The position numbers and the translations under genes were made by a program. Below, piece by piece: positions 1 through 64,000 of a stretch of DNA of 64,000 nucleotides (positions are counted from its first letter, which is position 1; each line of letters starts with the position of its first letter). The stretch is from positions 62,001 through 126,000 of the forward strand of contig NIVC01000733.1 in assembly GCA_002269645.1 (NCBI GenBank), read 5' to 3'. The DNA comes from Macrostomum lignano. Taxonomy: Eukaryota. The notes under the pieces were generated by a model. It made no database searches. It worked only from the letters and a program-made list of their open reading frames with translations, and was not told the origin of the DNA.

Positions 1-1544
1 GCCTCTTTAGACTAGTTCGTTGGGCTACAAGGAGGCCCCCGGGGTCCTTCCTTTTTAACACAAAAAGACCACGGGAGGGGTTGCGTGGGCCTTTGGAGTG
101 TTAGGAAGAGAGCGACAGAGAGAGAGAGAGGGGGGGGGTGGAGGAAGAGAGAAGTGAAGGAGGAAAATGGGCAAGGGAAAGAATTGAAGGGAGGGTCCCA
201 ACCCCGCGTGGAAAGACGGCGATTGTTGTGTGTGTACCGGGCCCACCGGAGTCTGTGGTGAACAAGTCTGGAGGAACTCTCTGAGGTGGGTAAAATCAAG
301 GAGAGAAGGCCAAGTGGTTGGGAAGAGAGAGAGAGGAGAAAAGGTCGGGAGGTTGTGGTTGCCCGGAGCTTGGAAACGAAAAGCCGGCCACCTTCTTCAA
401 CCAATGCGCCACTGCCTCATCCTGTTACCCCCTCGTCTACCCCCCAAAAAGACGGAACGCCTGCTTGCTCTCATTGAAGAGAAGAGCGCCCAAGACTCCT
501 CAGACCAGCCTTACCCTAACTAGAGCTTGCTAACCCCCGCCCACCTAAAGTCACGGTCACATCCATGCTTTCGGAGATGCAAGGTAGACAGACAGGCAGA
601 CAGACAGTCGAGGCATTGGGTTGGGACACACTTTTTTAAAATAAGGTGAACCAAAGAGGGCGATCGACGGGGGTGGGGAGGGAGAAGAAAGGTTGAGACA
701 GGAAGGCATAGGCTTGAGAAGTTGGAGCAAAAGTTAGTTAGTGGCTAAGAGCGCGATTCTCCTCACTGCGCTAAGCCTCTTTGCCATCAATTGGAGGAGA
801 AAAAGTGAAGGAGAGATCGAGAGGGAAGCGGTTGGGATGCAGCGCGCAGGCAAGCTGGTTGTAGGCAGAGAGGCAGAGAGACGTGAGCAGAATAGTCTCA
901 AGGCTTCTAGTTGCGGGGAAAATTAAAAAAAGAAACGTCCCACACCTTTGGCCAAATGCCCACCGCGGCTCTAAAGTCACATCGCCCACACAGAAAAAAA
1001 ACTGCAGGCAGGAAAGCCGCTAGCCAACAGCGACCGGTCAAGCTCCAAGCGTTTCCCAGATTCCTATATAAAACGCTTCCCCCTATAGAGAAAAAGAAGT
1101 TTGTTCTTGGATCGGGTGCAGTGTTTGGATCGATTTTTGAGGAAAATAGAATGTCAACAATTCCCGCGTCTGCACAAGTGAGGCCTGAGGGGCACGCATC
1201 GATGAGGGTGATGGCTGAGAAAGACTCCCCAGTATTGAGACCGCACTTCTGGGAGATGCAGACTCTGCAACCACGGCTTCTTGATCGATTTCCGGACAAT
1301 TTTTTTGCCCGCTGCTGCAAGCAAGCAAAACACAGCAGCAAGAGGAGAGAGAGCGAGAAAGAAAGTAGGCTTAATGGAATGCAGTTTGCACCAGCCAATG
1401 AAGATTAAGATTTGTTTACGATGGAATTTCGCCTTGTTCAAACTGTTCAACTAAGCGCCCCGATCTCCAAGTCTCGCATTTCTGCGTCTTGTAGACTTCA
1501 GAGTGCAGAGCTGGTGCAGCCTGAGTACCAAAACTGCATGATTC

Positions 1545-4050
1545 ACGAACCGACTCTCTTCTCTGACAATCGACTCTCGTCTCTGACAACAGACTCTCGT
1601 ATCTGACAACAGACTCTCTTCTCTGACAACAGACTCTCTTCTCTGACAACCGACTCTCTTCTCTGAAAACCGACTTTCTTCTCTGACAACCGACTTTCTT
1701 CTCTAACAACCGAATCTCTTCTCTGACATTCTTCTCTAACAACCGAATCTCTTCTCTGACAACCGACTCTCTTCTCTGACAACCGACTCTCTTCTCTGAC
1801 AACCCGGCTCTCTTCTCTGACAACCGACTCTCGTCTCTGACAACCGACTCTCGTCTCTGACAACCGACTCTCTTCTCTGACAACCCGACTCTCTTCTCTG
1901 ACAACCGACTTTCTTCTCTGACAACCGAATCTCTTCTCTGACAACCGACTCTCGTATCTGACAACCGACTCTCGTCTCTGACAACCGACTCTCATATCTG
2001 ACAACCGAATCTCGTCTCTGACAACCGACTCTCTTCTCTGACAACCGACTCTCTTCTCTGACAACCGACTCTCGTCTCTGACAACCGACTCTCTTCTCTG
2101 ACAACCGACTCTCTTCTCTGAAAACCGACTCTCTTCTCTGACAACTGACTCTGTTCTCTGACAACTGACTCTCGTCTCTGACAACCAATTCTCTCTTCTC
2201 TGACAACCGACTCTCGTCTCTGACAACCTACTCCCTCTTATCAGGCAACAGACTCTCTTCTCTGACAACCGACTCTCTTCTCTGACAACCGACTCTCGTA
2301 TCTAACAACCGACTCTCTTCTCTGAAAACCGACTCTCTTCTCTGACAACCGACTCTCTCTTCTCTGACAACAGACACTCTTCTCTGACAACCGACTCTCT
2401 TCTCTGACAACCGACTCTCTTCTCTGAAAATCGACTCTCTATTCTCTGACAATTGACTCTCGTCTCTGACAACCTATTCCCTCTTATCAGGCAACAGACT
2501 CTCTTCTCTGACAACCGACTCTCGTCTCTGACAACCAACCCTCTTCTCTGACAACCGACTCTCTTCTCTGACAACAGACTCTTTTCTCTGACAACCGACT
2601 CTCGTCTCTGACAACCGACTCTCGTCTCTGACAACCGACTCTCGTCTCTGAAAACCGACTCTCTTCTCTGAAAACCGACTTTCTTCTCTGACAACTGACT
2701 CTCGTATCTGACAACCGACTCTCTTCTCTGACAACCGACTCTCTTCTCTCACAACCGACTCTCGTAGCTAACAACCGACTCTCTTCTCTGAAAACCGACT
2801 CTCTTCTCTGACAACCGACTCTCTCTTCTCTGACAACAGACACTCTTCTCTGACAACCGACTCTCTTCTCTGAAAATCGATTCTCTCTTCTCTGACAATT
2901 GACTCTCGTCTCTGACAACCTATTCCCTCTTATCAGGCAACAGACTCTCTTCTCTGACAACCGACTCTCTTCTCTGACAACCAACCCTCTTCTTTGACAA
3001 CCGACTCTCTTCTCTGACAACAGACTCTTTTCTCTGACAACCGACTCTCGTCTCTGACAACCGACTCTCTTCTCTGACAACCGACTCTCGTCTCTGAAAA
3101 CCGACTCTCTTCTCTGAAAACCGACTTTCTTCTCTGACAACTGACTCTCTTCTCTGACAACCGACTCTCTTCTCTGACAACCGACTCTCGTCTCTGACAA
3201 CCGACTCTCGTCTCTGACAACTGACTCTGTTCTCTGACAACCGACTCTCTTCTCTGACAACCAACTCTCTTCTCTGACAATTGACTCTCGTCTCTGACAA
3301 CCAACTTTCTTCTCTGACAACAGACGTCACTCTCGTCTCTGACAACCGACTCTCTTCTCTGAAAACCGACTTTCTTCTCTGACAACCGACTCTCTTCTCT
3401 GACAACCAACTCTCTTCTCTGACAATTGACTCTCGTCTCTGACAACCAACTCTCTTCTCTGACAACAGACTCTCGTCTCTGACAACCGACTCTCTTCTCT
3501 GACAACCGACTCTCTTCTCTGACAACCGACTCTCGTCTCTGAAAACCGACTCTCGTCTCTGAAAACCGACTCTCTCTTCTCTGACAACCGACTCTCGTCT
3601 CTGAAAACCGACTCTCGTCTCTGAAAACCGACTCTCTCTTCTCTGACAACAGACTCTCTTCTCTGACAACCGACTCTCGTCTCTAACAACCGAATCTCTT
3701 CTCTGACAACCAACTCTCATCTCTGACAACCGACTCTCGTCTCTGACAACTGACTTTCTTCTCTGACAACCGACTCTCATCTCTGACAACCGACTCTCGT
3801 CTCTGACAACCAACTCTCATCTCTGACAACCAACTCTCGTCTCTGACAACCTACTCCCTCTTATCAGGCAACAGACTCTCTTCTCTGACAACCGACTCTC
3901 TTCTCTGACAACCGACTCTCTTCTCTGACAATTGACTCTCGTCTCTGACAACCTACTCCCTCTTATCAGGCAACAGACTCTCTTCTCTGACAACCGACTC
4001 TCTTCTCTGACAACCGACTCTCTTCTCTGACAACCGACTTTCTCTTCCCT
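1545..4050. repeat. 20-bp minisatellite (ctctgacaaccgactctctt)n
   Basis: Visible tandem array with recurrent variant units (cctactcccTCTTATCAGGCAACAG); source of the 'CQRRESVVREESRLSEKRV' ORFs. Confidence 0.97.
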
Positions 4051-4814
4051 GACCAACTTCGTAAACTCTCTCCCCCGACAACCAAATTCAACAGGCCTAA
4101 CTAACTCCATTGAAAACGTTTCGTTCGAGTAGCTAACTAAACCTAAACGCAATTTTAGCTTAGCAACCAACAGAGAGCCAGCCTCCATGATGATGAGGGA
4201 ATTGATTAGATTTTCGTTGCCCGCCCTTCATCTTCTTCGTCTTAAGGTCTCTGGGATAAAAAAATCTACAGAGGAAAAGCGATGGGGCAGTGGTGCAGAG
4301 TTGAAGACCGAGCCAAAGTCTACTGTTGCGACTCCAAATTGGGAATTATTGATTTCCGTCTTATCTCGGCTTCCCCCCTCTCTCTCTCTCTCTCTCATTT
4401 CTTCCTTTCTCCAAGAGAGGTTTCTACCAACCGGACTCCGCTGGTGCAGAATATATATATTTATACTCTTATATACATACACATAAATCCAGTAAAGATC
4501 TCCACCCACTCGTGCCAGAAATTCAATTGCCTGCTCGTTTCGCCGAGTTTTCAGGAGAGCGTCGCTTCGAATAAGGGAGGGGCTGGGGGGTTGGTGGCGG
4601 GTGCAATCATCGGCAATATCAGAGAGAGAGAGAGAGAGAGAGAAAAGGCAAAAGCAGCGAGGTATGCGCTCGAAAGTGAAGGATAAATAAATTCCTTAGT
4701 AGTTTTCTATCCTTTATGTACGAACGAATCCACTGTGCCCAGGTCCTATAGGCAACCCTTTTCGGGCTCACTTGTTTACGCTTCCATCTCTGGCCTGTCT
4801 TCTCCCTCTATCTA

Positions 4815-4845
<31 letters not shown>

Positions 4846-5039
4846 GTCTTGTGTCGGAATCTCAACCTTCAGCACTCCTTTCACCTCTCGAATCTTTGCT
4901 CTCTGTCTCTCTTATCTGTGTTTTTCTCTGTGTTGTGTCCGCCTGCCTGTTCTTACTGTCTCTAAGTGCCTGTCCACGCGTATGTTTCTTTCTTCCTGTC
5001 TTTTTATGTCACCCTCTGTCTCCCCTTTGTCATCTTTAG

Positions 5040-5730
5040 TTACCCCCTGTCACCCTCTATCAACCTTTATCAACCTCTATCACGGCCTATATCAACCTTT
5101 ATCACCCTCTGTCACCCTCTATCAACCTTTATCACCCTCTGTCACCCTCTATCAACCTTTATCACCCTCTGTCACCCTCTATCAACCTTTATCACCCTCT
5201 GTCACCCTCTGTCAACCTTTATCACCCTCTGTCACCCTCTATCAACCTTTATCACCCTCTGTCACCCTCTATCAACCTTTATCACCCTCTGTCACCCTCT
5301 ATCAACCTTTATCACCCTCTGTCACCCTCTATCAACCTTTATCACCCTCTGTCACCCTCTATCAACCTTTATCACCCTCTGTCACCCTCTATCAACCTTT
5401 ATCACCCTCTGTCACCCTCTATCAACCTTTATCACCCTCTGTCACCCTCTATCAACCTTTATCACCCTCTGTCACCCTCTATCAACCTTTATCACCCTCT
5501 GTCACCCTCTATCAACCTTTATCACCCTCTGTCACCCTCTATCAACCTTTATCAACCCTGGCACCCTCTATCAACTTTTATCACCCCGTGTCACAATCTA
5601 TCAACCTTTATCACCCTATGTCACCCTCTATCAACCTTTATCACTCTCTGTCACCCTCCATCAACCTTTATCACCCCCTGTCACCCTCTATCAACATTTA
5701 TCACCCCTGGCACAATCTATCAACCTTTTA
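5040..5730. repeat. 30-bp minisatellite (atcaccctctgtcaccctctatcaaccttt)n built from three 10-bp subunits
   Basis: Homogeneous tandem array. Confidence 0.97.
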
Positions 5731-7724
5731 TGAGAGTTTTGTCTGGTTTGTAAATCCTGTTTACATGCAATAGGTCATGACGATAATCCTTATTTAGCTA
5801 AGCTGCTCATTGCAGGTTGCGGTCTGTTATTTTTATTATTATCGATCTCTCTGGTATTATTGGTAAAGCAGACTAAAAACACAATATGAACCTATATCTG
5901 ACTTTTTCAGGTGTTGTTCTCGCAGTTTTTTTTCAATTTCCTATTATTCTTATGTGGGAACAATTTTGCAAAGTAATTATTATGCAGCTATTACTTAGTT
6001 AGTACCCAGATTATTGCATTAGAAAATCTGCAACGGCCAGAATGCAACAGACAGCAACGGCAGAAGCGGATCAATGCCCCCCCCCCCCCCCCCTACTGGC
6101 CTGTTGCTTTAGACTATAATCCTTTTTTCGATCTGGCGCCTTCATGTATATGCAGTGTAGTGCTAAGCTTCACTAGATCCTGCTGTTGCCTCTCATGCTA
6201 CCTTTGAGCTGCGATTTCTTCCTAATACTGTCTGTCTTTTTCTTCTATTTTTCTTCTGCTTTTGCCATGCCAGCCCCGCCCAACGACTTGCGTACATGTC
6301 TAGATGGCTTATTTTTAACCTCGAAGCCAACAATAGCATACGTATAAAGCTTTTTATATGCCTATAAATAATCAGCACACAAACAATAGCTTTATATAGG
6401 AGGGGCAACACGTGTGACAAGCGACGCAGGAATCTACTAAAATCTTCCTCAATAATAAAATCCCTCGGGCGGCAAGGGAGGCAGCGTTTTTCCTGAGCTC
6501 TCCGTGGATTAAACTGCTTCGGCGGATTAATATAAGTGAAGCGGAATTCTGTGGTGGGGGGGAGTGCCAATCCGGTCTGTTGTCTTCCGCGCACAAGCCT
6601 GAATCTTTCTTGCCTGTTAGCCTCTAGAGGAAGAGCTGTTTTCAGAACAGATAGCTGCAGCGATTTTGATTTTCCTCTGTTATTCCTGCTTTCCAATCCT
6701 GTCAGGCATGCAGCAACGCGGCCCACCCTTCACCGTCTCCCTACCTGCAAGTCCGGCAAGTCTATTGCAGCCACTGCAGATTCGGGGGGAACCGGATTAA
6801 AAAAATCTCTCCTATACTGCATTATGCTTGTTATAGTCTCTCTTCCCGAGGAGATTATTAGGTTTCCCTTATCCTAATTCATACTTATAGGTAGAGAAAC
6901 AGAGAGAGAGAGAATGGCTTGTGCCAGAAAAGATTTGCCCAGCTGTGCTAACTGGCTGAAACTACTATACTACTACAATAGTGGTAAAGTGCCCGCGTAT
7001 CTACGGCTCCTCATATAGCAGAGCCGCGACGTTAATTTCAGAAGAAGAGGCTTGTTCTGTAGTCTGATTATCTTGTAATTAGTTTTTATACTTTGTTTAA
7101 TCTTCCGCTTTAACCACTCTCTCACCCTTGATATCTTTTCTCCCCCATTTCTACTTCTCTTCCTTACTCCTCCTCTTTGCATCTCCGTATTTCCCCTTTT
7201 CCCATCTTCCTTCTCCACTAATCATAAGGTTTCCAGGGTCTCACCATCCCAGCGTTGGTCTATCCGTCTTTCTTTATACTTTTCTTCTAGCATTCAATAA
7301 TTAGGACCCCTCATCCTCTTTGCAGGTGGGCTTAATTACCATCATCATCTTCTGAAAAATGTTCCGACGCCTCGACAGCAAATAAGACGATGTCAGGGAA
7401 ACGCACATTCTCTCGCAATACAGTTAGTTGCTTAGGGCATATTTTCTCGTACTAGAATGATGCATCGGTACGACGTATTCTAATGCATTCTGCGTCAGAC
7501 TACGACTGGGTACGGGCACTGTAATTATGACTTGTTTTTTGTCATCCTGCTCTGCATGAAATGCCCTGATTTCCAGGTTCGGAGAGTCAAATTAGGGATT
7601 GTGGGGACCCTGGAGGGGGAAGGTGGACTTGTCCTTCAGTGACTGGAGAGACTAGAAAGAGGCAGTCCTAAAGTATTGAAAGATGTGAGTAACAAGATCT
7701 GCTTTAGACGAAACTAGCTCGCAG

Positions 7725-8115
7725 AGTTGCAGGGTTGTGACGTCATGGATATTGCAGAGTACGACGTCATAGAGATTGCAGGGTGTGACGTCATGGAGAT
7801 TGCAGAGTGCGACGTCATAGAGATTGCAGGGTGTGACGTCATGGAGATTGCAGAGTGCGACGTCATGGAGATTGTAGGGTGTGACGTCATGGATATTGCA
7901 GGGTGCGACGTCATAGAGATTGCAGGGTGTGACGTCATGGAGATTGCAGAGTGCGACGTCATGGAGATTGCAAGGTGTAATGTAATGTTATGGAGATTGC
8001 AGAGTGCGACGTCATGGAGATTGCAAGGTGTAATGTAATGTTATGGAGATTGCAGAGTGCGACGTCATGGAAATTTCACGGTGAGACGTCATGGACATTG
8101 CAGGGTGCGACGTCA
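7725..8115. repeat. 24-bp (48-bp dimer) minisatellite carrying TGACGTCA/CGACGTCA
   Basis: gggtgtgacgtcatggagattgca alternating with gagtgcgacgtcatagagattgca. Confidence 0.95.
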
Positions 8116-9224
8116 CGAAGAATGCTATTAGACAAACCATTCTTAATCCGCTGAAGTTGGTGGAATGTTGTCAATAACATGCACTTCAGTATTATAATTA
8201 CACATGCCGTTAACATAAGTTGAGTAAATGTGCAAGGCCGGGTAAATGTAAGGCGTTGGCTAAGTATTCCTATGTAAGCTAAGAGCCAAGAAGAGATGGG
8301 CGTTTTGCAGAAATCAAGAGGGAAAGAAAAGTGAATGAAGGGCAATGGGCTGTTGCAGTAAGTGGCATGCTGGTGCTGCTGCTGATGGTGATGGTCATCG
8401 GAGTGAATCGGCGAGATGGGCTGTGGTGGTTGGGCCTAAAGCTGTTGACTGATGTAATGAAGTTTTGGGAAGAAACAGTGGCCAAATGGGGTAAAGTTGC
8501 TATTTTCCAGCCCCTCTCTCTCCCTCTCGCTCGCCCGCCCTCCCTGGCTTAGAGCTCATTATCTCAGCTTGGAATCTTCGCGTGCACAGCCTCATACTCC
8601 TCCATCTCTCTTCTCCCAGTGGCGGCTAGCATATGCTATATAGTAAGTCTCCCAAAGTGTGGCAAAATTTTCCCATACAAGCTGCAAGATATATGCGAGT
8701 AGAAAAAATCCTGTCAGTCTGTGATCTGATCCCGGCAGAACAGTGAAGTGTTGATGGTTTTAGCTTTGCCCTCCGCCCCCACCAGTTCTACCCCTCATCT
8801 CTCCCGCCCTCTCCCTCTTTTACTTTCCCACCCTGTGTGTGCAGTTCTGCATCGATTCCTTTGCAGTCTGGCGGGGGGGGGGCGGGGCACGAGGGAAAAA
8901 AAACAGAAGAATTCGAGCGTCGCTGCACACAGAAGTAGCTTCCAGAATGGAGGGGGGGGTTGCCGTTAAAACAGTGAAGTAAACAGTAGTAAGTATGGTA
9001 ATAAAAGTATAGAAAGTAGTCCTTGCTACAGGACTCAAAAAAACAGTTGTCTGTCGTATAAAATAGATGACAGATTTAAATAAGTCGGGATTCCAGATTT
9101 AAACATAAAATATTTTGCAATAAAAATACATACTTTTTTATACATTGTCAAATTACGAATTCCAATTAAGAAGTTACAAATATGACATGCAGGGAACTAC
9201 ATGTAATAATATGGGTAGAGAATC

Positions 9225-9665
9225 ACAGTGGTAGAGAATCACAGGAGTGGAGTATCATAGGAATAGAGAATCACAGGGGTAGAGAATCACAGGGGTGGAG
9301 TATCATAGGGGAAGAGAATCACAGGGGTAAAGAATCACAGGGGTAGAGAATCATAGGAATAGAGAATCACAGGGGTAGAGAATCACAGGGGCAGAGAATC
9401 ATAGGGGTAGAGAATCACAGGGGTAGAGAATCACAGGGCAGAGAATCACAGGGGTAGTGAATCACAGGGGTAGAGAATCACAGGGGTAGAGAATAATCAC
9501 AGGGGTAGAGAATCACAGGGGTAGAGAATAATCACAGGGGTAGAGAATAATCACAGGGGTAGAGAAACACAGGGGTAGAGAATCACAGGGGTAGAGAATC
9601 ACAGGGGTAGAGAATCACAGGGGTAGAGAATCACAGGGGTAGTGAATCACAGGGGTAGAGAACCA
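9225..9665. repeat. 16-bp minisatellite (caggggtagagaatca)n
   Basis: Tandem array. Confidence 0.95.
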
Positions 9666-10739
9666 CATACGGACACGTGACAACAACTGTAACCGCAGCA
9701 CTGTGCAGTACAGAGGGACTTTATAAATTGCGACCTTTCTGCACAATTTTCACTCTGGCCTGGCAACTATTGAACACAATGGACTGTTTTGTCCCACGTT
9801 TCTTCTATCCCAGGAAATGCAGGCGGAAGATGTTAGCGTAGTGCATGAATTTACAATGACTGACTGACTGACTGGCTGACTTGGCATCACTGCCAAACTA
9901 TCTGCCTATTTTTCTCTAATATTTGTCAAAGATTTTTTCTTTTACATTTTCCCTCGATAAAACTGTCTATCTCCGAATTTCAACTTGGAATTCATTCAAA
10001 CTTCTCTCTTTTCTTCATACACTTTCTCTCCCAGGAGAATAACCACCGCCCAAAGATAGATAGGATGCTTGTTTGCCAGACCAGGATGAAGAGTTAGCAG
10101 AAAAGGTTTGCTTGATCTTTCTTCCCCTTGGCGAACACTTCTTCTCCCTTGTAGCCATAGTCGGCCATAAAAAGATTCAAGAGTGAGGAAGAAGAACGAA
10201 AGAAAAGTGAGCGGGAAGTGCTTGGGAGGGTTGGTTGGTTGGAAATCGGCTGGATTTGATTTTGCCAGAGCCTATATACGAGGTCCAATAGATTGGAGTC
10301 CCATCTCATCCCCCAGCCTCAGAGCACGGGGAAGGCCCATCTCGATCAGATCTGTCGGAGTTGGCGGCATGCTAGTAAACTTTGAGGAGTGAGCAGTGGG
10401 CTGGGGTGAGGGAAATTAATGAGGAGAAAGAAAGTTGAAATCTTTGGGGTCCGGGTGCTGCTGCATCATGGCTAAGCTTCTATTCGGGTATATTCGATTC
10501 ATTCATCTTGCTATAAAATAATCTAAATCTTCCTTCTTCATCCGCCTCTTTAAGCTCGGCGCCTCAGTCCCACAGTCTCAAATGAGTGCAACAGGGAAAG
10601 CTATATTGATAGATAAAAGAAATATAGGGATGAAGATCGCGCACGCGCTGGCTATATCCCTATATAGTTGATACTCGAAGTCCGGATGGCTTAATTGAGT
10701 TTTTCGAGGGTCGGACGCCTGATAGAAGGGAAACGCGGG

Positions 10740-10740
<1 letters not shown>

Positions 10741-10823
<83 letters not shown>

Positions 10824-11047
10824 GAGAGAAGGAGAGAGAGAGAGAGAGAGAGGAGGGCGCCTCCAATCTCGGGCACTGACACGGTAGAAAGTCAGAAAGG
10901 ACTGAAAAAAGTCAATTTAAATTGAGTAAAGTGAGTTTCAAATTGAGTAAATTGAAACGCGGGGACAGAGAGACAGAGAGAGAGAGAGAGATAGAGAGAG
11001 AAAGAGAAAGAGAGAGAGAGATAGAGAGAGAAAGAGAGAGAAAGAGA

Positions 11048-11092
<45 letters not shown>
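10741..11092. repeat. Two (AG)n microsatellites, each preceded by gaaacgcggggac
   Basis: Runs at ~10741-10850 and ~10965-11092. Confidence 0.95.
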
Positions 11093-11769
11093 GAGATCAG
11101 ATCACGTGACGCAGAGCTAGGTGCCTAAAGAAGACGAGAAAGGGGAAAGGAAGAGGCGAAGATTTTTTAGCCGAAGCGAATGCCTAACAGTTAAAAGAGT
11201 TAAAAAGGTTGGAAGGAGGGAGAATTGATGAGGCAGAGAGTTTGGACGGCTTCCTAGAAACCCAACCCCGCCCCCCCCCAGCCCCCAGCCCATTGCGCTT
11301 AGCGGCGTTAATCTAATTCGCATGAAATACTCCCCTCCGAGTCGGGCGGTGGTTGAGGGAAAATTTGAGAAGATATCTCTGTAGGGCCTCTTCTCTCTTC
11401 TGCTTTTTTGCTTGGAGAGATTAAGTTGTGCATCGAGGGAGACGCGGCTTCTTCTTCTTCTTTTTAACCGCCCGCGCGAAGTCTCGAGTTTCCTTCGACT
11501 CTCGCGTTTTAGTCTGTTTTTTTCCTTTAGTGCGATAAGTTTTTTATCCCCCCCGCTAGATTCCTAGGTAATATCCCCAATCAACCATGATGTATTACGT
11601 TGGCGCAGTTAATCGGGTAAAAAAAGGCAGAATTACTGTAGCCAACTCATCTGCTGTCTTGATTTGTGTATATGGCTTCTTATTGCAATTTCTTTATTAA
11701 TCTGCTTCACTTATAGTAGGACTTTGATTTTCAGTGACTAATACTGATCAAATTAGTGATCAGATGAAA

Positions 11770-13398
11770 CTAATCTGTGTTTCAGTGACCCGAGTCTGTG
11801 TTTCAGTGACCCGAGTCTGTATTTCAGGGACCCCAATCTGTATTTCAGTGACCTCAGTCTGTATTTCAGTGACCCCAGTCTGTATTTCAGTGACCCCAGT
11901 CTGTATTTCAGTGACCTCAATCTGTATTTCAGTGACCTCAATCTGTATTTCAGTGACCCCAGTCTGTATTTCAGTGACCCCAGTCTGTATTTCAGTGATC
12001 CCAGTCTGTATTTCAGTGACCCCAGTCTGTATTTCAGTGACCCCAGTCTGTATTTCAGTGACCCCAGTCTGTATTTCAGTGACCCCAGTCTGTATTTCAG
12101 TGACCCCAATCTGTATTTCAGTGACCTCAATCTGTATCTCAGTGACCCCAGTCTGTATTTCAGTGACCCCAATCTGTATTTCAGTGACCTCAATCTGTAT
12201 TTCAGTGACCCCAGTCTGTATTTCAGTGACCTCAATCTGCATTTAAGTGACCCCAATCTGTATTTCAGTGACCCCAGTCTGTATTTCAGTGATCCCAGTC
12301 TGTATTTCAGTGACCCCAGTCTGTATTTCAGTGACCCCAGTCTGTATTTCAGTGACCCCAATCTGTATTTCAGTGACCCCAATCTGTATTTCAGTGACCT
12401 CAATCTGTATTTCAGTGACCCCTGTCTGTATTTCAGTGACCCCAGTCTGTATTTCAGTGACCTCAATCTGTATTTCAGTGACCCCAGTCTGTATTTCAGT
12501 GACCCCAATCTGTATTTCAGTGACCCCAGTCTGTATTTCAGTGACCCCAGTCTGTATTTCAGTGACCCCAATCTGTATTTCAGTGACCCCAATCTGTATT
12601 TCAGTGACCTCAATCTGTATTTCAGTGACCCCTGTCTGTATTTCAGTGACCCCAGTCTGTATTTCAGTGACCTCAATCTGTACTTCAGTGACCCCTGTCT
12701 GTATTTCAGTGACCTCAATCTGTACTTCAGTGACCCCTGTCTGTATTTCAGTGACCCCAAACTGTATTTCAGTGACCCCAATCTGTATTTCAGTGACCTC
12801 AATCTGTATTTCAGTGACCCCAGTCTGTATTTCAGTGACCTCAATCTGTATTTCAGTGACCCCAATCTGTATTTCAGTGACCCCAGTCTGTATTTCAGTG
12901 ATCCCAGTCTGTATTTCAGTGACCCCAGTCTGTATTTCAGTGACCCCAGTCTGTATTTCAGTGACCCCAATCTGTATTTCAGTGACCCCAATCTGTATTT
13001 CAGTGACCTCAATCTGTATTTCAGTGACCCCTGTCTGTATTTCAGTGACCCCAGTCTGTATTTCAGTGACCTCAATCTGTATTTCAGTGACCCCAGTCTG
13101 TATTTCAGTGACCCCAATCTGTATTTCAGTGACCCCAGTCTGTATTTCAGTGACCCCAGTCTGTATTTCAGTGACCCCAATCTGTATTTCAGTGACCCCA
13201 ATCTGTATTTCAGTGACCTCAATCTGTATTTCAGTGACCCCTGTCTGTATTTCAGTGACCCCAGTCTGTATTTCAGTGACCTCAATCTGTACTTCAGTGA
13301 CCCCTGTCTGTATTTCAGTGACCCCAAACTGTATTTCAGTGACCCCAATCTGTATTTCAGTGACCCCAGTCTGTATTTCAGTGACCCCAGTCTGTATT
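11770..13398. repeat. 21-bp minisatellite (atctgtatttcagtgacccca)n abutting the Musashi exon-5 donor
   Basis: Tandem array; source of the 412-598 aa repeat ORFs. Confidence 0.97.
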
Positions 13399-13411
13399 CC
13401 GCAGGACTCAC

Positions 13412-16400
13412 CTTTCCCCCCTGTCCTGGCTTTCTTGGCACAGCAACTTTCGGATCGATCTGAAATGTCAAACAGATGCAATTGATCAGTTTTAAAATAG
13501 AATAAGCCTTCAAAAGTAGAGAGAATATTTTGAGCATAAAAAACCACATTAACTACTACTTTTTTGTCCCCAGAGCTCTGCAACAGAGCCGGACTAGACT
13601 ATTAAAAAACACTTGTACATCATAAAATTTAAAGAATAGTTACACTCTGCAGTACCTCTTTGTCTCACAATTTTTCCACTTCAAACCATGCCACTCTCCT
13701 CTCCACTCTCCCTCTCCCATCTCGTCCAATCCGACACACATTCACCCTTCTTCTCATACAAAATTTATGCAGTTTGAGACTTTGCCAGCTCATTAACTGG
13801 GTCCCCTAAAGTCCCCCCCGCTCTGATGAAGCGGTTAACGAAAAAAAACTCTTCAATCCTTGATGAAGCAGCCTCTCGCTGTTTTGTGTGCCGAGAAAGT
13901 TTCTGAGCACATTTCCCTGTAGGGAATTCAAATTACCAGTTGTATTACTCAGATCTGCAGCTCAGCCAACGCCTCAGCTAATCTCTACAATTATAGCGCT
14001 TTTGAGATTTACAAGGCTGCCAATTTTATTATCAGTGCAATTCAGATTGCAGCCTAAACTAAATAACCCTTTAATCCTTTGCTAAAAATTATACGATGTA
14101 CCACAGGGCTGGACTGGAAAAGTGTACCATCTGGTACATAAGGATCTGCTCCAATTACTCAATCCGTTCTACTCCCTTTCTCTGCTGTGTTCCCCTGCCT
14201 CTGTCTGGACTGTCTTTACTTCTTCTTTCTATATAGTATTCTCTGCCTTGAGCATCACCTCGTCTCCCCTTTTACCTACAGATGGGGCCGGCTACCCCCC
14301 TGTATTTCCTCATCCACCGCGCTCCCCTCGCCCGGATACAGTCTCGCCTCAATTTTTCTACCTCAACTACCCCTCCCACTCTCTCTCTGTCTCACCCCGC
14401 CTTCCCTTTTCCCTTTGCCCGCCTCCTCAAATGCGAGAGGGGGGCAAGCGCCACAGATGCAGCGAGCGTCACTTTCTTTTCTCTCTTTCTCTCTCTGCCC
14501 CTCACACGGCCTCATCTTCTCTGCTTGCCGCCGGAGGGGAGGCGGGGCAGCAGGCGGCTTGTTCTAAAGCAGCAATCTAGGATAGGAAGGGGCGGAGTTC
14601 CTTTCTAACAAGGTACGCCGAATTGCTGCTGCTGCTGACGAAGTTTTCTGACAAAAAAACTCGACACAAATTCAACTAACTATGGGAAGAGACCGCCTGC
14701 GGCCATGGCTACATAGGAACCTTGGAGACTCATGCACAGCACAAAATCTACAGATATATATGTGTTTGTAGGCCTTTTGGAAGGAGAGGAATCTTCTCGT
14801 CTCTTTTTTTCCTTCATCAAAGCCGGATCGAGGAGGGATAGGCTGGTCTAACAGAGGTCTAGCCTTAGGCCCTAGGAAATTCTTCCCCAAAACTCGGAGT
14901 CTGCAAGCTTCATCTGTTCCCATAGTCTACAGAGCTGCAGTAGAGAGAGAGTCGCTACTCCCGCTTGTTGCAGGCATTGAGTTTGATTGTCACTGTTGGG
15001 CTCCTCAAACTTCCTTCTTCCTGCATAGCTACTGCCGTTCTGCCGTGTGTGTGCTGACAAAATACACACCCGAACTCCCCCTGCCTCGCTAGATACACAA
15101 CGAGAACGAGCGACGTCCAGCCTTTTGCTGCTTCAGTAAACTTTGACTATTCCTGCATCTTCTTCTGCCCCCTTTCTGTTAGCTGTTGGCTTTGCTTCCG
15201 CACAGTTTCTCCCTAAAACCTCGCTTTCCCACCTTTACACTTTATTCTATATAGCCAAGCGAAAGCCTCAGAAATCCTCCAGGAAACTCTGAAATATGCC
15301 AGTTACTTTCTCCTGAGTCCTTTTCCTTTCGATTTTTTTCAGATCAGCCTCCTCCTACAGCAACAGGTGGCTGAGTGACTCGTGACTACAAATGCTTTCT
15401 ATAGAACCCCATTTTCAACCCACTTTCTCTATCCTGAAGTTTGCTACTATCAACAACGGAATCCAGCAGGGTATCAAGGAAGTCAGTTGACTCCTCCACT
15501 CTCCAAGGAAACGTGAGAGCATAGTGACCAAACATTTTTCTTGCAATAGCTGGGCGCAAAACTTTGTTGGAGCTTCTATCTCTAAACGGTATATTCGGTA
15601 CATATTAGAAACTGGTAAAATTCATTCAAGAGCTCTATATCAGTTCAATGCATGCTGCAATACAATACAATACGCCTTCGCTTCTGTGCCAACGTTTTGA
15701 GGTTTGAGTTACGCGAGCTTTGTGTGCTTAAGAAGTGTTTGCTTTATAAATGCTTATGCATCAACGCGACGCAGTACAGTAATGCTGTTGAAGCTCCATC
15801 TAATACTCTCGATTATTGACATACACAGTGTAATAGAACCGTTGGTAAACGTCAAGCAATCTTAGAGTAGTTAAGAAAAGGATTAATAAGCGAGCATGCA
15901 TAATACCTTTTTAGACTCGAGAAAGTGTGGCGCGCTTTCCAACACTCTGTCAACGCTGCCGGGGTCAGCGAATGTGACGAAGCCAAAGCCTCTGCAGAGC
16001 GGGAGACAATGAATAGGATAGCATTTGCTTTTCTTTGCACATTACAATCTTCTGTCAGATCTTGTCTTCGAAAAAGCTCCTAAAACTGCAGCAGCAGCAG
16101 ATGCTTAAAGTCACACGCTTCTAAAACCTCGAGATGGCATCGCAGCTCAAGCATCAGACCTGTGCACACCTTAACCCCCGGCTTCATCTCCGCATGTGTG
16201 GTTCGCATAAAACTTCGATGTTTGGTTTGTAAAATATAATGTAATTTGATATATGGGGGGTTCGTTTTTGAGATTTTCTAAATTCAAGGAAGCCAAGAAA
16301 GTATATAGACATGGAAATGACGATATTTCTTAGTTGCATACATTATACTAGGGAGGAGAAGCTCTAAAGAGTGCTTTAGGGTTGAAAGAATAGAACAGTG

Positions 16401-17001
16401 GGAACTCATCACCTGCTGCTTTCATATGTTCGGTAGCTATGACTGCCTTTCATCGACAAGAAATTCCCCATTACCTAAAGAAAGGTGTCTTTATGTAGCT
16501 GAATTACAAAATTTATTATTGCGCTTACCTCGATCGCTTTGAAATTGGATCCTTCATTATCATGTACTCCTTAATTTCGCCAAATTTTATAAAGTACTGA
16601 TGCAACAGCTCTGAAACAGACGAAATGGTTGTTTTTTAAGGATTTTAAGTTTAGCGCTAGATTGAGGAAATTTCATAGATGCCAATGACTTTCAGTCACC
16701 TGGAGCAGTTGTTGGGCTAAGTCCTCCAACGAACATTTTTCTGGAACAATTGATAAAAACCAAAACGTTTATTTGAATACTATCGAGTAGTTGATGTTCT
16801 AAAAGATACATGTATTTAACTGCATGTTTTTGTTCGAAACCGATGTAATCATTTAAATATACAGTACTCGTAATTTTTTGTCCCTTGATACTTAAGGATC
16901 GGATTAGATTCCAGTAAAAGTACTCACCCAGGATCGTTAGATCCAAGACCATTCATAGCCGCTTCCTCCGGGCTTCCACTTTCAATCGCATCCATTGTCA
17001 T
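13412..17001 (-). CDS. msi: Musashi-family RNA-binding protein, 5' part (RRM1); gene continues beyond the left edge of the window
   Basis: Manually spliced exons with GT-AG sites and matching phases: 17001-16928, 16740-16700, 16610-16529, 15991-15907, 13459-13412. Translation: [110 protein letters not shown]. RNP2 (MFVGGL), RNP1 (RGFGFVTF), the DPG/KMF and IDPKVA motifs and the intron positions match Musashi/hnRNP A/B-D class proteins. No RRM2 exon found in 1-13411. Confidence 0.88.
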
Positions 17002-20000
17002 GATGAATAAATTAAATGCAAACAAACAAGCTGAAAGATAATTTAGTTATAGTTATAGCGAAGCGAAGATGGCAGGTTCATTCGCCTGATATATGTCGCT
17101 AATGCTTCTGTGAAGTTGAGAGAGTTCGTTTAATATACACTGGCGAAGAAAGAAAATACAATCAGAATCTTGCAATCTATCTGAAGTAATCTAATTGGAC
17201 GAAAAGTTTTGTGGAGTTCAAAAGATTGTCTAAGAGTTTTCGTGCTAATTTTTGAAAAGCATATTCGTTATAAAATAGTATTCAACTTATTTTAAAGCTT
17301 TTAAAATTACTTTCGTGTGAAAACGTTTTAGCTAAGCTTTTTTGTTTGTTATACCACGCAAATATTTAGCAAATTTTAAGCTCGTGAAATACGGAGAAAA
17401 AATCTTGCAAATTGCAGCTTGTACTCCCCTTGAGGGCCTCGCCCACAACGGCGCGAGTTTGAGCTTGTGGTAAATGATGGATATAATTACTAATGCTTAT
17501 ATCTTGCTAATACCTGTTCATAATTTTAAATTGGAATATTTTCAACGTTTATTTGATATTTTTTTATCTCCGTTTCGATTATTAATCAATAATCAACCAT
17601 TGCGTTGATAAGTCTTAAATTATACTTCTTAAAACCTTAAGACGAAGTGAAGACATAAACATGCTAGCCTTCATGCCACATGGTCAAGATAAGTAATAAA
17701 AAAGTTATCAAACTAAAATTAACAATGTAGTATTTTTATTTTTTTTAAATCAACATCTTATTCTTAGTAATGTATTTTGTTTTGCTTTATTTTTAAGTAG
17801 ACTATCATGATCTGATGATCATTAATCTTAGGCCTAGGCCTATGAGTATGAGTAAGCCTAATAATTATTAATATTTTCGATTTAGGCTAATATTACTTGT
17901 ATTTAGGCCTATCCATTTCATTTCTATGCTAAATAGTGAATAGCTAGGGGCCTAATATAATTTTGCTTTTTCAACTATCTAACTATGTCTAAGCTGGGTC
18001 TGGGTCTAAACTTAAAGGCTAAGTATTACATTTATAAAAAATAGAAATAAAATTTTATATTATGAATATAATCCACTTTGGTAATAGCCATTTTGGTAAA
18101 AGCCACCAGTAGGCCCTAATAGTAGTGTGTAGATTTATGACTGTCAATAATAGGCCTAGTTTATATGTATAGTTATTAAGTTTAGCAATAATTAGTTTAT
18201 TAGTTAACATTTCAAATATCTTATTGCCACAAAAGGTTAAATTTTATAATTAAACTGTATTATAATTTGTTTAAACTTGCATGTTAATTCTGTAAAAAGT
18301 TTGAAGGTAACAAAAATTAAACCATGCAAGCTTGCATATATTGAAAATAAAATTTTTAAATAATTAATAAAGAAAAAAGTAGATTCTATAATTTTAAGTT
18401 GCTATTTGCTAACTAGATCAGGGATTCTAATATATGTATAATATATAATATTTAGTTAATTAGAGGGATGTCTTGGTGTATCATATATCTAACTCATCTA
18501 GAAATTAAAATAGATTGGTTAAAACACTTTAAACAAGTAAACACATATAGATATGCATATATTTTGTTGTTCTTTTTAAAATTTTGTTTGCACATTCTTT
18601 TGGAGCATATCAATGAATATATACTATTCTCACTTGTTACCAAAGTGGCTATTATTGAAATGGCTATTACTGAAATTGAAATGGACTATTACCTAATATT
18701 ATTAGGCCTATTGCTTAGGCCAGGTCAGGAATTAGCCAAAATATTTGCAGCAATATTTGGTCAGATGACTAAAGTCAGATGACTAAACTAAAGTTTAGTA
18801 GAAAGATAGGAAGCCTAGTTTCTTAGAATTTTTTTAAAGGTAGGTTCTAAAAAATACACTATAAAGATAAGAAGTTTTCATTTTTCAGCACAAATTTTTT
18901 TATTGCTTTTGATAGGAGGCAGATCCAGTGTTTATCGTTTGATATGTTATGCCTTTCTTATTGCTCTATTGAGATTTGTAAGCTTTTCATTCAAAGAATT
19001 TGGATTCTATATTAATTTTTATTCAAGGCTATGTACATTTCTTGTATCTAACAATCATAAAAATGCATGGCATGGCACCAACCTTAGGTTTTATAAATAT
19101 ATTTTATCATCTATGGTACAAATATTTGTTACACAATACTAAACCTCTCTAACCTATAGAAGTTTCAGAAGTCTATAGACTTTATGCTTTTAGATTACTC
19201 AAATTCGGCAGTTGATAGAAATCTTAATACTTTCAGTGGGTTATAACTTAATTGTTAGAGTAATAGAAGTATAATTGAAAAGTTGCTTGTTTGATTCTTG
19301 ACCCACTTGGAACAATTTGTATCTTTGAGCAAGACATTTAATTCTGTTGCTTTAGCTCACCATGCTATAAAGTGGGTATTAGTGAGGTGGGGATAGAGAA
19401 TAGAAATAAGAATATGACAGTCATCTATAGTTCTGACACTAAGGAGGGGTGGTTTACTATATTCAATTTCTACCTGCATTTAGCTTGCACAATAAAGCCA
19501 GAAAAATTATGCAGTTAATTCTTATTATTTCCACCAAGTTACTTTGTTTGCTAGGATCTTCAATTCTAGGGGAGGGTAGTTGAAGTCATAGTTGAGCAGT
19601 CATAAATGGCATGGTCATTCAGATTCTGAGACACCATATGAGTATTCAATGCACCTCAAATAGCTTTAAAGCTTACTATAAGTAGTGTATTGCTGCCACC
19701 ATGATATAATTAATATATGGGATTCTCAGAACTTGCTTAGAGTTGAGAATTGATTATTTTGTGCCCTACAAGCAAAATATTCAAGATAATGTTAGGCTTA
19801 TTGATCAAACAATGCATTAAATATGGGTTATTTAGATTTTTTTTACTGGATAAAGTTCAATTGTTGAGCCAATAATATAGGATGGATTTAGGGGCCATGG
19901 TGCAGAGAGGCAAATTTAGTTGGTGTCTAGTAAGTAATAAAATAATAGCACTAAGCAGAAGAAAGGTTTGAAAAGCAAAAATGGGGAAAAGTTAGTTGTG

Positions 20001-20440
20001 TCCAACTTACACAGAACATTAAATAGGGGGTGAATACCCCATTCCACAAGTAGGGCACATGATTTGGGGCAACAAGTGGGAAAAGCATTACAGACATTGG
20101 TTCCAGGTGTGGACTTGTTAAAAAAACAGCAGAAGTTAAGGCAAAAAATAATAGAAACCAGCAGAGGAGACAATGTATGGGGCATACAAAGGAGGAAGAA
20201 AGACACCAAGTGGGCCAAAGGCGGGGCCGATTGGGGGGACAAGGGTGACAACACTGTGGTCAGCGCTGGGGCACACTGGTAGCAAAATTTCCCAGAATAA
20301 ATCATAAAAATGTCATGATACAAGAAACCTACTATGCCAACTTTCAATCCATCTCAATTTTCACTGCATGAAAGTGCAGTTGCTTTTTACAAATTAATCT
20401 GCAAGTCCATATATACTGACAAAAAAACAATTGTGCCAAC

Positions 20441-22539
20441 ATGTTTCGCAACCAGTACGACCATGACGTCATCATATTTAGTCCCCAGGGTCGAATCCAT
20501 CAGATTGAGTATGCTATGGAAGCCGTGAAACAGGGCTCAGCCACTGTTGGAGTGAAAAATGGCACCCATGCCGCTCTGGTGGCACTTAAGAGAGCGCCAT
20601 CTGAGTTGTCTTCTTTTCAGAAGAAGATTATACCAGTGAGTTTTTTGAATATCTATGAAGACTACGGAATTTAATTTAATAGCTGTTATGTGAGTCGTAT
20701 AGAGTTAGAAGCCATGTCCTAGAAACTGGAGCCCGAATTTTTTTACTTTAGAATACTGACCCTCAGAAGCCTGTCAAGCCCGACCCTCAGAAGCCTGGCC
20801 CTCAGAAGCCTGGCCCTCAGAAGCCTGGCCCTCAGAAGCCTGGCCCTCAGAAGCCTAACCCTCAGAAGCCAGATCCTCAGAAGCCTGACCCTCAGAAGCC
20901 TGGCCCTCAGAAGCCTGACCCTCAGAAGCCTGGCCCTCAGAAGCCTGGCCCTCAGAAGCCTGGCCCTCAGAAGCCTGGCCCTCAGAAGCCTAACCCTCAG
21001 AAGCCAGATCCTCAGAAGCCTGACCCTCAGAAGCCTGGCCCTCAGAAGCCTGACCCTCAGAAGCCTGACCCTCAGAAGCCTGACCCTCTAAAAGCCAGAC
21101 CCTTAGAAGCCTGACCCTCAGAAGCCTGGCCCTCAGAAGCCTGACCCTAAGAAACCCGACCTTTAATAGCCTGACTCTCAGAAGCCTGAACCTAAGAATC
21201 CTAACCCTTAAAAGCCTGAAACTAAAAATCCTGACCCCCAGAATCCTGACCTCCACAGCCTGACCCTAAGAATGCTGACCCCCAGAGCCTGACCACAAGA
21301 ATCCTGACCCCAATAAGCTTGATCTTCCGCAGTTGCAACTAAACAAACAAAACATCCCAGAAACTAGTCATTATTCTCCCGCCCTCCAAATTCAGATTGA
21401 CAGCCACATTGGCGTATCGATCGCCGGACTGACAGCCGACGGTCAAGTGCTAAGCCGATTCGCTCGAGACGAATGCTTCAATCATCGTTGGGCCTACGAC
21501 AGCGCCCTGACTGTTAGCCGTTTAGTTGATAATTTGGCCTCGAAATTGCAGGTACCAACTCAGGTGTACGGTAAGCGACCGTTCGGAGTTGGACTGCTGA
21601 TTGCTGGCTTTGATATTGGCATTGGGCCGCGCGTGTTCTACCAGTGCCCGTCTGCTAACTATTACGATTGCAAGTCTATCGCTATTGGGGCCAGATCGCA
21701 GTCTGCTAGAACTTATCTGGAGGGTAAACTGGACGAGATTGCTGCCACAAAAACGCCTGAGGAGCTGATCAAGTATGTGTACTGCGATTTGTTTGACACT
21801 CTGCAAATATTTTGCTGTTAGTTGTCTACCCTAGTTCTGTAGTAGGTTTTGTCAGGCTACCTTAGTTCTGTAGTAGGTTTTGTCTGGCTACCTTAGTTAT
21901 GTAGTAGGTTTTGTCTGGCCACCTTAGTTCTGTGGTAGGTTTTGTCAGGCTACCTTAGTTCTGTAGTAGGTTTTGTCAGGCTACCTTAGTTCTGTAGTAG
22001 GTTTTGTGTGGCTACCTTAGTTCTGTAGTAGATTTTGTCAGGCTACCTTAGTTCTGTAGTAGATTTTGTCAGGCTACCTTTGTTCTGTAGTAGATTTTGT
22101 CAGGCTACCTTAGTTCTGTAGTAGGTTTTGCCTGTTCTGTAGTAGTTTCTGTAGTGAGTAGAATGTTTCTATTTCTAGTATTTATAGTAGTACTTTTTGT
22201 ATTGTTTATAATACATCTTACAGGGCGATAAGTGTCCGTAATTAAAACCATACTCCGTCTGCCCTCAGACACGGTCTAATTGCTCTGCGCAACACCCTGC
22301 CTAACGAGATGGAGCTCAGCGTCAAGAACTGCTCAGTAGCACTCGTTGGCTCCGATATAGATTTCACCGTCTACGAAGACTCAGCTGTTGAGCCATATTT
22401 GGCTTTGATTCGCGAGGAGCCTTCAGCGGGCGCCGCCGACGATGGTCAACCGTCGACACAGTCGACTTCCGGCGATGGTGCCGCCGGCCCTGGCAGCAGT
22501 GGAGCCGCCGAAGGCGAGGTTCGGATGGAGGAGGCGTAA
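20441..22539 (+). CDS. PSMA1: Proteasome subunit alpha type-1 (alpha6), 3 exons, ~280 aa
   Basis: join(20441-20635, 21396-21772, 22269-22539). N-terminal [33 protein letters not shown] signature; [15 protein letters not shown]; [13 protein letters not shown]; [14 protein letters not shown]; [15 protein letters not shown]. All introns GT-AG with consistent phase. Confidence 0.96.
20755..21310. repeat. 15-bp minisatellite (cctggccctcagaag)n in PSMA1 intron 1
   Basis: Tandem array decaying at its 3' end. Confidence 0.95.
21825..22135. repeat. 31-bp minisatellite in PSMA1 intron 2
   Basis: (gctaccttagttctgtagtaggttttgtcag)n. Confidence 0.95.
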
Positions 22540-22704
22540 TTAATGAAACTTGAAAGACTCTTCTATGATGTAGCAAATAATTAAATACCTATCTGTTTAT
22601 GTTCTTGCTGTCTATCTACTCTGGGATGCAATTTAAAATATTATACGCTACATGTCGGTAGTTTAACTAAAAAGTTTTCAACTTTAATTTTCAGTTATTT
22701 AATT

Positions 22705-23150
22705 ATACGCTACATATCGGTAGCCTAGACATTGTCCACTTCCAGGGGAGGTTCCTATATCGTCCTGGGTTTAATTCCAACTTTTGTTTAATACGCTACA
22801 TATCGGTAGCTAGACATTGTCCACTTCCAGGGTAGGTTCCTATATCGTACTGGTTTTAATTCCAACTTTTGTTTAATAGGCTACATATCGGTAGCTAGAC
22901 ATTGTCCACTTCCAGGGTAGGTTCCTATATCGTCCTGGTTTTAATTCCAACTTTTGTTTTATACGCTACATATCGGTAGCTAGACATTGTCCACTTCCAG
23001 GGTAGGTTCCTATATCGTCCTGGTTTTAATTCCAACTTTTGTTTAATACCGTACATATCGGTAGCTAGACATTGTCCACTTCCAGGGGAGTTTCCTATAT
23101 ATTCCTGGTTTTAATTTCAACTTTTGTTTAATACGCTACATATCGGCAGG
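22705..23150. repeat. 85-bp tandem repeat, ~5 copies, between PSMA1 and GART
   Basis: Unit starts at 22791 and 22876 (atacgctacatatcggtagctagacattgtccacttccagggtaggttcc...). Confidence 0.93.
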
Positions 23151-23959
23151 TAGGCATTCTCAACTGCTAAGGCAATTCATATTTAATCCCCAGGCTCAAG
23201 CCTAAAAAAGGTAATTTGATACGCTACGTATCGGTAGTATAATATTGTCCACTCCACAAACCCAGTGAATGTATCTATGTATCGAATACTAATAATTAAA
23301 GTGTAAAACGTGTTCGTTACATAAATTACGAACTTGTTTAGCTTGCTTTGTAAGCCTAGAATGAATAGAATGTCTCACGTAATTATTGCTTAAATTGGCG
23401 CCTGATTTATTTTGTCTCTTAATAAAAGAGAACTATACTACTAGCCGGTTGAATATACTACTTATTCATATACTACTCAAATAAGCTCGAGAAGCATTTC
23501 TATTATTATTATTCTTATTTCTAAATAAAGAAACGTAATTAGCATACCTTCTGCAGGCTAAAATGAAAGGTCTTTAGTTTCTTTGTCTCCGTCACTTGTT
23601 AATTTTTACTTACTAAATATCACTAAATTTATAAGGTAATGTATTTTGATATGCTCTATCCTGAACTGCAACCACCAAGTTGGCCGTTTCTGCTGTTTAG
23701 AAGCGTTTTCTTTTCAAAAAATAAATATATGCGAAGTCTACGAAAAGTTAAGAATACAAGCTTAGAGAGAAGTTGTTTGACTTGATACTTTAATCATATC
23801 ATTAGAAATTTGTAGACGCTAGAAATTAGGCAGCTAAACTGAAGTTTCTGAGATATGAAGTATGAAGCACCCTAAAAGATTTAAAGTTAATCCCTCGGGT
23901 TCTTGTTGAGCAATTAGTCAAATTATGAATGCATGTGCATAACCTTCGCCTCATGCTAT

Positions 23960-23972
23960 TTCATTATTCTAG
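23960..23972 (+). promoter_or_regulatory. Unpaired 3' splice acceptor in front of GART (candidate SL trans-splice site)
   Basis: ttcattattctag|GCT ACG GTC; the TAG of the acceptor is itself an in-frame stop. Confidence 0.65.
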
Positions 23973-26900
23973 GCTACGGTCCTAGTAATTGGCTCCGGCG
24001 GTCGTGAGCACGCCGTAGCGTGGAAGCTAGCTCAATCTGTTCAAGTTTCCACTGTTTACGTTGTCCCTGGCAACGCTGGCACGCGTGGATTTGTTAATGA
24101 CATTAGCAACGATAGTAACAGTAGCGTTATTAATCCTCAAGCGAAATTTCGACCACCTCCGCCAGGCGTTGATATCAAAGACTTCGCCAATTTGTCTAAT
24201 TGGTGCCGCAGCAGTTCAGTCGATCTTGTGTTTGTCGGTCCAGAAGATCCTTTGTCTAAGGGTATTGCCGATGTTCTAACTGAGGCTGGCATAGCCGTGT
24301 TTGGACCCAGTCGTTTGGCCTCAGAAATTGAATGGAGCAAAGCATTTGCCAAACAGTTTATGAAGAGGAACAGCATTCCTACGCCTGATTTTGTAGTTTG
24401 CGAGGTTTGTAGTTTGCTAATGGGTTGTTTGAAAATAGTAACCGGAAATTAGAAAATTATTGACAACTGAAAGTCAAAGGCTCTCTGAACAACCGGAAGT
24501 TAAAGAGCCTACTCCTTATCAATCGAAAGTTAGAGCCTAATAATTAACAACCGGAAGTTAAAGAGCCTACTCCTTAACAACCGAAAGTTAAGAGCCTACT
24601 CCTTAACAACCGGAAGTCAGAGCCTAATCCTTAACAACCGGAAGTTAAGAGCCTACTCCTTAACAACTGGAAGTTAAAGAGCCTACTCCTTAACAACCGG
24701 AAGTTAGAGCCTAATCCTTAACAACCGGAAGTTAAAGAGCCTACTCCTTAACAACCGGAAGTTAAGAGCCTACTCCTTAACAACCGAAAGTTAAGAGCCT
24801 ACTCCTTAACAACCGAAAGTTAAGAGCCTACTCCTTAACAACCGGAAGTCAGAGCCTAATCCTTAACAACCGGAAGTTAAGAGCCTACTCCTTAACAACC
24901 GGAAGTTAAGAGCCTACTCCTTAACAACCGAAAGTTAAGAGCCTACTCCTTAACAACTGGAAGTTAAGAGCCTACTCCTTAACAACCGGAAGTTAGAGCC
25001 TAATCATTAACAACCGGAAGTTAAAGAGCCTACTCCTTAACAACCGGAAGTTAAAGAGCCTACTCCTTAACAACCGGAAGTTAAAGAGCCTACTCCTTAA
25101 CAACCAGATGTTAAAGAGCCTACTCCTTAACAACCAAAAGTTAGAGCCTACTCCTTAACAACCGGAAGTTAAAGAGCCTACTCCTTAACAACTGGAAGTT
25201 AAAGAGCCTACTCCTTAACAACCAAAAGTTAGAGCCTACTCCTTAACAACCGGAAGTTAAAGAGCCTAATCCTTAACAACTGGAAGTTAGAGCCTAATCC
25301 TTAACAACCGGAAGTTAAAGAGCCTACTCCTTAACAACCGGAAGTTAAAGAGCCTACTCTTAACAACCGGAAGTTAAAGAGCCTACTCCTTAACAACCAA
25401 AAGTTAGAGCCTACACCTTAACAACCGGAAGTTAAAGAGCCTACTCCTTAACAACCGGAAGTAAAAGAGCCTACTCCTTAACAACCAAAAGTTAGAGCCT
25501 ACTCCTTAACAACCAGAAGTTAAAGAGCCTACTCCTTAACAACCGGAAGTTAGAGCCTAATCATTAACAACCTAATCAGCCTAATCATAAAAAGCCTAAT
25601 CATTTACAACCTTAACTTGACTTCAACTGAAGTTGAAGAGCCTATCATTAACAACTAAAAGTCAAAGGCTCTCTTAATAACCAAAAGTTTAAGGCTCTTT
25701 TAACAACCGGAAGTTAAAGAGTCTAATCCTTACCATCTGGAAGTCAAAGGCTCTCTTAAGAGCCGGAAGTTAAAGAGCCTACGAGTATTTTAGTCAACGT
25801 AGATTGCATTCTGCAATTATCTCATCGTTACAACCAGAAGTTGTAGTGTATCTTCAAAACCGAAAGTGTATAGTCTATACATTTGATTAAAAAGTTAGTC
25901 AAATAAACCATTTCAAAAATGGCAACTACTTTCAAAAAAACTCTATACTAAGTAGTGCTAAGTAGTATAAAGCGAAAATGAATTAAATCAAACATTCCCC
26001 CGCACGCAGGACCTAGCGGCCATCGAAGCAATTGCCGCTTCGCTATCTTCGCTCCCGTTCAAGCCTCTTGTAGCCAAAGCGAGCGGCCTAGCAGCCGGTA
26101 AAGGTGTTGTGGTATCGGACACTCCAGCCGAAGCAATCGCAGCTGCTAAAGATCTGCTCAAACGTTGCGGCGGTCCTATACTACTCGAAGCTCGAGTCGA
26201 CGGTCCTGAATTGTCGCTAATTGGTTTTAGCGACGGCGAACGGGTGTCGGTTTTGCCGCCAGCTAGGGATAGGAAGAGACGCCTTGATGGAGACTGCGGG
26301 CCCAACACTGGCGGGATGGGAGCCGCTGCTCCGTGTAGGCTGGATTCTGACAGGCCATTCTCACCTATTGCTAGCGACCAGCCAACTAATAAAGAGTTGT
26401 TGAGTCGGCTTGAGCGCGATTTTCTACAACGCGCAATTGACGGTCTGCGCGCCGAGGGTCGAAGATTTGTTGGCGCATTGTACGCCGGCTTGATTAGGGC
26501 TGGCGTTGATGCCAATGGCCAGGATGATTTTCAAGCCTTGGAGTTCAATTGTCGGCTGGGTGATCCGGAGACTCAGGCTCTCATGCCGCTGGTTGATTGC
26601 GATTTGTACCAGGTAGAGGACTGATGAAAGGTCACGAAAATCGCCCTCAGCAACAAAAATCTTCCCCCCAAGAAAAAATCCCCACCAACAAATTCGCCCC
26701 AAGAAAAAATCGCCCCTCTCCCCAACAAAAATCGCCATCCAAGAAAAAATCGCCCCTCCCTCCAACAAGAATCGCCCCTCCCTCCAACAAGAATCGCCCC
26801 TCTCCAACAAAAATAGCCCCTCCCTCCAACAAGAATCGCCCCTCCCTCCAACAAAAATCGCCCCTCTCTCCAACAAAAAACGCCCCTCCCTCCAACAAAA

Positions 26901-28739
26901 ATCGTCCCTCCCTCTAACAAAAATCGCCCCTCCCTCCAACAAAAATCGCCCCTCTCTCCAACAAAAAACGCCCCTCCCTCCAACAAGAATCGCCCCTCTC
27001 TCCAACAAAAAACGCCCCTCCCTCCAACAAAAATCGTCCCTCCCTCTAACAAAAATCGCCCCTCCCTCCAACAAAAATCGTCCCTCCCTCTAACAAAAAT
27101 CGCCCCTCCCTCCAACAAAAATCGCCCTCCCTCCAACAAAAATCGCCCCTCCCTCCAACAAAAATCGCCCCTCCCTCCAACAAAAATCGCCCCTCCCTCC
27201 AACAAAAATCGCCCCTCCCTCCAACAAAAATCGCCCCTCCTCCAACAAAAATCCCCCCCAAAAAATCGCCCCTCCGCCACGAAAAATCGCCCCTCCCCCA
27301 ACAAAAATCGCCCTCAGCAACAAGAATCCCCCTCACGACTGCAATCGGCCCCTACCACAAAACCACCCCCATGACACGAGAATCTGGCCTTCGACCAGCT
27401 CAAGAATCGCACCTTGTTCTGACAAAAATTCGTTCTGACAAAAAATACGCCCCTCCCAGGAATCGCCCATAACCTAAAAAAATCGCCCCTCTAACAAAAT
27501 CGCCCCCCCAATAAAAAATCGCCCCCAACGAAAATCGTCCCCCGACAAAATCCCCACCCCCCAAGAAAAATCGCCCCTCCACCAACAAAATCCCTCCAAC
27601 GAAAATCGCCCCCAAGAACAATCGCTCCTCCCCCAAGAAAAATCGCTTTTCTCCCAAGAAAAATCGCTTCCCAAGAAAAATCGCATCCCAAGAAAAAATC
27701 GCCCCTCCACCAACAAAATCCCTCCAACGAAAATCGCCCCCCTAAGAAAAATCGCCCCCAAGAAAAATCGCTTTTCTCCCAAGAATAATCGCTTCCCAAG
27801 AAAAATCACATCCCAAGAAAAATCGCTTTTCTCCCAAGAATAATCGCTTCCCAAGAAAAATCACATCCCAAGAAAAATCGCATCCCAAGAAAAAATCGCC
27901 CCTCCCCCAAGAGAAATCGCCCCCGAAAAATCGCCCTTCCCCCAAAAATCGCCCTTCCCCCAAAAATCGCCCTTCCCCCAAAAATCGCCCTTCCCCCAAA
28001 AATCGCCCTTCCCCCAAAAATCGCCCTTCCCCCAAAAAATCCCCCCCCGAAAAAATCGTCTTTCCTTAGGAAAAAGCGCCCCTCCGCCAAGAATAATCGC
28101 CCTCCCCCAAACCCCCCCCCCCCCCAACAAAAATCGCCATCAGCAACAAGAACCCCCTTCACGACTACACATCGGCCCTTACCACAAAATCACCCCCATG
28201 ACACAATGATAATCGGCCCTTCAACCAGCTCAAGAATCGCACCTTCCTTACTAATTTATTTGGTTGATTCAAACGCCAAACAGTTATGCCTAGACTGCGT
28301 TCACGGTAGCCTAACGCCCGGCCCGTTGCCATGCCAACCGTCCCGCGTGTCCCTGGCCGCCGTCCTAGTCCAGAGCCCCTACCCGGCCTCCTGTCCCGGC
28401 CGCTATCCGGTCCAAGGCTTGGACAGTTTTGCCAATCAGCCTGGCGATCCGCTGCTGGCTTTCCACGCCGGCACCGCTTGCGACGCTGCCGCGGCTGCTT
28501 CTAGCGGCGCCCAGACTGTTACAGCGGGCGGTCGGGTCTGCAATCTGGTTGCCGTGGCAACTGGCCCCGCCGAATGCCGGGCCGCTCTGCGTGCGGCACT
28601 CGGCGCTCGACGGATTCGATTCTTGGGGGTCGATTGGCGCCGGGATATTGCTGGCTGTGTGGCTGGGGACCAGGTGAGTTAGCTGTCTGTGTGTCTGTCT
28701 TTGTCTGTCTGTCTATGTCTGTCTGTCTGTCTGCCTGTC

Positions 28740-28806
<67 letters not shown>

Positions 28807-28809
28807 GCC

Positions 28810-28848
<39 letters not shown>

Positions 28849-28851
28849 GTG

Positions 28852-28920
<69 letters not shown>

Positions 28921-28955
28921 GCCTGTCTTTGTCTGTGTTTCTTTCTGTCTGTCTG

Positions 28956-29028
<73 letters not shown>

Positions 29029-29087
29029 TTCCGTCTGTCTGTCTGTGTCTGTCTGTCTGTCTGTCTTAGTGTCTGTCTTTCTGTCTA

Positions 29088-29158
<71 letters not shown>

Positions 29159-32100
29159 TTCCGTCTGTCTGTCTGTGTCTGTCTGTCTGTCTGTCTGTCT
29201 GTCTTTCCGTCTGTCTTTCCGTCTGTCTGTCTGTGTCTGTCTTTGTCTGTCTTTCTGTCTATCTGTCTGTCTGTCTACCCCACAGACAGGCCCAGTCGCC
29301 CAATCCCAGTCCGGCTCCTCAGCCTACGCATCCAGTGGCGTCAACGTGGCAGAAGGCGACCATCTAGTCGACCTGATCAAGCCTCTGTGCTCTCTTACCT
29401 GTCTCACCGCTTCCTCAGCTTGTCTCGAAGGCATCGGCAGTTTCGGCGCTCCCTACTCGCTAAATAATTGCGGCGGCGATTTTCTCGGACACTGTCCGGA
29501 TCCAGTGCTAGTGTCCGGAGTTGACGGAGTGGGAACTAAACTACTAGTGGCCGAGGCTGTGAACCAGTGGGGCGGAGTTGGAGTCGATTTAGTTGCTATG
29601 TGCGTCAACGATGTGCTTTGCCGGGGTGCCAGGCCGCTATTCTTTTTAGACACTTATTCGTGCGGCAGGCTGGATGCCCGAGTGGCTGCCGCTGTTGTTG
29701 CTGGTAACTATTTGTACTTTTATTTGGCTAATTTTGGATCCTAATAGGCGCTTATCTAATAGGGATTCTATTTTGGGATCCTAATAGGCGCTTATCTAAT
29801 AGGGATTCTATTTTGGGATCCTAATAGGCGCTTATCTAATAGGGATTCCAATTTGGGATCCTAATAGGCGCTTATCTAATAGGGATTCCAATTTGGGATC
29901 CTAATAGGCGCTTATCTAATAGGGATTCCAATCTGGGATCCTAATAGGGGCTTATCTAATAGGGATTCCAATTTGGGATCCTAATAGGGGCTTATCTAAT
30001 AGGGATTCTAATTTGGGATCCTAATAGGCGTTCATCTAATAGAGATTCTAATTTTGTTTTTTAATAGGAGTTCATCTAATACGGAATGCAATTTGGGATT
30101 CTAATATGGGTTTATCTAATAAAGATTCTAATTTTGAATCTCAGGCGTCTCGGACGGCTGCCTTCAGGCCGGCTGCGCTCTTGTTGGCGGCGAAACAGCC
30201 GAAATGCCCGGCATGTACGCCAGGGACTCCAGCGTTGATCTGATTGGCTGCTGCGTTGGCATTGTTGACAGGTGAGCTGAGCTATCGGTCAGTCAGTCAG
30301 TCAATCAGTCAGTCAGTCAGTCAGTCAGTCAGTCAGTCAGTCAATCAGTCAGTCAGTCAGTCAGTCAGTCAGTCAGTCAGTCAGTCAATCAGTCAGTCAG
30401 TCAGTCAGTCAGTCAGTCAGTCAGTCAGTCAGTCAGTCAGTCAGTCAGTCAGTCAGTCAGTCAGTCAGTCAGTCAGTCAGTCAATCAGTCAGTCAGTCAG
30501 TCAGTCAGTCAGTCAGTCAGTCAGTCAGTCAGTCAGTCAGTCAGTGAGTCAGTGAGTCAGTGAGTCAGTGAGTCAGTCAGTCAGTCAGTCAGTCAGTCAG
30601 TCAGTCAGTCAGTCAGTCAGTCAGTCAGTCAGTCAGTCAGTCAGTCAGTCAGTCAGTCAGTCAGTCAGTCAGTCAGTCAGTCAGTCAGTCAGTCAGTCAG
30701 TCAGTCAGTCAGTCAGTCAGTCAGTCAGTCAGTCAGTCAGTCAGTCAGTCAGTCAGTCAGTCAGTCAGTCAGTCAGTCAGTCAGTCAGTCAGTCAGTCAG
30801 TCAGTCAGTCAGTCAGTCAGTCAGTCAGTCAGTCAGTCAGTCAGTCAGTCAGTCAGTCAGTCAGTCAGTCAATCAATCAGTCAGTCAGTCAGTCAGTGAG
30901 TCAGTCAGTCAGTCAGTCAGTCAGTCAGTCAGTCAGTCAATCAGTCAGTCAGTCAGTCAGTCAGTCAGTCAGTCAGTCAGTCAGTCAGTCAGTCAGTCAG
31001 TCAGTCAGTCAGTCAGTCAGTCAGTCAGTCAGTCAGTCAGTCAGTCAGTCAGTCAGTCAGTCAGTCAGTCAGTCAGTCAGTCAGTCAGTCAGTCAGTCAG
31101 TCAGTCTAAAGTCATCTGTCACCTAAAGTCATCTGTCACCTAAAGTCATCTGTCACCTAAAGTCATCTGTCACCTAAAGTCATCTGTCACCTAAAGTCAT
31201 CTGTCACCTAAAGTCATCTGTCACCTAAAGTCATCTGTACCGTATTTCAGATCCCGCATGCTACCACGCCTAGACCAGATGGCAGCTGGCGATCCAATCG
31301 TGGCCTTGCTCTCATCCGGTCTGCATTCTAACGGCTACAGTCTTGCTAGAAAAATGATTCGTCAATTGCCAGACGGTTATAATAGTAGAGTTGCATATTC
31401 TACTATGACTACTGTTGCTAGTAGTGCTGCTGGCGACGGGCCTCCTGCTGGTTGTCCGCTTGGCGAAGAACTATTGACGCCAACTAGGATCTACGTGAAT
31501 CAGGTGAGATTCTTGCGATGGAAATCAGACCTTTAAAAATCGGTTAAAAATATAAAAACAAGTCTCGTCTTGACAACCGTATATTGAGAGAGTCCCATCT
31601 TGAGAGTCACATCTTGAGAGTCCCATCTTGAGAGTCCCATCTTGAGAGTCACATCTTGAGAGTCCCATCTTGAGAGTCCCATCTTGAGAGTCACATCTTG
31701 AGAGTCCCATCTTGAGAGTCACATCTTGAGAGTCACATCTTGAGAGTCCCATCTTGAGAGTCACATCTTGAGAGTCCCATCTTGAGAGTCACATCTTGAG
31801 AGTCACATCTTGAGAGTCACATCTTGAGAGTCACATCTTGAGAGTCCCATCTTGAGAGTCCCATCTTGAGAGTCACATCTTGAGAGTCACATCTTGAGAG
31901 TCACATCTTGAGAGTCCCATCTTAAGAGTCACATCTTGAGAGTCACATCTTGAGAGTCCCATCTTGAGAGTCACATCTTGAGAGTCACATCTTGAGAGTC
32001 ACATCTTGAGAGTCCCATCTTGAGAGTCCCATCTTGAGAGTCACATCTTGAGAGTCACATCTTGAGAGTCACATCTTGAGAGTCACATCTTGAGAGTCAC

Positions 32101-34935
32101 ATCTTGAGAGTCCCATCTTGAGGGTCATATCTTTAGAGTCGTATCTTGAGTCTTAACTTGAGGATCCCATCATGAGGGTCCCATCTTGAGACTCCCATCT
32201 TTAAAGTCCCATCTCGAGAGACCCATCTTGAGAGTCCCATCGTGAGAGTCCCATCTCGAGAGACCCATCTTGAGAGTCCCATCGTGAGAGTCCCATCTCG
32301 AGAGACCCATCGTGAGAGTCCCATCGTGGTGGTTCCCCAAAAACGGCTCTTATAAATAATCTCAAACTAACCGCCGCTATTCTTTTACTTATCTCTATTT
32401 TTTTGATAGCTCGGCCCGCTAATCCGGTCAGGCCTAATCACCGGATTAGCTCACATAACCGGTGGCGGCATAATCGGCAATTTGCCGCGCTGCCTGCCGA
32501 CTCATCTCGGCGCCAACATTAACTTGACCGCTTGGCAAATTCCTAAACTAATTCGTTGGCTAATGCACAGCGCTGGCATGGGTATTGAGGAGGCCTGCTG
32601 TACATTCAACTGCGGCATTGGTATGCTTATCGTTACTAAGCAACAGTGGCTAGCTAATTTATTGAATCGACTGCCGGAAGCATTCGTTGTTGGCGAATTA
32701 GTTGCTAAGCCTGGCGTGAATCTGATTGGTCAAGATTCTGTTAGCCCTCTGGCTACTATGGAGTATGTGCTAGGAGGATTGCCTTCTGCAACTGCTACTC
32801 AACCTGTAGCTCTTGGTGTGCTTATCTCTGGTACTGGAACTAACCTGCAGGTAAGCTGTAGGTTTGCTTTGCCAGGGGTCGTTGGGAGAGAGATGCTAGG
32901 GTCAATTCGGATAGAAATTAGAGTCATTGGGAAGGAGATGTAGAGTCATTAGGAGAGAGATGTAGGGTCATTAGGAGAGAGATGTAGGGTCATTAGGAGA
33001 GAGATGTAGGGTCATCAGGAGAGAGATGTAGGGTCATTAGCAGAGAGATGTAGGGTCATTAGGAGAGAGATGTAGGGTCATTAGGAGAGAGATGTAGGGT
33101 CATTAGCAGAGAGATGTAGGGTCATTAGCAGAGAGATGTAGGGTCATCAGGAGAGAGATGGAGGGTCATTAGAACAGATGTAGGGACATTATGAGAGACA
33201 TATAGGGACATTATGAGAGATATAGGGAGGGTCATTAGGAGAGAGATGTAGGAGAGATGTAGGGACATTATGAGAGAGATGTAGGGACATTATGAGAGAG
33301 ATGTAGGGACATTATGAGAGACATGTAGGGTCAATAGGAAAGAGATGTAGGGTAATGACGTAATGTTAGGAAAGGGATGTGGTCATTACGAGAGAGATGC
33401 AGAGTCACCAAGCGGATATACCAAATCATAATCAGAGATGCATCATCACATGTCACAATATTCCTAAATGAAGGCTCTACTGGACTACAGCCGCCAGATG
33501 GGCACCAGCTGTCCCTATCGAGTAGCTCTGGTCATTTCAAACGTAGCCACCGCTCAGGGCTTGCAACGCGCGACCAAAGCTGGCGTCCCAACTAGCGTGC
33601 TGAGTCACAAAGACTACCCGGGTGGCCGGCCGGAGTTCGATGCGGCATTAGTTGAAGAGCTGCGCTCCAAAGGTGTCCAATTAGTTGCCATGGCTGGTTT
33701 TATGCGCATCGTGACCAGGGTACTGTTGGACGCCTTCCCCGGCCGAGTGTTGAACACGCATCCAAGCTTGCTACCAGCGTTTAAGGTGTGCGGCTCTTGG
33801 ATTTGGGGCGATTCTGTAGGATTTGGAGCGATTCTGAAAGATTTGGGGCGATTCTGTAGGATTTGGGGCGATTCTGTAGGATTTAGAGCGATTCTGAAAG
33901 ATTTGGGGCGATTCTGTAGAATTTAGGGCGATTCTGTAGGACTTGGGGCGATTTTGTAGAATTCGGGGCGATTCTGTAGGATTTTTGGGGATTCTGTAGG
34001 ATTTTTGGGGATTCTGTAGGATGTTTGAGGATTCTGTTGGATTTAGGGCGATTCTGTAGGATTTGGAGCGATTCTGTAAGATTTGGGGCGATTCTGTAGG
34101 ATTTGGGGCGATTCTGTAGGATTTGAAGCGATTCTGAAAGATTTGGGGCGATTCTGTAGGATTTGGAGTGATTCTGAAAGATTTTTGGGGATTCTGTCCC
34201 GTCGAACGTTTCACCCGGACTTTTTTCCGGAATTTTGTGATCCGGGCCCGATTTTTAATTGATTTCCGGGTGAAGGCCCGGATCAGCTTTTTTGGCCCGG
34301 AACAGCCCCTTGTTCCGGAAAAAAATCCGGAAATATGATCCGGAAAATTTTCGGGAAAAGGAAAGCTGTTCCGGTCTGATTTTCCGGAATTTTTCACCCG
34401 GAACACTATGGAATTCTGGGTGTAGACCCGAATTTCAGTAGTGTTCCGGGTGAAAATGTTCCGGGTGAGATTTCGGGAATTGAGTCGGAATTCTCCAGTG
34501 ATCCGGACCAACTGATCCGGAAAATTCACCCGGATCAGCTCCCTTGACCCGAATTTCAGCCAAGTTCCGGGCGAAGCTGATCCGGGAAAATTTTATTATT
34601 CCCACACTATTGCTACAATTCAACTTCTCTGAAATGCGCAGGGCGCCCACGCGCATCGCGACGTGCTAGCCAGCGGCGTCCGCGTCACCGGCTGCACCGC
34701 TCATTTCGTTGTGCCCGAAGTCGACGCCGGGCCCATCGTACTGCAAGCCCCGGCTCCTGTGCTGCCTGGCGACTCTGAGGAGACCCTGCAGGACCGAGTC
34801 AAGCTGCTCGAGCACCGGCTGTTCCCTGCCGCTGTGGCAGCAGTTGCCAGGGGAGACTGCCGGTTTGTTGCTGGGCCGCCAGCCGATAAATGCGTGTGGT
34901 CATGTGAGCCGCCTTCCATGGCCGAGTTCATGTAG
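23973..34935 (+). CDS. GART: Trifunctional purine biosynthesis protein GARS-AIRS-GART, 9 exons, ~1090 aa; initiator Met not encoded in the first exon
   Basis: join(23973-24404, 26010-26612, 28284-28673, 29286-29703, 30145-30271, 31251-31503, 32410-32850, 33474-33785, 34642-34935); phases consistent. Motifs: [61 protein letters not shown] (GARS); [53 protein letters not shown] (AIRS); [42 protein letters not shown] (GART). Confidence 0.95.
24485..25790. repeat. 28-30-bp minisatellite with ACCGGAAGT core in GART intron 1
   Basis: (ccttaacaaccggaagttaaagagcctact)n. Confidence 0.96.
26640..28250. repeat. C-rich ~22-bp minisatellite in GART intron 2, organised as two blocks each ending in a duplicated ~110-bp tail
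   Basis: (aaaaatcgcccctccctccaac)n; tails at ~27312-27420 and ~28138-28247. Confidence 0.93.
28683..29277. repeat. (CTGT)n microsatellite filling GART intron 3
   Basis: Starts ~10 nt after the donor and ends ~8 nt before the acceptor. Confidence 0.97.
29732..30140. repeat. 40-bp quasi-palindromic minisatellite in GART intron 4
   Basis: (ttttgggatcctaataggcgcttatctaatagggattcta)n. Confidence 0.95.
30288..31238. repeat. (TCAG)n microsatellite (30288-31106) followed by a 17-bp repeat (ctaaagtcatctgtcac)n in GART intron 5
   Basis: Visible arrays. Confidence 0.97.
31587..32326. repeat. 14-bp minisatellite (gagagtcccatctt / gagagtcacatctt)n in GART intron 6
   Basis: Tandem array. Confidence 0.96.
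32890..33355. repeat. 22-bp minisatellite (tagggtcattaggagagagatg)n in GART intron 7
   Basis: Tandem array. Confidence 0.94.
33797..34197. repeat. 20-bp minisatellite (gatttggggcgattctgtag)n in GART intron 8
   Basis: Tandem array starting just after the donor. Confidence 0.94.
34200..34590. repeat. CCGG-rich cluster of inverted repeats/hairpins in GART intron 8
   Basis: 18-bp perfect IR ttttcacccggaacacta/tagtgttccgggtgaaaa (34391-34456); ccggatcagct...agctgatccgg (~34530-34585); ccggaaca...tgttccgg (~34297-34318). Confidence 0.75.
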
Positions 34936-35059
34936 CCTGCACTGCCTTCCGTGTGCTGCGCTCCCGAGTTCCCGCTCTAATATTTTCAGTGAAGTTTTTC
35001 TACTTTAAGTAGCATGATACTGGTATGCTTGAAAAGTTTTTATAAATTTGTAATCTGAT

Positions 35060-35080
35060 ATGTCTGTCTGTCTGTCTTAG

Positions 35081-35169
<89 letters not shown>

Positions 35170-35223
35170 GGCTGTCTGTCTGGTCCGTCTGTCTGTCTGT
35201 CTGGCTGGCTGTCTGTCTGGTCC

Positions 35224-35263
<40 letters not shown>

Positions 35264-35353
35264 GACTGTCTGTCTGTCTGTCTGTCTTAGTGTCTGTCTG
35301 TCTGTCTGGCTGTCTGTCTGTCTGGCTGTCTGTCTGGTCCGTCTGTCTGTCTG

Positions 35354-35401
<48 letters not shown>

Positions 35402-35418
35402 GGCTGTCTGTCTGGTCC

Positions 35419-35458
<40 letters not shown>

Positions 35459-35496
35459 GGTCTGTCTGTCTGCCTGTCTGTCTGTCTGTCTGTCTG

Positions 35497-35558
<62 letters not shown>
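35060..35558. repeat. (CTGT)n microsatellite downstream of GART
   Basis: Visible array. Confidence 0.96.
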
Positions 35559-35560
<2 letters not shown>

Positions 35561-36299
35561 TTTCTGCCTTACCTTTTTATCATTAGTTGAATTGGATATT
35601 TAAAATCGAAAGTTGCAATCATTAAAACAATACCTAAATTAGCAATTATATGAAATTCTATCATTGATTTTTTTTGCTGGAATTTCTACCAGTAAAGAAG
35701 TAAATTAATCGATTAGGTACATGCATTCGGAATACTTTTATTAAAATAATAATTCCTCTGTTTAACACAATTTTTGTCGATTTCCAGTGCATACTATTTA
35801 TCGTTTGATTGTTCAGTAGAATAATGAGAGCTTTTCTCGCCAAATTTAGCTTGACCGGTGCATCTGTTTACCATTTTTGCAGCTGTATCAGCAGTTTAGG
35901 ACTTTGAAACAGTCTTGCGTGGATGGATTTGATCTCGAGTATCAGTTTTTGCTCCACACTGCCTTTTTACGGTGAAATTATCAGCCTTTATCATAACATA
36001 TGTTACTGTTATTAGTTTACTGATTTGTTCTAGTGGTTTCTTCGAAAGTTAGTAAAGTAGTATAACAGATGTACGAGTTTAAATAATGCTATCTGCTCAT
36101 CTGATTTAGCAACAATAGTAAAAAAACTAACACTTAGAATGAAAACTTAGGTAGCTATTTTGCAAATTAGCTTTGATTGCAAAAAGTCTTAATTTTCTGA
36201 TAATTGGACTTAGCCAGTTAATTTCTTTACCTATTATTTCACTTTTCCATTTATTAAACGCTCATCAACCGTAAGAATCTCTAAACATCTCGGAGAATC

Positions 36300-37646
36300 C
36301 GCCCCCCCCCCACCCAGAGAGTCCCTCATGCGCTCCCACCCTCAGAGAGTTACTCATCCCGCCCCCGCCCCCCCTCGGAGAGTTACTCATCCGTCCCCCA
36401 GAGAGTCACTCATCCGCCCCCCTTAGAGAGTCACTCATCCGCCCCCTTAGAGAGTCACTCATCCGCCCCCCTTAGAGAGTCACTCATCCGCCCCCACCCA
36501 GAGAGTCACTCATCCCCCTTAGAGAGTCACTCATCCGCCCCGTCCCCACTCAGAGTGTCACTCATCCCCCCTCAGAGTGTCACTCTTCCGCCCCGTCCCC
36601 ACTCAGAGTGTCACTCTTCCGCCCCGTCCCCACTCAGAGTGTCACTCATCCCCCCTCAGAGTGTCACTCATCCCCCCTCAGAGTGTCACTCATCCGCCCC
36701 CCCCCCTCAGAGAGTCACTCATGCGCTCCCACCCAGAGAGTCACTCATCCGTCCCCAGAGAGTCACTCATCCGCCCCCCTTAGAGAGTCACTCATCCGTC
36801 CCCCAGAGAGTCACTCATCCGCCCCCCTTAGAGAGTCACTCATCCGCCCCCCTTAGAGAGTCACTCATCCGCCCCCCTTAGAGAGTCACTCATCCGCCCC
36901 CCTTAGAGAGTCACTCATCCGCCCCCCTTAGAGAGTCACTCATCCGCCCCCACCCAGAGAGTCACTCATCCCCCTTAGAGAGTCACTCATCCGCCCGTCC
37001 CCACTCAGAGTGTCACTCATCCCCCTCAGAGTGTCACTCTTCCGCCCCGTCCCCACTCAGAGTGTCACTCTTCCGCCCCGTCCCCACTCAGAGTGTCACT
37101 CATCCCCCCTCAGAGTGTCACTCATCCCCCTCAGAGTGTCACTCATCCGCCCCCCCCCCTCAGAGAGTCACTCATGCGCTCCCACCCAGAGAGTCACTCA
37201 TCCGCCCCCCTTAGAGAGTCACTCATCCGCCCCCTTAGAGAGTCACTCATCCGCCCCCCGTCAGAGAGTCACTCATCCCCCCCGTCAGAGTCACTCATCC
37301 CCCCGTCAGAGAGTCACTCATCTACCCGTCAGAGAGTCACTCATCCCCCCCGTCAGAGTCACTCATCTACCCGTCAGAGAGTCACTCATCCCCCCGTCAG
37401 AGAGTCACTCATCCCCCCGTCAGAGTCACTCATCTACCCGTCAGAGAGTCACTCATCCCCCCGTCAGAGAGTCACTCATCCCCCCCGTCAGAGAGTCACT
37501 CATCCCCCCGTCAGAGTCACTCATCCCCCGTCAGAGAGTCACTCATCTACCCGTCAGTGAGTCACTCATCCCCCCGTCAGAGAGTCACTCATCCCCCCGT
37601 CAGAGTCACTCATCCCCCCGTCAGAGTCACTCATCCCCCCGTCAGA
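36300..37646. repeat. 22-25-bp minisatellite (agagagtcactcatccgcccccctt)n upstream of the HIGD gene
   Basis: Array with polarised variant units along its length. Confidence 0.95.
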
Positions 37647-37783
37647 GCGCTTTTCTGCTTTTCTCTCGTATCTAGGAAATTTCTTAAGCATTGACAATGA
37701 GGCAAATAAAGTAGCCGTCAATTCAATCCACTATTTATTATTTTGCAGCTGGCAAACAATTCAAACTCGATCCAAGCCAAGCA

Positions 37784-38185
37784 ATGCCCGCCCCAGACAA
37801 AGAAGAACGGAAGCGTCAAAAAGCGGAATTAGAGGCTCGCTATCGAGCTAAACAAGAGTTAATAACTGGCGGTGCAAAGCCTAAACAGCCGCAGGCGTTC
37901 CTGCCTCCGCCTGACACTCTGTCACGTGATCTGGCTAGCGGCGTTGGCGATACAAGCCAAGAACGGCCTACTGGCATCAATCATGTTGTGCACAAAATGA
38001 AAGAGAATCCTTTAGTGCCGGGCGGTATGCTTCTAACCGTATTCGCTCTGGGCAACGGGTTGCGTTACATGATTAAAAGGAATAGCCAAGCTCAGCAGAC
38101 TATGATGCGATTGCGGGTGTTTGGTCAAGGCTTCACCATGGTGGCTTTGGTTGCTGGCACTGTGTTGCTGGCGTCTAAGAAGTGA
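37784..38185 (+). CDS. HIGD2A: HIG1-domain mitochondrial membrane protein (HIGD2A/Rcf1-like), single coding exon, 133 aa
   Basis: ORF contains KMKENPLVPGGMLLTVFALGNGL...NSQAQQTMMRLRVFGQGFTMVALVAG, the HIG1 family pattern (ENPLVP ... MMR.R..AQGFT) with two hydrophobic helices. The HIGD1 versus HIGD2 assignment is not certain. Confidence 0.85.
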   Translation: MPAPDKEERKRQKAELEARYRAKQELITGGAKPKQPQAFLPPPDTLSRDLASGVGDTSQERPTGINHVVHKMKENPLVPGGMLLTVFALGNGLRYMIKRNSQAQQTMMRLRVFGQGFTMVALVAGTVLLASKK

Positions 38186-38374
38186 TTCAGTAGTGATGTT
38201 GTAGCAATTGTTTTTTATAGTCTGTTTTCTGTGTGTGTGTGTGTGCGCGTCTTTCTACTCTGATTGTATTATCTGAATTTGGAGTTGGACACATTTTAGC
38301 GGCGTTTCATAGGGTCGCTTGTATTGAATTAGCTTGAGACTTCATAAGCTCCAAGTATCACAAGCTCGAAATAT

Positions 38375-38880
38375 CTCTCTCACCCCCCTATCTCCCTCTC
38401 ACCCCTATCTCCCTCTCCCCCTATCTCCCTCTCACCCCTATCTCCCTCTCACCCCTATCTTCCTCTCACCCCTATCTCCCTCTTCTCACTCCTAGCTCCC
38501 TCTCACCCCTATCTTCTCCCTCTCACCCCTATCCCCCTCTCACCCCTATCTTCTCCCTCTTCTCACTACTAGCTCCCTCTCACCCCTATCCCCCTCTCAC
38601 CCCTATCTTCTCCCTCTCACCCCTATCTCCCTCTCACCCATATCTCACTCCTCTCACTCCTATCTCCCTCTCACCCCCTATCTCCCTCTCACCCCTATCT
38701 TCCTCTCACCCCTATCTCCCTCTTCTCACTCCTAGCTCCCTCTCACCCCTATCTTCTCCCTCTTCTCACTACTAGCTGCCTCTCACCCCCTATCTCCCTC
38801 TCACCCCCTATCTTCCTCTCACCCTAGCTCCCTCTCATCCCTGTCTCCCTCTCACCCATACGTCCCTCTCGCCCATACCT
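38375..38880. repeat. ~17-bp pyrimidine-rich minisatellite (cacccctatctccctct)n
   Basis: Tandem array. Confidence 0.93.
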
Positions 38881-40079
38881 CCCTAACCCACAGAAGTTGC
38901 ACAAGTCTGCAGACTCCGTGTTTAGAAATTACCTAAAATTCAAGATTGTTAAAAGTCCTAAAATCCCAAGAATCCTTTTTAATTATAAATTAAAAAATGC
39001 AACCTAAATGAAATGGTATAAGCAAGCAGTATTTGGAATGACAAATTCTGTGTCCAGAGTGTTGGAGTGGTAGACAGATTAATTTAGTATCCATGTAGAA
39101 AAGTGCATTAGCAACTTTATAACAAAATAGTTCTAGAAAACAATATTCTACTGTAAATAAATAAATTAAATAGTTGCGACCTGATTACCTACTGTAAGTA
39201 GTTTTAAGTTTTAGTTTTTTGAGAAAAAATACAAAAAACAACTATCTGCCGGTGAAGAACTGTTTGAATTAATTAAATTTGATACCAGCTTATATTGGTG
39301 CCGATTTTTCTTTTGTTATAGTACTATATTGTTTCTATTTCTTAGGAATCAGTGTGAAGGCGGGTTTAACGTTAAGCTTTATTTGCTAATTAATAATTAC
39401 TAGGCATATTGTGTTATGCTCAGCAACCACCACTAGCAGTCTAAAAATGTCTGTTTTATGAATTATTAATAATCTAATACTATAACTCCTATGCTTTTTA
39501 TTGCTTAAACTCTAGTGCAAACAAACCAAAACTGTCGCAAAAGAAATAGTTTGCTCAGCCTCCCACTATTTGCTTCTTCTTCTTCTTCTTCTGTAATTCC
39601 AAGATGATGATGGAACTGCTGTCTGGTGCGATGCTTAGCCTTATTTGCTCGGCATAACATTTCCTGGAAAAATCGATTGAACATTTTATAGGAAACAAGT
39701 GTAGGCTCTGGTTGAAGTCCGTTTGCCTCTATAATGAGACAAATCGATATTTAAAGTATGTAGGCTCAGTAGCTTTGGGATTTCTTACAGTTTCCCGATT
39801 CTTAATTAGTCTCAAATTTCAAAAAAAAGAATGAAAAATGAACAGAAATTTAATCTGTATAAATTTTGTTACATTTCATTAGTGAGCTGATTATTTCATA
39901 AGGGAATGTATTGTTAGACTTGATGCTAGATTTGCTAGATGTCTACATTGCTTCCTGCGTATAGTTAACTAGATTTATTAATCTAACTATCTAATATTTA
40001 ATTTCGTGTCACGCGTAAGCTAGTTTTATTATCGCTCATGCGCCCGTCATAAACACACCCTTAGAATCTTAGAATCAGT

Positions 40080-40925
40080 CATACTCTAACCTGAGAATCG
40101 GTCATAAACATACTATGAGAATCGTTCATAAACCCAACCTGAGAATCGGTCATACACCCACCTTGATAATCGGTCATAAACATACTATGATAATGGGTCA
40201 TAAACCCAACCCGAGAATCGATCATAAACCCAACCTGAGAATCGGTCATAAACACAACCTGAGAATCGGTCATAAACACAACCTGAGAATCGGTCATAAA
40301 CCCAACCTGAGAATGGGTCATACACCCACCTTGATAATCGGTCATAAACATACTATGATAATGGGTCATAAACCCAACCCGAGAATCGATCATAAACCCA
40401 ACCTGAGAATCGGTCATAAACCCAACCTGAGAATCGGTCATAAACACAACCTGAGAATCGGTCATAAACACAACCTGAGAATCGGTCATAAACCCAACCT
40501 GAGAATCGGTCATAAACGCAACCTGAGAATCGGTCATAAACACAACCTGAGAATCGGTCATAAACCCAACCTGAGAATGGGTCATACACCCACCTTGATA
40601 ATCGGTCATAAACATACTATGATAATGGGTCATAAACCCAACCCGAGAATCGGTCATAAACCCAACCTGAGAATCGGTCATAAACACAACCTGAGAATCG
40701 GTCATAAACCCAACCTGAGAATCGGTCATAAACACAACCTGAGAATCGGTCATAAACACAACCTGAGAATCGGTCATAAACACAACCTGAGAATCGGTCA
40801 TAAACCCAACCTGAGAATCGGTCATAAACCCAACCTGAGAATCGGTCATAAACACAACCTGAGAATCGGTCATACACCCAACCTGAGAATCGGTCATAAA
40901 CCCACTTTGAGAATCGGTCATAAAC
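40080..40925. repeat. 24-bp minisatellite (aaacccaacctgagaatcggtcat)n immediately upstream of the Rab gene
   Basis: Tandem array. Confidence 0.96.
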
Positions 40926-40972
40926 CGCCTTGCTCATAACAGTATCATTATCTATTCCAGCAGTCAGCGCAG

Positions 40973-45052
<4,080 letters not shown>

Positions 45053-45159
45053 GCACACTGCAATTTCCGTTTGCAATGCTCTTTGATTCTACTGGGGTGT
45101 CATTTGTAGGGATTTAGTTCTGCTTGATTGCTTCACAAAAATTTCATCTTCCAGCTGAA

Positions 45160-45495
45160 TATCATTTTCCATTCATAATTATCCACCTTTCTGTCTACCT
45201 GCCTACCTTTTTTGATTTCCATTCATAATTATCTACTTTTCTGTCTACCTGTCTACCTTTTTTGATTTCCATTCATAATTATCTACTTTTCTGTCTACCT
45301 GTCTACTTTTTTATTTCCATTCATAATTATCTACCTTTCTGTCTACCTGTCTACTTTTTTATTTCCATTCATAATTATCTACCTTTCTGTCTACCTGTCT
45401 ACCTTTTTTGATTTCCATTCATAATTACCTACATTTCTGTCTACCTGTCTACTTCGTGTTCTCTATTGATAATTATCTACCTTTTGTCTACCTGT
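45160..45495. repeat. 50-bp tandem repeat, ~6 copies, in the putative Rab 3' UTR
   Basis: tttccattcataattatc... recurs at 45166, 45216, 45266 and onward. Confidence 0.92.
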
Positions 45496-45524
45496 GTAGA
45501 GATTATAGTTATTGTTTTCGTACC

Positions 45525-45530
45525 AATAAA
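45525..45530 (+). terminator. Candidate polyadenylation signal of the Rab gene
   Basis: AATAAA ~470 nt after the Rab stop, followed by AT/T-rich sequence. Confidence 0.4.
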
Positions 45531-45919
45531 ATCTTAAATATGAATTCTTGCAGTAGTTCAATTCAGTATTATATCAGCTACACTTACAATCAGATGTAAT
45601 TATTAAATAATTTTTTATTACAGATAAATGTACACAAAAGTTTTGTGCTGTCATTTTGTCGCTTTCAACGTTCAGAAAAAACTTTCTATTGTATGCATGC
45701 TCTGTAATGTTTTCCCGTGTCTACAAGTTGCGGTTAAAATGCGTCTTGTTTGTATATGATAATATTCTGTATCTTATTGAGATTTATTGTCGTTCAATCA
45801 GACAGCTTGTTTCATATTAAATTATTGCAATATATTGCTAATGTAAATATCACTTTCAGTGCCTTAGGAAAAGTGTAGAAATGCAGAAAGGTGGTAGCAA
45901 GGTTAGGAGTTAATATTAT

Positions 45920-46982
<1,063 letters not shown>

Positions 46983-47273
46983 TAATCCCTAGATTTGAAC
47001 CCTCTATTAAAAGATACCACCCTCCCCCTTAATATAACAATAGTTAATATTGGTGCATTCGTTTGTCTTTTGTCTCTGTCTTTATCTCTCGCTGATTTTG
47101 CGAGCCAACAAGTTTATAAAATCGGAACCTTAGTTGCCTGTCTAGTGTTATTGTTTTCCAATACTATTAAACAATTAATTCCTCAATTTTTTGGGAGCTT
47201 TAGATGATATTTTCGCTGTTAACCTGTTGTTATGAGCTTGCAATTCAATAAAAGTTTATAATAAGATCAGAAA

Positions 47274-47400
47274 ATGTCTGGCTTCCATTGCTGTGGCTCT
47301 GATGCTTATTTTGTCATCATCTCTGTTGGTTTCTTCTGCTTCTGGAAATGCCACTTATTCTGGTGCTACCCGATTTGGGTTAAGTGTGCTTGTCAGGTGT
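47274..47400 (+). pseudogene. Degenerate paralog of the 51123 secreted-peptide gene (signal-peptide remnant only)
   Basis: atgtctggcttccattgctgtggctctgatgcttattttgtcatcatctctgttggtttcttctgcttctgg aligns to the 51123 signal-peptide DNA (shifted frame SIAVALMLILSSSLLVSSASG versus LSLAALLLVSTLLVSSASA), but the ATG is out of frame with it. Flanking intron and 3' blocks (aatttttatgacaat...ctactataagta; tcaatgcggttggca; ttagaatatggaa) match copy B, while the Cys-coding region and exon 2 are absent. Confidence 0.7.
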
Positions 47401-47939
47401 AAATTATTTTTTGCCTTTATGATACTACTTTTATAAGTAGGTGACAATCGAGTTTCCTTTAATTTTTTATGAAATCCTGTAATTTTTATGACAATTTGCT
47501 TTTCTTCTACTATAAGTAATTTTTCACAAATTGGTGCTTAATGCGCGTGAGATAAAAAGTGACTGTGCAGTCGGCTGCGCCTTGCAGAGAGCACGATTAA
47601 AATTCTATTTGATTTTTTCTGCTTATTTCATGGTTTATAAAGTTTTTTCGATGCATATCTTCAAATTAAATTTAAAGACATTTTTACCAGGAATCATTAC
47701 TCCTGACAAAATCGTAATGGCTTTAATTTTTACTATTGTTTGTCAATGCGGTTGGCAATATAAATAAAATAAAACAGATTCTGTTTGGCCTGTCTAATTT
47801 TGCAAATTTGAGTTGCTTTTGTTTATTATTTGATGCTTTTGTTGTACTAGCATTGGTTTTAGAATATGGAAATCTGTGTGTGCATCTATCGGTTCTGTGC
47901 AGGCTGGGTTATTGGTGAGAACTGTTCTCTGTTCGTCTG

Positions 47940-48165
<226 letters not shown>

Positions 48166-48317
48166 AGTGTCACTTATTTTGAATACGAGTATTGTACTGC
48201 ACTCATTTGTATCTGGTTCCCTTATTTTTTAAAAGTTTAAATAAAGTTTCTGTACAAATCAATCAGACTTACATGCAGTTTATGTTTATATTGATTTCTA
48301 TTGCACTGAATTTGCAG

Positions 48318-48358
48318 AATCGCTGCCTTCGACTTGAGTTGTGTTAACGCATTTATAA
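48318..48358 (+). pseudogene. Degenerate duplicate of Rab exon 3
   Basis: tttgcag|aatcgctgccttcgacttgagttgtgttaacgcattt versus tttgcag|aatcgctgctgttgtggtcttcgacctgagtcgtgtggacacattc at 44078: 9-nt deletion, many substitutions, and the original donor is lost. Confidence 0.7.
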
Positions 48359-48779
48359 GTAAGCTATCTTTGTGTATCTTTGCACTATGCGCTACAGAGC
48401 TATAGACCATTAGCATTACGGAACAATTGCATTAGAACAGATATTTAGAAACGAGGGTTTTAAGTTTACCCCACTGTAATTACAGTGCTTTTTATCATCA
48501 TTTGTTTCTCCTTTTCATGTGCTCATATTTACGCCTTGAACCCTTTGTTGATGTAGATAGAACTTGTCTTCTTTTTCCTTTTTATCCTCTTTGATCTGTA
48601 GTAGATAAAAAAGTTGATAAAAATCTCTTTGCCGAGTCAAGTCAACGGAAATGGAATCTGGGCTTTCACTAGCTTATCAAACGCAACTTTGATATGCCTC
48701 AGCTTAGCTTTTGTTCATTATTTTAGTCCCTGTTACCGAAATGACAGGTTGTTGTCTTTCAAGTTCTTTCGGTTAGATA

Positions 48780-49024
48780 CAAAGGGTGCTAGCTGGGATA
48801 GTGATCGTTTGGGCACTACTTTGGCCGTAAGTTACAATTTCATAAGTTGCCATAGATATCACCACGTGATGGGCCATAACTCAGCTAATAAAAGTGCTAG
48901 AGAAAAAAATCAACACTCAACTAGACCATTGATAGTTTTTCTTTAAACTACCTGCTGTTTTACGCAATTTAGATGCTGTTGCAGAAAGTAGTGCCCAAAC
49001 GATCACTATCCCAGCTAGCACCTG
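48780..49024. mobile_element. MITE (~245 bp) with 38-bp perfect terminal inverted repeats, probably Tc1/mariner-derived
   Basis: 48785-48822 ggtgctagctgggatagtgatcgtttgggcactacttt is the exact reverse complement of 48985-49022. Flanked by TA on both sides (TA|ca...ctg|TA); no ORF inside. Confidence 0.8.
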
Positions 49025-49104
49025 TATATGTGTATTTGTATGTGTATTTGTATATGCCAATCCTCATATTGCAAAAGTATTTTGTACCCTACTTGATTAG
49101 CAAT

Positions 49105-49415
49105 TATCCCCAACCCGATTAGCGGTAATCTTCAATCCGATTAGCGATAATCCCCAATCCGATTAGCGATAATCTCCAACCCGATTAGCGATAATCTCCA
49201 ATCCATTAGCGATAATCTCCAACCTGATTAGCGATAATCTCCAATCTGATTAGCGATAATCTCCAATCTGATTAGCGATAATCTCCAACCAGTTAAGCGA
49301 TAATCCCCAACCAGATTAGCGATAATCCCCAATCCGATTAGCGATAATCTCCAATGCGATTAGCGATAATCTCCAATCCGATTAGTAATAATCTCCAACC
49401 AGATAAGCGATAATC
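49105..49415. repeat. 22-bp minisatellite (ccgattagcgataatctccaat)n
   Basis: About 14 units, each containing gatta-gcga-taatc. Confidence 0.93.
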
Positions 49416-50094
49416 CCAACTAGTTTAACAATTCTTGTGCGCTGTAGGTGGGAAAATAATTATCAAGAAAGTGCACTCAATAGTCTACTTGCTCAGATCC
49501 TTGAGTCCTTGTTTGTATTAAAATTCTTCAATAATGGTGAAGTGCAATTCCACAGACATTGCAAAGGACAAACGCTGTTAGCTTAATGCATAGCAAGTTT
49601 TGTTTATATGCTCTTAGAAATTGATTGATTGCACATGAATTCATCATTCTGTGATAGAAGTACTTTGATTAGCCTAGGTTTTTTTCTAACTACGAGCGTA
49701 GTTACTATCTGAGAAACTATATGGCGTAATTAATAATTAATTTAATGTAGTAGATAATCAGCTGATAAATTTAGCTCTGAATCAGTAAAGGTGCTATTTC
49801 ATTTACTCTAGGCTTATCTATATCGTAAACATTGTAATGTAAAATAGCTCCCACTAATGCTCAGTTGTTGTTCTTAACTTAGCACATTCTTCATTTTGAG
49901 TTACTGAGGGCAGAGTGGGGCCACATGGGATTGCGATCCTGCTGCTGCTGGGCACCCTCCAGCAGTCACATGGCTCTGGCCTCGGTGCATATCTTATGTT
50001 ATTGTGTCCCTAGCGTATTGGCTGCTAGTGTTTATCATTGTCATGATACTCTTAGTAACTTGCAGTTCCACCACTGCTCTGCTTCCATTCGCAG

Positions 50095-50843
<749 letters not shown>

Positions 50844-51122
50844 TCGTGGCCTTTGTGTTGGGAAAATTTTCCCCAGATGTAAGAGACTATGTTAGCTCTC
50901 TATTGGCTCAGCGGCTTCATTGGCTGCCGTGTCTTCCCTTATTCTCAGTCTCCCTCTCTCCATTCAACAAGCCTATAAAACTGCCTCCCTGACTGCCTGC
51001 TCAGCTCTCTTCGCTGCCAACTATTTTGTTATCGAAATTGAGGCGAGTTTTCCAACAGGAAACGACATTTTACGCTGGTTAATTATTTGTGATTATAAAA
51101 ATATAAGCTCTAGTTGAGGCCA

Positions 51123-51682
51123 ATGTCTCGCTTTGTTGTTCTGTCTCTGGCGGCCCTGCTGCTTGTGTCAACTCTGTTAGTTTCGTCTGCTTCTGCCGCC
51201 GTTGCTGCTTCTGGCGGTCCGCCGAGTCGCCCGTCGGCGGCCAGCAGCGCCAGGCAGTCGCAGTCGGCGATCGTTAAAGACGAGAACGCCGACGATTCCG
51301 CTATCCTACCGTTGGAATATTTCCCGCTTATGGAGCCCCACCATCGCTGCCTGTTTGTCTGCCGCTACTGCTACCAGCATAATGTAAATGCAATTGTCTT
51401 CTCTCTTAACACTACTTACTTGAATAAGTAGGCAATTAGCAAATTAACATTAAATTTTTTATTGCATTTACAAATTTTTATGACAATATGTTTTTATCCT
51501 ACTATAAGTAGTTTTTTTCAAAAAAAACGAGAAATATTCCGTTTCAGACCGCCGGCCTGCTGCACTGTGCCAACAATTGGTGCCTGGCCCGCGTTAAAAA
51601 CATGCTGAAACTGCCGCGTAGCGCCTACCGGGAGTGCCCGGCCATGGGCCTGGTTGACTTGGCCGGTCGAAGCGTCGCTTAA
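51123..51682 (+). CDS. Secreted cysteine-rich peptide precursor, 131 aa, eclosion-hormone-like Cys framework
   Basis: join(51123-51383, 51548-51682), phase-0 GT-AG intron. Hydrophobic signal peptide MSRFVVLSLAALLLVSTLLVSSASA, Ser/Ala-rich spacer, then RCLFVCRYCYQHN/TAGLLHCANNWCLARVKNMLKLPRSAYRECPAMG with 6 Cys (C-x3-C-x2-C-x10-C-x4-C-x17-C). Confidence is high for a secreted peptide and moderate for the family. Confidence 0.8.
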
Positions 51683-52154
51683 TTAAATGGGAACTTGTGA
51701 ACCTGCTGACCCCGAACTATTTAAACAGTAATGTTCTGCGTTTTTGTAGCGCTGACAATACGGATGAGACCATTTTTAACAAGTGCGCCGCGCGATAGCG
51801 GAGAATGCAAACCCAGAATAAGCACGAGAGGTGATTATATTGTCGAAAGAACGTTTTTTTCGATACATATCGTTCGGTAAGAATAATATCAAAATATATT
51901 AATAATCAAGACTAATCACCTCTGGTGGCTTCTAAACATTCGTAATAACATGATTATTAACATTATTGGTCAATGCGGTTGGCAAAATAATAAAGCAGAT
52001 TCCGTTTCGTCTGTGATGTTTGGCAGAATGATTCGTTTTGTTTGAATTATTTCACTTCACAGTACTTAGAATATGGAATGTGTGTAGGAATCCTGACCGA
52101 GCTCCGGCTATACATTGCCTGGGTTTTTCGGTGGGATCTGTCATAATTGACAGC

Positions 52155-53075
<921 letters not shown>

Positions 53076-53764
53076 AGCTAGGCGTCTATCTGGAAATTCT
53101 CAGTCCACTTGCATTGATCAACTGCTCCCACCCGTAGAGCTAGGAGTGGAATTTTATTAGCAAATTACCTCAAGCTTGTAATCAATGCCAATGCCAATTG
53201 ATTTCGGTTCACTTTCCTTTCACTTCAGTGCCTGTGTGTGTGCTTAGTTTCCTTCTCTCCATCTTATATCTGTTGTCTAGTTCCAATGCGTCTGAAATTG
53301 AATATTCTAGTAGAGAGCCGGTTCGCTGCTTACTCATTCGCCAGTCTCCCCGTCTGAAGTCTTGTGAGCTGTTCCCAGCGCACAGCACTATAGAGTGCGC
53401 CTCTTAGTCTTTTCGATTCTTGTTCTCCCGCTTGTGAGCTCAGCTGCATCTGGGCCGCCCGCGCATCCATCTCCATTTTTTGAGAACCGAGCTAATGGAA
53501 TTTTACAGACAAACCCCGCCTTGTTCGAGGCCTAAGTGCGTTTCACATTTTTTCTGTCTGTTTGTCCGTTCCGACGTCAGGAACTGCAAACTTACGGCTA
53601 GTCGAGAACTGGAGCAGAAAATTATGACAGTATCTATAGCCTAGCGTTATTGTAGTATAGGTTTGGAAATTTTTGTGCCAATAAATTTACATTAACTCTG
53701 GCAGTCTGTAACTTTGTGTTTTATTTTCTCTGTAGGTTTTTGTAGCAATAAAAAGTTCACGAGC

Positions 53765-56700
53765 TCCAGACCCCCAGTTGCTGGGCCAGCCTCCCAGACC
53801 CCCAGTTGCTGGGCCAGCCTCCCAGATCCCCAGTTGCTGGGTCAGCCTCCCAGATCCCCAGTTGCTGGGCCAGCCTCCCAGATCCCCAGTTGCTGGGCCA
53901 GCCTCCCAGATCCTCAGTTGCTGGGCCAGCCTCCCAGAGTGTCAGTTATTCGGCCAGCCTCCCAGATCCTCAGTTGCTGAGCCAGCCTCCCAGATCTCCA
54001 GTTGCTGGGCCAGCCTCTCAGATCCTCAGTTGCTGGGCCAGCCTACCAGATCTCCAGTTGCTGGGCCAGCCTACCAGATCCTCAGCTGCTGGACCAGCCT
54101 ACCAGATCTCCAGTTGCTGGGCCAGCCTCCCAGATCCTCAGTTGCTGGGCCAGACTTCCAGATCCTCAGTTGCTGGGCCAGCCTCCCAGATCCTCAGTTG
54201 CTGGGCCAGCCTCCCAGATCCTCAGTTGCTGGGCCAGCCTCCCAGATCCTCAGTTGCTGGGCCAGCCTCCCAGATCCTCAGTTGCTGGGCCAGCCTCCCA
54301 GATCCTCAGTTGCTGGGCCAGCCTCCCAGATCCTCAGTTGCTGGGCCAGCCTCCCAGATCCTCAGTTGCTGGGCCAGCCTCCCAGATCCTCAGTTGCTGG
54401 GCCAGCCTCCCAGATCCTCAGTTGCTGGGCCAGCCTCCCAGATCCTCAGTTGCTGGGCCAGCCTCCCAGATCCTCAGTTGCTGGGCCAGCCTCCCAGATC
54501 CTCAGTTGCTGGGCCAGCCTCCCAGACCCCCAGTTGCTGGGCCAGCCTCCCAGACCCCCAGTTGCTGGGCCAGCCTCCCAGATCATTAGTTGCTGAGCCA
54601 GCCTCCCAGATCCTCAGTTGCTGGGCCAGCCTCCCAGATCCCCAGTTGCTGGGCCAGCCTCCCAGATCCTCAGTTGCTGGGCCAGCCTCCCAGATCCTCA
54701 GTTGCTGGGCCAGCCTCCCAGATCTCCAGTTGCTGGGCCAGCCTCCCAGATCCTCAGTTGCTGGGCCAGCCTCCCAGATCCCCAGTTGCTGGGCCAGCCT
54801 CCCAGATCATCAGTTGCTGGGCCAGCCTCCCAGATCCTCAGTTGCTGGGCCAGCCTCCCAGATCCTCAGTTGCTGGGTCAGCCTCCCAGACCCCCAGTTG
54901 CTGGGCCAGCCTCCCAGATCTCCAGTTGCTGGGCCAGCCTCCCAGATCCTCAGTTGCTGGGCCAGCCTCCCAGCTCCTCAGTTGCTGGGCCAGCCTCCCA
55001 GACCCCCAGTTGCTGGGCCAGCTTCCCAGATCCCCAGTTGCTGGGCCAGCCTCCCAGATCCCCAGTTGCTGGGTCAGCCTCCCAGATCCCCAGTTGCTGG
55101 GCCAGCCTCCCAGACCCCCAGTTGCTGGGCCAGCCTCCCAGATCCTCAGTTGCTGGGCCAGCCTCCCAGAGTGTCAGTTATTCGGCCAGCCTCCCAGATC
55201 CTCAGTTGCTGAGCCAGCCTCCCAGATCTCCAGTTGCTGGGCCAGCCTCTCAGATCCTCAGTTGCTGGGCCAGCCTACCAGATCTCCAGTTGCTGGGCCA
55301 GCCTACCAGATCCTCAGCTGCTGGACCAGCCTACCAGATCTCCAGTTGCTGGGCCAGCCTCCCAGATCCTCAGTTGCTGGGCCAGCCTCCCAGAGTGTCA
55401 GTTATTCGGCCAGCCTCCCAGATCCTCAGTTGCTGAGCCAGCCTCCCAGATCTCCAGTTGCTGGGCCAGCCTCTCAGATCCTCAGTTGCTGGGCCAGCCT
55501 ACCAGATCTCCAGTTGCTGGGCCAGCCTACCAGATCCTCAGCTGCTGGACCAGCCTACCAGATCTCCAGTTGCTGGGCCAGCCTCCCAGATCCCCAGTTG
55601 CTGGGCCAGCCTCCCAGATCCCCAGTTGCTGGGCCAGCCTCCCAGATCCTCAGTTGCTGGGCCAGCCTCCCAGATCCTCAGTTGCTGGGCCAGCCTCCCA
55701 GATCCTCAGTTGCTGGGTCAGCCTCCCAGACCCCCAGTTGCTGGGCCAGCCTCCCAGATCTCCAGTTTCTGGGCCAGCCTCCCAGATCCTCAGTTGCTGG
55801 GCCAGCCTCCCAGCTCCTCAGTTGCTGGGCCAGCCTCCCAGACCCCCAGTTGCTGGGCCAGCCTCCCAGATCTCCAGTTGCTGGGTCAGCCTCCCAGACC
55901 CCCAGTTGCTGGGCCAGCCTCCCAGATCTCCAGTTGCTGGGCCAGCCTCCCAGATCCTCAGTTGCTGGGTCAGCCTCCCAGACCCCAGTTGCTGGGCCAG
56001 CCTCCCAGATCTCCAGTTGCTGGGCCAGCCTCCCAGATCCTCAGTTGCTGGGCCAGCCTCCCAGCTCCTCAGTTGCTGGGCCAGCCTCCCAGATCTCCAG
56101 TTGCTGGGCCAGCCTCCCAGATCCTCAGTTGCTGGGCCAGCCTCCCAGATCTCCAGTTGCTGGGCCAGCCTCCCAGATCCTCAGTTGCTGGGCCAGCCTC
56201 CCAGATCTCCAGTTGCTGGGCCAGCCTCCCAGACCCCCAGTTGCTGGGCCAGCCTCCCAGACCCCCAGTTGCTGGGCCAGCCTCCCAGATCTCCAGTTGC
56301 TGGGCCAGCCTCCCAGATCTCCAGTTGCTGGGCCAGCCTCTCAGATCCTCAGTTGCTGGGCCAGCCTCCCAGATCTCCAGTGGCTGGGCCAGCCTACCAG
56401 ATCCTCAGCTGCTGGACCAGCCTACCAGATCTCCAGTTGCTGGGCCAGCCTCCCAGATCCTCAGTTGCTGGGCCAGACTTCCAGATCCTCAGTTGCTGAG
56501 CCAGCCTCCCAGAGTGTCAGTTATTCGGCCAGCCTCCCAGATCCTCAGTTGCTGAGCCAGCCTCCCAGAGTGTCAGTTATTCGGCCAGCCTCCCAGATCC
56601 TCAGTTGCTGGGCCAGCCTCCCAGATCTCCAGTTGCTGGGCCAGACTTCCAGATCCTCAGTTGCTGGGCCAGCCTCCCAGATCCTCAGTTGCTGGGCCAG

Positions 56701-56968
56701 CCTCCCAGAGTGTCAGTTATTCGGCCAGCCTCCCAGATCCTCAGTTGCTGAGCCAGCCTCCCAGATCTCCAGTTGCTGGGCCAGCCTCCCAGATCCTCAG
56801 TTGCTGGGCCAGCCTCCCAGATCTCCAGTTGCTGGGCCAGCCTCCCAGATCCTCAGTTGCTGGGCCAGCCTCCCAGATCCTCAGTTGCTGGGCCAGCCTC
56901 CCAGATCCTCAGTTGCTGGGCCAGCCTCCCAGATCCTCAGTTGCTGGGCCAGCCTCCCAGATCCTCAG
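53765..56968. repeat. 28-bp minisatellite (cagttgctgggccagcctcccagatcct)n, 3.2 kb, with higher-order structure
   Basis: Source of the 809-aa and other repeat ORFs; marker variant units recur at multiples of 28 bp. Confidence 0.97.
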
Positions 56969-57057
56969 TTTCATCTCAATAAAAACGTGAATTATTGTCA
57001 CGCTCAATTGCAGCCCTAATTTTCACACGAGCACCAGTGACACAAACAGCACAAACA

Positions 57058-57543
57058 ATGTCCGGTTGCCTTGACAACTTTCGCCTGCCAGAATGCGACT
57101 GTTCAGCGGTGCGGCCGTATCGCAATTTAATCTCCAGCATTCTGGGCGGCTGCCTCGTCTCCATCGGCTGGTGGATCATGATCGATGCAGCCGCTGGTTA
57201 TCCGTCGCAGTCGGAGATGCATCACGCGGTGCACACGTGCGGAGTCCTGGCTACTGTAGCGGTGTTCATGGTTAACTCTATTAGCAATGGCCAGGTGACT
57301 GGCAGTGACACCTACACTGATGGCTGCTTTGGGCAGAATGCTGCCAGACTGTGGCTGTTCTTGGGCTTCATCTTGGCTTTCGGATCGCTGATTGCATCAG
57401 TTTGGATTCTATTTGGCGTGTACGTTGGGCCGCAGAAGTCTCCAATGTGGCCGGGGGTTGCCATCTTCTTGCAGAATGGCTTCATTTTTGCCGGCAATAT
57501 GATCTTTAAATTTGGTCGCTCAGAGGAGTTGTGGGACGACTAA
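57058..57543 (+). CDS. TMEM50: Transmembrane protein 50 (TMEM50A/B, UPF0220 family), intronless, 161 aa
   Basis: ATG at 57058; the ORF track start at 56995 is TTG. MSGCLDNFRLPEC...RNLISSILGGCLVSIGWWIMIDAAA...HTCGVLATVAVFMVNSISNGQV...GCFGQNAARLWLFLGF..AFGSLIASVWILFG...GVAIFLQN..IF...IFKFGRSEELWDD matches the TMEM50 family; four hydrophobic segments. Confidence 0.93.
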   Translation: MSGCLDNFRLPECDCSAVRPYRNLISSILGGCLVSIGWWIMIDAAAGYPSQSEMHHAVHTCGVLATVAVFMVNSISNGQVTGSDTYTDGCFGQNAARLWLFLGFILAFGSLIASVWILFGVYVGPQKSPMWPGVAIFLQNGFIFAGNMIFKFGRSEELWDD

Positions 57544-57824
57544 TTGGATTCGAAGCACGCAACTCTGCACAGCGTTGAAAATTTAGGGTCAAAAACTGTA
57601 GACGAAAATGGAATTGACAAAACTATTTTTCTATATACTCATGATTATTGATATCTGACGCTTCTTGTACCTCTCTTGTAAATTATTTCTGTTTATATGT
57701 CGTATAATATGTCTCTTTTTGCTGCTTTTAAAACAAAGTTTCTTTATAAAATGAGATACCTACTTACCAGCAGAAATTTGATCTTTAATTTTTCTTACTT
57801 TTTAAGTCCTCATCCTAAAAATGG

Positions 57825-59067
57825 ACTCTAATCCACCCTGAGAATCGGCTCTAATCCACCCTGAGAATCGGCTCTAATCCACATTGAGAATCGGCTCTAA
57901 TCCACCCTGATAATAGGCTCTAATCACCCTTAGAATCGGCTCTAATCCACCCTGAGAATAGGCTCTAATCCACCCTTAGAATCGGCTGTAATCCACATTA
58001 AGAATCGGCTCTAATCCACCCTGAGAATCGGCTCTAATCCACCCTGAGAATCGGCTCTAATCCACCCTGAGAATCGGCTCTAATCCACCCTGAGAATCGG
58101 CTCTAATCCACCCTGAGAATCGGCTCTAATCCACCCTGAGAATCGGCTCTAATCTACCCTGAGAATCGACTCTAATCCACCCTGAGAATCGGCTCTAATC
58201 TACCCTGAGAATCGGCTCTAATCCACCCTGAGAATCGGCTCTAATCCACCTGAGAATCGGCTCTAATCCACCCTGAGAATCGGCTCTAATCCACCCTGAG
58301 AATCGGCTCTAATCCACCCTGAGAATAGGCTCTAATCCTCCCTGAGAATCGGCTCTAATCCACATTGAGAATCGGCTCTAATCCACCCTGAGAATCGGCT
58401 CTAATCCACCCTGAGAATCGGCTCTAATCCACCCTGAGAATCGGCTCTAATCCACCCTGAGAATCGGCTCTAATCCACCCTGAGAATAGGCTCTAATCCA
58501 CCCTGAGAATCGGCTCTAATCCACCCTGAGAATCGGCTCTAATCCACCCTGAGAATCGGCTCTAATCCACCCTGAGAATCGGATCAAATCCACACTGAGA
58601 ATCGGCTCTAATCCACCCTGAGAATCGGCTCTAATCCACCCTGAGAATCGGCTCTAATCCACCTGAGAACCGGCTCTAATCCACATTGAGAATCGGCTCT
58701 AATCCACCCTGAGAATCGGCTCTAATCCACATTGAGAATCGGCTCTAATAAATTCTTAGAATCGGCTCTAATCCACCCTGAGAATCGGCTCTAATCCACC
58801 CTGAGAATCGGCTCTAATCCACACTGAGAATCGGCTCTAATCCACCCTGAGAATCGGCTCTAATCCACCCTGAGAATCGGCTCTAATCCACCTGAGAATC
58901 GGCTCTAATCCACATTGAGAATCGGCTCTAATAAATTCTTAGAATCGGCTCTAATCCACCCTGAGAATCGGCTCTAATCCACCCTGAGAATCGGCTCTAA
59001 TAAATTCTTAGAATCGGCTCTAATCCACCCTGAGAATCGGCTCTAATCCACCCTGAGAATCGGCTCT
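57825..59067. repeat. 23-bp minisatellite (gagaatcggctctaatccaccct)n
   Basis: Tandem array; the same unit reappears at ~63960-64000. Confidence 0.96.
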
Positions 59068-59534
59068 GTTGTATTTAAAAAATAGTTTCTTAAATCAAGG
59101 GCATTCAATTAAATCATTTCGTGACAGAAAAACTTGTATTCTTCAAAATATTCAGTTTTCTTGTTAACCTGAATTATAGATTTTTAGCTATTAAGCATCA
59201 ATTTGCTTGCTAAGAATAAAATTGTAGTTTTGTTACCGTTTATCCTGACTTGGCTTTCTTATTGGCCTAAGAAAGTTAATTCGTTTTGGGCACAAAATTT
59301 GTGTATTAAATATTTCTTGTGTAATCACATTGAGTGCTTTACTGTTTATTGTCAATAATTTTTGTCGATTTTACAGAATAATCATTCTGTTTCAATAATC
59401 TCTGTAGCGGTTTTTTGAAACGTTTTAATTCTGTCATGGGTGAGATTCTGAAGCATTTACTATTCAGTAAGGGTAAGACTTTGAAAATTGTAACAATTAA
59501 ACAAACTTAAAATAAAACTAGCAATCTAGTGCCC

Positions 59535-60578
59535 CCCCTCCTCAGCAATTCCCCCAGAAAGCCTTGACATCTCAGCAATTCCCCCCGTAAGCCTTGACAT
59601 CTCAGCAATTCCCCCCGTAAGCCTTGACATCTCAGCAATTCCCCCCGTAAGCCTTGACATCTCAGCAATTCCCCCAAAAAAACTTGACATCTCAGCAATT
59701 CCCCCCGTAAGCCTTGACATCTCAGCAATCCCCCCGTAAGCCTTGACATCTCAGCAATTCCCCCCGTAAGCCTTGACATCTCAGCAATTCCCCCCGTAAG
59801 CCTTGACATCTCAGCAATTCCCCCCGTAAGCCTTGACATCTCAGCAATTCCCCCAAAAAAACTTGACATCTCAGCAATTCCCCCCGTAAGCCTTGACATC
59901 TCAGCAATTCCCCCCGTAAGCCTTGAAATCTCAGCAATTCCCCCCGTAAGCCTTGACATCTCAGCAATTCCCCCTGAAAACCTTGAAATCTCAGCAATCC
60001 CCCCGTAAGCCTTGACATCTCAGCAATCCCCCCGTAAGCCTTGACATCTCAGCAATTCCCCCCGTAAGCCTTGAAATCTCAGCAATTCCCCCAGAAAACC
60101 TTGACATCTCAGCAATCCCCTCCGTAAGCCTTGACATCTCAGCAATTCCCGACATCTCAGCAATCCCCCCAGAAAACCTTGACATCTCAGCAATCCCCTC
60201 CGTAAGCCTTGACATCTCAGCAATCCCCCCAGAAAACCTTGACATCTCAGCAATCCCCTCCGTAAGCCTTGACATCTCAGCAATCCCCCCAGAAAACCTT
60301 GACATCTCAGCAATCCCCTCCGTAAGCCTTGACATCTCAGCAATCCCCCCAGAAAACCTTGACATCTCAGCAATCCCCTCCGTAAGCCTTGACATCTCAG
60401 CAATCCCCCCAGAAAACCTTGACATCTCAGCAATCCCCCCCGTAAGCCTTGACATCTCAGCAATTCCCCCCGTAAGCCTTGAAATCTCAGCAATTCCCCC
60501 AGAAAACCTTGACATCTCAGCAATCCCCTCCGTAAGCCTTGACATCTCAGCAATCCCCCCGTAAGCCTTGACATCTCC
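59535..60578. repeat. 30-bp minisatellite (gccttgacatctcagcaattccccccgtaa)n
   Basis: Tandem array with 29/30-bp variants. Confidence 0.96.
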
Positions 60579-60884
60579 GCTGTTAAGGTTACGGAAGCTC
60601 GTCTTAAATGGTTATTAAATTTGCCTTTTTACGAGCGTACGCGTGTACTATTTTTTCAGCAAGTTAAGTTAAACATCTGAAGTTTTCCTGTTGAATCTAA
60701 CAATGCATTGCAGAAAGCGCCGTAACTTATTATAGAATTTCTATGCACTGACACTACAGACTCCTCTCTAAGCCTGAGTTTGCCGTTTAATTTGTGAAAG
60801 ATATAAAAATTAATCGGTTTTTATCAGTTCACGCATACATGATCAGCTGTGATTGTTATTGCTTTTAATTGCTTTCAACTGTTA

Positions 60885-61350
60885 GATCTCTGTGCCCGTT
60901 ATCTCTCTTTATCCCTACCCGTTATCTCCCTCTATCCCTACCTGTTATCTCCCTCTATCCCTACCTGTTATCTCCCTCTATCCCTACCTGTTATCTCCCT
61001 CTATCCCTACCCGTTATCTCCCTTTATCCCTGCCCGTTATCTCTCTTTATCCCTACCCGTTATCTCCCTCTATCCCTACCTGTTATCTCCCTCCATCCCT
61101 ACCTGTTATCTCCCTCTATCCCTACCCGTTATCTCCCTTTATCCCTGCCCGTTATCTGCCTTTATCCCTACCGGTTATCTCCCTTTATCCCAACCCGTTA
61201 TCTCCCTCTATCCCTACCTGTTATCTCCCTCTATCCCTACCCGTTATCTCCCTGTATCCCTACCTGTTATCTCCCTTTATCCCTACCCATTATCTCCCTC
61301 TATCCCTACCTGTTATCTCCCTCTATCCCTACCTGTTATCTCCCTCTTCC
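60885..61350. repeat. 23-bp pyrimidine-rich minisatellite (tgttatctccctctatccctacc)n
   Basis: Tandem array upstream of MTRFR. Confidence 0.94.
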
Positions 61351-61640
61351 TGCCCGTTATTTCTCACTCTCATCTCCCCAGCTTCCTTCGATACTTCCTT
61401 AACGAAACCGTCAGAATTTTCCTTTGATCTTCAGATTTTTTCGATCCGTTTTTTTCCGGATCGAATTTCGCTCGTTTAGTTAAATAGTTTTCTTTCTTAA
61501 CGTCATTCCACCTGATCTTATAATCTCCTAACTGAATCCTTTTATCGTATCTGATTTCGTTTTTTGAGTCTTCTTCTTTGAATCCTCTTCCGAGCAAAGA
61601 CAGGCAACAAAGAGAAAAAAGATAAATCGCTGTTTCTGAT

Positions 61641-61661
61641 GTCTTTTTTTCTGTACTGCAG
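61641..61661 (+). promoter_or_regulatory. Unpaired 3' splice acceptor in front of MTRFR (candidate SL trans-splice site)
   Basis: gtctttttttctgtactgcag|AGC ACT AAA; in-frame TAA at 61623 with no ATG between it and the acceptor. Confidence 0.65.
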
Positions 61662-63342
<1,681 letters not shown>

Positions 63343-63379
63343 CTGACTTGTAGCATCTTATTTAGCTCACGTTTGTCAG

Positions 63380-63620
63380 CCTGTCTCTTATCTCATCCCG
63401 AAGATCTCTTATCTCACCCCGTAGATAGATCTCATCTCACCCTGTAGATCTTATCTCACCCCGTAGATCTCTTATTTCACCCCGTAGATCCCTGTCTCAA
63501 CCCGTAGATCTCTTATTTCACCCCGTAGATCCCTGTCTCAACCCGTAGATCTCTTATCTCACCCCGTAGATCTCTCATCTCAACCTGTGGATGTCTAATC
63601 TCACCCCGAAATCTTCTATT
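63380..63620. repeat. ~21-bp degenerate minisatellite (tctcttatctcaccccgtaga)n in the MTRFR 3' region
   Basis: Imperfect tandem array. Confidence 0.85.
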
Positions 63621-63844
63621 TTATATTGGCCGGTAGATTTTAATCACATCTTACCCACAGATCTCGATCTTATCCCAGCTAGTACTCGTAGATCTCCTAT
63701 CGCATCTCACCCTTCCCTTAGATCTCCTATCTTCAGTGTCGCTGATCTTCAACTTACGTTTTAACCCGTGTCTTTCAATCTGCAATACTCTGGCACTGCC
63801 AATAACTTGTACAGGATCTGGTATTTGAATTTGGTACTAATTAA

Positions 63845-63850
63845 AATAAA
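63845..63850 (+). terminator. Candidate polyadenylation signal of MTRFR
   Basis: AATAAA ~500 nt after the stop codon. Confidence 0.35.
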
Positions 63851-64000
63851 TACACACGACTGACCTAATGACCGATTCAATTGTCAAGATGTGCCTGTTT
63901 TGGCTTGTAAATTCGTGTTCTCAACTTTGAGTTTACCTGATTTTTGATTATCAGTTGGCGCTAATCTACTCAGAGAATCAGCTCTAATCCACCCTGAGAA

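Follow-up and report, generated by a model that had tools for sequence, protein, structure and literature searches.

Use of the AUG of a flatworm spliced leader (SL) as the initiator Met has been known since the work of Cheng, Cohen, Ndegwa and Davis (2006, J Biol Chem 281:733), as reported in papers that cite it (PMC9851317, PMC12582326). According to these citing papers, the SL AUG is in frame in 28% of those S. mansoni transcripts that are trans-spliced, and more than 40 cDNAs depend on it. M. lignano has a single 35-nt SL, CGGTCTCTTACTGCGAAGACTCAATTTATTGCATG, which ends in ...TTGCATG and is followed by GTAAG; 30% of its genes are trans-spliced, with enrichment of conserved genes, and the published motifs are [T/C]TNCAG for the trans-splice acceptor and GT[G/A]AG for the species donor (PMC8629364). 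The final ATG of the Macrostomum SL has been noted as a translation start codon (PMC10468722). The premise of a first-pass annotation of this DNA, namely a flatworm whose AUG-terminated SL can provide the initiator Met, therefore agrees with the SL published for M. lignano (PMC8629364) and with the initiator use documented in the citing papers (PMC9851317, PMC12582326). Here, we describe a GART gene in a 64-kb window (the whole stretch of DNA that was analysed) whose start AUG is very probably supplied by SL trans-splicing between positions 23972 and 23973.

The GART gene corresponds to Mlig022168.g1 (PAA77597.1) on M. lignano scaffold NIVC01000733.1, which the window matches at 100% identity over 20 kb, and is an intact nine-exon gene for a trifunctional GARS-AIRS-GART enzyme. 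Exons were located by tblastn with a human GART as a guide only, and the model was validated by its identity to PAA77597.1: its 1089 codons agree with that 1088-aa product in everything except the first Ala. On the forward strand, exon 1 (23973-24404; 144 codons, phase 0 at both ends, without an initiator codon, donor GAG/gtttgt) encodes the GARS N-domain, exon 2 (26010-26612) the GARS ATP-grasp domain and exon 3 (28284-28673) the GARS C-domain. AIRS occupies exon 4 (29286-29703, its N-terminal part), exon 5 (30145-30271) and exon 6 (31251-31503). Exon 7 (32410-32850) holds the AIRS C-domain and the start of the formyltransferase domain, which continues in exon 8 (33474-33785), and exon 9 (34642-34935) ends with the stop TAG at 34933-34935. 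All introns are GT-AG, with weak donors (GTTTGT, GTAACT) among them. Pfam records GARS_N, GARS_A, GARS_C, AIRS, AIRS_C and Formyl_trans_N, in that order, for the identical product, which is 40-46% identical to animal GARTs over its full length; exon 1 by itself, as a protein query, matched nothing but short PurD fragments of bacterial type (targets apparently limited to approximately 0.6-1.75 times the query length). Comparison of GART with its most diverged homeologue revealed no indel in 3270 nt and a dN/dS of 0.11-0.13, and the reading frame is free of frameshifts in three homeologues. Judged by its sequence, the gene is functional and under purifying selection.

Exon 1 starts at 23973, directly after a TAG at 23970-23972 (...ctcatgctatttcattattcTAG followed by GCTACGGTCCTAGTAATTGGCTCCGGCGGTCGTGAGCAC), and reads GCT ACG GTC CTA GTA ATT GGC..., i.e. 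ATVLVIG. This TAG is a stop in the exon-1 frame, and its AG (23971-23972) is the 3' splice acceptor; a second in-frame stop, TAA, lies 10 codons upstream of the acceptor. Upstream of exon 1, the only in-frame genomic ATGs are those at 23862 and 23925, with an in-frame stop after each of them, and the first in-frame ATG within exon 1 is codon 130 (FMKRN), 3' of the GARS N-domain. The earlier claim that GART has no start codon of its own, with an in-frame TAG at the acceptor and no in-frame ATG before the conserved N-terminus, is thus borne out. The acceptor AG looks real; C and T make up 73% of the tract at -25 to -4, and the 54 nt upstream are AG-free, with no AG between 23917 and 23970. On the forward strand, positions 23916-23972 would represent the pyrimidine-rich, AG-free 3' end of an outron that ends in a putative trans-splice acceptor. 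The TTCTAG at this site resembles the trans-splice motif but has T for C at -3, and the use of TAG instead of the preferred CAG was counted against SL trans-splicing.

The first-pass annotation had also stated that exactly one Met is missing. The N-termini of GART orthologues consist of M, one to four residues and the conserved motif. If a single Met is added, residue 8 of the M. lignano protein is the first G of GSGGREH; this G is found at residues 8-12 in 100 of 117 animal trifunctional GARTs (mode 9), and its mode in PurD-length proteins is residue 7. A single missing Met fits these homologues, but they do not force that number, and the certainty of the statement was overstated.

In the proposed mechanism, the GART pre-mRNA would be SL trans-spliced at the acceptor between 23972 and 23973, and the last three bases of the 35-nt SL (...UUGCAUG) would serve as the initiation codon and read in frame into GCU ACG GUC. 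The expected junction joins ...TTGCATG to GCTACGGTCC, i.e. ...AATTTATTGCATG to GCTACGGTCCTAG, and the mature mRNA would be translated into a trifunctional GARS-AIRS-GART enzyme of 1090 residues. Joining the SL to exon 1 in silico yields AUUGCAUGGCU (GCAUGG), in which -3 is a purine and +4 is G, and produces the canonical GARS N-terminus that had been predicted for a junction at 23973. A purine at -3 together with G at +4 is a good Kozak context. An alternative acceptor between 23985 and 23986 was rejected because the SL joined there reads AUG UAA. We infer both the joining of the SL at the GART AG and the use of its AUG as the start codon; since no initiator is encoded in the genome, translation of GART would depend on trans-splicing.

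The SL sequence was not found in the 64-kb window, indicating that neither an SL RNA gene nor a cis copy of the leader is present locally, and Rfam at the gathering threshold gave no match over the window. A protein search with the first 413 aa as the query detected no transcript-derived (Logan) fragment with MATVLV. Metagenome contigs gave 0 matches for the SL/exon junction and 0 for the exon-alone control, and are uninformative because the organism is absent from them. No mention of the GART gene or its M. lignano models was found in the literature searched (papers and supplements).

Published gene models reflect the same arrangement. The three homeologous NCBI models, Mlig022168.g1, Mlig017299.g1 and Mlig013457.g1, are RNA-seq-guided; none has a start codon, all are flagged "partial", and they begin 3-6 nt past the acceptor, at ACG or GTC. 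PAA77597.1 has an annotated CDS that starts with the ACG at 23976. Because the CDS of the third copy begins at GTC, the simplest account of the ACG start is that it results from the calling of a 5'-partial ORF. Two UniProt models of GART begin exactly at the acceptor (ATVLVIG), and a further one, A0A1I8HAV9, begins at codon 130. In the Mlig_3_7 pipeline, the SL was trimmed from reads and transcripts were cut at SL sites; therefore, exactly such start-less GART models are expected. The start-less arrangement is also present at two other homeologous loci of the genome and is thus no assembly accident. In the third homeologue (L003, Mlig013457.g1), the acceptor is TG, not AG, in the assembly.

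Alternatively, the start could come from cis splicing of a short 5' exon that lies within the 1.4-kb intergenic region and contributes an ATG and a few extra residues; we consider this very unlikely. This region, a putative outron on the forward strand (22540-23972), spans 1433 nt from the stop of the upstream PSMA1-like gene to the GART acceptor and contains 20 ATGs and no SL sequence. Between these two points there are 13 phase-0 ATG...GT candidates, none of which carries the species donor GT[G/A]AG. Donor strength was nevertheless dropped as a decisive test against cis candidates, since GART tolerates weak donors itself (GTTTGT and GTAACT, as above), and weak-donor upstream mini-exons are therefore possible at the level of sequence. 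The mini-exon ATG CGA AGT CTA CGA AAA/gttaag (MRSLRK; 23729-23746, forward strand) that the first-pass annotation had named as a rival with a weak donor is present as described. It was rejected: its ATG is AAG in both other copies (L001 and L003), its donor GTTAAG is weak, and a 4-nt indel disrupts the longer ORF that reaches this donor. MKHPKRFK/gttaat (23862-23885, forward strand) is the only candidate at most 250 nt from the acceptor that is common to all three copies. It would need an 87-nt intron, position +3 of its donor is T and +5 is not G, and none of the RNA-seq-guided gene models includes it, so we regard it as unlikely. Some orthologues do have longer N-termini, with the motif G at residues 15-21 in 11 of 117, a point in favour of such an exon. 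However, the last ~410 nt of the intergenic region differ between homeologues by six indels, none a multiple of 3, as in non-coding DNA. No upstream exon appears in any of the three NCBI models, all of them partial, and the two UniProt models that begin exactly at the acceptor likewise argue against one.

Initiation within exon 1 appears even less plausible. The near-cognate ACG at 23976 (GCUACGG) could initiate on an unspliced or otherwise capped transcript and give M-VLVIGSGG; a purine precedes it at -3 and G follows at +4, its product MVLVIGSGG would resemble the bacterial PurD start MKVLVIG, and the NCBI CDS happens to begin there. That position is most simply accounted for by partial ORF calling, however, and the 20 ATGs of an unspliced leader, ten of them in the last 450 nt, would capture scanning ribosomes. 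Near-cognate start codons are inefficient, and the species SL is a ready AUG donor, which makes a start at ACG extremely unlikely. We attach as little credence to a start at the codon-130 ATG with loss of the GARS N-domain, or to a locus that makes no full-length enzyme. This ATG is the only genomic in-frame ATG of exon 1, and one UniProt model assumes it. Against it, such a start would remove the whole of GARS_N, including the invariant GSGGREH, which aligns from residue 2-4 of PurD/GARS structures. Moreover, codons 1-129 are open, with pN (0.010) below pS (0.043) between homeologues, albeit from small counts, and dN/dS over the whole gene is 0.11. Taken together, the SL sequence, the start-less models and the lack of conservation of the cis rival support SL trans-splicing at 23973, and we hold this reading of the first-pass annotation to be very likely correct.

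The upstream same-strand neighbour of GART is a PSMA1-like gene for a proteasome alpha subunit with its own ATG (20441-22539, forward strand), a candidate for the upstream member of an operon-like unit. The operon criterion of Ustyantsev and Berezikov requires that, once repeats are subtracted, the upstream gene on the same strand is at a distance of less than 1 kb, and that the downstream gene is SL trans-spliced. The 1433 nt between the PSMA1-like stop and the GART acceptor include an 85-bp tandem repeat of 5.4 copies (22705-23165), and subtraction of its 461 nt leaves 972 nt. GART is labelled g1 of its transcriptional unit; the annotation therefore places it neither in a shared unit with the proteasome gene nor among downstream operon genes. 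We also consider, as an improbable extension, that GART expression may be strictly gated by trans-splicing, possibly in a proteasome-alpha/GART polycistron, and that the homeologues may differ in this gate, with AG changed to TG in Mlig013457.g1. If so, Mlig013457.g1, whose ORF is otherwise intact and selected, would have been knocked out translationally very recently, following genome duplication; alternatively, its trans-splice site would be a non-AG or otherwise unconventional one.

The main value of this locus lies in annotation. The real start codon of such genes is lost in genome-only and SL-trimming pipelines, which leaves them labelled "partial" or given a false start at an internal Met, as in A0A1I8HAV9. 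In Macrostomum and other flatworms, models of this kind would be mended by adding ATG at the sites of trans-splicing. A core enzyme of de novo purine synthesis appears to be untranslatable without trans-splicing, and in a transgenic flatworm model, GART would offer a clean endogenous reporter of SL-AUG usage.

Compared with known systems, the GART arrangement is closest to that of S. mansoni as described in the papers citing Cheng et al. (PMC9851317, PMC12582326): the SL ends in AUG in both species, and in those cases, as in GART, the second codon of a conserved ORF comes directly after a phase-0 acceptor and no start codon is present in the genome. Unlike the trematode S. mansoni, M. lignano is a free-living macrostomorph with another SL sequence, and the GART case is an inferred one. 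GART also resembles the slORFs defined by slORFfinder (PMC9851317), in which a leader-borne start codon opens an ORF that is invisible to genome-only annotation. Many slORFs, however, overlap annotated ORFs in other frames, whereas GART has a canonical, conserved main ORF, and many use near-cognate NUG starts (in nematodes, ascidians and euglenozoans), whereas the SL would give GART a true AUG. In C. elegans, as proposed here, trans-splicing of SL1 or SL2 removes an outron at a 3' splice site without a donor, and the downstream genes of polycistrons are resolved in this way; nematode leaders do not end in AUG, and the recipient genes have their own start codon a few bases past the acceptor. 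The studies of trans-splicing and operons in M. lignano itself (Wudarski 2017, PMC5730564; Ustyantsev and Berezikov 2021, PMC8629364; Wiberg 2023, PMC10468722) concern the same species, the same SL and a similar acceptor motif; they do not name GART or count SL-AUG-dependent genes. GART is a conserved housekeeping gene, a class enriched among the trans-spliced genes of this species (PMC8629364), and its same-strand upstream neighbour lies ~970 nt away after repeat subtraction. M. lignano GART is therefore most likely an ordinary new example of a mechanism already known in flatworms.

GART lies on the forward strand and its product has the domain order GARS-AIRS-GART. Exons were located with a tblastn guide, a human GART sequence that served this step only, and junctions were then placed by hand. 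The resulting model has nine exons (23973-24404, 26010-26612, 28284-28673, 29286-29703, 30145-30271, 31251-31503, 32410-32850, 33474-33785 and 34642-34935) and 1089 codons, and all introns are GT-AG. A protein search with the full-length product returned M. lignano proteins as top matches; animal trifunctional GARTs came next, with 33-46% identity. Three NCBI M. lignano proteins fall in the cluster, PAA78424.1 (Mlig017299.g1), PAA77597.1 (Mlig022168.g1) and PAA82156.1 (Mlig013457.g1), every one of them named "partial". Without its first Ala, our model equals PAA77597.1 exactly; the locus of this protein on NIVC01000733.1 matches the window base for base across the 20 kb tested, its annotated CDS corresponds to 23976-34935, and its Pfam record lists GARS_N, GARS_A, GARS_C, AIRS, AIRS_C and Formyl_trans_N. 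Compared with human GARS and E. coli PurD, the GARS N-domain carries an insertion of ~18 residues (24084-24160, exon 1) between the PGNAGT motif and the following conserved block. Intron 1 contains a minisatellite (24488-25572; ~29/58/88-bp unit, about 37 repeats), and minisatellite arrays and (GACA)n-type microsatellites are dense throughout the window, which enlarges its introns and intergenic distances.

Reading of 23400-24600, with translation in three frames, placed the start of exon 1 at 23973, in the context ctcatgctatttcattattcTAG/GCT ACG GTC CTA GTA ATT GGC TCC GGC GGT CGT GAG CAC. The TAG directly before GCT ACG (23970-72) is a stop in the frame of exon 1, as the first-pass annotation had observed, and a second in-frame stop, TAA, lies 10 codons further upstream. 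Each of the two upstream in-frame genomic ATGs, at 23862 and 23925, runs into a stop in the same frame, and the observation that exon 1 opens without a start codon is confirmed. The acceptor resembles a 3' splice site in actual use: its AG (23971-72) is preceded by 54 nt lacking any other AG, and the pyrimidine content at -25 to -4 is 73%.

The single spliced leader (SL) of M. lignano is CGGTCTCTTACTGCGAAGACTCAATTTATTGCATG, with GTAAG after it. Trans-splicing affects about 30% of the genes, and roughly 70% of these are conserved with human versus 37% of the others (PMC8629364). The enriched trans-splice acceptor motif is [T/C]TNCAG (PMC8629364), at the position of which GART has TTCTAG. Joining the SL at 23973 in silico gives AUUGCAUGGCUACG, with a purine at -3 and G at +4, whereas a join at the next AG (23985/86) would read AUG UAA. 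In the mechanism we propose, the SL would be spliced onto the acceptor at 23973, and the AUG of the leader would act as initiator in frame with GCT ACG. We strongly infer that SL trans-splicing supplies the GART start codon, and consider this very probable. The protein search found no transcript-derived copy of M. lignano GART in the protein collection, metagenome contig scans gave no match to the SL/exon junction or to the exon-alone control, and M. lignano GART was not mentioned in the literature and supplements searched.

Of the 117 animal trifunctional GARTs returned by the full-length protein search, 100 have the first G of their G.G.REH motif between residues 8 and 12 (mode 9), and in PurD-length proteins the mode is residue 7; with the SL Met added, this G becomes residue 8 in M. 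lignano GART. Against solved structures, its Ala2 pairs with the Ala in ARVLIIGSGG, close to where the native human sequence begins in 2QK4, and its Thr3 pairs with the Lys in the KVLVIGNGG stretch of E. coli PurD (1GSO). Motif position and structure alignments thus indicate that one added Met gives a canonical N-terminus. The earlier claim that exactly one Met is missing is supported to this extent, but homology tolerates a few extra residues.

Could a cis-spliced 5' exon provide the ATG instead? Between the stop of the upstream gene (22539) and the acceptor, we collected every ATG-initiated open frame ending in phase 0 at a GT, and none of these 13 candidates has the GT[G/A]AG donor of the species. 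Donor strength alone does not dismiss them, since introns of GART itself use GTTTGT and GTAACT. The mini-exon that the first-pass annotation had named as a rival (23729-23746) fares poorly, because its ATG reads AAG in both other homeologues of GART when the loci are aligned, and a longer ORF into the same donor is interrupted by a 4-nt indel between homeologues. Three ATGs are common to all copies: 23639 and 23651, which share a very weak donor (AGC/GTTTTC, at 23704), and 23862 (23862-23885, MKHPKRFK/GTTAAT), the closest of these to the acceptor but also with a very poor donor; the RNA-seq-guided gene models contain none of them. In addition, the ~410 nt upstream of the acceptor hold six indels between homeologues, none a multiple of 3, at a p-distance of 0.02-0.05; the 3270-nt CDS has none. 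A cis-spliced start is therefore very unlikely.

Translation of unspliced RNA from the near-cognate ACG at 23976, with 20 ATGs ahead of it, is highly improbable. Hardly to be expected, too, is initiation at the internal Met130, which would remove a domain that stays open and that shows pN of 0.010 below pS of 0.043 between homeologues, although on small counts; dN/dS of the whole gene is 0.11-0.13 against the most diverged homeologue.

One homeologue differs at the acceptor itself. In Mlig013457.g1 (NIVC01000491.1, 9983-9997, corresponding to window 23961-23975), cattctAG/GCT is replaced by cattctTG/GCT, and no ATG or AG occurs in the stretch that the missing TAG leaves open. This copy is otherwise intact, with eight GT-AG cis introns, a 1089-codon ORF and dN/dS of ~0.11. 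The TG may reflect an erroneous base, unconventional splicing, or one copy of three having very recently ceased to be translatable. The UniProt model A0A1I8HM72, whose substitutions match this copy, still starts with ATVLVIG.

Upstream on the same strand lies a PSMA1-like proteasome alpha subunit gene with its own ATG (20441) and a stop at 22537-39. From this stop to the GART acceptor are 1433 nt, including 461 nt of an 85-bp tandem repeat (22705-23165, 5.4 copies); the repeat-subtracted gap of ~970 nt is marginally below the 1 kb of the published M. lignano operon criterion, a repeat-adjusted distance. GART is labeled g1 of its unit, which makes an operon with the PSMA1-like gene no more than a possibility. 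Downstream, a HIG1-domain gene has a strong acceptor (ttattttgcag/CTGGC, 37748/37749; region 37749-37835); an SL there would place its AUG out of frame with the gene's own ATG at 37784 and open an overlapping 28-codon uORF in silico, and the annotated 141-aa CDS starts without ATG at 37760. A Rab-type GTPase gene has four close AGs (ccag/cag/tcag/cgcag/ATG, 40950-40980) right before its own ATG at 40973. In silico, an SL joined at the first of these would be in frame and add MQSAQ, one at the second would likewise add MSAQ, and one at the fourth would give MM; the annotated CDS begins two codons ahead of this ATG.

The interest of the GART case lies mostly in annotation. The three NCBI models start with TVLVIG, TVLVIG and VLVIG (3, 3 and 6 nt past the acceptor), and the UniProt models A0A1I8HV28 and A0A1I8HM72 start with ATVLVIG exactly at it; none of these five has a start codon. 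A0A1I8HAV9 was re-started at Met130 and has lost the entire GARS N-domain. These UniProt models and A0A1I8F256 are mis-spliced or truncated, with frame-shifted stretches, missing exons, a duplicated C-terminus or the false Met130 start, and the only name they carry is "phosphoribosylformylglycinamidine cyclo-ligase", despite the three functions of the gene. For the Mlig_3_7 annotation, the SL was trimmed off reads before mapping, and transcriptional units were cut at the SL signal before ORF calling by TransDecoder (PMC5730564). An AUG residing solely in the leader would, under such a pipeline, be expected to yield a 5'-partial ORF from the trans-splice site, and the NCBI records are partial and begin 3-6 nt past the acceptor.

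Initiation at an SL AUG is already known as a flatworm speciality, of which GART would be a further case. For Macrostomum, the ATG that ends the SL is described as a translation start codon in PMC10468722. As cited in PMC9851317 and PMC12582326, Cheng et al. (2006) described the 3'-terminal AUG of flatworm SLs as serving as initiator Met, and in S. mansoni, according to the same citing papers, 28% of trans-spliced transcripts carry the SL AUG in frame and >40 cDNAs require it.
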